Positions 1 to 64,000 of a DNA stretch of 64,000 nt are shown piece after piece. Source of the DNA: a virus (Duplodnaviria; Caudoviricetes). The notes under the pieces are model-generated. The model saw only the letters and a program-made list of their open reading frames with translations, searched no databases and had not been told where the DNA came from. How positions within the stretch are numbered: position 1 is the first letter of the stretch; each line of letters starts with the position of its first letter. The DNA lies in the IMG/VR virus record IMGVR_UViG_2845860650_000005, positions 32,001 to 96,000 of that record, one strand, 5' to 3'. The position numbers were made by a program, and so were the translations under genes.

Positions 1-437
1 CGATTATAGAATAGCAGTCTAGAAGATACAAACCTGTAAGACATCCCATCAAAATTTTCTAAAACTCCTGTCAATCGTTCTCCAGGATAAGTATAAGAGT
101 CCCAAGTTACAACCTTCGGTTTATTGAAAGGAGTGATAAATTTCTTAACTAGATTCTCTTGCCCTCGGAGGATTGTAACCCACCTGCCAGTGCCAGTTCG
201 AGTTATGCGATCGCTTCCATCTGCAAGACTTGAGAGCATTTTACCGTGTTTGTTTTCTTCCTTGGCTTGTTTCTCTAAGAAGGCGGCTAAATATTGCCGA
301 TCTTCTGCGAGAGCTTGCTGTTGTAATTTTTCAATAAAAACAGCATTTCCATATTCGATTTTTGCTAAAAATCGAATAAACCTTTGTTTATTAAGCAAGC
401 CTAATTTAACAATTAATTTATTAAAAATTGACGACAT
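1..437 (-). CDS. Ferritin-like domain protein (partial, runs off left edge)
   Basis: Manual translation from ATG 437: MSSIFNKL...FLAKIEYGNAVF...QAKEENKHGKML (E...ExxH pattern); open to position 1; absent from the ORF track. Confidence 0.6.
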   Translation of the reverse strand, partial: MSSIFNKLIVKLGLLNKQRFIRFLAKIEYGNAVFIEKLQQQALAEDRQYLAAFLEKQAKEENKHGKMLSSLADGSDRITRTGTGRWVTILRGQENLVKKFITPFNKPKVVTWDSYTYPGERLTGVLENFDGMSYRFVSSRLLFYN

Positions 438-566
438 TCTTTATGTTTCGTAGTGGTGAAAAAATTATATATAGAATCATTATTAAACTAAGTATCATGA
501 CTTTATATATAAATCCAAAAATCATTAAACCCCAGCTTTGTTGTTTTTCTTTCTTTTGTTTCTTCA

Positions 567-1178
567 TTAACTGTATCCCACTAAAGTAATTACATTCCCA
601 TTAATTGTAAAACAAGTACCATCCAAATAATTACTTTTAGATGGGTTTTTAGCGTATACAGAAATCCATCTAAAAGTTGAGGTGATGTTAATAGTAATTT
701 CACCTCCTGCTTGAGATATTGTGGCAGCAGGCGTAGATTCTTGCCCAGTGCGTGAAGTATTTGGTTCTTGCGACCATCTATAAACTGCGATTGCACTACT
801 TCCAGCTTGAATATTAATATCAAATCCAACTTGGATAATTAATTTTAAGCTAGTCTGTGGAGCTAGAAATTCAAAAGCTTTACCACCAACCTCGCAACTA
901 GAAGTACAAATAATGTTGCCTCCGAAAGCTGCTCCTCCACCGACTCCACCACCGCTAAACTGAAACCATCTACCTACATTGTCAGACGAAGCTACTATTT
1001 TTGGCGGATTTTCGGCGTCTGACGCCGATCGCTTATATCGATACCAAGCAGAAGATCCCGTACCATCGTCGTTTACAGTCAAAAACATTTTATCTACCCT
1101 TTTTGGGGTAGATTCATCGTTCAAAGCTTTTAAGGCACTAATATTATCTACAGATAAAGCGGTATGAATAAACGACAT
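567..1178 (-). CDS. Putative tail fibre/virion protein
   Basis: 203 aa, Gly/Ser/Thr rich, N-terminal VDNISALKAL...WYRY...GRW head typical of tail appendage proteins; context. Confidence 0.5.
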   Translation of the reverse strand: MSFIHTALSVDNISALKALNDESTPKRVDKMFLTVNDDGTGSSAWYRYKRSASDAENPPKIVASSDNVGRWFQFSGGGVGGGAAFGGNIICTSSCEVGGKAFEFLAPQTSLKLIIQVGFDINIQAGSSAIAVYRWSQEPNTSRTGQESTPAATISQAGGEITINITSTFRWISVYAKNPSKSNYLDGTCFTINGNVITLVGYS

Positions 1179-1180
1179 AT

Positions 1181-3121
1181 CTAAGCCTGTAAAACGTTAC
1201 CATTACTATCGACCAAAACGCTGCCATTGCTATCTGTCAAGATATTGTCGAAATTTAAAGCGCTGACATCTGGCAATGGCAAACTAAAAGTTAAGTAAGC
1301 GTTACCTCCAATTCCGGTGTTAGTGACACTAGCAGGTGACCCAGGTTCTAAAATTGTTACTTCTGGATTAACTTCAATATTTGGTGGCTCTAGTCCATGC
1401 TCTCGTTCGTATACACAAGGGGGCGAAGCGTGGGAGATGCTAGTTACTGTATTGATATTGAGATATGCAATACAAAATTGATAATTACCAGTGCTAAATA
1501 CGCTGCTACCACTAACAGTGCTGCCTACAAAACCCTCAATATTAAACAACCCGACATTACTAGGAACCGTTGGCAAATTAGAAGCAGTAGAACTAACCAA
1601 AGACCCGACTAAAATTTCTTCCCCATCTTCCCCAACAATAGGTATATCAAAGACTTGGATAGTCCCACCTCCAACTGGACGCACATATACTCTTACCTTC
1701 GTGGCATTTAGCTGTGCTACCATTCCTGCAATGACATCTGGATAATCATCCCGAATTGTTGTTGGATGCATCAAAACTATCCGCAACAACAGCGCATTTG
1801 TTAGAGCGCTGGCAGTAGACCAATCGCTAATTTGCCCTACTCCATCAACTGTACTTACCAAAGCTCTGAGCGCTGCCGTTTCTTCCGGGACGCTATTGGC
1901 AACAAAGCAAGTACCGTTGTTGGTAATAATTACCTTTTGGTCAGAGGCATTCGCTTCCAATCCCGGAACTAATTGCTTTCCTAGTTTGCGGAATTTATAA
2001 AAAGCAATCGACCCACTCCCCACACCAGCGACTAAATCCAATCCCGACCCATTGGGTAAAATTCGTCTGCGCTCATCTGTAGCAACAATGTAATTGCCTA
2101 ATAAATCCGCCACTGGGTCATACTCTGAAAAATTTGGAGCAAGGCGCGGGTAAATTTTTACAATTGCTCCTTGGGCTATGCTATTACCCACATCCGCGTC
2201 GTCAAAGGCCATTTGCACTTGCAGAACATATCCGTAGTTGGGAAGTAAAGGCTTGGGCAGTGCAAGATTTGTTACTTTGTCGCCTTGATATGTGAATGTC
2301 CCACTACTCACTACCATATCTGTAGTATCAAGTGCCCCAGTAGTTGTGTTGACGTACCCCAAAAACGCCAACTGCAACAATCCTTTGAAATCATCTGCCC
2401 CTACATCTTCGTCATCTGTTGCCACACTCAAGCGAATTCTTTTTCCTTGAGGGATTTCAAAGTTTGTATCGTTGACAATCCAAAACCTCACTGGTTCTGA
2501 TAAATCTCCACTGGAGTCGTAATCAGGGAAAATAATCGCTGAAGTATCGGTGATTTTTGATAGCTCGATATCGCACCCACCCTCTGTTAAGGTGCTGGCA
2601 ATGTATGGATTGAAATTTTGTGGCAAACAAGCAACCCAATTAGCATCCCTGGTCTTCCACTCAACAATTTGATTTGTAGAATTTATAAGCCTCCGCATAC
2701 CATTAATTCTGTAGCTATTAGGCAGTGCTGTTGGATTTGCAACAACTGTCCTTAGCTCAAAATGAGTGTCCCTGAATAATGTAATCGTTGCAGGTAAATT
2801 GGTGGGCGTTCCATCTATCTCATATCCCAAGTAGGTAGCGACTACGCATCCGTTTTCTGGGACGGTATCATTCGACATTACTATTCCAATTTCATGGATA
2901 TCACTAGCGGTTTTTCTAATTGCACTAGGAAGAGTAATTTCTACACCTTGGTTAGACGCGATGGTAACATCCGTTCTTAGAGAAAATAATGTTATTCCGG
3001 CCCGGTTACGGCAATATATCCAAATGCTTTTATTTCCAGCACTAGCTTCTGTTGTAGACCCTGAAACAACATTGACTGTAGGTGGTGGTGGAGTGATAGT
3101 AGAGGCGTATTGCGATCGCAT
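1181..3121 (-). CDS. Putative tail/baseplate structural protein
   Basis: 646 aa, beta-rich; C-terminal PGSPASVTNTG...LTFSLP motif seen in phage tail proteins. Confidence 0.55.
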   Translation of the reverse strand: MRSQYASTITPPPPTVNVVSGSTTEASAGNKSIWIYCRNRAGITLFSLRTDVTIASNQGVEITLPSAIRKTASDIHEIGIVMSNDTVPENGCVVATYLGYEIDGTPTNLPATITLFRDTHFELRTVVANPTALPNSYRINGMRRLINSTNQIVEWKTRDANWVACLPQNFNPYIASTLTEGGCDIELSKITDTSAIIFPDYDSSGDLSEPVRFWIVNDTNFEIPQGKRIRLSVATDDEDVGADDFKGLLQLAFLGYVNTTTGALDTTDMVVSSGTFTYQGDKVTNLALPKPLLPNYGYVLQVQMAFDDADVGNSIAQGAIVKIYPRLAPNFSEYDPVADLLGNYIVATDERRRILPNGSGLDLVAGVGSGSIAFYKFRKLGKQLVPGLEANASDQKVIITNNGTCFVANSVPEETAALRALVSTVDGVGQISDWSTASALTNALLLRIVLMHPTTIRDDYPDVIAGMVAQLNATKVRVYVRPVGGGTIQVFDIPIVGEDGEEILVGSLVSSTASNLPTVPSNVGLFNIEGFVGSTVSGSSVFSTGNYQFCIAYLNINTVTSISHASPPCVYEREHGLEPPNIEVNPEVTILEPGSPASVTNTGIGGNAYLTFSLPLPDVSALNFDNILTDSNGSVLVDSNGNVLQA

Positions 3122-3138
3122 TATTTAAAATAAGGTGT

Positions 3139-3969
3139 TTAAAGTAATTCCAATGTTCCTGCAAAACTACCATTCAAAGATACTAAATCTTGTAAATTAG
3201 TGACATATCCAGTACTGCACATTATCGTTAGCAACGTTATAGGTTGTCCATTTTCACTAGGAATAGTAAAAATGAGTTCGTTCGTTTCTTCAGAGTTTAT
3301 CCTTGTATATCCTTCTGGCGGTTCGAGGGAATTAATAAATTCTGGGAAATCTCCACTACCAGCAATTGCAGCCACCCATCCAAAATCACCTCCCGAATAA
3401 CTGCCAGTAAACTCAAATTTTATTTGAGGATTAGTAAACCCAGACCCCGTAATTTGAGCGCGAATATAAAAACCATCTGACGAACCTGTAGCATTGTATT
3501 GCGTACTAGCTGAAAACGAGCGCTTGCCTTTACTCCTAATAATAGAATTACTAGAACTGCCTCCAAGATAAATATCGTTATAACTGCTAGTAGGGACTGC
3601 AATCTCAGGATCTGTAATAAAACTAACTACTTTAGAAGGGTCTGAAAATGAAGCACTGTGAGAAAATTCCCAGAAAATACTATAAGATTCCTTGTTGGAT
3701 AATGCTTTTTTCTTCGATCTTCTATTAATTACAGTTAGTTCATTTAAAACCTGTGTTTTTGTAATTGAAAAAGCATAATGTTGTCCTTCAGCTTTAAACA
3801 CCCGGCACTCACCACTACCAGTTATATTAGCTGCGATCGCCACAACTGAAGTTCCATTACTGCGTCTGACATTCACCGTGCCGTCGTTGTTGACGCTACC
3901 ACAACTACCAGTAAAAATTACTTGACTAGATTCGATTAGATCTAATATATCTTGAGAGAGTTTATTCAT
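3139..3969 (-). CDS. Putative virion structural protein
   Basis: 276 aa ORF in a tightly packed operon. Confidence 0.45.
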   Translation of the reverse strand: MNKLSQDILDLIESSQVIFTGSCGSVNNDGTVNVRRSNGTSVVAIAANITGSGECRVFKAEGQHYAFSITKTQVLNELTVINRRSKKKALSNKESYSIFWEFSHSASFSDPSKVVSFITDPEIAVPTSSYNDIYLGGSSSNSIIRSKGKRSFSASTQYNATGSSDGFYIRAQITGSGFTNPQIKFEFTGSYSGGDFGWVAAIAGSGDFPEFINSLEPPEGYTRINSEETNELIFTIPSENGQPITLLTIMCSTGYVTNLQDLVSLNGSFAGTLELL

Positions 3970-4139
3970 TACCGAGAAATTGCAGTAGTTTGTCCAACAA
4001 CATTATTGCTATACATTTGTAATTCAAAGGTTTGTCCGTTAATTGTACCCACTAACTTGTTGCCTTGTACTTTGAGCTTTGGTTGCTGAGATTTGATAAT
4101 CGTGATTAGTTGTTGCGCTAATTGCTGTTCTGTTTTCAT
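3969..4139 (-). CDS. Small hypothetical protein (56 aa, MKTEQQLAQQ...)
   Basis: Manual translation; fills the operon gap with a TAATG overlap. Confidence 0.6.
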   Translation of the reverse strand: MKTEQQLAQQLITIIKSQQPKLKVQGNKLVGTINGQTFELQMYSNNVVGQTTAISR

Positions 4140-4143
4140 AAAA

Positions 4144-6471
4144 TCAATATTTCCTTCTATTTGGCGAGTTAATCAACACCTTACCTAATTTAGTTGTTGT
4201 TCCACCACTGACAATCATTTTTGGGTCAGTGCTATTATCATCACCTTCAGTAGGAGCATCTTTTTTATCAACTTCTATGGTTCTTGCCCTGACCAATCCC
4301 AATGATAATGAGATTGGATCTGATTGACAAATAGGTACAAGTCCAAATTTTGTAGCCACACCTTTGAAGCTCAATTTAAAAGATGCACTAATTATCCTCC
4401 AATCACCAAGATTCTGAAATCTGTCTAATTCTGTAACCACGCGATCGCCATCACACATATTTGGATAGAAAGAAAACACCGAACGTTGACAAGTATCTTT
4501 TTGCATACCCTCAATCTTGAGTTCTGTAAGTGCTGCTTTTAATGCTTCACCGTAAGTCGTTGCTAGCGGGTAACTTCTACTTCCTCCCTTGGAAATTAAG
4601 CTAGAGTCATCAGAAGTCATGAAGTAGCGTTGTTTTTTAGGTTGAATCACGCGCGTACTTTGGGTTCCATCCCGTTTTTCCCAATCAGATTTACGGGTTG
4701 TCGCTTCTGGTAGCCTTCCTGATAAATCTTTAAAAACTACTTTCTCAGTCAAATCAGAAAAACCAGAATTTTGAGTAGAATATTCGCTGATTTTCTCTTT
4801 ATATTTATTAATATCAATAATTGTGCGCTCGGTTATATAAAACGACTCCTCACCAGTGGTTAGAGGTGCTAACGGGGCGTCAGGAGTTGACTCAGGGTGT
4901 GGAGTATAAGCAAATGAAGATACTTTTCTGCTTTCCACCAATATTGACATCGGTTCTACAAAATTCGGGTCTGGGTAAAGAATCCCTACCTTTCCATTAC
5001 TCGATATTTCTTGTCTGAAAGAATCAATCTTTTCTTTTATTCTTGGCTCTAGTTCTGTATAAAATTTCCATTCAACACTAAATGGTAAATTTTGTTCTGT
5101 ATCTTCATACAAACTACGACTGTTAATTAATGAATATGCTGTTGAAGACTCTGAAGGAATTTGTTTAAATTTAGCCAATTCGTATCTAGGGTCATCTGAA
5201 TATAGCGTCACTAAGTCTTGGTCTGATTCTTGAATAAACCTAAATCTCCTCCATCCTGTGGCATTGATTTCAGTTAAATATTTAGCATTACTGTTAAATG
5301 TACCACTCGTTCCTGAATAGCTAACAAAGTTCTCATAATCTGGATGAACAACCAAATAAACAAAACCAGATAAATCTGTGTTTGCATATCTAGGGTCTGG
5401 ATCTTTGGCTTTGATATTTAAAGTTAATCCATCTATTCTTTCGTATTTATGTTCAGTTTTTTGGTATTCAATTAATCTCCAGTAATCCTCTGGTTTACTA
5501 CTAAAAGGCAGTCCATTTTCTAAACAAATATCTTCCGCTAAATATTCAAATGCCCAAATCCAAATTTCTTCTTTACTTGTATTTCCATTAACTAAAGTTG
5601 TCTTACGTTTTGTTTTCTTCTGTCCTTGTAAATCATGACAGTCTGTCATATTTTTGAGAACTAAACTTCCTTCTGGGGGTTTTTCTAAATCCTCGTCTAC
5701 TTCTTCTAAAGTTTGAATAACTGGTTCTTTTAAGCTAAAAGTACTTTCAGGTGTTGCATCGATGTTTTTGTTCTCGCCACTTCCCCAGGTTAATTCTGTA
5801 TCTCGATACCCAATAAAATCTGTTAAAGTATTTTTGCCATCTGTAATAACTTCTTGGTTGCCCAACTGCCAACTTTTACCACCAGAACTCAATGATTTTA
5901 ACTCTACGCCTTCTGTGAAGGACACGTAACACCCATTGATTCTGGCATAATCTTTAACCACTGCATCAATGGTAACTGCATAGTCTTTATCAGCATTACT
6001 GGGAATGGCTACATCAAATCTTTCTCCAGAATAAGGCACTCCTACAAAGGCGCAGATAGTCCCTATTCCCACACTTACGCTACCTAAAGGTACTAGTTTA
6101 AAAACTTTAATATCTTGAGTAACTAAATCCTGCCATCGAGATTTTAATCCCACCGATATCGTGTAAGTATTAATCAAGTTGCTTTTCCAAACAACTCCTT
6201 TGCGGTCATATCCGTAACTTTCAACTTCAAAATCTATGCCGTAAATCTTTAAATAAATCTTTCTAGTAGTATTGTTAATTCTATGGTTGTATGTTAATTC
6301 AAATTGTTGTAAATCTTGATCTGAAACATTGGTGTATTCTAGACTACCACTAGGGAAGCCTTCAAAATTCAAGTTCCAACCAACACCACCAGAATACATG
6401 GGAATAGGTAGTAGTGGAGGATTTTTGACAATATCACTTTTTACATAATTAGTTCGCGCGATCGCGGGCAT
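4144..6471 (-). CDS. Putative tail hub/baseplate protein
   Basis: 775 aa ORF; C-terminal hub-like layout; context only. Confidence 0.45.
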   Translation of the reverse strand: MPAIARTNYVKSDIVKNPPLLPIPMYSGGVGWNLNFEGFPSGSLEYTNVSDQDLQQFELTYNHRINNTTRKIYLKIYGIDFEVESYGYDRKGVVWKSNLINTYTISVGLKSRWQDLVTQDIKVFKLVPLGSVSVGIGTICAFVGVPYSGERFDVAIPSNADKDYAVTIDAVVKDYARINGCYVSFTEGVELKSLSSGGKSWQLGNQEVITDGKNTLTDFIGYRDTELTWGSGENKNIDATPESTFSLKEPVIQTLEEVDEDLEKPPEGSLVLKNMTDCHDLQGQKKTKRKTTLVNGNTSKEEIWIWAFEYLAEDICLENGLPFSSKPEDYWRLIEYQKTEHKYERIDGLTLNIKAKDPDPRYANTDLSGFVYLVVHPDYENFVSYSGTSGTFNSNAKYLTEINATGWRRFRFIQESDQDLVTLYSDDPRYELAKFKQIPSESSTAYSLINSRSLYEDTEQNLPFSVEWKFYTELEPRIKEKIDSFRQEISSNGKVGILYPDPNFVEPMSILVESRKVSSFAYTPHPESTPDAPLAPLTTGEESFYITERTIIDINKYKEKISEYSTQNSGFSDLTEKVVFKDLSGRLPEATTRKSDWEKRDGTQSTRVIQPKKQRYFMTSDDSSLISKGGSRSYPLATTYGEALKAALTELKIEGMQKDTCQRSVFSFYPNMCDGDRVVTELDRFQNLGDWRIISASFKLSFKGVATKFGLVPICQSDPISLSLGLVRARTIEVDKKDAPTEGDDNSTDPKMIVSGGTTTKLGKVLINSPNRRKY

Positions 6472-6487
6472 ACTTTTAAATTTTTAG

Positions 6488-7303
6488 TTATCTATTGAAG
6501 TTAATAGACCCAGAAATTTCGGTAACTTTGTTGATTGATGACTCTTTGAAGTACGGCAAACTGTTTTGAGTCAAAAATAGATTGGCAATGCGTTGCGATT
6601 TATTCCAAGTAAATTCCCACACTTTAGGCGATGCGGACACCTTTGCAGGACTGAAATTATGCCCTGCCCATTCAATGCGGTCTAAATATTCAACATTAGG
6701 AAGATAAAAGCTGACAACAGCACTCAAATACTCAAATTCTCCAATCTCTAATTCCCCAGTTATTGATAGCTTTTGTCCCACCTCCAAAGATACTTGCTCG
6801 TTGGTATGAATAGTCAGAATCTTACCTGTTTGACTAAAACTGCCAATCCCGTCACCAGAAGTAAAAATTAATCCCTCGCTTGCAATGCTAGTGGCTATAA
6901 AACCTTCTGCCAATTCGACTATGTAGTTTGCAGGTGTAGGAACTTCAATTTCAGCTACTAAAAATGCTGGAATTTCTAGATTTTTTTGATATAAATAAAT
7001 ATTATTTTCATATTGCCAGAAAGTATCAGGAATAGCTGAAGCCGCATCAACAGTTTTTTGCCATAAAGAAATTTGTTTTGCTATTGAAACTGAGGTTGTT
7101 TTCCAGTATTTACCAATCGCAAAAGGTATTTCTAATACAACATTTTCTAATTCCCATCCTGGATTTGTCCACCAATTCGCATAGCAATTTATCCGTAGTA
7201 TAGGCGCTATTTGTCGATAATTATTTATCCAAACAATAAATGTAGGAGCTAATTTATTATTTACTGTATTTTGGGTAAGATTGGGACTAACTAACCTAAA
7301 CAT
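6488..7303 (-). CDS. Hypothetical phage protein (structural region)
   Basis: 271 aa ORF coupled to its neighbour. Confidence 0.5.
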   Translation of the reverse strand: MFRLVSPNLTQNTVNNKLAPTFIVWINNYRQIAPILRINCYANWWTNPGWELENVVLEIPFAIGKYWKTTSVSIAKQISLWQKTVDAASAIPDTFWQYENNIYLYQKNLEIPAFLVAEIEVPTPANYIVELAEGFIATSIASEGLIFTSGDGIGSFSQTGKILTIHTNEQVSLEVGQKLSITGELEIGEFEYLSAVVSFYLPNVEYLDRIEWAGHNFSPAKVSASPKVWEFTWNKSQRIANLFLTQNSLPYFKESSINKVTEISGSINFNR

Positions 7304-7683
7304 TAAGAATAGACTTGGCTTTCAAATAGCAAATCAATGCTGTCAAATATGTTGTTTCCGTTTACGGTAATAGGAGCAGATGGCGTTACTTTGGTTAGCA
7401 ATGCTGATGGTATTATGTACCCTAAAATATTGATATCTTGTGTTGTAGCGCTACCATTAATAAGTCCAGATATATTGTTTTCTCGCTCATTTTCTAAGAT
7501 AACTAAATCTGTATCTGTTGCACCTACAACTTTTAGAGTCACGGTTCTTTTGACAATTGGAATTTTGTTAACGTTACCGCCTCTGTTGATGTTAATGTCT
7601 AAGCTCTCACCGTCCCCGAAAGAAATTGCATCTTGCTTAAAGCCAAATCCACGGTACTGGAAAAAAACTACATCTAAAGCCAT
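7303..7683 (-). CDS. Hypothetical phage protein (possible distal-tail-like)
   Basis: 126 aa, first gene of the leftward operon. Confidence 0.45.
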   Translation of the reverse strand: MALDVVFFQYRGFGFKQDAISFGDGESLDININRGGNVNKIPIVKRTVTLKVVGATDTDLVILENERENNISGLINGSATTQDINILGYIIPSALLTKVTPSAPITVNGNNIFDSIDLLFESQVYS

Positions 7684-7805
7684 AGTCTGTGCGGTTAATT
7701 AACTATGCTCTAAATTAACCCTTTTTCGCTAGTTATTAATGGATTTGCTGTTTCGGCAAAAAAGAGCCGATACCTAAATCTAAGTCTGTGGTATTTGCTC
7801 ATGTT

Positions 7806-7848
7806 TGTACAAAAAAATACAAGTACAATACTAGATACTTTATAATTT
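7806..7848 (+). promoter_or_regulatory. NtcA-type promoter (TGTA-N8-TACA ... N22 ... TAATTT)
   Basis: GTA 7807-7809, TAC 7818-7820, TAN3T at 7843-7848. Confidence 0.45.
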
Positions 7849-8142
7849 ATGAATATGGAAATCAACAATCAAACTACTACTAATACTGAGCGTAAATATA
7901 ATGGTGTAACTTTATTTTTTGGGAAATACAAAATTCACTTAGACCCATTTGAGTTATTGTTGTTTGGGCTTGTGCTTCTGCCTACTGGAATTTGTATTCA
8001 AGATGCTTGGAATGGAAAATTGACTTTTAAAGAATCAATAACACGAATTTCCATGATTGCATTTTATAGTGCTGTGGTTAGGCTTTCTCCTACCGAGCAG
8101 ATTTCTTTTTGGCTATCGAATCATTATATAGGTAAGAAGTGA
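7849..8142 (+). CDS. Small two-TM membrane protein, possible holin
   Basis: Two hydrophobic segments, basic C-terminus, dual Met start (M-N-M). Confidence 0.4.
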   Translation: MNMEINNQTTTNTERKYNGVTLFFGKYKIHLDPFELLLFGLVLLPTGICIQDAWNGKLTFKESITRISMIAFYSAVVRLSPTEQISFWLSNHYIGKK

Positions 8143-8143
8143 T

Positions 8144-8740
8144 GTGGAATGGCTGCACAAATTAAAGCATTGGATTTTAAATTTTATTTACCCTAAAAAA
8201 AAATATTATAAAGTCCCCAAACTAATGAGACGGTGGGATGGCGCTCACTGTGCCGTTTTGCGAATTCAACGCAATACTAAAGGTGGCATGAGTACTTATC
8301 GAATAACTTCTAGATATGGAGGATGTGATTATCTAATTACACTTGATGATTTATCAGAACTAAAAGCAGAATTACTTGGAGAATTCAATGGTATAACTAT
8401 TAAAATTCTTGGAGATAGTTCGCCACTCACGCACCGATTTTCGGTGTGGCGTATTTTTATTAATGGTAGTTCTTCTGCTATCGGTATATGGGATGTAGAT
8501 TTACAGGGAATCACCTCTAATTTGAATCTGCGACACCTTGCGCCAGTTCGGGCTGTCGCAGGTGTCGCACTTAAACCACTCTCATTGATTCATAGTAAAA
8601 AAAACTCTGAATTGAGTTGGCATAATCAAATGGAAAGAATTGATTGGATTGCTTTACTAGAGAGGCGAATTAGGGGAGAATTAAACAATCCATCTCACAA
8701 CATTAAAGCTACTATTGTTTACCAACAAGATAATGTTTAA
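8144..8740 (+). CDS. Hypothetical protein
   Basis: 198 aa ORF adjacent to the holin-like gene. Confidence 0.55.
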   Translation: MEWLHKLKHWILNFIYPKKKYYKVPKLMRRWDGAHCAVLRIQRNTKGGMSTYRITSRYGGCDYLITLDDLSELKAELLGEFNGITIKILGDSSPLTHRFSVWRIFINGSSSAIGIWDVDLQGITSNLNLRHLAPVRAVAGVALKPLSLIHSKKNSELSWHNQMERIDWIALLERRIRGELNNPSHNIKATIVYQQDNV

Positions 8741-8793
8741 ATGTGGAACAAGCTCAAGTGCAAAGAATAATCCGCCACATTCCTGTAATTATC

Positions 8794-9006
8794 GGGAAAG
8801 GCAGAGGGCAGGAGGCAGAAGGCTTTTATCAAGAAAGGCAGAGGGCAGAAGGCAGGAGGCAGAAGGAATACTGTTTTCTGCACTCTGCCACGACCGGAGG
8901 GAGTAAGGGTTTAAGACCCCCACCACAATCTCTGATTTGGTGGGGGTCTGAATCCCCTTCTTAATTGTCCCTTCTGCCCTCTGCCCTCTGCCTCCTGCCT
9001 TCTTCA
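8794..9006. repeat. GCAGA(A/G)G heptamer-armed MITE-like element
   Basis: Inverted heptamer arms; internal GGGAGTAAGGGTTTAAGnCCCCCACCA shared with 47545-47800. Confidence 0.8.
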
Positions 9007-9669
9007 ATCAATCGCTTGTACAGTCAGCGATTGAATTTCTGAGTCGTCTTGTTCAAAATCGTGAAGTTGATATTGCCATTGCCCATACAACAAAGGCATA
9101 TTTATAGCCACCCAATCAATTATTTTTTGAATCTTGCCTGAATCACCTAAGCTATCTGTAAACTCTTCATACCACTGTTCTTGGGTAACGCCCCATCCAA
9201 TACAAAATCCATCGCCTTGCATACTCTCTCGATAATTCCTAAATCGCTCTAACTCTTGTTGACAAGCATCTAAAAACTCTAGACTATTAACCGAACAATT
9301 GTATTTTTGTGCGATCGCCGAAGCTTGTTCCTCTAACTCTTGTCGTTTGGCATCTTGCTGGCGTTTTCTGTATTGCTGTAAATCTTCAACGCTCAAAATG
9401 TCATCATGACAATCTTGTAGAGCTTTGAAAAGCTGTTTTTTGGTGTTTATTCCATGACATCCAATTTCATTTTCTCTAATAAAATTAACTATCTCATGAG
9501 AATTTACAAGTTGCACAATATTGGGCTTTTCGTTGTCGTTACAGTCATAATCTAAGAATGAAATAGCTACACCCAACCCGTCAAATGTTGTAGCGACATA
9601 TATTTCGTCGTCTATTTTCTGTTGCTGCATACTCTCAATACGTGCTGAAAAAACTTCCCATCTTTCCAT
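9004..9669 (-). CDS. Hypothetical protein
   Basis: 221 aa ORF with upstream AGGAG. Confidence 0.7.
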   Translation of the reverse strand: MERWEVFSARIESMQQQKIDDEIYVATTFDGLGVAISFLDYDCNDNEKPNIVQLVNSHEIVNFIRENEIGCHGINTKKQLFKALQDCHDDILSVEDLQQYRKRQQDAKRQELEEQASAIAQKYNCSVNSLEFLDACQQELERFRNYRESMQGDGFCIGWGVTQEQWYEEFTDSLGDSGKIQKIIDWVAINMPLLYGQWQYQLHDFEQDDSEIQSLTVQAID

Positions 9670-9839
9670 GTCAACTCCTAGCTTTTACGAAAACAACTTG
9701 ATAATATCGAACACTAAATCAACGACCTGTCCACCAGCAGCAATACCTTTTTGAACTACTTGCCTAACATCATCAACCTCCTGCTTTTTAAGCTTTCTGG
9801 GTTGTGGTTGCGCGGCAAGTTTTTTAGCTTTTTTCCTAG

Positions 9840-10187
9840 TCATGCTTCATCTCCATCATTTTCAATCTCGTCTGCTGTAGGACATGGTTCAAAAAAATCA
9901 GCACCATACGCACAGCAATTTCTAACAACAACCAAAGGGCAAATCTGTTCTCCAGTCAGCACCCACTGATTGATGTAAATTTCATCATCTATTTGTCTGC
10001 GGTGGGGTAAATCAACAGCAGGGGAATACCCCAACCTTAATGCAGCAACTTTAGTGCGATCGCCCTGTAGCCGATTAAAAGTCACAGTTCTTACTGGCAA
10101 TTCGTAGATAGCTGCTTTGCCACCCCAAAGCCCATCAAATACAGTAGCAACTTCATAGTCAATAACTAGATTCAGTTTGCTAATCAT
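9840..10187 (-). CDS. Hypothetical protein
   Basis: 115 aa ORF in operon. Confidence 0.6.
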   Translation of the reverse strand: MISKLNLVIDYEVATVFDGLWGGKAAIYELPVRTVTFNRLQGDRTKVAALRLGYSPAVDLPHRRQIDDEIYINQWVLTGEQICPLVVVRNCCAYGADFFEPCPTADEIENDGDEA

Positions 10188-10192
10188 TTCAT

Positions 10193-11212
10193 TTAAATCA
10201 ATTCCCAGTAAACATTTAACAACTCAATCGGGACATACCTAATATCAATTTCAGGATTAGCCTTTTGACAAGCTTGGGCAAACTGCCAATCTTCTGAGGC
10301 ATTGTCAGTGTGAGCGTCCCCTACAATCCAATAGTTTCTAAATGACTTACCAGCATCTTTTGTGATATTCAGAAAAGCCTCAATTCCTGGTTTATCAGTT
10401 CTACCTGTGCATGTTTCATGCACGAATATATTTGACAATAAGTTGTAATAAATTGAGTTATTGCCACCTTGGTTGGTTGCAAATTGCCAAACAAATCCAA
10501 TATCAAATTCTTCATCAAGGTAAGCAGCTAACAAACGTATTTCTTCTTCTAAAAAATCAATTGTTTTTTGCCCGGTTCCTATACCTCTTTGGTTGCTGAC
10601 AACGTATAGCAACGACGACCTCTTGTCGTATTTTTTTGCCCATTCTTCAAACTCTGGTACGATTTCAAAATCATCAGGCGATCGCGGAAAAGTTCGCCCT
10701 TCTTTTGGACATTTAATAGTTTTATACATGTCGAAAACAATTACATTTGGATAATCCAGGCCCCTCATTTGCACAGCAATATCTTTTGCAGTTATTCCTA
10801 ATTTTTGTACTGGATTAAACGGTTCCCATCCAGACCGCATACTTTCGAGTACCGCATCAGGAACATTGTGTGTAGAAGTTGTACGCTCCCCATTAGCAAG
10901 TATCACAGCTTCACTCGTAACTACATGAACTGCATAACCGTATTTAGCAGCTAATTCAATATACGGTTTGCGGTAAATATTACGGGTAAAAGTGTTATGT
11001 ACTATTATTTCCTCCTCCCCCGCTTTCATCCACTCTTCAACGGTGTTGTGACACCATTCATGAGACGTTTTTTGCAAGTCTGCTTGATACACCCCATCTA
11101 TATACAAATTTGGGTAGTCGTCTGCTGCGATCGCTTTTCCCGGTAGTTTCTTAGATAAAGAGGTTTTGCCATCACCAGGACAACCCATTACTAAAGTCAC
11201 GGTTTTATGCAT
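10193..11212 (-). CDS. P-loop kinase fused to HAD phosphatase (polynucleotide kinase/phosphatase-like)
   Basis: GCPGDGKT, HNTF, HNVP; HAD part VFDMYKT, VSNQRGI, KP, VGD. Confidence 0.75.
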   Translation of the reverse strand: MHKTVTLVMGCPGDGKTSLSKKLPGKAIAADDYPNLYIDGVYQADLQKTSHEWCHNTVEEWMKAGEEEIIVHNTFTRNIYRKPYIELAAKYGYAVHVVTSEAVILANGERTTSTHNVPDAVLESMRSGWEPFNPVQKLGITAKDIAVQMRGLDYPNVIVFDMYKTIKCPKEGRTFPRSPDDFEIVPEFEEWAKKYDKRSSLLYVVSNQRGIGTGQKTIDFLEEEIRLLAAYLDEEFDIGFVWQFATNQGGNNSIYYNLLSNIFVHETCTGRTDKPGIEAFLNITKDAGKSFRNYWIVGDAHTDNASEDWQFAQACQKANPEIDIRYVPIELLNVYWELI

Positions 11213-11451
11213 TGAAATAACTCCGTTTGTTTTTGAACTTCTACTTGAGGTAAAACTAATTCCTCAATATCTTGCTTAGAAACACATCTGTAGACTGGTT
11301 TTCTGTATTCAATGACCCGATTCATTGATTGGTCGAGAACTTCTCCAGTAACAGTCTGTTCTCTCACATCTGTGACTAGCAAAAGCCTATAGTCAGGCTT
11401 CTTGTCCGGGAGAGGAATTACTTTAACAATGTCGCCTTTTTGGTATTTCAT
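11197..11451 (-). CDS. Small SH3/KOW-like protein
   Basis: MKYQKGDIVKV start; probably a leaderless transcript. Confidence 0.6.
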   Translation of the reverse strand: MKYQKGDIVKVIPLPDKKPDYRLLLVTDVREQTVTGEVLDQSMNRVIEYRKPVYRCVSKQDIEELVLPQVEVQKQTELFQCIKP

Positions 11452-11457
11452 TCTTAG

Positions 11458-11509
11458 AGATTAGCAGATTTTGTACTTAATCAATACAAAGTTTACATTT
11501 ATTTACAAT
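11458..11509 (-). promoter_or_regulatory. Promoter with HLR1 (RpaB) direct repeat
   Basis: TTTACATT-TA-TTTACAAT at 11492-11509; TTGATT-N15-TAATCT with extended TG on the - strand. Confidence 0.6.
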
Positions 11510-11922
11510 TAAAATGGGAGAATCGCATCTAGAATTTCTCCGAACAGCGTTTCTGTCTCTATTGAGGCGTTAAGAGTGGTTAATCTATTCTGCTGTTGAA
11601 AATACTGCAACACTTCTTTTAGTTTTCCAGATTCTTGATTTAGCTTTAAGTAGATAGCAAAATCAAATTCTGTAATCATGCGACATTGGCTAAGATTTCG
11701 TGGAAAACTATCAATTATCCAGCTTGGTTTCAATAAAATATCTTTTGCTGCTTCAACTACAGCAGGATCATCCAAAAACTGCCAGTCATAGTATGAAGTG
11801 GTGTAAAACTCAGCCAGTTTTTTACCTTGGACGTTCTTGATAGAATTAGAATCGCTTAATAAAATAATTCTCATCTCAGTAACCGCAGTGCAGCAAATAA
11901 TATGATTTTCAATCATTATCAA
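11509..11922 (-). CDS. Degenerate adenylate-kinase-like protein
   Basis: WIIDSFPRNLSQ resembles Adk wilDGFPR; P-loop eroded. Confidence 0.5.
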   Translation of the reverse strand: MIMIENHIICCTAVTEMRIILLSDSNSIKNVQGKKLAEFYTTSYYDWQFLDDPAVVEAAKDILLKPSWIIDSFPRNLSQCRMITEFDFAIYLKLNQESGKLKEVLQYFQQQNRLTTLNASIETETLFGEILDAILPF

Positions 11923-11940
11923 TACTATGTCGCTAAAGTA

Positions 11941-12008
11941 TAATTCGTAAGTCGTAATTGGTAATTGAGTTTCTTAATTACGAATTACGACTTACGAATT
12001 ACGAATTA
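11941..12008. repeat. Inverted AATTCGT/AATTACG heptamer (STRR) hairpin
   Basis: Direct reading. Confidence 0.9.
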
Positions 12009-15000
12009 TTCAAGGTCTTGGGCGTTGATGCTCAACTCTTGCTCTAAATAAGCTTTCTCTTTCTTGAGTTCGAGTATCTTGCCGTTCACCAAATCCCGAT
12101 CGCACCTTTTAGATGCCAGTTGTTGGGTGGATTCTTCGAGTTGTCGGCTAAGGATTTGTAAGCGATTTTGCAAGTGGCGATCGCTCCCGGCAATCTTCGC
12201 ATGGCATTCCCGCATATTCCTAATCAATCGCTGTTCGGTCAAACGGTAAGCAAAATCATAATTACCTTCACCTTTTAACCACAACTCAACACTTTCACCT
12301 TTTTTACTTACATGGAACCTGCTGATGATTTGCATACCACCATATTCACCAATGCATATTGGCAGACTAGAGAGGAAGTCTTTATCGCTTGCTTCTAAAT
12401 CTAGAGTAGTTTTTTCTAAATTAGCTTTGATGATTTGGTGAATGTGGGCATCAGCTAATTTAATAGCTTTCTCGTTTTCTTGTTCGTTGTAGGTTGTATC
12501 TCCTACTTTGCAAACAAAGTATGGATTGTTAATGTGAGATTTAGCAACTTCAACATCGTTTTTACCTAACTCCAACTGATTAGCTACGTACTTAATATTG
12601 GCTTTGATAACAGGCAAGCTAATATCACTAGAACCAATATTTAGTTGATTGATTTCTCTGAGTAGCAAATTAGCCCGACTTTCTTCCATTTCTAACTCGG
12701 TTTTGAGTTCCATGTACCGCATAAACCGTATGTCGCCGCTAGCGTGAGCCGACAACATCATAAATAACAATAGCTGGTCGTCTTCCTCAACTATCCTCCT
12801 TACCGATGGGTCACCCCTTAGCACTTGTTCGCGGGATTTTAGCTTAGTTTGTAGCAAGTGCATTTGAGCGGCGTCGGCCCCGAAGTTCCCATTCTTGCCT
12901 TGAGTCAGATATTGATAAATGATAACTTCCTCGTTTTCGTTCCCGCTTCGCACTGGGCGACCTAATCTTTGCTCGTACTCGTCTGGGCGTCTAGGAATAT
13001 CGAGAAAGTGAGCAATTTTTATTTTCCTTTGCATATTGACGCCAATACCCATAGGTTCGGTGGAACCGAAAACTACTCTTACTTCCCCAGTGTTTACTTT
13101 ACGGCTCAACTCCTTTTTAGCTTTGCCTTTGGAGTGATCTTGAATAAAGGCAATTTCCTCCTTGGGGATGCCCTTATTTATTAACTGCTGCCGCATCCAT
13201 TCATAAATTCCAAATTTGGCACTGCCCCCAGGTGTGCCCATATCCAAAAATACCAACTGAGTTGAGCGTTGCACTTTAGTTAGCTTCCACCATCTGTAAA
13301 TCCGCCGCACTGCCTGATTGATTTTATCGAGCCGATTAATTGCTTGTTCTGGGTCGATTAACTGTGGCGCAATCATCAGTTTTCTGGCATCGGTTCCCAA
13401 AAGTAAGTGATTGTCGAACTTTTTCCCCCACTTCAAACCCAGCGCCGCCGCTTCTTTCTCGGTAAAAATCGGTTGATGAGTATCTGGATGTAGCAATCTA
13501 TTACCCTCTTCATCCAATAAAAAACCCGCACTGTCGCGGGAGGGAAAAGTCAATGGTTCATCGTTGATTATCCAAGTGCGCCGCTTGGCTATCATGTCCA
13601 TCTCATACTTCTGAAATTCAGATAAAGGTGACATCACAGCCTTTACCCTATGTTTAGGGCGAGTAAACCCAGCTTGCCCAGCAACGTCATCAAACCGCTT
13701 GATATGACAAACCTTGAGGTACATTTGTAACAACTCAGGAACGTTGACAAATTCCGCAAACCTCTGAGAAACTATCAAATCCCCTGAAACACTGGGTTCC
13801 AATTTAGAAACAATCCGCCCAAAAGTAGCTGCCCAAGCGTCGAAATGAGCCAGACCCCTTTGCTCTAGTTCCTCTGGCTGCAAATAGCACTGAAATATAT
13901 AAACCCCGACTAACGAGTTTGTGGGTTCTGGAGTCCCGGTAACCATCATCAAGAAATTGTTATGGTAGGTCTTCCGCATCCATGCCAATTTCAAATCGAA
14001 ATCCTGTGACCTACCTGAAGGCGATAAATTTATCCCCTTAGCTTGAATTTTCGTAGAGAAAAAATTGTTTTTGAAGCGTTGACACTCGTCAACTATTAAA
14101 AGCGACACCCCAAGGTCTTCAAAGTGAATACCGACATCGTGACAAGTTGTTAACTCCTCCAAATGCGCTGTAATCTTGTCGCGCATCTCCTCCAATCGCT
14201 TGACTATGCGGTTGCCGCGCTTTTTCCCAACCTTTTCACTTGTTTCACCCTTGGAGTAAAGTGCCTGTAGGTCAGACTCAATAATTGCCAATTTTTCCTC
14301 AACAAACAATTTCTCTGTTTCGACGCGAGTTGGTATCGCCTTGAAAGTTTCATGAGTAATAATGATTGCGTCGTAGTTCCAAAATGCGGCTTTTGCTAAG
14401 AACTTCTGCCGATTCACCCCCGCACAGTCTTCAGGTGCAGCACAAAGTACGCTAGCATGGGGATAAGCTTCTGTAAAAGTATCGTGGAAATCAGACAAAG
14501 TCGATTTCTGGACTACAAACATAGCTTTCGTGCTGGTTTTGTGAAGTTTACGCAGCATTGCAGTGGCGATCGCTGAAATACTTTTGCCCAATCCCACCTC
14601 AAGACCCAGCAATCCATTACCATTAACCGACATTCGCCAAATGGAATCTAATTGGTAAGGTCTAAGCTGCTGCACCCACTTTTGACTCATTCCCGATCGC
14701 ACCAAAACATCCCGGAACCCAGCAGGTGCAGAATCGTCCCAGTTGGGTAAAACCAACCGATTGAATTTGTGATTGTAAATCTTTTCTAGTTCCAGTCCCC
14801 TTTCCCCTTCCTTGCACCAATCAACCCAAATCCTTTGTAGTTGCTGCTGCTTCAATGCGGCTTCCCTTCTTGCAATTCGGTCTGCAATCTGTGGAACTTT
14901 GAAATGCATCGCCATCGTAAATAGCCCGTCCTCAATTTTCGTGCCGACAGCAGGGAGGTTTTTGGTTACTTGTTGCCCATTTTTGCGCTCAACGACGTAG

Positions 15001-15329
15001 CTATAGCCGTAAGTTACAGTATTGGCGTCAGAATTACATCTTCTTGTATCGATTTCCCAGTTACCACTAACCGTCGAGTAATAGAAGCTGGCATCAACAT
15101 CAAATACATCTAGTACAAACTGTTGGTAATATTTGGTGGGTATCCAGGTTGCTCCCACCGTGATATCAATATCTGCGATCGCAACATTTAGCGGTAGTAT
15201 TTTCCTCAAAGCTTGCACTTCCTCTTCAAAGGAAGCATCAGCTTCAAAAGCTTTTTCAGCTTTCTCTAGCTTGGACAAGATATCACCAGACAAGAATCTA
15301 TGAGCATCAACAATTTGGAATGGGTACAT
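12006..15329 (-). CDS. SNF2-like helicase, C-terminal part of a DarB-like methylase-helicase
   Basis: FLSGDILSKL, VGATWIP, LRPYQ, EVGLGKS, DECQRFKN, TGTP, STEPMGIGVNMQ, EQRLGR. Confidence 0.85.
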   Translation of the reverse strand: MYPFQIVDAHRFLSGDILSKLEKAEKAFEADASFEEEVQALRKILPLNVAIADIDITVGATWIPTKYYQQFVLDVFDVDASFYYSTVSGNWEIDTRRCNSDANTVTYGYSYVVERKNGQQVTKNLPAVGTKIEDGLFTMAMHFKVPQIADRIARREAALKQQQLQRIWVDWCKEGERGLELEKIYNHKFNRLVLPNWDDSAPAGFRDVLVRSGMSQKWVQQLRPYQLDSIWRMSVNGNGLLGLEVGLGKSISAIATAMLRKLHKTSTKAMFVVQKSTLSDFHDTFTEAYPHASVLCAAPEDCAGVNRQKFLAKAAFWNYDAIIITHETFKAIPTRVETEKLFVEEKLAIIESDLQALYSKGETSEKVGKKRGNRIVKRLEEMRDKITAHLEELTTCHDVGIHFEDLGVSLLIVDECQRFKNNFFSTKIQAKGINLSPSGRSQDFDLKLAWMRKTYHNNFLMMVTGTPEPTNSLVGVYIFQCYLQPEELEQRGLAHFDAWAATFGRIVSKLEPSVSGDLIVSQRFAEFVNVPELLQMYLKVCHIKRFDDVAGQAGFTRPKHRVKAVMSPLSEFQKYEMDMIAKRRTWIINDEPLTFPSRDSAGFLLDEEGNRLLHPDTHQPIFTEKEAAALGLKWGKKFDNHLLLGTDARKLMIAPQLIDPEQAINRLDKINQAVRRIYRWWKLTKVQRSTQLVFLDMGTPGGSAKFGIYEWMRQQLINKGIPKEEIAFIQDHSKGKAKKELSRKVNTGEVRVVFGSTEPMGIGVNMQRKIKIAHFLDIPRRPDEYEQRLGRPVRSGNENEEVIIYQYLTQGKNGNFGADAAQMHLLQTKLKSREQVLRGDPSVRRIVEEDDQLLLFMMLSAHASGDIRFMRYMELKTELEMEESRANLLLREINQLNIGSSDISLPVIKANIKYVANQLELGKNDVEVAKSHINNPYFVCKVGDTTYNEQENEKAIKLADAHIHQIIKANLEKTTLDLEASDKDFLSSLPICIGEYGGMQIISRFHVSKKGESVELWLKGEGNYDFAYRLTEQRLIRNMRECHAKIAGSDRHLQNRLQILSRQLEESTQQLASKRCDRDLVNGKILELKKEKAYLEQELSINAQDLE

Positions 15330-15367
15330 AGGTAATTTCTAATTCGTAGTTCGTAATTGAGGGCATG

Positions 15368-15397
15368 AAAAAGCGATCGCATTTTGGTGCGATCGCT
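15368..15397 (-). terminator. Intrinsic terminator whose stem is formed by two HIP1 sites
   Basis: AAAAAGCGATCGCA-TTTTGG-TGCGATCGCT. Confidence 0.7.
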
Positions 15398-15423
15398 ATT
15401 ACAGAATTATTTTTTGAGAACTA

Positions 15424-15720
15424 TCAGCTATCTTCTATCTCGATATCTACATAAACATAGTTAGAAGCTCCTGCACCTGCTGTATGTATATGAGAATAAA
15501 CTTCTACAACACGACAAAGTTTTTTACCCAAATAAAGCTTTTGATCGGATTCTAAGTTTGTTGCATAACTCCCTAAATATACTTTCTGTTGTTTGCTCCA
15601 TCGATAAAAATCTGGGTCGTACTTGTTATTTTCATCATCCCAATCAACAGGTTGTTTATAAAAAGCAGCATTACACCTGCCTTGCTCGTCAACCGTTACA
15701 GACTCTATTCGCTTATTCAT
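15424..15720 (-). CDS. Hypothetical protein
   Basis: 98 aa ORF with GAGG SD. Confidence 0.65.
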   Translation of the reverse strand: MNKRIESVTVDEQGRCNAAFYKQPVDWDDENNKYDPDFYRWSKQQKVYLGSYATNLESDQKLYLGKKLCRVVEVYSHIHTAGAGASNYVYVDIEIEDS

Positions 15721-15722
15721 AC

Positions 15723-16124
15723 TTAACCTCTCAATGCCTCATTAAAATTAGCGATCGCAATACAATCTACAAATCTAAATTCACCAGATTCCGACTTAGA
15801 AGTTATCAATCGTAAATTAGGAGAATCGGAATTTGGAAACTTATCAAACACTGCTAAATACAGTTGGTCGCACATATCCAATAAATGTTCTCTGGCAATT
15901 TGAGCTTCATCCATTTGAACTCGCTGCAACATAACTTCAGGAGTGCCAAGCTTTTTACCTAATCTTTCTTCCTCTTCTTCGCCCATCCTACAAAGAGCTT
16001 CGCCTAATAATTCTGTAACTTTTGCATCAACTACTGCAAAATCCACCCCTGAAAAATTTGTAGCTGATTCAACTAGTAATTTAGCTGCTGCAATAACAGC
16101 ATTTTCACAAATTTCTTTGTCCAT
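15723..16124 (-). CDS. Hypothetical protein
   Basis: 133 aa ORF. Confidence 0.65.
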   Translation of the reverse strand: MDKEICENAVIAAAKLLVESATNFSGVDFAVVDAKVTELLGEALCRMGEEEEERLGKKLGTPEVMLQRVQMDEAQIAREHLLDMCDQLYLAVFDKFPNSDSPNLRLITSKSESGEFRFVDCIAIANFNEALRG

Positions 16125-16164
16125 GATTTTATATGTGGGAGTTTTATACTCCCACTAAAACTAA

Positions 16165-16335
16165 CTACTCAATTGTTTTCCCACCTGGCTTATTAGATTG
16201 ATCGAATCCAAAATCACCATTCAACCAATCATCATCAGAATTTTTATCAACAGGATTGGGTTGTCCATAGACTTGTTTTCCACCAACCCACTGATTATTT
16301 TTTTGAGGTTTCTTTTTTGGTTTTTCCTTACTCAT
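16165..16335 (-). CDS. Small hypothetical protein (56 aa, MSKEKPKKK...)
   Basis: Manual translation; ATGA overlap with the vWA gene. Confidence 0.55.
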   Translation of the reverse strand: MSKEKPKKKPQKNNQWVGGKQVYGQPNPVDKNSDDDWLNGDFGFDQSNKPGGKTIE

Positions 16336-16913
16336 GGCAACAATCCTTTAATCGCAGACTTCAACAAAACTTGATTTTGCATTTTACTGATATCGCACAC
16401 CTGAAAACTCCCACACCCAACTCTGGCTAAATTCGCCATAAATGCGATCGCCTTAGCATCGTCATCCGGGCCAATATACAAAGTTGAAATCGTCCCAGTT
16501 AGCTTTTCTGCTGCTTTTAGGGCAGCATCCGCATCATCTGGATGCCCGTCGCTAACTACTAAGGTGTGCTTGGGGGCATAGCTTATGGCTTGAATAATTG
16601 CCAACCGCACATCGGTATTGCCCAATGGTTCGGGAATTGATTGAAAGTTTGGGATGCGATCGCAATTCTGAGAGAAAACCAACACAATCTCATTTATCGC
16701 CAACGGTCTATTCACCGCGTCCCGCAAAACATCAATTTTGCGGCGACCATTTTCTACTTGTTGTTCCATCGACCCAGAAATGTCTAACAAAATCACCGTA
16801 GGCGATGCTGGATTGGCGTTTAACCTGGTGGCGTACTTTTCGACTTCCCCGGTGGGAGGAATTTTAGATGCTTGATTGATGAGGAGTTGTAGAGGATTAA
16901 CTAGATTACTCAT
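16332..16913 (-). CDS. vWA domain protein
   Basis: MIDAS DISGS, T, SDG; LYIGP. Confidence 0.85.
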   Translation of the reverse strand: MSNLVNPLQLLINQASKIPPTGEVEKYATRLNANPASPTVILLDISGSMEQQVENGRRKIDVLRDAVNRPLAINEIVLVFSQNCDRIPNFQSIPEPLGNTDVRLAIIQAISYAPKHTLVVSDGHPDDADAALKAAEKLTGTISTLYIGPDDDAKAIAFMANLARVGCGSFQVCDISKMQNQVLLKSAIKGLLP

Positions 16914-17548
16914 GCCTTAACCTCCTGAGCAATTCCAATCGCTTTGAGATACATAGCTAAATGCCTTGGCGACGGTTCCACGTTTCCCGTTCTACAGGGA
17001 ATAGAAATGTCTCCCTTCCAAGATTCAGCAATAGCTTCCAAAAAAGCTTTGAGTTGGTCTTGCTTGTCATCAAACCAACACCTGTTACCTTCACCCTCTA
17101 ATTCACCAGGGGCGTGATATTGATTGCCAGTAACGTACAAACACCACTTCCAAGTCCATCGGCGTCCCGCATCTTGAAAATAAATCCTCCTGTCTGCTCC
17201 ACGACTCCAAATATTAATATCAAAGTCTCCTTCATATCCCCACTGCCGAATCGCAGCAACGGCAGCAGACTTTATAGACCACTGGTTCTCAGTTTTTTCG
17301 ACTTGTTTTTCGATGTCTTGCTGACGCAGCTGCGCTTCAGCTTCTTTGGCTATCCGCTTGCGTTCTTCCTCTTGCTTCTCAATCCTCAATTTCTCTGCCA
17401 CGGCAAATTCAATCGCTGCTCGTTCTTGAGATGACAACACCTCCCCTTGGGCGGCCGCCCTGACCGCGCCTCCCCGCTTAATGGCTTCTGCCATCGCACC
17501 TTTTAATAATTGCAGTAGTTGGTCATCTGTTAAAATTGAAAAATCCAT
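16910..17548 (-). CDS. Hypothetical coiled-coil protein (start probably 17548)
   Basis: GAGG before MDFSIL. Confidence 0.65.
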   Translation of the reverse strand: MDFSILTDDQLLQLLKGAMAEAIKRGGAVRAAAQGEVLSSQERAAIEFAVAEKLRIEKQEEERKRIAKEAEAQLRQQDIEKQVEKTENQWSIKSAAVAAIRQWGYEGDFDINIWSRGADRRIYFQDAGRRWTWKWCLYVTGNQYHAPGELEGEGNRCWFDDKQDQLKAFLEAIAESWKGDISIPCRTGNVEPSPRHLAMYLKAIGIAQEVKA

Positions 17549-17601
17549 ATTTCCTCGCAATTTGGTAGTTCTAAGTAATGGGATGCTCCAACATCCCATT
17601 A

Positions 17602-17883
17602 CTAAACAATCATTACTGAATCTTCCCGAACCAGCATCCATCCATTTTTAGTAGACGATGCCAAAGCCCAACTTTGGCTACAGGCTCGTAAAATGTCGTT
17701 GACATATTTGGGTGCTATCCCCAATCGTTTCCCCATTTCTGTCGCCGTGTGCCAGTTACCATCTTTAAGGATCTCTAAAAGTGCGATCGCTCTTTGGGCA
17801 GTGACGGGGCAAGGGCTAGGGATTTTACCCTGCAATAAATCTGGGGCTAGCTCTTTGAGTTGAGCGATCGTTGAATTATCCAC
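17602..17883 (-). CDS. Winged-helix DNA-binding protein
   Basis: HTATEMGKRLGIAPKYVNDIL followed by a wing. Confidence 0.65.
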   Translation of the reverse strand: MDNSTIAQLKELAPDLLQGKIPSPCPVTAQRAIALLEILKDGNWHTATEMGKRLGIAPKYVNDILRACSQSWALASSTKNGWMLVREDSVMIV

Positions 17884-18410
17884 TAATAACCTCTGATTTC
17901 TTCAAGTTTACGCATATATTCACAGGCTACTTCGTATTTCGCATCTGTGGAGAACTGCGATCGCTCAAGCCCCCATTCATAATGGATGTCTTCAATTTTC
18001 TTAAGTAGCAGAGGCGTTAGTCCCTCTCTACCTTCAAATTCTTTTTGAAGATTTTCTACTGCAACTTGTTTTTGGTATTCAGCTAACTTTTCTTTAGCTA
18101 ATTTCTCAATCTCAGATTGAGAGATGACACGTCCATCATATTGAACGTCGTTCTCAATAGCAAAATTTTCTTCTGTCTCTAATTCTTGCTCGGCTTCTTT
18201 TACTAAAAGTTCCCACACTTCAGGGCTATCAATATTCGCCTTAATGTAAGAATCACGCTTGTTTTTCTCAGAATTACGACGTTCTAACTCTGATTCAAAT
18301 GCTTGTCTCCATTTAGGAGAATCAAGCTTATCAGCACCCCACTCTAAATACTCTGTGGGAATTTTGCTAATGTCAGACCCTTTATGTTTTCCAAAAGTTA
18401 TTGTAGTCAT
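17883..18410 (-). CDS. DUF3820-like (FGKHKG) domain protein
   Basis: ITFGKHKGSDISKIPTEYLEW. Confidence 0.75.
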   Translation of the reverse strand: MTTITFGKHKGSDISKIPTEYLEWGADKLDSPKWRQAFESELERRNSEKNKRDSYIKANIDSPEVWELLVKEAEQELETEENFAIENDVQYDGRVISQSEIEKLAKEKLAEYQKQVAVENLQKEFEGREGLTPLLLKKIEDIHYEWGLERSQFSTDAKYEVACEYMRKLEEIRGY

Positions 18411-18434
18411 AATTACCTCTTTTTCATATTTTTA

Positions 18435-18463
18435 ATATTATACCCTTGAAGGGTATATGTCAA
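18435..18463 (-). promoter_or_regulatory. Sigma70 promoter with palindromic operator
   Basis: TTGACA ... TATAAT/TAATAT enclosing TATACCCTT-C-AAGGGTATA. Confidence 0.7.
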
Positions 18464-19437
18464 TTAGGAAGATATTTTTGTTTTTCACCCCCCACCTGCT
18501 TATTCAAAGAAACCTTATCGCCTGCTGCCATCCCTGAAAAATAGCCTTCGTAAGACCTACAAGAAGGTCTGCTTGTCCTATTCTTAATCTTGAGGTTGGC
18601 TTTGGCGTAGGCATCTAATTCGGCTTCTAGCTTTTCGTAAAGCGATCGCACTACAATCGCAGATATGGGTTTTGATTCCCCAGAGGCAGCGATACCTTCA
18701 GATTTTTGTTTCTCTACAAGTTCGCTAATTCGAGTAGAGATGCGACTAGCACAACCAAGCCTGAAAGAATTTTTGTAAGCTCTATCGCCGTCTTCAAGAC
18801 TTGCCAACCTATCAACAGCACCAACCAAATACTCAAGTTGAATTTTGGCAGATGAAATATTAGATGGGCGTCCAAGCATCATTTGTTTGACTGTAGCGCC
18901 TCTACGAATAAAGGGCATACAGTAATTAGCATCAGCTACAGCATTGAGTAAAATCTCCTTCCAAGAAACTGACCGCCCCGTTTCTTCAATAACTTGCTGT
19001 TCGACTTCTTCAGGGGAGTTGTCCTCCAAATCTGCCATCGACAACTGATAGCGAGTTAATAGTTCTTGGGCTTTGGACATAGCCTCTGCGGCTTCTGCTT
19101 CGTTGGGCGACTGGGACAGGGCAAGCAGTTTTTTGATTTTGTCCCCAATTTTTTCAAGGTTAGGGGGTGGAGAGGTGTGGGGAGGCGGAGAAGAATTTTC
19201 TGTTTCTTCCTTAAGATACTCAATAAATTTCTCAACCTCATCTTTCCAAAAACAGTAATTATCCCAATTTTTAAAGCTTTTACGCTTCCAGATATTACTG
19301 TCTTCTTCCTTAAAAAATTGTTTTGATTCTAATAACCGCTTGGCTTTGTTATGTACCAAAATATTAGAGTCAAAATTACTAATTTCTACACCGATAGCAG
19401 TTGCATAAAATATAGCTTTAATCTCCATTAAACCCAC
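18460..19437 (-). CDS. DUF2786 domain protein with an extra N-terminal domain
   Basis: KIKKLLALSQSPNEAEAAEAMSKAQELLTRYQL; NSFRLG. Confidence 0.8.
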   Translation of the reverse strand: MGLMEIKAIFYATAIGVEISNFDSNILVHNKAKRLLESKQFFKEEDSNIWKRKSFKNWDNYCFWKDEVEKFIEYLKEETENSSPPPHTSPPPNLEKIGDKIKKLLALSQSPNEAEAAEAMSKAQELLTRYQLSMADLEDNSPEEVEQQVIEETGRSVSWKEILLNAVADANYCMPFIRRGATVKQMMLGRPSNISSAKIQLEYLVGAVDRLASLEDGDRAYKNSFRLGCASRISTRISELVEKQKSEGIAASGESKPISAIVVRSLYEKLEAELDAYAKANLKIKNRTSRPSCRSYEGYFSGMAAGDKVSLNKQVGGEKQKYLPN

Positions 19438-20222
19438 TCCCTATAAACTAATTTCAGCTTGAGTAAAATCTCCAAAGTAATATCGCTATCTAAGCCCGAT
19501 TTTTCAGCAATTTCATCCAATCGTACTTCCCCGAACCACCCCATACACCAACTAAAGGCATTAGTTATTCGAGTATCCAAGTCCTCTTCAAAAAAGTGTT
19601 GCCCATGCAGTGATTTGGGAGGATGATTAATTCGTTTGTAGAAAATATCAGATTTATTCCCAGATTCATCGGTTAGCTGGCTTAAATAAATCTCCAATCT
19701 GATATCATTCCAGATGCCATCGTAGTAGCTTTTACAGTTTTTAAGTAAACCAAATTCACCTACAAAGTCATCGTAGAAATGATTGAGTTGTTCCCGTAAG
19801 CGATCGCACTTTTGGTCATCCTCCTCAGTCGTTTCTGCCTTAAGAAGTTCTTCAATAATTGAAACACCTTCTATCAGGCACTTCATCACTTCTATCTGTT
19901 CGATTGGTGCGTCAATTGGCTGAAATGTTCCCGGCAAAATGGGAACTTTAGAAGGCGTATCAGAATGCTTTTTATCTATGTCCCAAATCAACCCCTGGTG
20001 GGCATTTTTGAATGAGATGCCCAGATGTCCATTGAAGAAACAAAATACTCCGCCACGAAACCTCTCAGTCCACTTTAAATCGTCATCGCCTAATATAATT
20101 GGAGATGTTTGAAAAACAACCGTGGGCGTAAAATCTGGGACGAACCTTTGATATGTTACGCCTTTTTCTTTCTCAATTGCTGCAATCTCTTGTTGGCGGA
20201 GGTATCGAACTTTTTTAGGCGC
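19428..20222 (-). CDS. Middle segment of a DarB-like protein; frame open ~77 codons upstream of 19991 with no start codon
   Basis: RLREQLNHFYDDFVGEFGLL, KSDIFYKRI, GEVRLDEIAEKSG; reachable by a -1 shift from ORF 20156-20548. Confidence 0.7.
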   Translation of the reverse strand, partial: APKKVRYLRQQEIAAIEKEKGVTYQRFVPDFTPTVVFQTSPIILGDDDLKWTERFRGGVFCFFNGHLGISFKNAHQGLIWDIDKKHSDTPSKVPILPGTFQPIDAPIEQIEVMKCLIEGVSIIEELLKAETTEEDDQKCDRLREQLNHFYDDFVGEFGLLKNCKSYYDGIWNDIRLEIYLSQLTDESGNKSDIFYKRINHPPKSLHGQHFFEEDLDTRITNAFSWCMGWFGEVRLDEIAEKSGLDSDITLEILLKLKLVYREWV

Positions 20223-20548
20223 TCAACTTCCTCCTCTAAATAGCGAACTTTTTCTAGAAGTTGCTTAATTTCTGGGTAATCTTGTGCTATTGGTTCTTGC
20301 TGAATCGGTTGTGGTTCTGTACTTTTGAATTTGTTACAAAGCTCTTTAGTTTGTCTAAACCAAAATTCAAATGATTCAGTCCTGGCTTCTGCAAATTCAG
20401 ACCTTTCCCATTGGTCTGATTGTAATTGCCGAAATTTCTTAGACTCCAGCATTTTTTTGAGAGTCTGGCATGTGGGGTCACTAGGACTAAACCCCACTAA
20501 AGAAATCCTGATTAGTTTGGATTCGATGTAAGAAGCTTTTAGTTGCAT
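20156..20548 (-). CDS. Hypothetical protein, paralogue of the N-terminal domain of 18460-19437
   Basis: KKMLESKKF...W...FW versus KRLLESKQF...W...FW. Confidence 0.65.
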   Translation of the reverse strand: MQLKASYIESKLIRISLVGFSPSDPTCQTLKKMLESKKFRQLQSDQWERSEFAEARTESFEFWFRQTKELCNKFKSTEPQPIQQEPIAQDYPEIKQLLEKVRYLEEEVERLKKFDTSANKRLQQLRKKKA

Positions 20549-20606
20549 AGTGAAGGCAGAAGGAAGAGGGCAGAAGGCAGAAGGATGAATTTACCCTTCT
20601 GCTTTG
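20549..20606. repeat. GCAGAAG heptamer hairpin
   Basis: Direct reading. Confidence 0.75.
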
Positions 20607-20668
20607 AAAAGTGGTAAAATGAACGTGTCAATTAATATCTAGAATCAATCTGTGCTGAGGGGCGCAGA

Positions 20669-21130
20669 TTATTTTTTTAGGAAGCGCTCGTTGACGATTT
20701 CTTTCAACCTATCTCCGTATTTTTTAATCAAAAAAGCTTTGATTTTAGGCGAATATTTAGCCTTTATTACTGGGTATTCGCCTTCTTCCATATCGCAGAG
20801 AATAAACACAGTTTGAGTCCTGCACCAACGCTTTAATAGGTTCTTTTCCTCGCGTTTAGCAATAATCTCATCAATTAACTCATCACCTTGTTCAAAATTG
20901 AATTTAAATTTACCCTGCTTATCTAAATATTCAATGTGTTGGTTGTATAAAGCTTCCCATTCTCTACTTTGCCAATACCAGTCGTGACATCCTCCTGTAC
21001 CTCCGTTGGATACGGTCGCTGCAAATTTGCTGTTGATATAAAGTTTGGCTTCAAACCTCACTGTTTCTTCACCACCAGCAATTTTGATAGCTTTAAGTTC
21101 TAGCTTGAATGTTTCAGGATTGTAGTTCAT
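20669..21130 (-). CDS. Phage hypothetical protein
   Basis: EET.RFEAKLYIN...VSNGGTGG motif. Confidence 0.7.
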   Translation of the reverse strand: MNYNPETFKLELKAIKIAGGEETVRFEAKLYINSKFAATVSNGGTGGCHDWYWQSREWEALYNQHIEYLDKQGKFKFNFEQGDELIDEIIAKREEKNLLKRWCRTQTVFILCDMEEGEYPVIKAKYSPKIKAFLIKKYGDRLKEIVNERFLKK

Positions 21131-21144
21131 GATTTTTTCTCCTA

Positions 21145-22137
21145 TTAAGTTGGGCCTGCTGTATCTTTACTAAATGCACCCATCGGCATTTCCCACTTGC
21201 TAGGCGGAACAATTACCGACTTGTAATAAACGGGGGACACTGCCAATTTGATATCTTCATCTTTCATATCAAAAGGTTTACCCCTAGCTACTCGCTCCAT
21301 CACTGATAAAGTGCGATGAATCGTGTAAGTTTTGCCTTCTTTTTGTTGCCAATATCCGCTAAATTGGCGCTCGTATTCGGCAATTTGATTTACTTTGTGC
21401 GGTGCAATTTTGTACACAGATGCTAGTTGGTCATCTGATGCAAAAATGCACATTTGGCAAGATGCTCTACCAAACCCCAGGTAATAACAGGGATGACATA
21501 AAAGCGAGTACTTTTGTGCAATGATGAACGTATCCTCACTACTCCAATCAATCACGGGACGCCAATGGTCAACGTGCCTTGATTGGCAATGAGTTCTATG
21601 AGATTCAAATTCTAAATATTTGCTTCTAGCACTTGATTCTTGTCTGCGCTCGCCAGTTATTACTAAAGTGCGTTTACCCTTAAATCTGGATTGGTTATTA
21701 ATAGCTGCATCTGCAACTCCAATCTTGCCATAACTACTACACCACCTCGTACTCATCCCAGCAGAAAGCTGAGGAAAACGCAATCTCGTACCTAATTTAT
21801 TGCTACCACCCCCCGCAGTCTTTAAACCCTCTGGAGTTTCAAAAAATGTAGCGGCAGTAGGTAAATTATACCGCAACATTTCTCTTTCTAATCCGCCACT
21901 TCTCCAGCTATAGTAAAGCTTGATTCCAAGTGCTTGACAAAGTACTCTTACATAATCTTCAGTGCATTCCCAATCAAAAAGTAGGGGGTTTTCTCTGCCA
22001 TCAACTAAATGATGCCAGCACTCTATTTTTGATTTATGTACGCCCAATTCTAGTAGATAAAGCAGGCAGGCGACGCTATCTTTACCACCGCTAAGGGCTA
22101 CGATTACATAATCGTAGCTTGCTAAATCTGGTGTCAT
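21145..22137 (-). CDS. PAPS reductase family protein (DndC/CysH-like)
   Basis: SGGKDS, RWCS, GERRQESSAR, HPCY, RASCQMC. Confidence 0.85.
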   Translation of the reverse strand: MTPDLASYDYVIVALSGGKDSVACLLYLLELGVHKSKIECWHHLVDGRENPLLFDWECTEDYVRVLCQALGIKLYYSWRSGGLEREMLRYNLPTAATFFETPEGLKTAGGGSNKLGTRLRFPQLSAGMSTRWCSSYGKIGVADAAINNQSRFKGKRTLVITGERRQESSARSKYLEFESHRTHCQSRHVDHWRPVIDWSSEDTFIIAQKYSLLCHPCYYLGFGRASCQMCIFASDDQLASVYKIAPHKVNQIAEYERQFSGYWQQKEGKTYTIHRTLSVMERVARGKPFDMKDEDIKLAVSPVYYKSVIVPPSKWEMPMGAFSKDTAGPT

Positions 22138-22379
22138 GTTTGTGCAATATCTTGAGATTCAGCATCGACAATTTTTAAGAAAACTATTCTAGTTTCACCA
22201 TCCTCACAATCTACAAACAACCGAGCCGATTTAGATGATGCTAAATTTTCTAATAAATCACCAGCTTTTTCATAAATTGTTTCACCCTCATCAACAATAA
22301 TTGAGCATTCAAATTGAATGTTACCCAACATCACAAATTTGTCCATATTACCTCTCACTTGGCAAGCACAAAATTTCAT
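22134..22379 (-). CDS. Hypothetical protein
   Basis: Short acidic ORF in operon. Confidence 0.5.
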   Translation of the reverse strand: MKFCACQVRGNMDKFVMLGNIQFECSIIVDEGETIYEKAGDLLENLASSKSARLFVDCEDGETRIVFLKIVDAESQDIAQT

Positions 22380-23187
22380 CAGATAGCCACAGTTTTATCT
22401 TGGGTAGTGGAAAATCGGTATACTCAATTTCTTGAGTAACTACAATTTGGTTAGTATCCCAAGCACCAGTTAAAACTGCTTGATTCCCATCTGTTCTAGT
22501 TAATTCCCAAATTTGAAAACCTTCACTCATGGGAGAATTTTTAACTTCGTTGCTCAACTGCCAAGATGCGATCGCATCTAGCAGCCAATAACAATTAGCC
22601 TCAGATGCCAAATACTTGACACCCTCCGAGTAATTGAAAAATCTAGAGTAATGGCGATAGCAATTGTCGCTACCGCCATAAAAACTAGCTAACTCTCTAC
22701 TAATTTCTTCAGCGTCAGGGAAGACAGAAGTATTAGCTTTTTCTTGTTCCTTATTCGCTTGATTTTGTATATTTCTCTTACTCTTCCCTTCTGCCTTCTG
22801 CCTTCTGCCTCCTGCCTTCTCTTCTGGGTAAGTTAGTCCAAATTTTTCGGCGCAGATGGGGCCGTAACCAACTTCTAGAGAACGCTCATCAGTGAGAGGC
22901 AATGAGCAAAAACAGCAGTTCTTGTGCAACTTACCAAAACTCGCTACATAAGAAACTGGATTCTTTGCAAATGAGCGCAAATCATCTTCCAATCCTGGCA
23001 AAATGTTTGATTGATTTAGGGTCAAATTTCCATCAGTTTCAATCCTGGCGTACCATCCTTGCTTATTGACCGGAACAACATAAACAGCACCAACGTATTT
23101 ACCAGATTTACTGCGATATAATTGAATTTCAGTTAATTTAATCTTGGGATTCTTCAAGCTACCAGACGCTTTTTCAAACAACTGCAA
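22348..23187 (-). CDS. DUF6011-like Zn finger plus DUF6876-like domain protein
   Basis: CCFCSLPLTDERSLEVGYGPICA; YSEGVKYLA...YWLLDAIAS...IEYTDFPL; in-frame heptamer insert at 22785-22820. Confidence 0.75.
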   Translation of the reverse strand: MQLFEKASGSLKNPKIKLTEIQLYRSKSGKYVGAVYVVPVNKQGWYARIETDGNLTLNQSNILPGLEDDLRSFAKNPVSYVASFGKLHKNCCFCSLPLTDERSLEVGYGPICAEKFGLTYPEEKAGGRRQKAEGKSKRNIQNQANKEQEKANTSVFPDAEEISRELASFYGGSDNCYRHYSRFFNYSEGVKYLASEANCYWLLDAIASWQLSNEVKNSPMSEGFQIWELTRTDGNQAVLTGAWDTNQIVVTQEIEYTDFPLPKIKLWLSDEILCLPSER

Positions 23188-23207
23188 AATACTTGAAAAA
23201 TCCCCTT

Positions 23208-25715
23208 TTACTTTCCCGCCTTATCTAATTCTTCTAAATTAAACCCTTCTTCCTCATCTTCTTCAAACGCTGGAGAATCTGCTGCTTCATCAGATTCATC
23301 AGGAAAGTCTGGGGACTCTTCACTTTGCTCTGATTCATCAGGAAATACTGGCAATTCTTTTTCATCAGACTCATCAGGAAACACTGGACTATCTAAGTCC
23401 CCCTCCTCATCTTCAGCTAATCCCAACTCTTTTAATTCACTATGCAAGCGATCGCACTCTTGTTGTAAATCTTCAATTGTTCGTTGTTGGCACTCAATTG
23501 ATTGTTGTTTTTGGTTGCACTTATTTTCTAAGTCTGTGTAAGAGTTTTGAAAACTAAGCATTTCGCCCCTAACTTGCTCAAGTGCCACCGCTAATTCATC
23601 CCTCTCTGATTTCACTTTTTCGAGTTCTTCTTTGAGGGACTTTGCTTCAGCAAGACTATTTTTGTGTTCTACCTTAAGTCGCTCTATGATGTTTGTGCCA
23701 ATGCTCTCGGATAATGTTTCTAACTTGGTATCTATTAATTGTGCGATCGCATCTAACAACTTGTTAGATGTAGTTGCTGTTGATTTTTCTGGTAATTTCT
23801 CTTCTTTAGAGGCAGAATTGTACTTACGACGATTTGGGGTTTGCTCCACTGGTTCGTCAGGGCTAATTTCATAAGCACCGAAATTCTGGTCTTTGCAAGC
23901 TTTCACCCATCCTCGGCATTTAGTCATTAACTGTTCTGAAAAAGTCGTGCAATAAAGCTTAGGGTTTGTTTTAGCCTGTTGGAATCCAGCAGCTAGCAAC
24001 TTAGCGATGAAATCAACTGCATTTTTAGTGTCTGTTTTGCAATCTGGTGGCAGATGAATTTCAATACCCTTTTGCTTGGGATTTTCTCTAAGAATGAATG
24101 AAAACACAGAACTGTTTTTGAATTTGTCAGCAGGAATTACAGTGGCCATTTTAAATACCTCTAGTTTTTGGTTGAATTCTGGAGTGTTGAAAATTGATGT
24201 AATGGTTTGTTCGTCCTTGTAAATCACCCATTCCGAACAAACGTTATATTCAGAATCAATGCAGATATGGCTAACAATTTCGCCATCTGGATTGACTAAA
24301 GTAACTAAACCTTCTATAAGTTCGTGGGTGTAAATGGATTCACCAATCGCCTTAAGCCCGACCCAAGGGTAAATATCGAAGTAATCACCTTGTTCGTTAT
24401 CCGATAAATGCCAGTTGTAGGCTCTTATTGCAGCTTCGTAAACATCATTGCCAGGGAAGGTATGCTTACGGTATCTATCTGGAGTGCGCTTGATATTGCG
24501 ATCGCTCTTATCAACCGCAAACCATTCGCCCTTGTTCTTGGTTTCCCAGACGGTAATGAACCCATCGGGGATGTAAAATTTGCACGACGAGTCATCAAGC
24601 TTTTTAAGCGTCCATAGATGCTGTTGTTCCATAAATAACGAGTTGAGTAACGTTTTGAACTCTCCCAAAACATCCTGATTTGGACGCGCCTTAAGAGCGA
24701 CTGTTGTTGTCGGGTTCCCGTTCTTGCCCCGCAAGTTACTGCACACAGGTTCGCCAATTAAGTACTTGGGATTTTCCAAATACCAATTACTCAAATAAGC
24801 TGGTCTGCCGTCGTAACCAACAATGCCAGGGAAGGCAGAAGTACGAAGGCAGAAGGCAGAAGGATGAGTTTCTTCCCTTCTGCCTTCTGCCCTCTGCCCT
24901 CTGCCTTCTTGAACCCGTCGCCGCAACAGAATTAAGTCGGTGGTGACTTCGGTTTCCCCAACGTGCGAACCACTGGGCAGTCGCACCGCTCCCAAGAATT
25001 CGCATTTACCATGCACCCATTCCCGAAACCTTATGTAATCAGGGGTGCGAGAATCTAGGGTGTTGGTGCTGGTAAGCAATGCTAGCAATCCCCCAGGTAG
25101 AAGATGTGCGATCGCAGTGACAAAGAATTGAGCGTGAAGCCCAATTCTCAAGCACTTCCCGTCCAGCTTCATCGACTGAACGCCATTAGTAAAAGGGACG
25201 TTGCCGATTACCAGATTGAATTTTTCAGGGTAAGACCATCTCAAAAAGTCCTTATGGTAAATCTGTGCTGTGGGATGGGCTAACTTAGCGATCGCAGCAG
25301 ATAACTCATCTTTCTCGACTCCTACGTATTTGAAGAAACTGGGCATCTCCACAGCAAACCCACCCACGCCGCATCCAGGATCTAGAACTCTATCACCTGG
25401 GGTAAGGTGTGGCGTGAGGACATCCCACAAAACCTGCCGCACTTCGGGCGAAGTGTAGTGAGCGTTTTGCAACCCGACATTTTGTAGTGATGCCCACTCC
25501 TCCATGTTGAGGAATTCAAGAAGTTGGAGTTTGCCCAACCTCAACCATTCGGGTTTGTTTTTCTCTAAGAAAACGCCGCACTCTTTCAACACCCCACCAC
25601 CGGGGAACTGCATTAAAATAGCCCTCTCGGAATCCGTGAGGGCTAGGGGTTTGGATTTAATGATTTTTATTGCCGCGATCGCATTTTCAAGATGCTGTTT
25701 CTTGCTGCACATCAC
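23208..25715 (-). CDS. DarB-like N6-adenine methyltransferase fused to additional domains, coiled coil and acidic repeats
   Basis: NAHYTS, VLDPGCGVG, GNVPF, GAVRLP, VTTDLILLRR; (S)PVFPDES repeats at the C-terminus. Confidence 0.85.
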   Translation of the reverse strand: MMCSKKQHLENAIAAIKIIKSKPLALTDSERAILMQFPGGGVLKECGVFLEKNKPEWLRLGKLQLLEFLNMEEWASLQNVGLQNAHYTSPEVRQVLWDVLTPHLTPGDRVLDPGCGVGGFAVEMPSFFKYVGVEKDELSAAIAKLAHPTAQIYHKDFLRWSYPEKFNLVIGNVPFTNGVQSMKLDGKCLRIGLHAQFFVTAIAHLLPGGLLALLTSTNTLDSRTPDYIRFREWVHGKCEFLGAVRLPSGSHVGETEVTTDLILLRRRVQEGRGQRAEGRREETHPSAFCLRTSAFPGIVGYDGRPAYLSNWYLENPKYLIGEPVCSNLRGKNGNPTTTVALKARPNQDVLGEFKTLLNSLFMEQQHLWTLKKLDDSSCKFYIPDGFITVWETKNKGEWFAVDKSDRNIKRTPDRYRKHTFPGNDVYEAAIRAYNWHLSDNEQGDYFDIYPWVGLKAIGESIYTHELIEGLVTLVNPDGEIVSHICIDSEYNVCSEWVIYKDEQTITSIFNTPEFNQKLEVFKMATVIPADKFKNSSVFSFILRENPKQKGIEIHLPPDCKTDTKNAVDFIAKLLAAGFQQAKTNPKLYCTTFSEQLMTKCRGWVKACKDQNFGAYEISPDEPVEQTPNRRKYNSASKEEKLPEKSTATTSNKLLDAIAQLIDTKLETLSESIGTNIIERLKVEHKNSLAEAKSLKEELEKVKSERDELAVALEQVRGEMLSFQNSYTDLENKCNQKQQSIECQQRTIEDLQQECDRLHSELKELGLAEDEEGDLDSPVFPDESDEKELPVFPDESEQSEESPDFPDESDEAADSPAFEEDEEEGFNLEELDKAGK
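24828..24912. repeat. Heptamer hairpin inserted in-frame in the methyltransferase
   Basis: Encodes EGRGQRAEGRR...PSAFCLRTSAF. Confidence 0.8.
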
Positions 25716-26034
25716 AATCTTTAATTACTGAAAAAGTCATGTTTGTTCTGTCAACGTCACAAACAAAGACAGGTAAAAACTGTTTTAGAATTGTAAATTC
25801 TGCATCGTTTAGAGGTCTGTGGTTTTCTACCCAGCAATTCAAACCCTCAAATTCAACCGAGCATAAAGCCTCTGACACTAAAACTGCTACTGTTGACAGT
25901 ATTTCGGGATGGAATTCACTATTTTCGGATGAATTCAATACCGCTATCCCATAAGTAAAAATGTCTGGACTAGATTCATTTTCTTCGAGAAAAACACATT
26001 CAGAACCTAATGCAACTTTAACAAATAACTTCAT
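25687..26034 (-). CDS. Hypothetical protein
   Basis: 115 aa, AGGAGG SD. Confidence 0.65.
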   Translation of the reverse strand: MKLFVKVALGSECVFLEENESSPDIFTYGIAVLNSSENSEFHPEILSTVAVLVSEALCSVEFEGLNCWVENHRPLNDAEFTILKQFLPVFVCDVDRTNMTFSVIKDCDVQQETAS

Positions 26035-26045
26035 TTTGATTCCTC

Positions 26046-27686
26046 CTATTTTGCAAATAAATCTAACGTACCAATGTGTAACAGTTCTAAGTCCTTGTCA
26101 TCTTGGCTAAATCCTTTAAGAGGAGCGCCAATCTTTAGGCGAAAATAGTTGAACATTAATTTAACATTGTGACGCTTTGATAACATACCTCCATTCTTGT
26201 CAATAACTCTGTTAAGCCAATCAGGATTAGATTTATTCCAATCAACTTTTGATAGCTTATTCAATGCGTTTATCATTCCGTTGATATTTCCCGAAAGCCC
26301 AGCACCCTCTCTTAAATATTTGCCCAGTTCTCCTAATGCATGAATGGTCACGCCATGAGAAGCAATGGTTAATTCTCTGACTTCATCGGGAGTAGAATCT
26401 CCATCTAATACCTGTTGCCAAGGTGCGATCGCATCTATCAAACTTTCCCAAAAAGCCTGACAAAACTTGAAATCAAAATCTTCATTCTTTCCCGGTTTCA
26501 TAAGCACTGTAGCATCATACAAATGCTTATAGATAAGCAATTTATCTGACTTTTTACCTAATGAACTTTTCTCTGTTTCTGCAAATTGTACAAATAGTGG
26601 AATGCTTGACAAGACGCTATTAGCAAATTCTCCTATTGGCGAATCGTTGTAGAACGTCGTCAAATTCTTGCTAACTGATTTTGCTTCTGAATTTACCTCC
26701 CTAAATATCTTCTTCCTTAATTCCAGCGATGCATTAACAATCAAGTCCACCGAAATAAATTCAGCTTTGTACTTGATTCCATCGTCACTTTGCATTATCT
26801 GACGAATCGCCCAAGTGCGATGCTGTCCGTCAATCAAACGGAACAATACAGTTAACGGCACTTCTAAAATGCCGTTGAATGCATCTTTTTTAAAAGGCGT
26901 AAATATGGCATTTTTATCTATCTCTATAGATGCCACCATTGGGGGAAAGTAATAGTTTGGGTTACTAAGAATATAGTTTTTGATTTTCTTAGCATGGGAG
27001 GGATTAAGAGCGCGGTTCGCTCTTTGGCTTGCTGGCAAGTTCGGGTCTTCGTACATGAAAAACTGAGCGACAAACTGCCAAGGTACAGACGCCTGATAAA
27101 TTACAAGTCCGTCGCTACGCACTCGGCGTAAAACCGAAAGCGTGAGGTTTGATTCCATCATTAACTCCTTTGCTTTTTGAGTAGCTGTAACAACTCCTGT
27201 TGATTTGCGCTTTTTCTCCTGATGTGGCGGAATATCTAAGCCCAGTTGTTCAATCAATGCATCAATTTTTTGAGTAGTTTTATCCCATACCTCAGTGGGG
27301 GTAAGATTTTGATGCAAGTCGTCAATTCGGATATCTCGGCTTAGAGAACAAATAGCTAAAGCCTTAATCCCGACTTGTATTGGGCGCTCGTGTACGGAAA
27401 CCCAAAACTCTCGATAGCTGGCTTCTTTATGGGTTGTCTTGTCTATGGGCGAAGAATTAGCAGTTATTTGGGTTGGGCGGCTAATAAGTTCCAACTTAGA
27501 AGGTGAAAAATCAACTCCCAAATCCCTGCCACGGTTGTTTTTTGGAGCTATACCAGTACGAAACATTACTCTAATTGAGTAATCTAAATTATCTGTGACG
27601 TGTCCGGTGATGCCAAAATATTTGGAATTTCGGTCGATGACTTTGACCTTATCGTACATCTGAAATATTTCAGATTTCATGGACAA
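26046..27686 (-). CDS. DGQHR/DndB-like protein with N-terminal SH3-like extension
   Basis: RANRALNPSHAKKIKNYIL, YYFPP, IDGQHR, KSSLGKKSDKL, HGVTIHALG, VDW.KSNPDW. Confidence 0.85.
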   Translation of the reverse strand: MSMKSEIFQMYDKVKVIDRNSKYFGITGHVTDNLDYSIRVMFRTGIAPKNNRGRDLGVDFSPSKLELISRPTQITANSSPIDKTTHKEASYREFWVSVHERPIQVGIKALAICSLSRDIRIDDLHQNLTPTEVWDKTTQKIDALIEQLGLDIPPHQEKKRKSTGVVTATQKAKELMMESNLTLSVLRRVRSDGLVIYQASVPWQFVAQFFMYEDPNLPASQRANRALNPSHAKKIKNYILSNPNYYFPPMVASIEIDKNAIFTPFKKDAFNGILEVPLTVLFRLIDGQHRTWAIRQIMQSDDGIKYKAEFISVDLIVNASLELRKKIFREVNSEAKSVSKNLTTFYNDSPIGEFANSVLSSIPLFVQFAETEKSSLGKKSDKLLIYKHLYDATVLMKPGKNEDFDFKFCQAFWESLIDAIAPWQQVLDGDSTPDEVRELTIASHGVTIHALGELGKYLREGAGLSGNINGMINALNKLSKVDWNKSNPDWLNRVIDKNGGMLSKRHNVKLMFNYFRLKIGAPLKGFSQDDKDLELLHIGTLDLFAK

Positions 27687-27700
27687 AATACCCTAAAATT

Positions 27701-27904
27701 TCAAAAATCATCGATGTGTTTTTTGGATATTAAAGACTTCTCGTTCGGTAAATTGCAAGATAGCCATAACCATCCTTCTTTTTCTTGAGGATTTGATTTA
27801 CTTTCTCCGTACCAAATCCAAAGTAGGCATTCAGTAGATGGATACTCGTTGATATAAAACCAGTGATAATTTTTCATTTTCCTCCAATAAAAAATACCTA
27901 GCAA
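27701..27904 (-). CDS. Small hypothetical protein
   Basis: GGAGG before MKNYHW. Confidence 0.5.
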   Translation of the reverse strand: MLGIFYWRKMKNYHWFYINEYPSTECLLWIWYGESKSNPQEKEGWLWLSCNLPNEKSLISKKHIDDF

Positions 27905-27996
27905 AACCGCTAGGTATTAAATTTGTTCAGTTGAAAAAGGCGATCGCCTTGTAGAGAATCATCAAGCGATGCTTTGCAGGAGCATCGCTTTTTAAT

Positions 27997-28510
27997 TTAC
28001 TGATTTTGCAACTTCTGAATTACGTACTTGGCCGCGAATTCGGCATTGTCATTGAGTAGTCGTTGCCAAGCTTCTTCTTCTGAGGAGCGATCGCACTTCT
28101 TTATCTGGTTTCTCATCAAACACCAACTGCAACCTATCAAAGTCTTTGTTGCGAACCAGTTTGAGTCCTAGTTCTGGGTATTCCTCTTCAGAATCAGCTT
28201 TCTCTAAGAAAGTCTCTCTTTGTTGTAACTCCTCAATCCGTTTTTTAACGCGGCGAATCTCTGCGTTGTTGTTTTGCAATCTAAAATCAGCAAACCCAAC
28301 ACGTTGGGCAAAGTCAGGAACCAAAATCTTACGAGCTACATTTTCCGATATCCCAAGCTTGATTATCTCCTCAACTTTTTGGCCATCAGTTAAATTTTTG
28401 CGGATAATCTTGTTAGCATCCTTCATTTGTTGTTGAAACTTTTTTAACTGTTCTAGCTTAGCTTGCAATTGTGCGATCGCGTCAGAGTCAGTGCTTCTAA
28501 TAGCGGTCAT
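27997..28510 (-). pseudogene. Polyvalent-protein-type gene with an internal deletion/frameshift
   Basis: AIRSTDSDAIAQLQAKLE...LQNNNAEIRR...RLQLVFDEKPD; the expected tail AWQRLLNDNA lies in the +1 frame and the GFRW motif is missing. Confidence 0.65.
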
Positions 28511-28550
28511 AATCCGTACCTAAAACGACATCGTGACAACTTTTGGTCAC

Positions 28551-28588
28551 AAAAAAGGACTGAGAAATAATTACTTCTCAGTCCTTTT
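28551..28588 (-). terminator. Intrinsic terminator
   Basis: AAAAGGACTGAGAA...TTCTCAGTCCTTTT. Confidence 0.75.
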
Positions 28589-28603
28589 GAATAACCATAA
28601 GTT

Positions 28604-28948
28604 TTAACTACAAGTCCAAATGTTTTTGGGATCAAAAACCTTGTTTGGGTGATATTCTTTAGCTAGCAATATAGCTGTTTCCTTGTTGTAGGCGGATACA
28701 TACTCATGCTTGCTTCCATCTAGCGTATCCACAAGAAAAACTTTAATCTTGTTGTATCCAGTGCATCGCCAAAACAGCTGTTCTTTCACTACATATTCAA
28801 TATCTTCAGCTATTTGCTCGAAGTGTTTAACAGCAGTATTTACACGTTTGTAATACTTCCTGTACAAAGGATATCCCAACATAGTTACTTCAACCGAAGT
28901 ATTGTCTAGACTGACTTCGTAAAAGCCAATTGTCTTTTTGTTATCCAT
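28604..28948 (-). CDS. Hypothetical protein
   Basis: 114 aa ORF. Confidence 0.65.
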   Translation of the reverse strand: MDNKKTIGFYEVSLDNTSVEVTMLGYPLYRKYYKRVNTAVKHFEQIAEDIEYVVKEQLFWRCTGYNKIKVFLVDTLDGSKHEYVSAYNKETAILLAKEYHPNKVFDPKNIWTCS

Positions 28949-29233
28949 TTACACACGCTCCCTAAAATACTTGCCTTCTGTCGTAAATAGCAATTCAAAC
29001 ACCAACAAATAGATAGAAAAGTTATAGACATTGTTGTCTCTAAAGCTAGGACTAAAATCAAGTTTTTGGTATCCACGCCAATGAAGGTAATGTAGAATAG
29101 GTTTCCCCGGCAATCTCCATTCAAATGTTAGAAATCGCATGTGATGATATTGGATAGTAAACCTAATTAAATAGGATTTAAAGAATATATTCCAACACCA
29201 ACTCTTACAACTTTTCTGTTTGATAACTTCCAT
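28949..29233 (-). CDS. Hypothetical protein
   Basis: 94 aa ORF abutting neighbours. Confidence 0.5.
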   Translation of the reverse strand: MEVIKQKSCKSWCWNIFFKSYLIRFTIQYHHMRFLTFEWRLPGKPILHYLHWRGYQKLDFSPSFRDNNVYNFSIYLLVFELLFTTEGKYFRERV

Positions 29234-29235
29234 GT

Positions 29236-29745
29236 TTACCTCAAAACAATTATGTGACCTGAACCAATATCAATCACTCTCCCATTAGGGCATTGAGATT
29301 GTACGTAGCTGATAAATTCTTTGCGCGTATAGTACTTTTGGAAAGTACCAATGCTGGTAATTCCAGACTCTTTTTTATCGGTACGTACTGCTACTACTAG
29401 TGCTTTCGTACATAGAGAAAATGCAAGCTGTAAAGTGCGATCGCGGTCTTTATCACACTCTATTACATTCAACACATACAACAAACTAGTTATTGGATAG
29501 CACTTATCCAATAACTCAAACTTAGGTCTGTAATACGGGTCAAAACCAATGGCGTCGTAATGTCCTGGCAATCGTTCTACATCTTCACCATGACCGCACC
29601 CAATATCAAGCCAGTTGCCAGCGGTGGGGAGTTTCCCTGATTCCAAAGCATTTCGCATTGGCAAGGATAGCTTGGGTCTTCTGATTGCTGTTTTCCAGCG
29701 TGGTGTACCCCAATTTTTTGGGTCTAAAAATTCTCGGTTGTTCAT
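29236..29745 (-). CDS. SAM methyltransferase resembling the phosphorothioation-associated methyltransferase core
   Basis: KTAIRR.KLSLP, LDIGCGHGED, GFDPYY, YVLNVIE, TFQKYY. Confidence 0.75.
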   Translation of the reverse strand: MNNREFLDPKNWGTPRWKTAIRRPKLSLPMRNALESGKLPTAGNWLDIGCGHGEDVERLPGHYDAIGFDPYYRPKFELLDKCYPITSLLYVLNVIECDKDRDRTLQLAFSLCTKALVVAVRTDKKESGITSIGTFQKYYTRKEFISYVQSQCPNGRVIDIGSGHIIVLR

Positions 29746-29760
29746 AATTTTTTAGGCATG

Positions 29761-29792
29761 AAAAAAGCGATCGCGTTTAAGTGCGATCGCTT
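29761..29792 (-). terminator. HIP1-pair terminator
   Basis: AAAAAAGCGATCGC-GTTTAAGT-GCGATCGCTT. Confidence 0.7.
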
Positions 29793-29814
29793 GGTTGAGT
29801 TTTAGATGGTCGTG

Positions 29815-30007
29815 CTAGCCCAATCCTTGATAGCCTTCGTGGCGTCTTGTAGCGTCAACCGCTTGGACTATAGTCGTCCAGTTGTCGGCATCTTCTGGTG
29901 AGTCATCTTTGCGTTGATAGTATTCGTTACTCTTGTAGTTATATTCAACTTGATGCCTGTTAACGGCTACCTCTTGTCCGTTTGGCAATGAAACTTTGAC
30001 TTCCATG
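29815..30007 (-). CDS. Small hypothetical protein (MEVKVSLP...; start approximate)
   Basis: AGGAG SD before the internal Met. Confidence 0.55.
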
Positions 30008-30062
30008 TTGTTCTCCTTTGTTTTGATTAATTTGATTTTTATGGGGCAACCAAAAAATGACA

Positions 30063-30152
30063 ACCCCATTCATGCGAATGACGAATAATCAAGAATTATT
30101 TTTTCCAAAATCCCTTTGAGCCATCCCCATAAACTGGCTCTTTGCCAGGAAT
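30063..30152. repeat. ~90-bp direct repeat, copy 1
   Basis: Near-identical to 30667-30804. Confidence 0.9.
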
Positions 30153-30177
30153 AATCATCGCTTGAGTTCGGTTGTGC

Positions 30178-30624
30178 CTACAAACCAGGATTTAACTGAT
30201 TAGGCATTTTCGCTACTGGGAGTAGAGGAATTTTGTCTCCAAAATGAACCATTAATTTTGCCAACAACAAATAGGTAACATCGATTAATCCTCCCTCGTG
30301 CAGAGAGAAGTATTTTTGCTCCACCATCCAATTAAAAGATCTTGAATTCTGCACCAAAGAACCATCTTGATCGAGATCTAATGTCGAGTAAGCAGGTAAC
30401 CCCTGTTGGTAATTTGCCGCGATCGCATAGATCGTCTGGAAAGTCAGCACTTCTTTTTCGTAAGCATGTGTTGTACCCCGGAACAATCCTAGATAGGTAC
30501 TTTTATCTTGTTCTGCCAGCCAACAAATAAATTTGTAGGCTGAATTTTCACCAGCTTGAATGAGAAAAACTTCTGGCTGTTGGTTTGAGTTAGACACGAT
30601 TGCCCTCGCGATAATTTTTGTCAA
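30178..30624 (-). CDS. Hypothetical protein between direct repeats
   Basis: 148 aa ORF. Confidence 0.65.
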   Translation of the reverse strand: MTKIIARAIVSNSNQQPEVFLIQAGENSAYKFICWLAEQDKSTYLGLFRGTTHAYEKEVLTFQTIYAIAANYQQGLPAYSTLDLDQDGSLVQNSRSFNWMVEQKYFSLHEGGLIDVTYLLLAKLMVHFGDKIPLLPVAKMPNQLNPGL

Positions 30625-30666
30625 TACCTAAATAATCCATCAACTGGCGATCGCTAATTAAAGTTC

Positions 30667-30804
30667 ACCCCATTTCATGCGAATGACGAATAATCGAGAA
30701 TTATTTTTTCCAAAATCCCTTTGAGCCATCCCCATAATTGGCTTAGTTTAGTTGCGCGACCAACTAAGATAGAAATCCCCGTAAACTGGCTCTTTGCCAG
30801 GAAT
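30667..30804. repeat. Direct repeat copy 2, carrying a 47-nt insert
   Basis: Alignment by eye with copy 1. Confidence 0.9.
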
Positions 30805-31524
30805 CCAGTAGCGCCCATTGGCTTCTCCTGGGGTAACAACGATGCGCTCCATATTGAGGAACACAGCAAATACTACCCGCTTACGGTCATCGTAGGAAAG
30901 TTGTTTCTTCTTGTATGACGACAAGTCTCTCCCTAAAATTTCGTTGGGGAGAAGCACTTCCCCCCACTTGTAGGAATGGGGGGAAGGGGTTTTAAACTCG
31001 CCTATTCTCCCAAACTTATTGGGTAGGCACAAAAGCAATCGCTTGACGACTTCAAACAAATCATCAAAATTGGTAAAAGTTAATTCTTTATCAAAGATTG
31101 CCTTAACAACAATCTCTGCCTCTTGTCTCAGGGGTTGTGTTTGGGGTAGGCGACGACACTGGAATTTTTCCAGATAACTCTTGACTCCCTGATAAGACAT
31201 TGTTTTTACTTCATCAACGGTCAGAGGTTGATGAAAATATCTGACCTCATAATTGAGGTACTCATCACATGCAGTAAACTCCTGCCCAATATATGTGATT
31301 CGGGCAAAGAACCCAGCCGATTCTTGATGCTGGGTTATTTTTACTACCTGCCCTTTGCAGGTGTAATCGATTGTAAATCTATTAAAGCAATCCGGATCAT
31401 CTGATTGCTTGATTGTAATATCACTTTTTTCTACTACCAAGGCAGATTTTTCTATTGGCGCTTCCATCAACTTTTTGAGCGCCTCTTGTGGGGTAATTTC
31501 AATTTTTTTGATAGGTTCTAACAT
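30748..31524 (-). CDS. Hypothetical protein (start probably 31524)
   Basis: GAGG before MLEPIKK. Confidence 0.65.
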   Translation of the reverse strand: MLEPIKKIEITPQEALKKLMEAPIEKSALVVEKSDITIKQSDDPDCFNRFTIDYTCKGQVVKITQHQESAGFFARITYIGQEFTACDEYLNYEVRYFHQPLTVDEVKTMSYQGVKSYLEKFQCRRLPQTQPLRQEAEIVVKAIFDKELTFTNFDDLFEVVKRLLLCLPNKFGRIGEFKTPSPHSYKWGEVLLPNEILGRDLSSYKKKQLSYDDRKRVVFAVFLNMERIVVTPGEANGRYWIPGKEPVYGDFYLSWSRN

Positions 31525-31623
31525 GATGTCTTTTCCTCTGCTTGTACTTGGTGTGGCAACAGATCCAACTGTGCTACCACGTCTCTGTAATCTTGAGCGA
31601 TCAATCAACAACGATCGCACAAA

Positions 31624-31812
31624 TTAACTTCGTTCTTTCTTGTACTTGAGAAGTGCGATCGCTTCTCGAAGGACAGCCGCTTGATTGGGCTGTGCTTCAA
31701 GCCATTCCCATAGTTCCGCTTCCATTGCCCAAGCTTTACGCCCTTTGACAATAGGAAGCGAACTTACTGGGGAATAACCCTTTGGGCGACCACGCCCACG
31801 GTTTTTGGTCAT
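31624..31812 (-). CDS. AT-hook/ribbon-helix-helix-like DNA-binding protein
   Basis: RGRGRPKG; ELWEWLEAQPNQAAVLREAI. Confidence 0.6.
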   Translation of the reverse strand: MTKNRGRGRPKGYSPVSSLPIVKGRKAWAMEAELWEWLEAQPNQAAVLREAIALLKYKKERS

Positions 31813-31933
31813 ACGCTTAGTAATATCCGTTAGAGGCAATAAATTCGTTATATGCAGAGATAAAAACAAGTTCTCCGCAAAGCGATCGCACTTAATTCGA
31901 TGAAGCAGCATCATGCTTGGCGATCGCGCTATT

Positions 31934-32164
31934 TCAACCCAAACCTAAACTAATTGCAATGCCTTCAATAATTCCTGACGCTTGTTCCATCAACAAAAAA
32001 TTACGGGTGAATCCAGCACACCCTCCCCAGTTCACAACTTCATCAGAAATACTTGCATTGATTTGCCACCAATCATCTTTCTGCAAAAGCTCTATGCTTA
32101 TGCCATTATCGTTTAGGCGCTGAATATGTGTTTTTGTCTGTAATGAAATAGATTCCGTTTTCAT
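31934..32164 (-). CDS. Hypothetical protein
   Basis: AGGAG SD. Confidence 0.6.
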   Translation of the reverse strand: MKTESISLQTKTHIQRLNDNGISIELLQKDDWWQINASISDEVVNWGGCAGFTRNFLLMEQASGIIEGIAISLGLG

Positions 32165-32189
32165 TTTTTCTCCTTATGATTTATTTGGT

Positions 32190-32816
32190 TCATGATTTAA
32201 GGGTATACCTTTTATTTAAGAATGTCAATACATTATTTTCCCTCCAAGTAACCCAAGTAATTGCTTGTAGCTGGTTGGGCAACAGATCCAACTGTGCTGC
32301 CACATCTCTGTAATCCTGTGCGATCGCATCGTATTTTTCGGGCGATCGCATGAAATTTAGCAGTTGCCTTTCCCCTAACTTTTCACCCGCCCAAACACTA
32401 AGGGCATGGCGATCTATGCAAACATCGTGACTGTTTGTAGGGTCGTGCAACAGGCTAAAAAATGCCCGTACTTTGTTGCCTTTTAGGGCTTCTAGTGATG
32501 GTTCCCCTGCCAAGATCCGCCAAGACTTAATCATGTTTGCCCTGCCATAAGACCCAATAAACGGGGCATCTGTGGCAGTGCAACCCATCTTGAAATAATT
32601 GAGGCATTTCTCGGCTTCATAGATGTTCTTCTCCCAGCTACAACCGGGAGACAATGCAGCTATGACGCCACATACCCTTTCTGTAGCAATACCGTAGATA
32701 TCGCCTAAATCATCGGCAATTGCATGGGCATCTACATACCAATTTTTCCCCTTTCGCATCTGGATAGGGGAAGCGGTATAATACACCGCTAGAATATTCC
32801 TTTTTCCTATTTCCAT
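32190..32816 (-). CDS. DUF7178-like phage protein
   Basis: GKNWY, GVIAALSP..SW..N, KVRAFF, VCIDRHA, QLQAITW. Confidence 0.7.
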   Translation of the reverse strand: MEIGKRNILAVYYTASPIQMRKGKNWYVDAHAIADDLGDIYGIATERVCGVIAALSPGCSWEKNIYEAEKCLNYFKMGCTATDAPFIGSYGRANMIKSWRILAGEPSLEALKGNKVRAFFSLLHDPTNSHDVCIDRHALSVWAGEKLGERQLLNFMRSPEKYDAIAQDYRDVAAQLDLLPNQLQAITWVTWRENNVLTFLNKRYTLKS

Positions 32817-32820
32817 TGAT

Positions 32821-33087
32821 TTAATAAGGATACTGAAAACTACTTTCTTCGGACTCAATCGTGCGATATCGGTCATTCACCACATCGACTTTTACCCGCC
32901 AATGTGGGCAATAACCAGGAACATAGTATGTGAAGATGACTTTCCCCATCCCAGAAAAATTGGGAGTATTGACAACAACTAAGTCACCTGATTGAGATTT
33001 GGATTTTGTTGGCGCGTCTCTGTTTATCTGCAATTGCCGCTGATGCGCTTGTTCTAGTTCTTCCGTCACATCTATGAATTGAAACAT
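32821..33087 (-). CDS. Hypothetical protein
   Basis: 88 aa ORF. Confidence 0.55.
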   Translation of the reverse strand: MFQFIDVTEELEQAHQRQLQINRDAPTKSKSQSGDLVVVNTPNFSGMGKVIFTYYVPGYCPHWRVKVDVVNDRYRTIESEESSFQYPY

Positions 33088-33160
33088 TTTGGTTAACTAC
33101 GCGGGAATTCAGTTACCGCGTTGATGACCAAAATCCCCAGGAAAACTGGGGAAATAACAA

Positions 33161-33520
33161 CTATTCCATTGATGCAATTAAGGCGATCGCTGAAAATATC
33201 TTTACAATTGTTCTGTGGTGAACGTTGGGTTGAATGTGCCCATCTGCTAAATTCAGTCTTTGCATTTCATCAGGCATCAATACCTGAGATAATAATTTAG
33301 GTAAATCCAAAGCAAAACCATTTTTATAAAAATGCACTTCTAATTCCCCATATTGTTGGGGAGAAATAAGCTTATAATTTGGTAGACTTTGGCGATCGCA
33401 TCCAGCGTACATACAAGCCGAATAGCCACCAGATAGCTTGATTTCAATGCCAAAGCATTTACCCATATCTGCCCACTTCATAGGAAAATCATGAATAGAT
33501 TTTTGAGTTTTAGTAGTCAT
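33161..33520 (-). CDS. Hypothetical protein
   Basis: ORF follows 33528-34112; hairpin at ~33133-33155. Confidence 0.6.
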   Translation of the reverse strand: MTTKTQKSIHDFPMKWADMGKCFGIEIKLSGGYSACMYAGCDRQSLPNYKLISPQQYGELEVHFYKNGFALDLPKLLSQVLMPDEMQRLNLADGHIQPNVHHRTIVKIFSAIALIASME

Positions 33521-33527
33521 ATTTCTT

Positions 33528-34112
33528 CTAACGTTTGACGTTTTCAATCTTGATATTTGCAATCAGCGATCGCATTTTTGAAGCCTGTTTCTTGTCCTTG
33601 CGATGTTGACGGCGATTAGCCATCGGATCGTTTGTTTGGGGGCATCTGTATGTGTAACTACCCCCATAGTTAGCTGTGCCCTTAGAGGCACTTTGTAGGG
33701 GACGTTTACGCGCAATAGTGCCGTCTACATCAATCCCAGCAGCCCCAGCAAAGGGACGCATTTGGTTGATTTCATTCTGAGTGAGTACGATTCCCTCACA
33801 CGGGAACCACTCACCCTGGATTTTCTCCAAGATCGGAACCTCTAAGCCAGTCTTGCAGTCCCTACGAAATACCTGATTAGGCAGGTACTTGTAAAACACT
33901 ACCCTGTACTGGGTAAAGTTTGATGATTCCTTGGAGTATTGCCCATTAGCAACACTTTTTGAGGTTTTAACACCTGTAAAGTGCTGCTTTTTGGGCGCAA
34001 TTGCCTGCCTAGCATCCATCGACATATCTGCATTCATACCGGGTGTATGACGCACGGTTACGCGCTGCTGAATTCTAGCGTCAGCAGACTTTAGACAAGT
34101 AATATTTTTCAT
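33528..34112 (-). CDS. Basic hypothetical early protein
   Basis: 194 aa ORF. Confidence 0.7.
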   Translation of the reverse strand: MKNITCLKSADARIQQRVTVRHTPGMNADMSMDARQAIAPKKQHFTGVKTSKSVANGQYSKESSNFTQYRVVFYKYLPNQVFRRDCKTGLEVPILEKIQGEWFPCEGIVLTQNEINQMRPFAGAAGIDVDGTIARKRPLQSASKGTANYGGSYTYRCPQTNDPMANRRQHRKDKKQASKMRSLIANIKIENVKR

Positions 34113-34161
34113 AGTTGCATTTAGGTAACTGGGGTGACTCGCACACCCCAGAGGTACATAA

Positions 34162-34986
34162 CTAAACTGTAGCAGGTGTTAAGATTTTGGCGATCGCCAG
34201 GATCTTCCCAGCTTTGGAACCCCCAACGTTGTAATGTTTGGCTAAAGCATTGACTTGGTTAGTGTCTAGTTTTTTCAGATGCCCTACTTTATCAATAGAT
34301 GCTTCTAGTTCATCAACTAAGACCTTAGTCAAAGTAACATCCGGCTTAGGGGTAACAGGCGCTTTTTTCTCTACCTTAGTAAACCGTTTCTGCACGATCT
34401 CGAAAGCCATATCGAAGTCTAGATAACCTTCGTTAACGCCTTTGGCTTCTAACTTCTCATTGTGCTTAGTGAGTAATTCTGTAGCCTGTTTCTCTAAGAA
34501 ATACTCGCGTGTTGGATGATGCGAGAACTGTACTGTTTTGTCAGTAGTTTCAAGGTGCTTGTGACGATGACGCACCTTATCAAGCATCTTATCGACTGCG
34601 GACATTACCTTAGCCGATAATGCCGTCAACTCTCTGATAGGATTATCGTTGAGTTTTTTCTCAATTCTTGCGATCGCACCTGTTAACTTTTCTATCTCAG
34701 CTTTTTTAAGTTCCGATGCTTCACCCTCTAAAGATTTTAGAACATCCTTAGCAGCATTCCTAGTTTTTTCTAGGGTATCGCGCTCGGTCAGCAAAGCATC
34801 GTACTCATTCCAAGCGTCGTAGTCCACAACAATTTCATCGTCTACCACCACTAAACGCCCAAGTCTCACACGTTGCGACATCGGACGGTTAGCTAAGCGT
34901 AGTTCCTGATAGAACACGCCCTTACCATTAACGGTAATAACAGTGTTTGCCTTATCGTCAGCTTTGGTAATTAAAAGACTAGACAT
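34162..34986 (-). CDS. Coiled-coil protein with C-terminal SAP/Rho-N-like motif
   Basis: LKKLDTNQVNALAKHYNVGGSKAGKILAI; first gene after the leader. Confidence 0.65.
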   Translation of the reverse strand: MSSLLITKADDKANTVITVNGKGVFYQELRLANRPMSQRVRLGRLVVVDDEIVVDYDAWNEYDALLTERDTLEKTRNAAKDVLKSLEGEASELKKAEIEKLTGAIARIEKKLNDNPIRELTALSAKVMSAVDKMLDKVRHRHKHLETTDKTVQFSHHPTREYFLEKQATELLTKHNEKLEAKGVNEGYLDFDMAFEIVQKRFTKVEKKAPVTPKPDVTLTKVLVDELEASIDKVGHLKKLDTNQVNALAKHYNVGGSKAGKILAIAKILTPATV

Positions 34987-35072
34987 AGTGTAAAATTAGT
35001 TTGGTGATGTTAACTCGTAGCAATCAAAGCTACAGACTAAAAGTAACTTCCAGTGTGTAACTTTTTGCCACT

Positions 35073-35568
35073 AAAATAGGGCGTTAATCCGCTAAATTAA
35101 CGCCCTTAAAAACAGGCAAACTATTAAAAAACGGTTACTCAAAACTACTCAACCCTACCTACCTTACAACCCTACAAAGTTTTATAAACCTTGTCGTTCA
35201 GTAGTCTCAAGTACAACGCCTAAATACTTATAGCATATAGCTATGGCTTAGTTATGCCCCGTAAAGCATAGGTCAGATGACCACCCCTACTTTTACCCGT
35301 CATCAGCCAGCACGAACTGTCACAGCCAATTATTACTAATCAGCGATCGCATTGACTAACCACGCAGTATGTAGTGTAGTGAGATAGGCTGTATCCACCT
35401 TATGGTGTGGTGTGGTTGTATTAACGATTGCCACATTTACCAAGGAATGAAACTCTCTTGGCTACTGCAAACGATACGACTAAAACAAGTGCCTATGAGC
35501 GTACTTTTGTAAGCACAAGCATCATTTAATTTTTACTTTTTTATTCACCTCAAATTTATTTATTTCAC
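35073..35568 (-). ncRNA. Candidate long structured leader/ncRNA
   Basis: No ORF >=60 aa; successive hairpins ending in AGGGCGTTAAT...ATTAACGCCCT-ATTTT. Confidence 0.4.
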
Positions 35569-35574
35569 ATTACT

Positions 35575-35626
35575 AACTTAGCAGCTTTATCTAAGAATCA
35601 AGCATAAGTTTACATAAGTTTACAAT
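35575..35626 (-). promoter_or_regulatory. Early promoter with HLR1 (RpaB) direct repeat
   Basis: TTTACATA-AG-TTTACAAT at 35609-35626; TTGATT-N15-TAAGTT with extended TG. Confidence 0.6.
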
Positions 35627-35644
35627 TAAAATTCATCTATATAT

Positions 35645-35676
35645 AAAAGCCCCCGGTGGCTACTACGGAGGCTTTT
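35645..35676. terminator. Bidirectional terminator-like hairpin
   Basis: AAAAGCCCCCG...CGGAGGCTTTT. Confidence 0.65.
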
Positions 35677-35782
35677 ATCAAGTATTTTTTATTACAGCCT
35701 AATTTTAACTGCTTTAGATCCGCGCCCACGCCAAGATCCAGAAAATTTGAGGTTTTATCGGATCGGCGGATCGGATCGCGGA

Positions 35783-36010
35783 TCAAGTTTTACTAGGCTT
35801 GCGTCCAGATAATTTTGGTAAAATTATGCCGTTAATTCTCGCGCATTTACTTACGGCATCAGGTTTGATTTCCTTACCAGTTTCTTCAGAAAGAATTTTA
35901 GCTAGTTCGGGGTAAGACCAGTCTCGCTTTTGAGCTTCAGCTTCTTTGATTAATTCTTTAACGCGCTCAGGATCTATCGTCCTTGGCGCTCCCATCTTCA
36001 ACACTGCCAT
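35783..36010 (-). CDS. Small HTH protein
   Basis: GAPRTID...WSYPELAKILSEETG.EIKPDAVSK. Confidence 0.65.
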   Translation of the reverse strand: MAVLKMGAPRTIDPERVKELIKEAEAQKRDWSYPELAKILSEETGKEIKPDAVSKCARINGIILPKLSGRKPSKT

Positions 36011-36104
36011 ACCATTACCAATCTCTAACAGACTTATCTTAGCAAAATCAATACTAAGTCTACATACTCTTTCTCAACTTTAACTCTGATATACAAGGAG
36101 TCTG

Positions 36105-36566
36105 CTATTTCCATGTTTTACATTCAAAAAAAATCAAGACAAAGTGATTCAACTCCAAGAATTCAATTTGTGCCGGAGTAACTTTCACCAAAATCCCCTG
36201 TGGTTTTGGTTGATTGTGCCTTTTACGAACTTTGAAAAATGTTCCAGAGCAACTTGAGACAAAACTAGAGGAATCATTTTCTAGGTAATTAGCTTGCACT
36301 AAAGCATCTAAAACTGAACCTTGCAGATTATCGGCATCACTGCTGAAAAAGTTGATGAATTGGCACTCAACACGACAAGGTATCGGTGCTGGGGGATAAT
36401 TTTGCATTTGAAGCGCGATCGCACTTATGGCGTTTTCTTTCCAATCTCCATATTTTTGGGCAGTATAAATCATTCCCGTCCGCCAGTTAGTCCGCGGACG
36501 GGCCTTACCAACACCCCTTCCCGATAACCAAAATAGTGCTTCAGTTTGAAATTCAGTAGCTAACAT
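36105..36566 (-). CDS. rusA: RusA-like Holliday junction resolvase
   Basis: KARPR, DADNL.GSVLDAL, ENDS. Confidence 0.8.
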   Translation of the reverse strand: MLATEFQTEALFWLSGRGVGKARPRTNWRTGMIYTAQKYGDWKENAISAIALQMQNYPPAPIPCRVECQFINFFSSDADNLQGSVLDALVQANYLENDSSSFVSSCSGTFFKVRKRHNQPKPQGILVKVTPAQIEFLELNHFVLIFFECKTWK

Positions 36567-36579
36567 TTTTAGTCTCTAA

Positions 36580-37365
36580 TTATACAGAATCAAGAAGTTT
36601 ATTCAAATTATAAACAGAATTCTCCGTCCCATTGCTTTGATTATTATGTCGTTTATCATCTCCAGATTCTAAGTCTGCATAGGATTTTTCGACTTCTAAC
36701 TCTGGCTCAGAAATTAGTTCAACAGGCAATATGTTGCGCTCGCTACTATGCATAAAAGTATTGTTGATTCCGTTTTGTTTGAGTTGATTATTTTGTCGTG
36801 GTTTTGGTATCGGTATCGTGCTGAGAAACACCACAATTGCTAGCGCAAGTAATATAGGATGCGATTTCACTAACTCAAACAACCACTGTAATTTTATTTT
36901 AGGTAATTGAGGCAGTGAAAGTGGAGGAACTTGAAATTTGGGAATTCGTAACCAAGAAGTAGCTGTTTTATATCCCGGTTGCCATTCTTTTTCAAGATTG
37001 ACAAACACAACCTTTACACGGGGATCTTGTTGAACCATCGAAGCGGTAGTGAAGGCTGATTTTTGCTCCCTAGCTTCGGAAGTCAAAAACCCCATTACTA
37101 CCAACTTACGTTTGTTTCCTAAGCCATAAAGATTCAATTGTCCGACAGCTTGATAAATTGTGTTGCGGTCGAGATATTTTTTGACCTCGATAATCGCCCC
37201 ATCCATCCAATCACTAACGATATCGGCCCGACCACCGTTTGCGCCTGCTTCTAGCTTGACTCCGTAACCTTGTTCTTGGAGGCGCTCAGCTAAATACTTT
37301 TGTAAGTGCTTTTCTTGCCAGCGTTCAGGGAACCCGGCAAGTTCTACAAATTGTGATGGGTGCAT
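36580..37365 (-). CDS. PD-(D/E)XK nuclease-like domain with a transmembrane helix
   Basis: E...RADIV...IIEVK...AVGQL..Y; ILLALAIVVFL. Confidence 0.7.
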   Translation of the reverse strand: MHPSQFVELAGFPERWQEKHLQKYLAERLQEQGYGVKLEAGANGGRADIVSDWMDGAIIEVKKYLDRNTIYQAVGQLNLYGLGNKRKLVVMGFLTSEAREQKSAFTTASMVQQDPRVKVVFVNLEKEWQPGYKTATSWLRIPKFQVPPLSLPQLPKIKLQWLFELVKSHPILLALAIVVFLSTIPIPKPRQNNQLKQNGINNTFMHSSERNILPVELISEPELEVEKSYADLESGDDKRHNNQSNGTENSVYNLNKLLDSV

Positions 37366-37370
37366 AAGTT

Positions 37371-37795
37371 TAATTCGTAATTCGTAATTCGTAATTCGTA
37401 ATTATTTTTCTTTTAGTTTTTTGGTGGAAGAGACTAGGATTTTGCCGATTTCGTTGGCTTCTTGTAGAAGCAACTCGAATTTTTGTTTTTCTACTAGTCC
37501 CGATTCAATTAAGATTTCTAGCCAGTATTGGGTTTCTCTGGCTTCCTTAAGTGCAATTTCTAGTTTGTTGATAAAATCTTTATCAGACTGCGCTGATTGT
37601 GCTTCTCTGACGTTTGCCCCAATTGAAGTACCAGAACGCAATAGTTGTCTTGATAACGTTCTTGTAACCCCAGACTTTTCATCAAGAAAGCTGCAAGCTT
37701 TCACAATCCTAATCGCAAACGCCTTCGTTCTATCTGTAATACTAATTTGATTGCTTGTCATAAATTACGAATTACGAATTACGAATTACGAATTA
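37371..37795. mobile_element. Four-helix-bundle gene bracketed by inverted heptamer arrays
   Basis: (AATTCGT)n at 37371-37403 and (AATTACG)n at 37763-37795. Confidence 0.55.
37402..37761 (-). CDS. Four helix bundle protein (23S rRNA IVP/Avd-like family)
   Basis: QLLRSGTSIGANVREAQSAQS.KDF..KLEIALKEARET.YWL. Confidence 0.92.
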   Translation of the reverse strand: MTSNQISITDRTKAFAIRIVKACSFLDEKSGVTRTLSRQLLRSGTSIGANVREAQSAQSDKDFINKLEIALKEARETQYWLEILIESGLVEKQKFELLLQEANEIGKILVSSTKKLKEK

Positions 37796-39358
37796 TCCCG
37801 GTATTTTGTCAAATCTATAAGCCTGAAATCTGCTATTGATTGTTCCAGCTTGAATAATTCCATCACCTCGTCCCTGGAGCGAGGTTACAACTTCGCCGTG
37901 CCTGTGAAGCACCATTCGCCCATCAATCGCTTCGATACAGCGAAAGGCTATTCGTGCTGGTAGATTTGCTCTGAGGTCTGGCGGTAATCCTTGGGGGTCT
38001 TCTTTAGAGCGTTTAGAGCCGTGTTGCAACCCAATTACTATATGAATCCTTAATCCCCGCCCTCTGCGTGCGACTTCACAAAGTTGATCGTCGTAAAGTT
38101 TACGAAGTTTATCGTCGAAAGGCACAGTTCCTTTATATTCGTCAACTAACAAAATCCAAGGTTGCTGTGCAGCTAATTCAGACTTATTCATTGAGTTGCG
38201 GCGATCGCACTCCTGGTAATATTCGCCAACATATTCAAAAGTTTTGCCCATATCATTGGCGGTAATTGTAGGGAAGCGCTCGGCAAAATCTTCATAATCA
38301 CTAACTTTACCACCACAGATATCTACTCTTCCTCCCTGAGCCAAAAGGCAATAAGCAGCAGAGCGTAGAAAATTAGATTTACCAGAACCAGTTGTGCCGA
38401 CTACCAACACCTGGGGAGTATCTTCGTTGCCCAAATCGATAACCACTTCCCCATCAAGGGACTGTCCCAAAACTATTAATCTTCCCCCTTGCTGCCACTC
38501 ACGAATTGGGAAGTCATAAAATGTGCGTTCGGTTGCTCCTAATCCCACCTCCACTGCTACTTGTTCGCTACCAAAAACGTACATGGGAAATTCTTCATCC
38601 TTTCCCAGGGAAACTTTTGCAGCTTTTTTCCACTTCGGCAGTAAGTGGTAATCCACCGTCCGCAGACTAAAAATTAAACGCTGGTAACTCGGTGCTTTAT
38701 CAATCTTCAAACATTCGGTTTTCAATCCCACAACCGCAGCTGCTTTTTGTAGTTGAATCGTTGTATCTGATTGTTGTTGAATTTGTAGCGCTGCTGCTTG
38801 CGATATCGCGGTAGTTTGGGGAACTGATTGAGCGATGAATTGTTGCTCTTGTAATTCCGTTTGTCGATTTTGAGCAATCAATTTTGCTTGCTCCATTTGC
38901 ATTTGAGCATCGGAAACCGCAGTCAAAACATCTCCAATAGACGCACCATTTTGAACCATTCCCAGCGCCATCTGCACCACCGGGCCGTTCTTCCCAGTTA
39001 GTTGTAGCAGCTGTGTAAATATTGGTGCTGTTTGTTCTAACAATACCAACTGTCTTTCAATAGATTTATCTGCCTGTTCGTTGGCAAGTTTTGACTCGGC
39101 GGCGGATTGCAAATACTGTAATTGCTCTTCTACTTGGGTATCTTTCAGTACTCGTAAAGTATCTTCTGTGCGCTCGATGTCTTCGTACTTTTTACCCATT
39201 CCTTGGAGCATACAAATGGCATTAACTCCAAATGCGATCGCGGCGACATTCCTCGGATAAAATAACCAAGGCTCATTTTTATTAGCAGATAACACAAACA
39301 CCACCGCGAGCGCACCTTGCCCTATAATTCCTAACCAACGAAAAAACATTTCGACCAC
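37793..39358 (-). CDS. FtsK/SpoIIIE family ATPase with N-terminal TM helices
   Basis: GTTGSGKS, LLVDE, RGRGLRIH, RIAF, LQGRGDG. Confidence 0.85.
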   Translation of the reverse strand: MVEMFFRWLGIIGQGALAVVFVLSANKNEPWLFYPRNVAAIAFGVNAICMLQGMGKKYEDIERTEDTLRVLKDTQVEEQLQYLQSAAESKLANEQADKSIERQLVLLEQTAPIFTQLLQLTGKNGPVVQMALGMVQNGASIGDVLTAVSDAQMQMEQAKLIAQNRQTELQEQQFIAQSVPQTTAISQAAALQIQQQSDTTIQLQKAAAVVGLKTECLKIDKAPSYQRLIFSLRTVDYHLLPKWKKAAKVSLGKDEEFPMYVFGSEQVAVEVGLGATERTFYDFPIREWQQGGRLIVLGQSLDGEVVIDLGNEDTPQVLVVGTTGSGKSNFLRSAAYCLLAQGGRVDICGGKVSDYEDFAERFPTITANDMGKTFEYVGEYYQECDRRNSMNKSELAAQQPWILLVDEYKGTVPFDDKLRKLYDDQLCEVARRGRGLRIHIVIGLQHGSKRSKEDPQGLPPDLRANLPARIAFRCIEAIDGRMVLHRHGEVVTSLQGRGDGIIQAGTINSRFQAYRFDKIPG

Positions 39359-39591
39359 CCAAAGACTAATCCAACCGCCACAGCTTGGAATGTAAGCGAA
39401 TTATTTTGATGCCCTTTTAGATAAAAAATTACTGCTGCAAGTGCGATCGCATACTGTGAGTGAGAGAGTACCGCAATCAATTGTGCGAATGCACTTGCAA
39501 CAACAAATCCAAACACAGACTGCAAAATCTTGCAAATTTCAGAGCCACTCATGAATATCCTTGTTGCATTGCTAAAATAATTTGTTTGCAA
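39331..39591 (-). CDS. Small membrane protein
   Basis: Hydrophobic segments. Confidence 0.55.
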   Translation of the reverse strand: MQTNYFSNATRIFMSGSEICKILQSVFGFVVASAFAQLIAVLSHSQYAIALAAVIFYLKGHQNNSLTFQAVAVGLVFGWSKCFFVG

Positions 39592-39779
39592 TACTCGTTA
39601 TTTGCGTTAATGATGGTGTTTATAGCGTCGCGAACATCAGAAGATTCTGCGTATTCTGAAGATACAAATTCCAGCAACGAACTAATTACTTCATTATTAG
39701 AATCAACCAACTTTTGTCCTGCATGAATAACTTGTAAAAAAGTTGATTCAGAGTTGTTAGTCGTAACTACCGCAATCAT
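39549..39779 (-). CDS. Hypothetical protein
   Basis: AGGAG SD. Confidence 0.55.
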   Translation of the reverse strand: MIAVVTTNNSESTFLQVIHAGQKLVDSNNEVISSLLEFVSSEYAESSDVRDAINTIINANNEYCKQIILAMQQGYS

Positions 39780-39953
39780 TTAGTATCTCCTGATAACTTT
39801 CTTAGGTTGATGCTGAATCCAAAATCCGAAAACGCCACACCCGGATAACCCAATACCAAGCCAAATTAGCTTACGTGCTTCAAATTTTTGTACGCCAAAA
39901 CAACCAATTCCAAAGCAGACAATCAAAAATGCTGTAACTGCAATTTTTTTCAT
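39780..39953 (-). CDS. Small two-TM protein (57 aa, MKKIAVTAFL...)
   Basis: Manual translation; coupled to neighbours. Confidence 0.6.
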   Translation of the reverse strand: MKKIAVTAFLIVCFGIGCFGVQKFEARKLIWLGIGLSGCGVFGFWIQHQPKKVIRRY

Positions 39954-40603
39954 TACGATGCTTTTATCCTTTGTGTAACTCCAAATGAAGCGCCTGAATA
40001 TCTTGCTTCTCTAAGTTGACGGAACTTATCAACTAAAGAAGTTGTTTGCTCCTCGTAAGGTGTTGGCTCTTTTTTAGTCGTTTCAGTTGTTAATCGCTCT
40101 TGCTTTTTAGCTTTATTTTCTGTGTATTGAGAAGCAATGCGATTAAGACTAAGCTCTAAATCGTATTGTTTGCTGGCGATCGCACTTCTAGAATCGCCAA
40201 CAATTTTTCTGTATTCAGCTTCTAAACCCGCAAGACTTGTTTTCAAGTCTTTCTCCAACTGAGCAATAGTTACTCTAGATTGAGCAACATTTTCACTCAC
40301 AGTAGATTGAGTTTCTCTGACTTTAACCAGAGCTTTTAAATATCTAGAAATTGCTGTCGAATATTCACCCCAGTTTTTTGATTGAAGTTCAGCACCTTTA
40401 GCTTTTTCAATAGCAGAAGCTACATCTTCATCGCTCAAGTCGCCAAAAACTTTAAACCCAGCAGGCAGCATATCAGCAATACGCTGAGCGTTTTCCCAAA
40501 CCTCCAATTCCAAACCAAAATGGGAATCGGGAAAGACGATCGCATTGGTAATACTGCCATTTAAGTCAGAAAGGTCTAAATCATTCGACTTTTGTTTTGC
40601 CAT
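39953..40603 (-). CDS. Coiled-coil protein
   Basis: 216 aa. Confidence 0.7.
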   Translation of the reverse strand: MAKQKSNDLDLSDLNGSITNAIVFPDSHFGLELEVWENAQRIADMLPAGFKVFGDLSDEDVASAIEKAKGAELQSKNWGEYSTAISRYLKALVKVRETQSTVSENVAQSRVTIAQLEKDLKTSLAGLEAEYRKIVGDSRSAIASKQYDLELSLNRIASQYTENKAKKQERLTTETTKKEPTPYEEQTTSLVDKFRQLREARYSGASFGVTQRIKAS

Positions 40604-40769
40604 TGTTAATAACCTCTACTTCTTGGCTTAAAAACAAATTCCATCTCGCCCTTACCAACCCACCAATAGCATCATCAGCGTTGATGCCGTAACAGTAGTA
40701 AACACCATCCGGATATATTACTTTAGCGAGATAAAGCTCCTTACGCACTGGCTCGACGGTTATTTTCAT
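40581..40769 (-). CDS. Small HicB-like fold protein
   Basis: YPDGVYYCYG.NADDA. Confidence 0.4.
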   Translation of the reverse strand: MKITVEPVRKELYLAKVIYPDGVYYCYGINADDAIGGLVRARWNLFLSQEVEVINNGKTKVE

Positions 40770-41628
40770 CTGACATTAATTAGCGAATCACAAGGCTTAT
40801 ACTCTACAAAAACATCATCTTCAAAAGCTTGCCATTTTCCATCAAGGGAACGGAAGTAACGAACATTGTCTTCAAGTTTTATTTCCAGGTTTAAGTCTGG
40901 AAATTTCAACAAATTATCCTGCTTAATTACTCTTATTACTTCAACGTCCCTATCAATTTGCATTCCTAAAGTTAAAGGAGTGCCTTTTTTCTTGTACTGC
41001 TGCCAGTAGTAGGAAAACTGATTTTTATCTAAGAAATTGACATTGCATACAGGACTACCAGATTCAAACAACAATGCAAATATTCCTAAATCTGGATGAT
41101 GAATTTTACCTATACCTAAGTTCGCTTCGTAGTTCCAGTAGGCTCTGTGGAAGTCTGCGGTTTGCAAAATATTTGCTCCAATTTTTTGACGACAATTTTG
41201 GCAATAGATTGACGAAATAATGACCAAGCGTGGTTTTGTTGGATTTTTAGTTGGGCGGCAGCAATTTCAGCATCGCTGGGTAGAATGCTGCCACAGGTTT
41301 CCAAATTTTGAATGGCTTGGCGGAATGTCACCACCTCAGCATTAGCTGGGATATTGGGGGCAACAGCACTAGATAATCTCTGCAATGCTCCTTTTACTGT
41401 TGCGGATTCATTTTTGACGCGCTCTAATTCTTGTTGCATCAGTTGGATGGTTGTGGCATTGCTTTGAGCGATAGTACGCTCAAAATCAATTAAGTAATTT
41501 TCGAGCTGCTGATTTACTAAACCCTGGACTATTTGGGAAATTTGGTGGATTGCCTTACCTTCTGATAATGCTTGAATTGAGGCTTGAATTTCAGGCGATA
41601 GGTTTGGCGTTGCATCGGAGTCCTGCAT
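40766..41628 (-). CDS. Two overlapping ORFs (41116-41628 and 40766-41227), possibly one frameshifted gene
   Basis: 112-nt overlap in the -1 frame. Confidence 0.5.
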
Positions 41629-42127
41629 CGGTTTCTTCCCAGGTAATTTCGATTTTCAATCTAGAAGCAAATGCTTCTACAGTTTTTCTCATATCCTCTT
41701 CGGATAAAAGTTCACAAGCATCGATAAGTTTTGGCAGATCTACATCAATAAATTGCTGTTGCTGTTGCAGTTTGAATTTCTTCATTTTTTCGGCGAACTC
41801 TGCCCTAGCTTGCTGCATCCCAGAAAGCCTTGCCTTTTCAGTTGCCGCCAATCGACCCAGTTCAACGGTTTTAGCCAACTTTTCCTCGTCCGATGCTAGA
41901 GCATCAATCTCCCGCTTGGACTGTATCAAACGCCCAATCATAGCAGCGCATAAATCTGCATCAAACGAGATTTCCAACTCTTGGATTAATAAAGCCTGGG
42001 CCTGCGGTATTTCTGTTGGAATTGTGCTGCTGATTTCGTTTTTTGGTCGTCGGGCCAAAATACTTTTAGATTTCGACTCAATTTCTGTATGTTCCGGAGC
42101 CACCGTCAACTGATTACTACGAGCCAT
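41591..42127 (-). CDS. Coiled-coil protein
   Basis: 178 aa. Confidence 0.65.
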   Translation of the reverse strand: MARSNQLTVAPEHTEIESKSKSILARRPKNEISSTIPTEIPQAQALLIQELEISFDADLCAAMIGRLIQSKREIDALASDEEKLAKTVELGRLAATEKARLSGMQQARAEFAEKMKKFKLQQQQQFIDVDLPKLIDACELLSEEDMRKTVEAFASRLKIEITWEETDAGLRCNAKPIA

Positions 42128-42921
42128 TAAGCAATTCTCCTTTTATCACTTGCAATTTTTCTCCAATTACTCAATTCCGCAACTGAATAATGCTTTTTCT
42201 GGCTATATTCACCCCATCTGTACAGGGTGAATAGTGAAACCTTAAACCCACAAGCAGCAAGGTATTTGGGTAAATCTTTTCCCTTGCACCCCTTCATGTG
42301 CCACTCGTGAAACTGCTTACCACTGGATGCTGTTTCTAGCGTCATCGCTTCACGGGTGCGATCGCGCATCATCAACAATAAGCGATTCACCGAAGGAAGA
42401 CTACCTTTGTAGTTGTCACGCCGCCAGCAAGCAATGAATACTAATAGTGTTGCTGTACCCTCATCAACTTGTTTGATTCTTAGAGAAAGTCCGAGGTGCT
42501 TCTTCCAATTAACCCAGCACTTCCTAGAAATCTCCCTCCCCATAATTTCGTCACAGCAAACTTTAACCTTGGCGATCGCTACTAATTTCTCTTGAGGTTG
42601 AGTTTTTGGAGTTTCCCCGTTGGCGATCGCTTCAAATACTTCCTCAATTTTGTATTCATTACTTAGCCAGTATTGTCTGAGGGTTTTGTAGGTCAGCTTG
42701 CGCCTGGGGAACTGCCGCCTAAACCACGCTAAGCACAAGAATAATTGTGTTTGCTCGTCAGTATATTTGCGAGTTTTTAGTCTTTTACCTTGGGCATAAC
42801 AAGCTCCTACAAGTTCTTGCCAATGATGCCAGGTTCTATAGGGGATTTTTCTGCGAAGAATTATCTCGCATTGTTTGATTAAGTTCGGATGCTGGGCCAT
42901 CCAATCTTCGATGATTGTCAT
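42127..42921 (-). CDS. Repeat-domain putative DNA-binding protein (MerR-like HTH repeats)
   Basis: Two similar units C..I..R.I....W..W....G. Confidence 0.55.
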   Translation of the reverse strand: MTIIEDWMAQHPNLIKQCEIILRRKIPYRTWHHWQELVGACYAQGKRLKTRKYTDEQTQLFLCLAWFRRQFPRRKLTYKTLRQYWLSNEYKIEEVFEAIANGETPKTQPQEKLVAIAKVKVCCDEIMGREISRKCWVNWKKHLGLSLRIKQVDEGTATLLVFIACWRRDNYKGSLPSVNRLLLMMRDRTREAMTLETASSGKQFHEWHMKGCKGKDLPKYLAACGFKVSLFTLYRWGEYSQKKHYSVAELSNWRKIASDKRRIA

Positions 42922-43075
42922 TTTTCACGATTAACCAAGTTGCAAGAATACAAAACGTGATTACCCCAACCACCACACAAAATTCTAAAATTCCCGACTC
43001 ATTATGCTCAATTTTGATGCTAGTTTCCACCCTACCATCTGCATGGATAACTGATTTCTCCTCCTTTTTGTACAC
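42836..43075 (-). CDS. Small membrane protein
   Basis: One TM helix. Confidence 0.45.
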   Translation of the reverse strand: MYKKEEKSVIHADGRVETSIKIEHNESGILEFCVVVGVITFCILATWLIVKNDNHRRLDGPASELNQTMRDNSSQKNPL

Positions 43076-43387
43076 ATCTAATTCCTGCTTTATGTGTATT
43101 AATTTGTATCTGCTTACTCAGCACCCCAAAAACACAACACCTTCAAAAGCGCGATTTAGCAGAGGTAATTTTTTGCTTAACTTTAGGTAACTTGATTCAA
43201 AACAAGACAAATCAAGAGTTTTGTGAAAAGTTGGCTTTTCATCAGTCCCTCTCTATGGTTTTTTGAGCCTCTGCACTTTGGCAATTGTGCCAATTTATTG
43301 AAGTTTGTGAATTCTGCAAAAACCCCCGCAAACCTTATCCTCAAAGCATCATCACCAGAATTGACGATTAAATCTGCAATACAAAAT

Positions 43388-43708
43388 TTAGTCTTGGTCA
43401 AGAGTCAAGTGTACGGTGACTCTATGTCTATTTTTGTACTGGTTTTGTAGGTGATGTAACTTTTGCTCAATACTGCTTTGGTGTTTTTGGAACAACTTTT
43501 CAAGTTCCTCTTTCGAGGTGTTGTTGAATTGTTCCCGGCTGTGGATTCCTGGTTTAATTCCAAGGAAAGTTCTGATTTCGAGAACTCTTCGGACTTCGCC
43601 CCAGGATAAATGGTTATTCCCAAATAATCCCAAAGCCTTTAGGTCTTCATTTATTGTGTCCCGACTTTGGATGTCTAAAAGCTCGCGGCATTCTTTGATT
43701 GTTGGCAT
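43388..43708 (-). CDS. HTH-like protein
   Basis: MPTIKECRELLDIQSRDTINEDL. Confidence 0.55.
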   Translation of the reverse strand: MPTIKECRELLDIQSRDTINEDLKALGLFGNNHLSWGEVRRVLEIRTFLGIKPGIHSREQFNNTSKEELEKLFQKHQSSIEQKLHHLQNQYKNRHRVTVHLTLDQD

Positions 43709-43963
43709 GACTATTGGGCGGTTTTTCTAAGTTCCTCTTTTACCTCTTGCCACGACCGATTTGTTGAAAGTTGCTGAGCATTTTCAATTAATTTTTTATA
43801 GTTGGCGCTCGTACCGTCGCCGCGTGCTGAATTGATTGCGAATATTTCAGCTTGTTGAGTATCGCTAAGTTTGTTCATATTTGTTCGTCGAAGGCTTGAA
43901 CACTTTCATACTAAAAAACCCATCAAAGATGGGCAAGTTCAAAATGGTAGTAACAATGGTGTT

Positions 43964-44230
43964 TCAGTCTTTGATGCCTGAATTATGCGCTTCAAAAAAT
44001 AAAACAGAAGTATGGTATTCTCGTTCTTCTTTGTCTTGAATAACCACTTCTGCGTTATCAAGATAAGCATTACGCATTGCCCACCCACCTTTTCTGATAT
44101 ACTGATTAGCTATTTTGAGCTTTATTTCAAATGGATATCGGATTCTACTGCCATCAACTGTATCGACTAAAGCTACGATCTCGTCGCCATCAGTAAGTTG
44201 TTTGCACAACTGAATTACGTAAGATTTCAT
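43964..44230 (-). CDS. Hypothetical protein
   Basis: 88 aa. Confidence 0.6.
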   Translation of the reverse strand: MKSYVIQLCKQLTDGDEIVALVDTVDGSRIRYPFEIKLKIANQYIRKGGWAMRNAYLDNAEVVIQDKEEREYHTSVLFFEAHNSGIKD

Positions 44231-44496
44231 GCCGATATCAATTGCTCCGAACTCAATTGCTGGTCAATTTTATTTGCCAAGATGAATGCCATTTTGGGAG
44301 GGTTGCGATAATTGCTAGCAGTTTTACTAAATGCCCATCGGCGTACTTCCGCTTCAGTCAGTCCAAATTCTCCGGCCAACTGATGGTAAGACCAATGGTG
44401 CTTTCTCATTAAGTCGATTGGGTGCATACTTGAATTGCTCTCCTGTGAGTTGTAAATAGCGAACAGGCGGGAAGTCCTGGAAGATGTCTCGCACAC
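44227..44496 (-). CDS. Cro/XRE-like HTH protein (start probably MHPIDL)
   Basis: WSYHQLAGEFGLTEAEVRRW. Confidence 0.7.
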   Translation of the reverse strand: MCETSSRTSRLFAIYNSQESNSSMHPIDLMRKHHWSYHQLAGEFGLTEAEVRRWAFSKTASNYRNPPKMAFILANKIDQQLSSEQLISA

Positions 44497-44550
44497 ATCT
44501 CCAGGGCGCTTTTTGAGTATCTTACCACGGTTTAAAATTTTTAGATAAAT

Positions 44551-44580
44551 TTGCCATCACATAAGGTAAACTAGTGGCAA
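44551..44580. promoter_or_regulatory. Inverted repeat in the divergent promoter region
   Basis: TTGCCA-N18-TGGCAA between divergent genes. Confidence 0.4.
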
Positions 44581-44596
44581 GAATAGACCTTAGAAA

Positions 44597-45109
44597 ATGG
44601 CATATCAATTCTCACTTACCTATTACTACATCACTCAAGAACATGACGATTACCTTACTTCATTCAGCGAAGCATCGGGGGATAGTCGGCAAACACTAGT
44701 TATGCAGTACGTTCGCGGATGGTTGGGACGCAACCGCAAATATTACGAACAGCTAGCAAAGATTGATGTAGCTAAAAGGGAAATGGATATTGATGAGTGG
44801 GTGAATGTAGTTATAAATGATGGTTTTGCTGGAATGCCTGACTATAGATATCCAATAGCGGATGGCGATATACCCCCCAATCCCCTTGGGCATATTGTCT
44901 TACCTGGAAATATGGAAAGGCGAGATATCAACTACATTCATTTGACCAAGCAAAACTACATTTTGCTAAGAACGGGCATTCATTTTGATGGTGGGCGAAT
45001 TGCTCACTTCATGTCAAAAGTTGTCCACGAACACTTATTTAGGAACTGGCAGGTACTTTACCTGCCACAAATTCAAGCCGAAACTTCAAATGATTGGTTA
45101 AAGGAGTAA
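44597..45109 (+). CDS. Putative regulator with duplicated RHH-like units
   Basis: Divergent from the Cro-like gene; YYYIT/YIHLT repeats. Confidence 0.55.
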   Translation: MAYQFSLTYYYITQEHDDYLTSFSEASGDSRQTLVMQYVRGWLGRNRKYYEQLAKIDVAKREMDIDEWVNVVINDGFAGMPDYRYPIADGDIPPNPLGHIVLPGNMERRDINYIHLTKQNYILLRTGIHFDGGRIAHFMSKVVHEHLFRNWQVLYLPQIQAETSNDWLKE

Positions 45110-45113
45110 GACA

Positions 45114-45446
45114 ATGGTAGCAACCCCAGCTAATAGCGAATTGACTTTAGAAAAAGTCACTGCCGCGATCGCACTTATCTTAGAAGAACTTGGCGAACCA
45201 CAAAATGAAGCACAGCGCCAAGGCTTATCGGCTTATAAGTCTGGTAATCAGACATTTGTGAAGAGGTTATCGCTAGTAAACCCAACCGACTATTTCCTTA
45301 AATCGTTGGGGTATTTGGGAGGAGCATTAAAGCTGACACCCAACACAGACACGATTCTTGCAGAGTCTCTGCGCGCAGCTGTCGATCATCGCAGAGAAGC
45401 AAAGTTGCAGGAGTTGGGCTTCAAAATTGGTGAAATTCTAGATTGA
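45114..45446 (+). CDS. Hypothetical protein
   Basis: AGGAG SD. Confidence 0.7.
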   Translation: MVATPANSELTLEKVTAAIALILEELGEPQNEAQRQGLSAYKSGNQTFVKRLSLVNPTDYFLKSLGYLGGALKLTPNTDTILAESLRAAVDHRREAKLQELGFKIGEILD

Positions 45447-45461
45447 GAATTTTCTTAGTGA

Positions 45462-45821
45462 ATGAGCGAGATCGCGCTCATTCACATTAAAAAACCCAGC
45501 TTTAATGCTGGGATCGCAGTTGAGTTTTACATACCTAAATTGATGATTAACCATTTTTACGATCCTTTAGCCCATTCGCCCCAAGAAAACCAACAGTATT
45601 TGATTGAGTTGGTCAAAGAAATGCGATCGCTTTTGGTGGAGATGCAGCACGGTGAAGAAGATTATTTGCGTTCCTCGAAAGATACTAGAGCAATGCTGCT
45701 GGCTGTTATATCAGAGGCGGAAAAATGCTTAAAGCCATCCGAAGAACCTAGTCGAAAAGATGAGATTGTAGTTGATTATGGGTTTAACCCAGAGCATTTA
45801 CAGCGTATTTTAGGTGAATGA
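45462..45821 (+). CDS. Hypothetical protein
   Basis: 119 aa. Confidence 0.6.
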   Translation: MSEIALIHIKKPSFNAGIAVEFYIPKLMINHFYDPLAHSPQENQQYLIELVKEMRSLLVEMQHGEEDYLRSSKDTRAMLLAVISEAEKCLKPSEEPSRKDEIVVDYGFNPEHLQRILGE

Positions 45822-46147
45822 GGTACATGGTAAAGGCGAACGTCCGTTCGCCTTTACAATAGTCTGTACCTTATAAACTCCGAATCTGCTGTGTATGACC
45901 GTTGAAGAACTGATTGAGAAGTTGCGATCGGTTTCCTTTAGATATGCAGGTTGCAATCCGCGCTAGCAATAACTGGCTGGAAATTGTATCGATATGTCGC
46001 GCTTTTGAGCATCCACCGTCTGAACCCCACAACGCTCAGACGTTAACTACAACTTTTGGTTTAACTCTCAACACGGACGCGCACCGACTTGGGCAGATGC
46101 GATGGCTCACTACTCAGAAAAGGTGCAGCAAAAGTGGATGACTCAAT

Positions 46148-46187
46148 TTAGTAAGTGCGGAACAGATATCTATTCCGCACTTACTAA
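46148..46187. repeat. Long perfect inverted repeat
   Basis: TTAGTAAGTGCGGAA...TTCCGCACTTACTAA. Confidence 0.8.
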
Positions 46188-46204
46188 CTGGCAATTTAAA
46201 ATCC

Positions 46205-46238
46205 GAGCAAGAACTTAGCGATCGCCTAAATTCTTGAC
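46205..46238. repeat. 34-bp HIP1-centred quasi-palindrome, copy 1 (copy 2 at 48326-48421 is interrupted)
   Basis: GAGCAAGAACTTAGCGATCGCCTAAATTCTTGAC. Confidence 0.9.
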
Positions 46239-46255
46239 CTGCTAAAAGTCTGGGA

Positions 46256-46462
46256 ATGATACCATACTCTATGAACCAATTAATAACTCAAGCCCAAGCA
46301 AGTCGCCTGTGGGCGATCGCCTATAAAGAACTCGGATTAAAAGAAAAAGAAGTAAGATTGGTTTTTGGAGAATTTGGAGTAACTTCCACAACCGATATTC
46401 CGCTAAATCAATACAACCAAGTTCTTCAAAGGCTCAAGGAATATGCCGATGTGGAATTTTAA
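46256..46462 (+). CDS. Small helical protein
   Basis: ITQAQASRLWAIA motif seen in phage recombination-protein tails. Confidence 0.55.
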   Translation: MIPYSMNQLITQAQASRLWAIAYKELGLKEKEVRLVFGEFGVTSTTDIPLNQYNQVLQRLKEYADVEF

Positions 46463-46467
46463 TAACA

Positions 46468-46719
46468 ATGACCAACCTAGATTATTCAGAGCATAGATAC
46501 GCCATCATCACCCCAGACGGCAAGGGCAAATACACCCTCACTTACGATTTAGACGGTAAAGAATGGCGACATCCATCTGCCTGGGAAAGTGTTGAGCCGA
46601 TCGAGGAATATATCAATCGCTTTACAAAAGAAACATCCACTAGTTTCTACAAACTTATTCGAGATTCCCCCGAAGGCAGAATTTATAGAAGAAATCGGCT
46701 CCCTAGCATCTACTTGTGA
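46468..46719 (+). CDS. Hypothetical protein
   Basis: 83 aa. Confidence 0.6.
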   Translation: MTNLDYSEHRYAIITPDGKGKYTLTYDLDGKEWRHPSAWESVEPIEEYINRFTKETSTSFYKLIRDSPEGRIYRRNRLPSIYL

Positions 46720-46780
46720 GGCGTTAGCCCTTGGTTTTGTATAGGGCTAATAAATGGCATGTTCGCAGGAAAAACTAAAC

Positions 46781-46807
46781 GTGGGGTGGGCATCTTGCCC
46801 ACCCCAC
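46781..46807. repeat. REP-like palindrome
   Basis: GTGGGGTGGGCA-TCT-TGCCCACCCCAC. Confidence 0.75.
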
Positions 46808-46842
46808 AATCAAATCTATCCCAACATTTAAGGCTAGACATG

Positions 46843-46964
46843 CTAGTGGTCTGTCCCATTAATTTTGCTGGGTTAATAAACGAACTGCAAAGGGCGCAAA
46901 GAGCGCAAAGAAAGAAAAATTAAGAATGAGTTTACCCATCAGAACTAATGGGACAGACCACTAG
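46843..46964. mobile_element. MITE with ~19-bp TIRs and CTAG ends
   Basis: CTAGTGGTCTGTCCCATTA ... TAATGGGACAGACCACTAG. Confidence 0.85.
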
Positions 46965-47107
46965 TACAAACGGTTGCACGAAAAACCCAGCATCAAAGCT
47001 GGGTAGGAAATTGTAATAGATTGATTAACTAATTTTTAACAAACCCACAGGCGCGATCGCACCCCCTCACTCCTTGTTCGTGACACTGGCAATACAAAGG
47101 TCAAGTA

Positions 47108-47329
47108 GTGCCCAAGGATTTTGATGAGTATTGGGAGAGCAATAATTTGCCTGCGATCGCGGTTCAAGCAATTATAAAATCGTTTGAACAAAAGATGAAC
47201 GAACGCATTACTTACCCCCATACTCGTTTACAATGCACTTATCAAGAACTGCTATATTTACAATCAAAGCAAATCGCTTGGTTTTTAACTGGAGAAATTG
47301 AAGAATATTACTCACCTGATTTGAGGTAA
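47108..47329 (+). CDS. Hypothetical protein
   Basis: 73 aa. Confidence 0.5.
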   Translation: MPKDFDEYWESNNLPAIAVQAIIKSFEQKMNERITYPHTRLQCTYQELLYLQSKQIAWFLTGEIEEYYSPDLR

Positions 47330-47544
47330 ATTATGTTTACAACTACTAAAACCAATAACCAACCGACAACTTTCCCGCTTGTACCTGATAGTTTAGCTTT
47401 CTCATCGCTACAAACAAAAGGGATTCATGACCATAACATAGATAAAACACTTAAATTGATTACTTTTACTTTTCATATTCAAAGCTATTCTCAAGGAGTT
47501 TATATAAATAGAAATTATTTTTCAATAAAACATTAAAAAGTTCG

Positions 47545-47800
47545 TGCCTTCTTCAAGGAATTCTGTTTCCTGCCCACTGAGAGCGACCAAAGGGAGTAAG
47601 GGTTTAAGTCCCCCACCAAAATCGAACGCGAGTGCGTCTCGTTGGCGCAGCCTCTCGTAGAGAAGAGAAGCCTACACTGATTGCAAACCTTCTGCCTTCT
47701 GCCCTCTGCCTTCTTGTGTAGGTCTGTTCGCGTAGCGTCTCGTAGAGAAGCCCAGACTGCATTGCATCCTTCTGCCCTCTGCCCTCTGCCTTCTTCACAG
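47545..47800. repeat. Nested heptamer MITE with small dispersed repeats
   Basis: GCGCAGCCTCTCGTAGAGAAG and GCGTAGCGTCTCGTAGAGAAG units inside CTGCCTT arms. Confidence 0.75.
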
Positions 47801-47813
47801 CTTTGACAACATA

Positions 47814-48083
47814 ATGCTTACTTTAGAGACAGAGTTTGAAATTCAAAAAGTAAAAAAGATAGCTTTAGAACATGGTTTAAATTTTCACGCTCAAGGAACA
47901 TTAAGTTTTAATGTTTTAGACGAATATTTAGAGTGTTTAGATGAAATCTCACCTTTATTTGCCACCGTTAAATGGGATGGCAGACGATGGATTTGTAGAC
48001 GTATGGGTCTATATTACACGTCGTTTTCTGCGCTTGAAACAGTTTTTCAAAAAGCCAATAGTTTATATTTTTGGGAAGAATGA
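47814..48083 (+). CDS. Hypothetical protein
   Basis: 89 aa. Confidence 0.6.
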   Translation: MLTLETEFEIQKVKKIALEHGLNFHAQGTLSFNVLDEYLECLDEISPLFATVKWDGRRWICRRMGLYYTSFSALETVFQKANSLYFWEE

Positions 48084-48412
48084 TGATAGGAATTATATTA
48101 ATTGATTTGCCCAGCACCATTGAAGGGGATTACTTTTTTCGTAGCGGAGAAATAGTTCAAGTTGGATATCACAGAGCAAATGGAGAACTTTGTGATGCAG
48201 AAGATGAATATCTTTGGGCAGAAAATTTCGGATGGAATCCAAAATCTAGTTTGGATTTTTTAAATGCTGATGAAGTGGCAATAGTTTTGGAAATTATCAC
48301 TCAAAAAGAAGCTCACGTTTTTCTTGAGCAAGAACTTAGCAAGAAAGGCAGAGGGCAGGAGGCAGAAGGAAATTCTGATTCCTGCCCTCTGCCTTCTTCA
48401 CCGATCGCCTAA
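48071..48412 (+). CDS. Hypothetical protein, C-terminus altered by a 62-bp insertion
   Basis: Without the insert it would end EQELSDRLNS. Confidence 0.6.
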   Translation: MGRMMIGIILIDLPSTIEGDYFFRSGEIVQVGYHRANGELCDAEDEYLWAENFGWNPKSSLDFLNADEVAIVLEIITQKEAHVFLEQELSKKGRGQEAEGNSDSCPLPSSPIA

Positions 48413-48590
48413 ATTCTTGACAATATAAGTAACATTTTTACTTTTTGCCATAAAAGTATGTCATCAGTTCTTGACATATTTTTTTAATCATTAACGCAAG
48501 AATCAATATTTCACCCCTGCATCTGGGGAGTAGTCCCCAGATGCATACCTGAAACTCCTATTATTGCGTTGCACATCAAAATAAGTATCA

Positions 48591-49406
48591 TTACGGTGCT
48601 AATTTAGCCTTTTTGTATCGATGTTCTATATACCACTCGGATAGTAGTGGGGTGTAGATTTTCATAATTTCCAAGACCATGTCTGCCATAATTCTGATTT
48701 CATCTTGGGCATTAGCTTTAGTTCTCAAATCCATCCAGTGCCACAAAGCTTCAATTGTGGATGACATTGAAAAGTCTTGCCTGAAGCATTGGGGTAGTGA
48801 GTACCTAGCATTTTCGTAGGGTTGCCCAAGCGATGTCCTTTTTTTAAAAACAACGCACCGATTATAGTATTCTGCTATATCAAACTCCCGCATAGTTTGG
48901 GTATATTCAAATGAATTGCCCTCGCGATCGCGCTGCCTACCCACTGGCGGAACATAAAAAACCTCTTCTACACTCAATTCCCCACTAGCCACCTTAATAA
49001 ATCTTTCCCCGGTGTACCTACCAGACTGGACTAAATAAGTGGTGTTCTGTTTTACAGCAAGTTCCAATGCAATCAAGTCTTCATCTAGGAGGGTGCAGCT
49101 GTCTTTGTGCCTGACAATTTGCATTACCGTATTGTGATCAAATCCTTTAAAATGAAGCACCACAAACCCGAAATTGAGAACCGAATAATGTCCCCTATCC
49201 CCAGCGAGTTGATGCTTGATAATTGCCGACTCCGATCTAGCATTGCTGGGCGGGACATCTTCCATTGTCCAGTGGTCAGATACACACTGGTGCTGCGATC
49301 GCCAAATTCCTTTCCCTGGTCTAGGGGATGAAGCATCGGTATCCAGTGCCACAGCAAAACCGTATTTTTCACAGATACAAGTGAGGTTTTTTAATTTGTA
49401 AATCAT
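48591..49406 (-). CDS. thyX: FAD-dependent thymidylate synthase
   Basis: GHYSVL, QIVRHK...VQSGRY, ENARYSLP, DLR...AQDEIR. Confidence 0.9.
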   Translation of the reverse strand: MIYKLKNLTCICEKYGFAVALDTDASSPRPGKGIWRSQHQCVSDHWTMEDVPPSNARSESAIIKHQLAGDRGHYSVLNFGFVVLHFKGFDHNTVMQIVRHKDSCTLLDEDLIALELAVKQNTTYLVQSGRYTGERFIKVASGELSVEEVFYVPPVGRQRDREGNSFEYTQTMREFDIAEYYNRCVVFKKRTSLGQPYENARYSLPQCFRQDFSMSSTIEALWHWMDLRTKANAQDEIRIMADMVLEIMKIYTPLLSEWYIEHRYKKAKLAP

Positions 49407-49436
49407 CTACGCCATCCAAAAACAAAACACCATGTT

Positions 49437-49475
49437 AATTCGTAATTCGTAATTCATAATTCGTAATTCGTAATT
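49437..49475. repeat. AATTCGT heptamer array
   Basis: Direct reading. Confidence 0.9.
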
Positions 49476-49503
49476 AAAATATTCAAAGAGTTTCTTTACT
49501 ACC

Positions 49504-49815
49504 ATGATTAATATCGACTTTACAACTGAGGAACTACAAGCACTTTCAAAAGCCATTGACTTTGTTACTAACAACCCGACTCGTGGTGTTAATGAAGCGA
49601 CAAGTAGTGCGATTATTAAGATACAATCGCTTTCTACTAATATAGAATTCACACCCCAAGAAATTCAAGGGTTTGTTTCTGCCATAGGCTTTTTGAAAAC
49701 TAATCCCAAATCCTGCTGGAACGTGCATACTGAAAGTGCCTACAACAAACTTAAAATTGCACTTAATACCTATAACAAATCCCAACCCCAATTACTCGAA
49801 GTTGAAATTCTCTAA
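49504..49815 (+). CDS. Hypothetical protein with internal duplication
   Basis: NIDFTTEELQAL..AI.F and NIEFTPQEIQGF..AI.F. Confidence 0.65.
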   Translation: MINIDFTTEELQALSKAIDFVTNNPTRGVNEATSSAIIKIQSLSTNIEFTPQEIQGFVSAIGFLKTNPKSCWNVHTESAYNKLKIALNTYNKSQPQLLEVEIL

Positions 49816-49817
49816 GA

Positions 49818-50030
49818 ATGGCTAAATATCAAAAGTGTCCCCGATGCTGCTTGGGTCTAATTGATCTTCCCCTTGGATGTATTGGCGAGTGTCCCCAATG
49901 CAAGGGAACCGGACAACTCCCAGAAATCAAACACTGTTGCCCGACAGGATGCGGCTACGAATTAGACCTAACATACAGTGTTATAGGCGCTCGCCCATCC
50001 ATGCCTGACGATTTTTTATCCCCTAAATGA
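49818..50030 (+). CDS. Small Cys-rich zinc-finger protein
   Basis: CPRC, CPQCKGTG. Confidence 0.55.
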   Translation: MAKYQKCPRCCLGLIDLPLGCIGECPQCKGTGQLPEIKHCCPTGCGYELDLTYSVIGARPSMPDDFLSPK

Positions 50031-50878
50031 ATCTTCCACAATACAACTGGTGGGGGTTCGGCAAAAATGAACCTCCAGAGCATCTCAAAACCAAAAAGCA
50101 ACTAGCTGGACTCAAACTCTCGCCAAAGCAACCAGTTGCCTACATCGACACGCCCAAATACACCCTCTACCTCTACGACCCCAGCAACCCCGACTCGGTA
50201 AAACCCAAGCGCCAAGCAACTCCAAAGCAACTGGCAGCACTACAAAAATTAAGAGAAAAACAACAAAAACGAAGAGAATACAGAGATTGGTGGAGATGTG
50301 AGGGTTTTATCGAGCGAGATAGAGCAAATGTCGTACAGTGGGTGCAAAAATTTTTAGAAACTGATGATTGGGTAATTTTGGATTCTGAAACTACAGGTCT
50401 TGGCGATGCCGAAATTGTGGAAATAGCCATCATTGGTTACCAAAAAGAAACACTACTTAATACTTTTGTTAAACCATCAATCCCTATACCTAACGACGCG
50501 ATCGCAGTTCACGGTATTACCGACCAAATGATTGCCAATGCTCCCACTTTTACTGATATTCATCCTCAAATTGTAGAAATTCTGGATGGGAAACGCATAC
50601 TTATTTACAATGCCGAAGCAGACCGAAATTTTTTAAACTATTGCTGCAAATTATATAAACTGCCCAAAATCAAATTTAAAGACCGGACATTTTGCTTAAT
50701 GACTTGGTACGCTCAATGGTGTGGCGATTATAGTAGCTATTGGGGCGACTATAGATGGCAACCATTGGGAGGAGGGCATAAAGCATTGGGTGACTGCCTA
50801 ACTGCCTTTGACCGATTAATGGAGATTGCCAAAGATGACCCCAACTTTAACTTACCAGAAGAATTTAAAGATTTATGA
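50027..50878 (+). CDS. DEDDh 3'-5' exonuclease with N-terminal extension
   Basis: LDSETTG, VHGIT, YNAEAD, HKALGDC. Confidence 0.9.
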   Translation: MNLPQYNWWGFGKNEPPEHLKTKKQLAGLKLSPKQPVAYIDTPKYTLYLYDPSNPDSVKPKRQATPKQLAALQKLREKQQKRREYRDWWRCEGFIERDRANVVQWVQKFLETDDWVILDSETTGLGDAEIVEIAIIGYQKETLLNTFVKPSIPIPNDAIAVHGITDQMIANAPTFTDIHPQIVEILDGKRILIYNAEADRNFLNYCCKLYKLPKIKFKDRTFCLMTWYAQWCGDYSSYWGDYRWQPLGGGHKALGDCLTAFDRLMEIAKDDPNFNLPEEFKDL

Positions 50879-51147
50879 ACAGAGTTTTACACCTTCCAGA
50901 TGGTTCCGATATTAATCTATTGTTAATTACAGATGTTAGTCCAATTGGTGGAGATAAAGACTGGCAAAGATACGTTGTAAATTTTATTGGGGGACAAAAG
51001 ATTGAGATTTATGAAAAACGTAAATATAGCGAAACTCAAATTCTAAAGCAAATGCCGCGCATCGATTTTATTAAAGCTTGGACTGCTGCAATTACTAACA
51101 ATGATAATATTTACTTACCCCAAGAATACCGCGATAAATTTTCATAA
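50875..51147 (+). CDS. Hypothetical protein
   Basis: ATGA overlap. Confidence 0.6.
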   Translation: MNRVLHLPDGSDINLLLITDVSPIGGDKDWQRYVVNFIGGQKIEIYEKRKYSETQILKQMPRIDFIKAWTAAITNNDNIYLPQEYRDKFS

Positions 51148-51443
51148 TGCCCAGGAAATATAATCCTAAATATACTCACTGGCTAAACCCCAATTCTACC
51201 AAACTCTCGGCTTGTGGTGTGCCCACAGGAGTTGAGGAAATATCCCAAGTTACTTGTCCTAAGTGTTTGAAAGTCATTCAAAAGCGATCGCATCTCGCTA
51301 CTTTACCTAAAACTCTCTACGAAGCGGCAATTAGCGCTGTTGGTACAAATTTACCAACATGGGATGAAATGCCTAAAGATTTTCGGCATCGCTACACACA
51401 ATTGGTCGTAAGCGGTATTGAATCTGTTTTTACAAAGACGTAG
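51147..51443 (+). CDS. Hypothetical Zn-binding protein
   Basis: H...ACG...VTCPKC. Confidence 0.6.
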   Translation: MPRKYNPKYTHWLNPNSTKLSACGVPTGVEEISQVTCPKCLKVIQKRSHLATLPKTLYEAAISAVGTNLPTWDEMPKDFRHRYTQLVVSGIESVFTKT

Positions 51444-51587
51444 ATAACATCTGCGATCGCTATAAGATAGGTTTTCGGAGTTTATGCGATCGCCTAAGAT
51501 AGATAAAGTTTAAAATTTTAACCGAGTGTAAAAAATTTTTGGCTAAATTTTACTGAAATCTATCATGTATCAAACAGATGCGATCGT

Positions 51588-52211
51588 ATGCGTACTGAAC
51601 TAACTCAAAAACAGAAAGAAGCGGCTGGATATCTTGCTCAGGGATTAAACAACAATAGGACGGCGGAGGCGGTTGGGTGCGATCGCGTGACTATTGGTAT
51701 TTGGAAGAAAAGCCCACTGTTTCAAGAGTATTTACAAAAATTGATTGCTGAAAGAGAGGCAGACAGAAAGAAAGCTGTAACCAAAGCAGTAATTCAAGAG
51801 GAGTTCGACCGTCGCGCTAGCATCAACGAATGGAAGCAATGTAGAGTCGAGGCAAATAAAAAGAAGCTAGAGCGGGGAAACGAGATTGTTGAAAAAATGA
51901 TGGCTCGTTTCCGCGATTTACCTCCAGAAGCTTATCCTCCAAGTGCGATCGCACAACTCATCAAAGCAGGTGAAGATATGATGGAAGCGGCTTTTGCTGC
52001 GTGGGGAGAAACTATAGATTTAGAAGAAGCCAAGCCAACTTATACAGCAGAAATGGCAGCAGTCCAAAAGTTAGTAGATGCTGGAATTCTTCCTACTTCA
52101 ATTCGTGAAGAAATTAGTGCAGCGTTAGATGAATTTGAAAAGAAAGCGGTGTCAGCGCTCAATCCTGCTAATGCATCAGTAGCAGAAAATTTATCTGAGA
52201 TAAAAGTTTGA
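51588..52211 (+). CDS. HTH protein, probable terminase small subunit
   Basis: LTQKQKEAA.YLAQG.....TAEAVGCDRVTIGIWKKSPLFQEYL followed by a helical body. Confidence 0.6.
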   Translation: MRTELTQKQKEAAGYLAQGLNNNRTAEAVGCDRVTIGIWKKSPLFQEYLQKLIAEREADRKKAVTKAVIQEEFDRRASINEWKQCRVEANKKKLERGNEIVEKMMARFRDLPPEAYPPSAIAQLIKAGEDMMEAAFAAWGETIDLEEAKPTYTAEMAAVQKLVDAGILPTSIREEISAALDEFEKKAVSALNPANASVAENLSEIKV

Positions 52212-52414
52212 AAAATGGTAGTGAATCCAGGACTAAAATTTTATATTGACAATCGTCTTTTAATAGTCAAAAAGCACTATTGTAGGAACTGGGGTGATGT
52301 AGATTTTTGGGAGTGCCAAAGACAAGATGACCAAAGAATAAGTATTCTTCGGACATCTACTATTGAACATTTCTTAAACAATCCATCATCAGATTTATCA
52401 GTAGAATTAGACAA

Positions 52415-52801
52415 ATGTCCGAAACTCAAAACTATGAACCCAAACTGAAAGAAGCCCTAGCCAAAATGGAGGCGATTGCCAAGGAATACGAACTGGGTTT
52501 TGTGATTGCTTTAGCTAGTGCGACCCATTCAGAATTCAAAACAGAATTCCCCGAATGGTCATTAATCCAGCGTACTGAACAGGGGATTCGTTTGCGACTG
52601 CGTTCTAGCGAACCAAAGCTAACTGAGGACAGTGTTTCAGTGCTGTTAGGACTGCGAGATATGTCGGGGATGATGTGCGAAAATTTGTCGATGGTTGTGG
52701 ATGAAGCCAAAAAACACATACAAATCCAGCACAACCGCATTACTGACGATGATGCTATCAGGAATTGGAAACCCAGAAATAAACGCGATCGCAGGAGGTA
52801 G
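52415..52801 (+). CDS. Hypothetical phage protein
   Basis: 128 aa. Confidence 0.6.
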   Translation: MSETQNYEPKLKEALAKMEAIAKEYELGFVIALASATHSEFKTEFPEWSLIQRTEQGIRLRLRSSEPKLTEDSVSVLLGLRDMSGMMCENLSMVVDEAKKHIQIQHNRITDDDAIRNWKPRNKRDRRR

Positions 52802-52802
52802 C

Positions 52803-53952
52803 ATGAACCAAGATATAAATTTTGTAGAGCAAATCACCCAAGAAAAATTTGATTTTTACGAACAGGCGATCGCAAAATATGGACAAGATGTATTGCATAT
52901 TCAAATTGCTGCTAAACCTAAATTTCGACCACTGCCTTGTTCTTTAGAGGAAGACATGGTAACGCCTCTCGTTCCACAAATACGAACTTGTCAATTAAGA
53001 TTGCGACTTGCACAAATTACAAAAGGGCGTAATTGCTGGTGGCAGTATATTAACGAAGGGGAAATTTAAATGTCATTCTCAGTAAATGAAATCTGTATTC
53101 CAAACTGCTTAACTCTAGAACAGTTACAATACGCCATCAAACAACTACCAAACCCTGAAGACACAACATTGAAAGTTGGTGACGAGTGTATTGCTCAGCT
53201 ACCCAAAAAATTCAAGAGTCGGATTAAACTAGGAGAGAAAATACCTACAGAGATGGAAATAGTAAAATACAAATTTACTTTACGAAGTTACAGTTATAAA
53301 AATGAAGAACAGGTTATTTGTAATAAAAAGGTTTGGGTGTTTTTGGGAGATATCATTGTTGAGGTAGAATAAATATGCATAAATCGACTTTTTGGAACCA
53401 GAACATTGACGAAATACAAAAGATTTTTGATGAAGAAACCGAAGCCATAATTTCTGAAGATGAACTCAACAAAGTTGGCGATCGCTTCTATGCCCAAGGA
53501 TACAGACTCATCAAAATTTCTGATTTGCAGCAGCAGATGATGACAGCATCTTTAGAACCGTGTCCCGACACATTGGCTGATAAAATTGAACCCCTAGCCA
53601 ATACAGCGATCGCCATTCTTAGAGAAAATCTAGGAGGTTCCAAACCATCTTCTGCCGACAAAACTCACCTTGCTTTAGAAGTATTGAAAATTATTTTTTC
53701 CAGTAAAGGATAATGGTAAATTTACTCAGTTACACAATTCCAGTTAAACCCCCTATTTCTCAAAAACAATTGAGTTTAACTATTCAAGAACAAGCTCTAG
53801 AAAAAGCTTTTCATGATGGATTGATTGCAGAGCATGAATATTTGGTAGGCTTGCGTATAATTCGCAATTCAGACAAAATTTTAGAATGGGCTAGGCATCA
53901 GGTTGCACAAATTAGCAGGCTACCAAAAGTTAAGTTACTAATCAACAAATAA
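52803..53952 (+). CDS. Run of four small hypothetical ORFs (52803-53069, 53070-53372, 53375-53713, 53713-53952)
   Basis: Abutting ORFs with SD motifs. Confidence 0.55.
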
Positions 53953-53953
53953 C

Positions 53954-54539
53954 TTAACTATTACAATAGTTCACTAACTTTTTAACCAAACTCAATACTA
54001 GATATCCTTCATTTACACTCAGATTTCTAGGTGATTCCCCAATAATTCTACTTACAAAACTACAACGCCACTCAAATGAAATTTCTGAAATTATGCTGTA
54101 TGAAAGCCAGAAATCATAAAGATTAGCTATTTTTTCAACGACCATATCCTGACTTCTAAATATAGACAATGAGGCATTAATACCTACTATTGCAGGATAC
54201 GATAACTGATATTTTTTAACCATGTATTCATAAACTTCAAAAAACATTTCTACGTAGATATCGTTCATGCGATCGCGCTTAATTACCTGGTTTACATTTT
54301 TTGTTATAATTCTCTATCTTTTGACAAATATAGGCGATTGCGGAAGAAGAAATTTGGAATCCGTATTTTTTTCTTTTTTGATTAATTACTTCAGTTATCC
54401 GCCAGATTGCGTGTTGAACTTTTAATGTGTTACCAACATAATATGTAAAAATTGCATCTTTAACACAAGTTTGAGGAACATCTACAGGAAAACTTAGTTT
54501 TATCCAGGGGGAATAATTTAAACCCCAGCTAATCGGCAA
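53954..54539 (-). CDS. Two small hypothetical ORFs (53954-54268, 54279-54539)
   Basis: ORF track. Confidence 0.45.
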
Positions 54540-54804
54540 AACTCCTTGGCATTCCTGTAGACAATTAGGGGTTTGCCAAAAAAAATGTTACGCCTTTTGT
54601 ATAATTTACAGGATAAGAGCATTCTGAAAGGTTTAATATTGTTTTGCCCTTGGATATATGAATAGTAGTATTAAATAAAGTGTAGCTCATACAATATTCT
54701 CCTGATTTTGATTAATAGCAAATGTATCTAATATTTTAGAATACGCTAGGCAAAAGATATCTCGTACTCAATCCGTTGTAGTCTGTATATGGGGGACTAC
54801 GACG

Positions 54805-55458
54805 ATGAAAATAAACCGACATGGAAAAGCTAAGGTGCTGACACAGCAAGAGATACAACTAATCTTCAGTCGCGGGCTAGACAACGGACGAGATCGCACA
54901 ATATTTGGCATCTGTCTATTTAGCGCTGCCAGAATCCGCGAGGCTTGTACTTTGCTGACTTCAGATATCTACACATCTAAAGGACAAGTCAGATCGCACT
55001 TTATCATCAGGAAATCAAACACCAAAGGAAAGCTGGCAACCCGCTCTATACCAGTAATCGAAGACCTCCGGCGATTGCTCATTAAATACCAACCCTTGGC
55101 AGGGGATAACTATCTATTCCCCGGACGCAGCAATGGGCATATCAGCCACGATTCAGCCGCCCGCATATTGAGAACTGCCTGCCAGCAAGTGGGTATTGAA
55201 GGAGCCAGCACCCACAGTTTTCGCCGCACTGCCCTGACCCAAATGAGCAATGCTGGTGTTCCTTTGCGGGTAATTCAGGAAATTAGCGGACACCGCAGTT
55301 TGGAGCAGTTGCAACGTTACTTAGAAATAACCGAAGAACAAGTGCTGGGGGCAGCTTCATCTCTATCTTTACTTTCCCCAGTAGAAGAAAATGTCGGGAA
55401 ATGCATGTTTGACGACATTGGCAAAGAAGTTACTCACCACAGGCAAACTCAATTATAA
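54805..55458 (+). CDS. Tyrosine recombinase (catalytic-domain-only, resolvase-like)
   Basis: RIRE, K, HSFRRT, SGH, Y catalytic set. Confidence 0.92.
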   Translation: MKINRHGKAKVLTQQEIQLIFSRGLDNGRDRTIFGICLFSAARIREACTLLTSDIYTSKGQVRSHFIIRKSNTKGKLATRSIPVIEDLRRLLIKYQPLAGDNYLFPGRSNGHISHDSAARILRTACQQVGIEGASTHSFRRTALTQMSNAGVPLRVIQEISGHRSLEQLQRYLEITEEQVLGAASSLSLLSPVEENVGKCMFDDIGKEVTHHRQTQL

Positions 55459-55507
55459 AGGGGCGATCGCCTGAAGAAGGCAGAAAGTTTTCTTCGGAAG
55501 GGGGATT

Positions 55508-56215
55508 TCAATAATGACTATTGTAAGACCGAATAAATCTTCGCTTGCTTTCTAAATCGTCATAATATTCTATATCACAAGTATCGTTCCCCCATCCAAC
55601 AATGCAAGTAACAACTACTCCAGGATATCTTCCTGGGATGTATTCATAAGGTTCGTGCCCTATTGATTCAACCTTTTTAAGCTTTAACTTCGTCCAAGCT
55701 TGGGAAGCATTAATTCTCTGGGTATTACTTAAGTCCGGATCTAAATACATACGTTGAATATTCATTCTGTATGTATTCCCGTTGTTGGTTCTAAAAATAA
55801 CTGAAGCTATAAAATCGTATAATCCTTCAACAACTCCCTCACTAATACCGTAGGCAGCAATTGTATGACTGAGAGCTTTTCGTCCTAGCCGATTAATCCG
55901 AACTTTATCTTGTGGTTTTAACATATATAAATAAGTACTATTGAGTGCAATTATTAAATCTTTGACTGCTTGCTGTGTTTCAGCCTTAATTAATAATTTA
56001 CCACCATCACAAGCGACCCAAACTACATTTGATAAATTTTCTAAAACTGTGTAATTAGGTGGGCAAGGAGAAACCAAATAAGTATTATCTCCGAGTGATT
56101 TAAAAGTATAATCTTTGCCTTTATTAAGCTCTAGTAACTGCTTCTCAATTTTGCGGGACAAGCGAAGCATTGCTAAAAAAGCAAAGCCAAAAGTGATTAC
56201 CCAAAGAAAATTCAT
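55508..56215 (-). CDS. Hypothetical protein with N-terminal TM
   Basis: 235 aa. Confidence 0.6.
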   Translation of the reverse strand: MNFLWVITFGFAFLAMLRLSRKIEKQLLELNKGKDYTFKSLGDNTYLVSPCPPNYTVLENLSNVVWVACDGGKLLIKAETQQAVKDLIIALNSTYLYMLKPQDKVRINRLGRKALSHTIAAYGISEGVVEGLYDFIASVIFRTNNGNTYRMNIQRMYLDPDLSNTQRINASQAWTKLKLKKVESIGHEPYEYIPGRYPGVVVTCIVGWGNDTCDIEYYDDLESKRRFIRSYNSHY

Positions 56216-56607
56216 GTCGCCTGACTTTTTTGTATTAATTTAATTCTTTTATTTTTTTGGATATCTAAAGCACTAGAGATAGAAACAACTTCATTTAGAT
56301 TTTTGTACAACTCCACATCGGCAGCTAATAAATTACGCTTGTAGCAAATTGCTGCTAAGATACCTCGTGTAATTTTATCTTTTTCTTCACCTGTTAACAC
56401 TCGATAATTTTCTTGGAGAATTGGAAACATAAGAGATTCAACAAATAAATTATATCCGGGATTATTCTCAGGGACATAACAAAGCATTTGAATTGATTCT
56501 TTATCAACTACAACAACAAAAAAATAACGTAATGAAGCGTTATAGGGTTGCGACTCTAAAATATCGCCTGTTGCAATATTCATTTCTTCAAAATTAGCCC
56601 AAGCCAT
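56212..56607 (-). CDS. Hypothetical protein
   Basis: 131 aa. Confidence 0.6.
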   Translation of the reverse strand: MAWANFEEMNIATGDILESQPYNASLRYFFVVVVDKESIQMLCYVPENNPGYNLFVESLMFPILQENYRVLTGEEKDKITRGILAAICYKRNLLAADVELYKNLNEVVSISSALDIQKNKRIKLIQKSQAT

Positions 56608-56609
56608 AT

Positions 56610-56724
56610 TAATTCGTAATTCGTAATTTTTAATTCGTAATTGTAATCAGTAAACCATTATCACTGATTATAAACTCGTATTTGCCTTTTTTAATTACGA
56701 ATTACGACTTATGAATTACGAATT
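56610..56724. repeat. Inverted AATTCGT/AATTACG heptamer arrays
   Basis: Direct reading. Confidence 0.85.
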
Positions 56725-58246
56725 ATAATTGGCTCATCCAATCATAGCTACTGGCATCATCCACATCTTCAGCGAAACTATACGCGAGCGCATCGCCTCT
56801 GTCGGTACTGCGTCCCAATCTCTTAATAATATCCTCCTTACTTTCTACTCGAATTTCACCAAACTTATTTCTAGAACCAGTGCGACTCCATCTGGGGGCA
56901 GTAAGGTCAGCTATTAATTTGGGGTCGTTGGGCAGCGCCACATCGTACCCATTGGCAGGGTCGAGCAATTCTCTTAAGTGCCACCACCAACGAGAACGTA
57001 AATTGAAAAACTTTAGTAACCCACTTTTATCTAAAGCTTCTGTAGCTCCTCCACCATTTAACCCAAACACCAATTTAGTGCCGCGCCGATTTAGGGCATC
57101 CACCACTGCATAACCGACACCCAAAGTATCTACTCGAATCTCTACTTTGTTAGTTTTACGAACAACTTCGATTTGGTCTGCCAAGGAGTCACCATCTGGT
57201 GTTTCTTTGCCTGGAAAAGCAATTATGGGCCCAATCCAATAATGATGCCGAGAAATTATCACGCTCTCGTCGCGTCCACCTCTTGCCACGTCTACACCCA
57301 AATGCGACTGTGGTGCATTTGGCGTCGGCGTCCAGCGTTTGACAGCGGCATCCACCCAGGCGCTCGGTATAACTTGCCAAGGATGGTCAATCTTAGCGAC
57401 TGTGGTAAAGTCTCCTCTTAGTAATTGCGATCGCAGTGGTTCCGGTAACCGTTGCAATACCGACCTATAGTTAGAATTTCTCAAGTAAGCATTATCTTCT
57501 AACCGAGATGGAATAAAGGTACGGCTTCGCGGTTGAATCATTTCCCCTTCGTGTTCAAATGGTTCGCCTGATGGGACTTCTTTCTCCTCATCCCCCACCA
57601 TTGCGTACCATCTGATTTCGCCTGGAGCAGCTGGGTTTGGATGCTCTGGGTTTAGCCAAGCTGCCCAGTACTCTTTAATCCACATTGATTCTTCAGAACT
57701 GGGAGGATTACAAGTAGCGACCACCCGACACCGAACCGATGGGTCTGAAGAACGGTTCCAGGTTATTAAGAACTCGTACTGTTTCTTAGAAAATTCTCCA
57801 AGTTCGTCAAAAGCTTTGAGGTCGTGTTCTACCCCCCGATAGGCTTCTACGCTGTCCTCGTGTTGTACCGCACCAAATTCTAAGGTGCGATCGCCTGGGA
57901 TACCACGCCAGATTTTATCGTTACTGTTATACCGAGCGATCGCGCCTAGAAGTCTGCGTGACTTTTCGATTATGTCCTTGAGTCGGGGATATTCGCGGCG
58001 GAAGATAATAGCCCGTTTGTGGGCAGATGTTCCCAACATTAGCAAGAGGGCCGTTTTACCCCCACCATAGGCATCCCCCTAAAAACCAGCGGCCCCGCCA
58101 AAGAGTAACTCATCTGCCGGGGATAAAAAAGCCTCAGTCTGCGGCCCGTCTTGGGGTTTCCATAACTGATCTAGCAATACCTTGGAAGCCCCTTGCACCT
58201 GTCGCGTTGTCCTGTCTAATGATTTACGTAAAGAGGATAACTTCAT
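56723..58246 (-). CDS. terL: Terminase large subunit, interrupted by an in-frame TAG within a 21-nt insert in Walker A
   Basis: ATG 58246: MKLSSLR...PQDGPQTEAFLSPADELLFGGAAG-F*GDAY-GGGKT..., FDEL, TCNPP, GVDVARGGRD, STDRGDAL. Confidence 0.88.
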
Positions 58247-58262
58247 TACTATTAACTAACTA

Positions 58263-59174
58263 CTAATTGCCAATTCTAAACGATTGCAAGCAATTATCGC
58301 ATTGCAGTAGATTTTTGTTTTTACCACTTCTCGCTGCTTGATAAACTTCACTACTATCACAAAACACACAAATATGTTTTGATTTAGTTCGCTCAACATT
58401 AATTGAAAATTGGCTTAAACAATCTTTACACCTGTGTCCCGAACCATATCTAATAGTATTAATACTTTTGCAAATCTTACAATTTGGACTTAAAAAGATT
58501 TTTGGCTTAATTCTTTTACCCCATCTGCCATTATTCCCAGTGGTTGCTGCATAACTGGGTATATTCAATTGAACTCTTTTGTTACTAATAACAGTTTTTG
58601 AAACCCCCGCTTGTTTCACCAAAGCATAATCAGGCATTTTCCCTAGCTGTTCAATAATAGTTTCAGAAAGTTCAATTTTGTTCCATCCACCCATTGCAGG
58701 AACAACAAAATTTGTTTGCAAGCATCTAGGAATTTTTAACTTTTCTCTCTTGTACTCTACTGATTTGCGATCGCACCCTAGTAATTCGGCAATATATGTA
58801 TCTGTTTGTTTACCTAATAAATTAATAGTCTCAGGCGTCCATACAACTCTTTTATTAGTCCCGTGGCCACCAAATACAGCAGACCCTTTGTTAGTAAGAG
58901 TATTTGTTATTGAGTAGAACTGTTGCCAAGCTTCTTCCTTTGCGATCGCCTCCTCTCTAGTTGCGTTCGTCACCAATTCAACCTCCCTGATTTGGGGTCT
59001 GACTCCTACAGCAAGCATCTGAGCTATGTATTTACCTTTTTCTGTTCTCTGCTTCTTCCCATCTCTAATGTGAGTATGCAACCTTCTATTAAGAGACATG
59101 GTTGTACGACCAACATAGAAAATACTTCCATCTCTAGGGTCAGCCAAGACATAAATATATGTGGTAGTATTCAT
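58263..59174 (-). CDS. Free-standing GIY-YIG endonuclease with HTH repeats and Zn ribbons
   Basis: YIYVL...FYVGRT...RRL..H...E...N; two LGK..D...A repeats; CxxC pairs. Confidence 0.8.
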   Translation of the reverse strand: MNTTTYIYVLADPRDGSIFYVGRTTMSLNRRLHTHIRDGKKQRTEKGKYIAQMLAVGVRPQIREVELVTNATREEAIAKEEAWQQFYSITNTLTNKGSAVFGGHGTNKRVVWTPETINLLGKQTDTYIAELLGCDRKSVEYKREKLKIPRCLQTNFVVPAMGGWNKIELSETIIEQLGKMPDYALVKQAGVSKTVISNKRVQLNIPSYAATTGNNGRWGKRIKPKIFLSPNCKICKSINTIRYGSGHRCKDCLSQFSINVERTKSKHICVFCDSSEVYQAARSGKNKNLLQCDNCLQSFRIGN

Positions 59175-59175
59175 T

Positions 59176-59260
59176 TGAGTAACATCTGACGCTATCGGTT
59201 ACTCTGCAACGTGTTAATAGCCTCTGTTCGTAGCAGAGGCTTGTTGCATTATAATCATTT
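59176..59260 (-). promoter_or_regulatory. Promoter and structured leader of the endonuclease gene
   Basis: TATAAT, then hairpins AGCCTCTG/CAGAGGCT, TGCAAC/GTTGCA and GAGTAAC/GTTACTC next to the ATG. Confidence 0.5.
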
Positions 59261-59286
59261 TACCATTAAATAAATCCCTAATTAAT

Positions 59287-59697
59287 ATGAATTATTCTCT
59301 GTTCGATGTTCTAGACATTATAAATTTTGAGTCAGGAAATATAAAATATCATCAAATCAAAAACCAACAATTCAAAAATGAAATATGGGAGTCTTCAAAG
59401 TTGATTAAATTATGGTGGTTTATGTGGAGACTCAGCCCTAAAGCTGATATGGTAGAGTTTATATTTTCAAAATTATTTGGGGAACATATTTCAATCGGTA
59501 ATTTAACTATCTTTGGATGCAATGCAATGATGTTCGCTTTTCAGTTGCGTACTAAAAAAGGTATTTGGTTATTTCAACCACCATGCTTTAACCTTTATCA
59601 TCATAAATTTACCTGGGGAATATTATATTTATCCCCTAACGGAACATCGAGACATCCAATGGCAAAAATCTATTATGGTAGAAAGCGATCGCCATGA
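59287..59697 (+). CDS. Hypothetical protein
   Basis: 136 aa. Confidence 0.55.
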   Translation: MNYSLFDVLDIINFESGNIKYHQIKNQQFKNEIWESSKLIKLWWFMWRLSPKADMVEFIFSKLFGEHISIGNLTIFGCNAMMFAFQLRTKKGIWLFQPPCFNLYHHKFTWGILYLSPNGTSRHPMAKIYYGRKRSP

Positions 59698-60001
59698 AGC
59701 TGCTAAAAATCAACCCCAATCAACGTTGGTATTTTGCAATATTTTGGCAACCAAACTTTAAAATTAGGGCAATCAGATTTATTGACTATTACTGTCACAA
59801 TTATTTACAAATTGGATGATTAGAGTTTGGTTTTATGTAAAGATGTGGAAAAATCCATGACATTCCATCTTAACGCGATCGCATCTACAATTAATATTTA
59901 TAGAAACCGCGATGTCTACGCGCTCTTACACTAAATATGAATCAATCTATAGAGCTATTATCGAAATTTAATGAGATTCACTCAAATCAAGCGAATATAG
60001 T

Positions 60002-60385
60002 GTGAATGCCATCAAAGGTTTCATAATATTAAGAAAAGTCCAAAAGTTGAGGGAAGTAAAAATGTCAATCAGGCAGCGCCGAAGAAACCGCCATAAACTA
60101 AAACTAATAAACAAACCAAAACTAGAACCAAATCCAATACTAATTAATTTTACTATTGATACTACTAAAGTAACATCCGCTATGTCTAGCGCCAGTAAGG
60201 CGATCGCTATTAGATTTGCTATTAATGCCTCTAAAGCAAAAGCCACTGAATATGAAGAACGAATGAAAAAGCTTGCTGATGGCATTGTTTTGAGAAAACA
60301 TCATGCATTAGTTGATACCAGTTATTTGCATCCTCGATTTAATCCCAACAATTGTAATTTCTTAGAGAAACATCCCGATACCTAA
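60002..60385 (+). CDS. Basic hypothetical protein
   Basis: Likely start MSIRQRR. Confidence 0.5.
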   Translation: MNAIKGFIILRKVQKLREVKMSIRQRRRNRHKLKLINKPKLEPNPILINFTIDTTKVTSAMSSASKAIAIRFAINASKAKATEYEERMKKLADGIVLRKHHALVDTSYLHPRFNPNNCNFLEKHPDT

Positions 60386-60405
60386 CGGATAGCTAGGATA
60401 CAACT

Positions 60406-60678
60406 ATGAATATTGACCAAATCAGAGATATGATGCTACTTTTACACCGTGAAGATTTTAAAGTCACGGATTGGGTAAAAGTAATTGATTCTGATTCTAA
60501 GAGATATTTATGTGTTGGTGAGGTGATTGAATGCTCTGATGGACATTTCAAAGTTGATTTTAAAGACGGTGAAAAAGAATGGTTCAAATATAATAAAATA
60601 TCTAGAACCTACGAACCACCAGAAGATAAGTATGAGGATGAAGGTACTGTTAATTGGTGGCCAGTCAAAAAAGAGTAG
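60406..60678 (+). CDS. KOW/SH3-like protein
   Basis: FKVTDWVKVID...GEVIE...VDF.DG. Confidence 0.6.
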   Translation: MNIDQIRDMMLLLHREDFKVTDWVKVIDSDSKRYLCVGEVIECSDGHFKVDFKDGEKEWFKYNKISRTYEPPEDKYEDEGTVNWWPVKKE

Positions 60679-60871
60679 TAATTTTGAGGTTTAGTAAATG
60701 GCGACTGAAGTGTTAAATATACCAGAAGAATATTTAGAGCAAGTAATACTAGTTATCCGTAGGGGTATACAGAAAAGTGAAGAATGTGGAGGAGTGCAGC
60801 AGGAAGTAATTGAGCAATTAAAAAAATGGTGTGATGAGGAGGAAGCTTATTTACAAGAAGAAGGCTAAAAC

Positions 60872-62400
60872 ATGAATTTGAAAGTTTTTAAATTTGATTG
60901 CTACCCCAATGCAATTAACTGGTTAAATGAAAATAGTGGCGTAGCAGTTCGCGGTGAAGATATGCCACCTAGCTCTTTTGGGGGTCGCGTTTCATTACAT
61001 TTATTATTTTCAAATTTAATGAGCCAAGGAGATAAGTTAAAAATATTAGAATTCTTCCCCCAATCTCAAGACTGCAACCAAATACGGGAAAAACTTGGAT
61101 ATCCACCGCTTGAATATCCTCACGCAAACTATTTAATTCATGGGTATACCCGTAATCAAATAGTTGAGATTTTAAAAAAGAACTTTGGTGCGATCGCGGT
61201 TAAATCTCCCTGCTGTATGGAGACTGTAGATAATGAAGAAGTGTTTTCCAGGTTGAAAGAATTAGAAATAAGACTTGGCGGGCCGTTAAGTCAGCAAGAC
61301 CCAACAAAAATTGGCGGCCTATATAGGAAATTGTACCAATGAGCCTAAAACCAATTCTACACACTCAAACTGGCGAAATTGTTGTTATTGAAGTCTCCCC
61401 TTTGTTTGAAATTAATCGTCAAGTTACAATTCTAGGAACTAAAAAATCGCTTGATATGGGTCTAGAATTAACTGATGAAGAATTGGTTACAAGTCTTTCT
61501 GCTTGTAGTGATGTTGGTAAAATACTTGAAAGCAAAGGGATTAAAGTTATTTATTGAAATATGCTAAAATTTACGGCTAGTTTGCAAAATGGTGGTACGC
61601 TTTATGGGTTTGGATTAGCAGAATCTAACCTTAATAGGTTAGAGTTCAATGACGAACCAATATTTTTTGATTTTGACTATGCCGGACATCCTGAATTGTT
61701 CGGATTAATTTTATATTTTGGTCAATTTGCAACACCTGAAGAAATTTCTGCCAATCCTGATGCAGTAGACAATCGCTGTATGCCTTTTATAGACGAAAAA
61801 TATGGGGTTACAGGAGAAACATTAAGGGTATTTCCAATTGCTAAAAGCATTATGGAGACAATGAGAAATACCCATCTGTACAGTTTTGAAACGAAATGTG
61901 AAATTAGTAATCCTAACGATATACAACTATTCTTCTCTGGGCGAACCGAGCAAGAACTCGCAGATTATTTCAGAAAAACTGGGCTTGTTACCCAAGAAAC
62001 AAGGCAATACAAAGGATTTGAAAAACGAGATAATTGATGTGGTATCAAAATTATGGAAAAGCCTGTAGTTAATTTAGTTCAAGAGTCTGTATACAACATT
62101 GATGTAGACTACAAAGTTATCAACAATGCTTACAAAGCTATTAAGGACTTTTACGAAAAGTACCGAACAAATCCCGATTATTTAATAGTTGGATCTTTAG
62201 TATTCGTTTCTATCGCTCATTATTTTATGAAAAATTATTATATGGCATTCGATGATATAACCTCTTTTGAAAACGTTCCGATGATTTTAGATCCTACTGC
62301 CAAAGTAGATAGTGCGATCGCAGTATTCGCATCTCCCAGCAAAGTATTAAAGTGCCAAGTAACTCCAGATGAAATAATAAAACCCGTAGACCAAAGCTAA
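60872..62400 (+). CDS. Run of four hypothetical ORFs (60872-61342, 61339-61557, 61561-62037, 62053-62400)
   Basis: Abutting ORFs. Confidence 0.6.
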
Positions 62401-62582
62401 ATTTCTTCAATTTGAATAGTAACTTTGTATTTCGGGCTACTAGAAGATTCATCACTACCAACAACAAAAAACATAGAGCCATTTTCATTACGCTCCAGAT
62501 TTGAAAGAACAACTAAATCATTGCCTTGTTCATCTTTTAAAATTAAATCTGCTATTTGGTTTCTGTACTTTTTGTTGTTCAT
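62397..62582 (-). CDS. Small hypothetical protein
   Basis: 61 aa. Confidence 0.45.
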   Translation of the reverse strand: MNNKKYRNQIADLILKDEQGNDLVVLSNLERNENGSMFFVVGSDESSSSPKYKVTIQIEEI

Positions 62583-62787
62583 AAACTTGTAACAACGTGC
62601 AATATTTAAAGTATACTAGTTAAGTTGTTAACTGCGGCAAGACATATCTCATTGAGGAAATTTGCAGCAAAGCGATTGCGTGTCAGGTGCGATCGCTTTT
62701 TTATGACAAAATAGTAATGTACAGCTTTTACTGTTGATTAATAAGCGACTGAAATGGGATAGAAGCAGCGTCAATTGACGCTGCTTT

Positions 62788-63350
62788 TTAATCAACTGAA
62801 GTTTCAAATAGAGCTTTCCAGAAATAAAAATCGGGACAATTGCACCAAACGGTAATAAATCCATCAAACAATTTTATTTCTGTCGGTCTAAAACCTTGAG
62901 GCAACATTTGAATTAGAACTGGAATATTTAAATCGCATTCCCAATGCTCAATTTCTTTTTTAACTTGAGCGATCGCATCTGGGTGAAACCCCTTATTGTT
63001 ATTACAGCATTGAGTAATCAAACAATCGTTGCCATCGCTTTTAGCTTTGTCAATTGATAAAGCTATATAATCCCACGCTGCTTGAACTTGGGCGTTAATA
63101 TTAGGAATGCCGTAGTTTTCTTTTAATATTTGTTTTCTACGTTTAGATTCTCCCATTATTCTTGCTCGATAATAATGTGTCCTAGCTCAATTTCTTTTTT
63201 GAGAGCCTCAAAAAGAAATTGAGTTCGCCCAGTTTCACTGGCCATATCATATCCTTCCATCCAAAAATTTGATTTGGCGTTATCTCTGGGTTGAAAAAGA
63301 ATATTGCTAATCCATCCATCATAAAAATCATTGTATCCTTTAACTTTCAT
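62788..63350 (-). CDS. Two hypothetical ORFs (62788-63156, 63156-63350)
   Basis: MGESKRRK start motif; TAATG coupling. Confidence 0.6.
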
Positions 63351-63838
63351 AGTTTTGGAAACTTCCTAATTTGCAAATCTTCAAGAAATTCTGACACATC
63401 GCCGCCTTTTCTATCGCATAATTTAACTTTGTATTAGTAACTGCTACACCATCGATGTAAGGCAAGGAATTAACAACATTTTCACCCAATTGTTTCACAA
63501 ATACTGGAACACTTGCATCTTGGCACTGCTTGACAAGCGATCGCACCCAGTCAATATGGTTTGAATGCAATCGACCAAGTTTACTACCGCGTTGGCGTAG
63601 CCCGCCGGAGGCATCGCACATCCAAACGGCAATGATTCAAAAGTTGATTGCTCTTTAGGAAAGTACTTGTTTTTCATATAAGTCCAGGCATTTTTTTGCT
63701 CGGAAGTCTTTTTCTTAGCAGCACAAACAATAAGCGACCGCGATAATTTGTACCCCAAGAACGTGTTTCATATCGCTTCACTTCCATACCAATTAAAGTT
63801 GCCCAAGGTTGCCATAATGATAGTGCTTTAATTTCCAT
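63347..63838 (-). pseudogene. Fused remnants: frameshifted ASCH gene joined to the C-terminus of a DUF5131 (Gp37/Gp68-like) gene
   Basis: MEIKALSLWQPWA...KRYETRSW...YRG; DWVRSLVKQCQDASVPVFVKQLG; DRKGGD..EF.EDLQIR in another frame. Confidence 0.75.
63589..63617. mobile_element. 21-nt SDR5-type element inserted in a HIP1 site
   Basis: GCG-[TTGGCGTAGCCCGCCGGAGGC]-ATCGC. Confidence 0.8.
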
Positions 63839-64000
63839 TTTTATCCTCACTAGTGATTAACAATTCCTTCAATAACTCCAGACAACATAGCTTGATGTTT
63901 AATCAAATTAAACGCAATGCCAGATATTCCATTACTGGGTTCAAAAATAGGGTCTTCTTCTAGGCTTTGAATCTCTAGCTGAATAGCTGCTTGCATTTCC

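Follow-up and report, generated by a model that had tools for sequence, protein, structure and literature searches.

A stop-containing 21-nt insert in the Walker A codons of a Nostoc phage-like terminase gene, beside a GIY-YIG endonuclease gene: a candidate homing cassette with ribosomal bypassing

The window analysed here (the whole stretch of 64,000 nucleotides, positions 32,001 to 96,000 of virus record IMGVR_UViG_2845860650_000005) was found to encode, on its minus strand, a terminase large subunit (terL) whose Walker A codons are divided by 21 nt containing a stop codon, directly behind a free-standing GIY-YIG endonuclease gene. Comparison with related sequences indicates that the insert is no damage but a coding gap kept by selection, and such a gap must be skipped exactly when the protein is made. 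The insert appears to belong to a family of short (6–76 nt), AT-rich, stop-containing inserts lying no more than about 20 nt from the terL Walker A codons of Nostocales phages and prophages, and the family apparently travels with a free-standing GIY-YIG homing endonuclease gene directly upstream of terL. The explanation favoured here, which we consider to have an even chance of being correct, is a homing cassette resembling phage T4 gene 60/MobA, in which the ribosome would bypass the gap from GGU to GGU with the aid of a strong 5' hairpin.

The locus lies in a 119-kb phage-like element of Nostoc linckia z4 with DTR at both ends and a CheckV completeness of 100%. Its terL is the only one in the element, as the PHROG profiles phrog_2 and phrog_979 match nowhere else. 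No second intact terL was found with these profiles or with PF03237, PF03354 and PF17289, the three Pfam models being little informative since they had no match at all, this terL included (many of the 4519 terL homologues found carry PF03237). The called ORF begins at TTG 58045, 67 codons 3' of ATG 58246 and in the same frame; the sequence confirms ATG 58246 as the true start, as had been proposed from the letters alone. From this ATG the minus-strand frame reads ...ADELLFGGAAGF*GDAYGGGKTALLL.... Exon 1 (58085–58246, minus strand) extends from the ATG to the proposed take-off GGT at 58087–58085 and encodes MKLSS...ADELLFGGAAG; its motifs WKPQxGPQ and ADELL are common to full-length homologues, and the PHROG terL profiles match past the stop into it. 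Exon 2 (56723–58063, minus strand) runs from GGG GGT AAA ACG (GGKT...) to the stop codon, comprises 446 codons and is recognized as terminase large subunit by phrog_979 (8e-32) and phrog_2 (3e-29). The insert is the sole stop or frameshift in the gene, with 54 codons open on its 5' side and 446 on its 3' side to the natural C-terminus, which agrees with the earlier statement that terL is otherwise free of lesions. With the full-length homologue P0004 as query, a sequence search of the PDB returned zero matches. There is no portal gene after terL, the neighbors being an integrase fragment and replication genes, which counts against the favoured explanation.

Across the site the DNA reads GCC GCT GGT TTT TAG GGG GAT GCC TAT GGT GGG GGT AAA ACG, so that the Walker A codons are split as GGAAG|GGKT. 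The gap, TTT TAG GGG GAT GCC TAT GGT, is placed at 58064–58084 (minus strand), although 58067–58087 is equivalent because GGT is repeated. Deletion of either yields FGGAAGGGKT, the motif of the uninterrupted homologues (ADEL[LF][YF]GGA[AS]GGGK[ST], present in P0004, P0029 and most of 161 loci). The in-frame TAG (58079–58081, minus strand) is the second codon of the gap. It therefore stands one codon later than the position directly after take-off: the window reads GGT TTT TAG, with the common codon UUU as the would-be A-site codon. An AGGGGGA that may act as a Shine-Dalgarno (SD)-like element for landing was read at 58074–58080 (minus strand), its 3' end 7 nt before the proposed landing codon GGT (58064–58066, minus strand), which equals the take-off GGT. 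All sequence statements of the sequence-only reading hold, namely the codon string with its 21-nt gap between matched GGT codons, the canonical P-loop recovered by removing 21 nt, AGGGGG before the second GGT and the pairing of the flanks (GGGCC..GUUUU with AAAAC GGCCC). It had also placed the UAG inside a UAGG/CCUA hairpin; this pairing exists but amounts to only 4 bp, and the minimum-free-energy fold (RNAfold) pairs otherwise.

The insert (21/22-mer, up to 3 mismatches) occurs once in the 119-kb element and once in the 9-Mb host genome, and the inserts of lineages L085, L091 and L092 are likewise single-copy in their own genomes. This disposes of the suggestion that a multicopy dispersed repeat of the SDR type had inserted into a decaying prophage and inactivated its terL. 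A contig of a relative, taken from an unrelated public DNA run (X1, depth 47), carries the same insert ends with 22 extra letters inside, so the insert in the window is not a quirk of assembly. Among sequencing runs containing the stretch, none of RNA was listed. Several other ways around the stop were also rejected. Each shifted frame at GGT TTT TAG meets a stop within 12 codons, which rules out frameshifting. Re-initiation fails because the stop is not followed by any in-frame ATG, GTG or TTG until the GGGKT codons have been passed; TTG 58045 is the first start available. An alternative genetic code or suppressor tRNA was ruled out as no tRNA genes were found in the element, all three stops are in normal use (TAA 40, TGA 30 and TAG 15 among 85 ORFs of at least 150 aa) and all three occur within inserts. 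A possible intrinsic terminator at 58086–58101 (weak hairpin plus T5) was not significant, with one site against 1.3 expected in shuffles.

The endonuclease gene (58263–59174, minus strand) was identified from its ORF and translation. It encodes 303 aa with a Pfam PF01541 match (E 2.6e-6) over the N-terminal residues 6–85; the translation also shows a repeated HTH-like module, and CxxC motifs towards the C-terminus. The 16 nt between its stop and the downstream terL ATG confirm the spacing noted earlier, and the gene is single-copy in the element. Being intergenic and adjoining its presumed target, it fits a free-standing homing endonuclease of the Seg/I-TevI kind. The sequence-only reading had looked to joint occurrence of gap and endonuclease for support, and this was found: of 7 interrupted lineages, 4 have a homologue of the window's GIY-YIG gene upstream of terL, whereas among 187 uninterrupted lineages the count is 2 (Fisher p 8.9e-6, a significance overstated since the interrupted lineages are phylogenetically non-independent). 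Of the four, the window and L091 carry an intact gene, L085 a truncated one and L086 a remnant of 68 aa. Two distant relatives, L150 and L259, have a GIY-YIG neighbor beside a whole P-loop, a combination named in advance as contrary to the cassette. The idea that the 5' part of terL had moved together with the endonuclease was rejected, as exon 1 identity among GIY-bearing genomes is no higher than with GIY-free ones.

Stop-containing inserts were identified in the same ~20 nt of eight cyanobacterial terL lineages, in the P-loop codons, with lengths of 6 nt (L143), 18 nt (L086 and L270), 21 nt (window), 39 nt (L007), 42 nt (L092), 66 nt (L091) and 76 nt (L085). In a search of 389 genomes, 5 of the 8 Nostocaceae species genomes with this terL were interrupted. 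An order-level sample of 401 genomes returned the source genome alone, PLSDB plasmids gave merely distant relatives (at most 43% identity), and the only new stop-containing mini-insert in a metagenome scan of 80 loci was L228, whose 5-nt case is that of L123. In all seven lineages examined in full terL has no break other than the insert and is open for 53–59 codons from the start on the 5' side and 446–478 codons to the natural end on the 3' side. Exon 2 of L270 is open as well, for 454 codons. The P-loop codons beside every insert are intact.

Take-off and landing codons are matched in 6 of the 8 lineages, as GGT/GGT in the window, GGA/GGA in L007, AGT/AGT in L085 and GGT/GGC in L143, with L086 and L270 also matched. 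The two Calothrix prophages, L091 and L092, have an unmatched pair; they keep the exact canonical exon junction with AAC before exon 2, for which a re-pairing hop of tRNA-Gly cannot account. A stop directly after the Gly codon was seen only in L143 (GGT TGA GGC) and in the 5-nt case. A clear SD-like element 5–8 nt before the landing codon was limited to the window and L007 (AGG 6 nt before GGA) and was absent in L086, L270, L091 and L092. Every insert introduces an in-frame stop or a frame shift, with TAG, TAA and TGA all represented. Six of nine gap lengths are multiples of three, a property which bypassing does not require. The frame is shifted by the 76-nt gap of L085, the 43-nt gap (21+22 nt) of the X1 relative and the 5-nt gap, and in the first two of these only a frame-independent skip can work.

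In the proposed cassette, the endonuclease would promote its own spread by cutting gap-less terL in or close to the conserved P-loop codons, and the insert would destroy the endonuclease target in the carrier genome and provide immunity. A ribosome with peptidyl-tRNA-Gly would leave GGU 58087–58085, skip 21 nt and re-pair at GGU 58066–58064 to give ...FGGAAGGGKT..., and this bypass would be aided by the AGGGGGA 7 nt before the landing codon and by an upstream hairpin. The latter is a stem-loop (CCCCG...CGGGG) predicted by RNAfold at 58093–58122 (minus strand), the 3' end of which is 5 nt before the take-off codon. In the window the 39 nt before the insert have a fold z of −2.9 to −3.3, and z ranges from −1.2 to −3.6 among seven interrupted lineages, whereas 187 uninterrupted sequences average −0.32 (Mann-Whitney p 3.7e-6, overstated for the same reason of shared ancestry). 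A nascent-peptide signal cannot be read from the exon 1 motifs, since WKPQxGPQ and ADELL are also kept in uninterrupted homologues. Features counted against bypassing are the stop in second-codon position, the 4-bp take-off hairpin, the AAC of L091 and L092 and the restriction of SD-like elements to the window and L007. The gene 60/mobA-like cassette proposed from the sequence alone thus gains from the endonuclease link, the selection on terL and the conservation of inserts described below, whereas as a simple copy of gene 60 it is weakened by the unmatched Calothrix codons and by L150 and L259.

One rival is a dead gene, in which inserts that arrived with or because of the endonuclease inactivated terL, leaving defective prophages or plasmid-like relics that have lost packaging. 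It would account for the presence of all three kinds of stop, for the decaying endonucleases of L085 and L086, for relatives found in bacterial assemblies (L092 sits in a chromosome) and for the closest database proteins being shortened by gene callers (P0002, 438 aa; P0003, 409 aa; P0005, 320 aa). However, the insert is the single lesion in all seven genes examined, the flanking P-loop codons are always intact, and the gene is the sole terL of an element rated complete. Purifying selection on terL, a further sign sought by the sequence-only reading, could be measured after insert gain because L091 and L092 carry a homologous insert: dN is 0.058, dS 1.31 and w 0.044, low both before (0.09) and after (0.039) the gap. 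The dS beside the gap is as high as elsewhere, which indicates that recent co-conversion is absent. The inserts of this pair differ at 6 of 42 aligned positions compared with 85 of 183 4-fold sites (P 1.1e-5), and those of L270 and L086 at 2 of 18 compared with 84 of 124 (P 1.0e-6). The inserts are constrained and evolve far more slowly than 4-fold degenerate sites, and we regard a dead gene as improbable. A DNA-level phase switch, in which replication slippage at short direct repeats would precisely delete the insert and restore terL in a rare subpopulation, is very improbable. Direct repeats of 3–10 nt do flank the inserts of the window (TGGT), L086, L270, L007, L085 and L143, but none was seen in L091 and L092, the single X1 contig bridging the site retains its insert, and such deletion is irreversible, so that gap-bearing lineages could not have kept the selection on terL or the conservation of the insert. 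These repeats could instead be scars of insert origin rather than decoding signals. Least credible is recoding or read-through of the stop with a P-loop tolerating extra residues; the six gap lengths divisible by three would suit it, but it would have to serve TAG, TAA and TGA alike in an element that lacks tRNA genes and ends its long ORFs with all three, gaps of 76, 43 and 5 nt change the frame, and extra residues were seen in none of the uninterrupted P-loops inspected.

Two further readings accept the gap as functional and dispense with codon re-pairing. One, tentative and on the whole unlikely, is that the gap is skipped exactly without codon-anticodon re-pairing, either by structure-guided landing of a sliding ribosome or by a novel excision of 18–76-nt micro-introns from bacterial mRNA, and in either case would be tied to the homing endonuclease. 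It is consistent with the Calothrix pair, which keeps the canonical junction under strong selection despite AAC at the landing position, and with junction features retained by all members of this branch: the 3' junction has a hairpin of the form CCCCUACU-NNN-GGGGG, the 5' junction a U-run. The other, which we likewise hold to be doubtful, is exact removal at the RNA level, whereby some host or phage activity would cut the insert out of the mRNA as a micro-intron or processed segment and join the two ends again. Precise deletion recovers the canonical P-loop in every lineage, even in L091 and L092, which lack a matched Gly codon. The ends of the window insert are common to those of L086, L270, L091, L092 and the X1 relative, and the termini (G/T)TTTTA (5') and CC(CC)TA(C/T)T plus 3 nt (3') are kept among terL genes only 47–70% identical while the interior length is free to vary (18–66 nt). 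In addition, exon 2 offers pairing partners for both ends, its Lys-Thr codons for the 5' U-run and its GGGGG for the 3' CCCC. Against RNA removal, inserts of 6–76 nt are far below the size of group I/II self-splicing introns, whose catalytic core takes hundreds of nt, and there is no consistent 3' boundary motif (GGT, AAC, GGA or AGT). We also know of no bacterial machinery that splices segments of 18–76 nt from mRNA.

To our knowledge, natural bypassing has been reported in print for very few systems, namely T4 gene 60 with its homologues, a candidate in phage Hau3 and the byps of yeast mitochondria. The present lineages constitute a natural allelic series at one enzyme-motif site (no gap, 6, 18, 21, 39, 42, 66 and 76 nt), spanning matched and unmatched codons and intact, decaying or lost endonuclease genes. 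Nostoc linckia z4 and Calothrix PCC 7716, the host cyanobacteria, are in culture, so that it is testable which signals let a ribosome skip RNA and whether gaps arise as immunity against homing endonucleases. Gene callers shorten such terL genes, so that the elements could be scored as defective.

Phage T4 gene 60 has a 50-nt coding gap associated with a MobA homing endonuclease cassette, and homologues are known; cassettes of this type have a mini-SD 5–7 nt before the landing site, their gaps can measure as little as 20 nt, and in some of them GIY-YIG takes the place of MobA (Manning and Atkins, bioRxiv 10.1101/2022.08.31.505936). The shared features are an essential phage gene with a stop-containing gap, matched Gly codons, a hairpin upstream of take-off, an SD-like triplet shortly before the landing codon, an adjoining free-standing homing endonuclease that has decayed or disappeared from some gap-bearing carriers, and repeated insertion at one site. 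The system differs from gene 60 in its target (terL Walker A, not the topoisomerase II large-subunit gene), its cyanobacterial hosts, the absence of sequence homology, the undivided terL (in the gene 60 case the gene is divided between two ORFs that have gained terminal extensions), the stop not adjacent to take-off, the weak take-off hairpin, the 6–76-nt length series and two members without matched codons. The nuclease here is GIY-YIG, whereas MobA is HNH. Bonocora et al. reportedly treated gene 60 and MobA further in 2011.

The large terminase gene of Streptomyces phage Hau3 has two 10-nt inserts led by UUA that are candidates for translational bypassing, and a junction peptide detected in E. 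coli supports bypass (PMC10732093). Both systems have short non-coding blocks in a terminase gene, with flanks matching adjacent sequence in uninterrupted relatives, and the signals proposed are hairpins and an internal SD; the Hau3 blocks begin with rare UUA, are read as a host-state sensor, lie outside Walker A and have no linked endonuclease (PMC10732093). The gaps described here, unlike those of Hau3, adjoin a GIY-YIG gene. UUA is not rare in Nostoc codon usage, unlike in the Hau3 case. Lang et al. are said to have described in 2014 the byp elements of Magnusiomyces capitatus mitochondria, skipped by the ribosome between matched codons. Byps, too, are short, measuring tens of nt, and insert as mobile elements into coding genes, but they are mitochondrial, present in many copies in many genes and without a linked endonuclease. 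The small dispersed repeats (SDR) of Nostoc, reportedly 21–27 nt long and multicopy in the work of Elhai et al. from 2008, share the size class and host group of the insert, which is single-copy unlike them.

The same P-loop also receives inteins, found in L003, L010, L020, L145, L189 and the cultured Aphanizomenon phage vB_AphaS-CL131 (MG209611.1), whose TerL belongs to the same family (60% identity), and the site is thus a homing hot spot. As is proposed for the present inserts, a selfish element occupies the conserved P-loop and its exact removal leaves a working enzyme; the inteins, however, are ~430 aa long, open-reading, inserted after GGGK and removed from the protein. Protein splicing is impossible for the inserts described here, since each contains an in-frame stop or changes the reading frame, and an intein was accordingly ruled out.

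The virus record from which the window (bases 32001-96000) derives is 119,421 bp long, with direct terminal repeats and a completeness rating of 100%, and it is one and the same DNA as Nostoc linckia z4 scaffold15.1 (identity 100%). Its terL gene starts at ATG 58246 on the minus strand and runs for 54 codons until the frame meets an insert, reading GCC GCT GGT TTT TAG GGG GAT GCC TAT GGT GGG GGT AAA ACG (...LLFGGAAGF*GDAYGGGKT...). Deletion of 21 nt (58064-58084, or equivalently 58067-58087) restores FGGAAGGGKT. The corresponding motif in uninterrupted homologues, including the full-length P0004 and P0029 and most of 161 loci, is ADEL[LF][YF]GGA[AS]GGGK[ST], and the break in terL therefore interrupts the ATPase domain within its Walker A motif. 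A GIY-YIG ORF (58263-59174; 303 aa; PF01541, E 2.6e-6) stops 16 nt short of the ATG of terL. What the sequence-only reading had stated about the frame, the insert, the restored P-loop and the GIY-YIG neighbour was confirmed by reading the DNA and its translation.

PHROG terL profiles match terL across the stop, and a second terL copy was rejected, as phrog_2 and phrog_979 match only this locus within the element. Pfam PF03237 is present on TerL homologues; three Pfam terminase models gave no match in the element, and add little because even this terL goes unmatched by them. Packaging genes are scattered across the element. The neighbours of terL do not include a directly following portal gene, and comprise an integrase fragment of 217 aa (54805-55458, plus strand), an ORF with weak small-terminase matches (51588-52211, plus), a DNA-polymerase exonuclease-like ORF (50027-50878, plus) and a thymidylate-synthase-like ORF (48591-49406, minus). 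Copies of the HIP1 octamer GCGATCGC number 89 across the 64 kb (0.44 expected), two of them within the GIY-YIG gene and three within terL. In this abundance the element, together with its GIY-YIG gene, resembles its cyanobacterial host in sequence habit, suggesting that both element and endonuclease have long resided there.

Several identities of the insert were rejected. A dispersed repeat, raised as an alternative in the sequence-only reading, was discarded because a search allowing up to three mismatches found one copy in the element and one in the 9-Mb host genome. An alternative genetic code was dismissed, since no tRNA genes were found in the element and all three stops are in use as ORF ends (TAA 40, TGA 30 and TAG 15 among 85 ORFs of at least 150 aa). 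No in-frame start codon was found from the TAG to the GGGKT codons, and both shifted frames at the insert meet a stop within 12 codons.

Loci of terL were drawn from IMG/VR, from one genome per species and from metagenomes, and in each the DNA preceding a conserved anchor was read for inserts. Mini-inserts containing stops were found to fall in the same ~20 nt of terL in the window (locus L083) and its relatives. These measure 18 nt in Pelatocladus L086 (GGT/TTT TAA GCC CCT ACT GGT/GGG) and in the IMG/VR contig L270, 42 nt in the chromosome of Calothrix PCC 7716 (L092), 66 nt in Calothrix FI2-JRJ7 (L091, equal to L017), 76 nt with TGGTAGT flanks in Nostoc NMS7 (L085), and 39 nt, two codons further upstream and flanked by GTATgGAGGA and GTATcGAGGA, in an IMG/VR contig with 90% TerL identity (L007, equal to L002). 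A Microcoleus MAG (L143, 2483-2488) has a stop-hop-like insert of 6 nt (GGG GGC GGT TGA GGC AAA), for which an assembly error is possible given the low contig coverage (multi=5). A contig of a relative in the unrelated public DNA run X1 (depth 47; window 57606-58175; ~84% identity) keeps both ends of the window's insert with 22 extra letters inside, indicating that the interior is free in length and the ends are fixed. Uninterrupted genes are found in Nostoc CHAB 5836 (L084, 88% identity), L168 and L169. This terL was present in 8 of 389 Nostocaceae species genomes (five interrupted, three intact), and in an evenly drawn sample of 401 genomes from the order the source genome alone had it. The non-cyanobacterial terL loci examined were without such inserts, bar one 5-nt case. 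This is TGAGT, placed after the last Gly codon (GGC) of Walker A and before its Lys codon, seen in a Salinisphaerales MAG contig (L123, about 2480-2500) and a metagenome contig (L228); the stop immediately follows the Gly codon, the downstream coding part is out of frame and there is no matched landing codon.

As the sequence-only reading had it for the window, terL has no other lesion: the insert is the sole one in each of the seven fully examined lineages, with 53-59 open codons from start to gap and 446-478 from gap to natural end. In L270 the part after the gap is open for 454 codons. The two Calothrix inserts (L091 and L092) are homologous by alignment, and are thus older than the split of the two prophages. 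Their terL genes gave a dS of 1.31 and a dN of 0.058 (dN/dS 0.044; 0.09 upstream and 0.039 downstream of the gap), which points to purifying selection. Synonymous sites adjoining the gap have diverged no less than those elsewhere, which makes a recent transfer of the insert unlikely. The Calothrix inserts differ at only 6 of 42 aligned positions compared with 85 of 183 4-fold sites (P 1.1e-5), and those of L270 and L086 at 2 of 18 positions compared with 84 of 124 (P 1.0e-6); by these comparisons the insert sequences are themselves constrained. The last 9 nt preceding the insert's final codon, (A/G)CCCCTACT, are preserved in four lineages with TerL proteins 65-70% identical and 4-fold sites saturated. 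Judged from the conservation of both gene and insert, terL must be expressed across the insert.

The window GIY-YIG protein was used as a tblastn query against all terL loci. Four interrupted lineages have a homologue immediately upstream of terL, intact in the window and in L091 (319 aa, 37% identity), truncated in L085 (226 aa, 65% identity) and reduced to a 68-aa remnant in L086. In L085 (1480-2300) a different frame still encodes the C-terminal CxxC part immediately ahead of terL, which with the truncation indicates that the endonuclease is decaying while the 76-nt gap persists. No homologue was detected by tblastn upstream of terL in L092, L007 or L143, and L270, whose sequence begins at the contig end, was left out of the count. 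In the set of 187 distinct uninterrupted sequences, such a neighbour at E <1e-3 occurs for L150 and L259 alone (L031 has one at E 0.009). Gap and endonuclease therefore co-occur (4/7 interrupted versus 2/187 uninterrupted; Fisher p 8.9e-6, for related lineages with unequal flank lengths), although L150 and L259, with uninterrupted P-loops, count against a strict one-to-one link. A gap that stays in place whether the nuclease is intact, decaying or lost has likewise been described for MobA and gene 60 of T4 (bioRxiv 10.1101/2022.08.31.505936).

When the evidence for and against it is weighed, ribosomal bypassing of the insert would have about an even chance of being the mechanism. The codon before the gap is identical to the gap's last codon in the window, L086 and L270 (GGT), in L007 (GGA) and in L085 (AGT, where the skip gives GGSKGGGKT), and L143 has the wobble partners GGT/GGC. 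At the gaps of 76 nt (L085) and of 21+22 nt (X1 variant) the frame changes, so that nothing but a skip indifferent to frame can work there; read-through of the stop is unlikely, as is slippage at the DNA level. A hairpin far stabler than shuffled sequence is predicted in the 39 nt before the gap in 7/7 interrupted lineages (z -1.2 to -3.6), compared with a mean z of -0.32 in the 187 uninterrupted sequences, 15 of which reach -2.3 (Mann-Whitney p 3.7e-6, seven related lineages against 187). In the window it occupies 58093-58122, ending 5 nt before the take-off codon. The bypass signals of gene 60 include a 5' stem-loop, and gene-60-type cassettes as short as 20 nt are published (bioRxiv 10.1101/2022.08.31.505936). 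AGGGGGA ends 7 nt before the landing codon in the window and AGG 6 nt before it in L007; that an SD-like element is absent from this position in L086, L270, L091 and L092 counts against bypassing.

Other features speak against bypassing, above all that in Calothrix L091 and L092 AAC, not a Gly codon, precedes the second coding part, with the exon junction exactly canonical. The window stop is the gap's second codon, so that a ribosome taking off would have UUU in its A site. The take-off hairpin has only 4 bp, six of nine gap lengths are divisible by three, for which bypassing offers no reason, and the flanking repeats could be insertion scars. The 3' junction has a conserved predicted CCCCUACU-NNN-GGGGG hairpin and the 5' one a U-run. 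These would fit an exact skip without codon re-pairing, through structure-guided landing or RNA-level removal, which is considered possible but rather doubtful. That the insert simply left terL dead is unlikely, given that gene and insert are both kept in interrupted lineages. Six of seven inserts begin with a U-run followed by A. The minus strand at window 58086-58101, where this U-run adjoins the P-loop codons rich in G/C, is scored as a weak hairpin of terminator type with T5 behind it (one such site found versus 1.3 expected in shuffles, not significant); a U-run hairpin could pause or attenuate terL transcription.

The gene 60/mobA-like cassette with a functional gap proposed in the sequence-only reading is thus supported by co-occurrence and selection, with the bypassing mechanism itself still evenly poised. 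On sequence grounds the terL cassette would work like T4 gene 60/MobA yet falls outside that family: the gene is terL, the nuclease family is not that of MobA, there is no sequence homology, and two features that define it, a stop next to take-off (in the window) and a stable take-off hairpin, are lacking or weak. The other printed terminase precedent, Streptomyces phage Hau3, has two 10-nt UUA-led blocks which, in the available part of that report, are unlike the present gap in lying outside Walker A and without a linked nuclease (PMC10732093). A literature search for a Walker A gap beside a GIY-YIG gene returned no report among the matches listed; supplements, which lay outside the search, may hold more. 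The interrupted terL genes occur in hosts that can be cultured, and their gaps form a natural series of lengths.

Among the non-cyanobacterial loci, several have inteins in the same terL loop (L003/L182, L010, L020, L145 and L189). These P-loop intein-like inserts are ~430 aa long, follow GGGK and end in ...THN before S/T. The presence of inteins and mini-inserts in the same P-loop codons marks a hot spot for homing elements, and by this comparison selfish elements of several kinds share the P-loop as a target. An intein after GGGK is likewise present in Aphanizomenon phage vB_AphaS-CL131 (L264, 1043-3850; 60% identity), the closest cultured phage.
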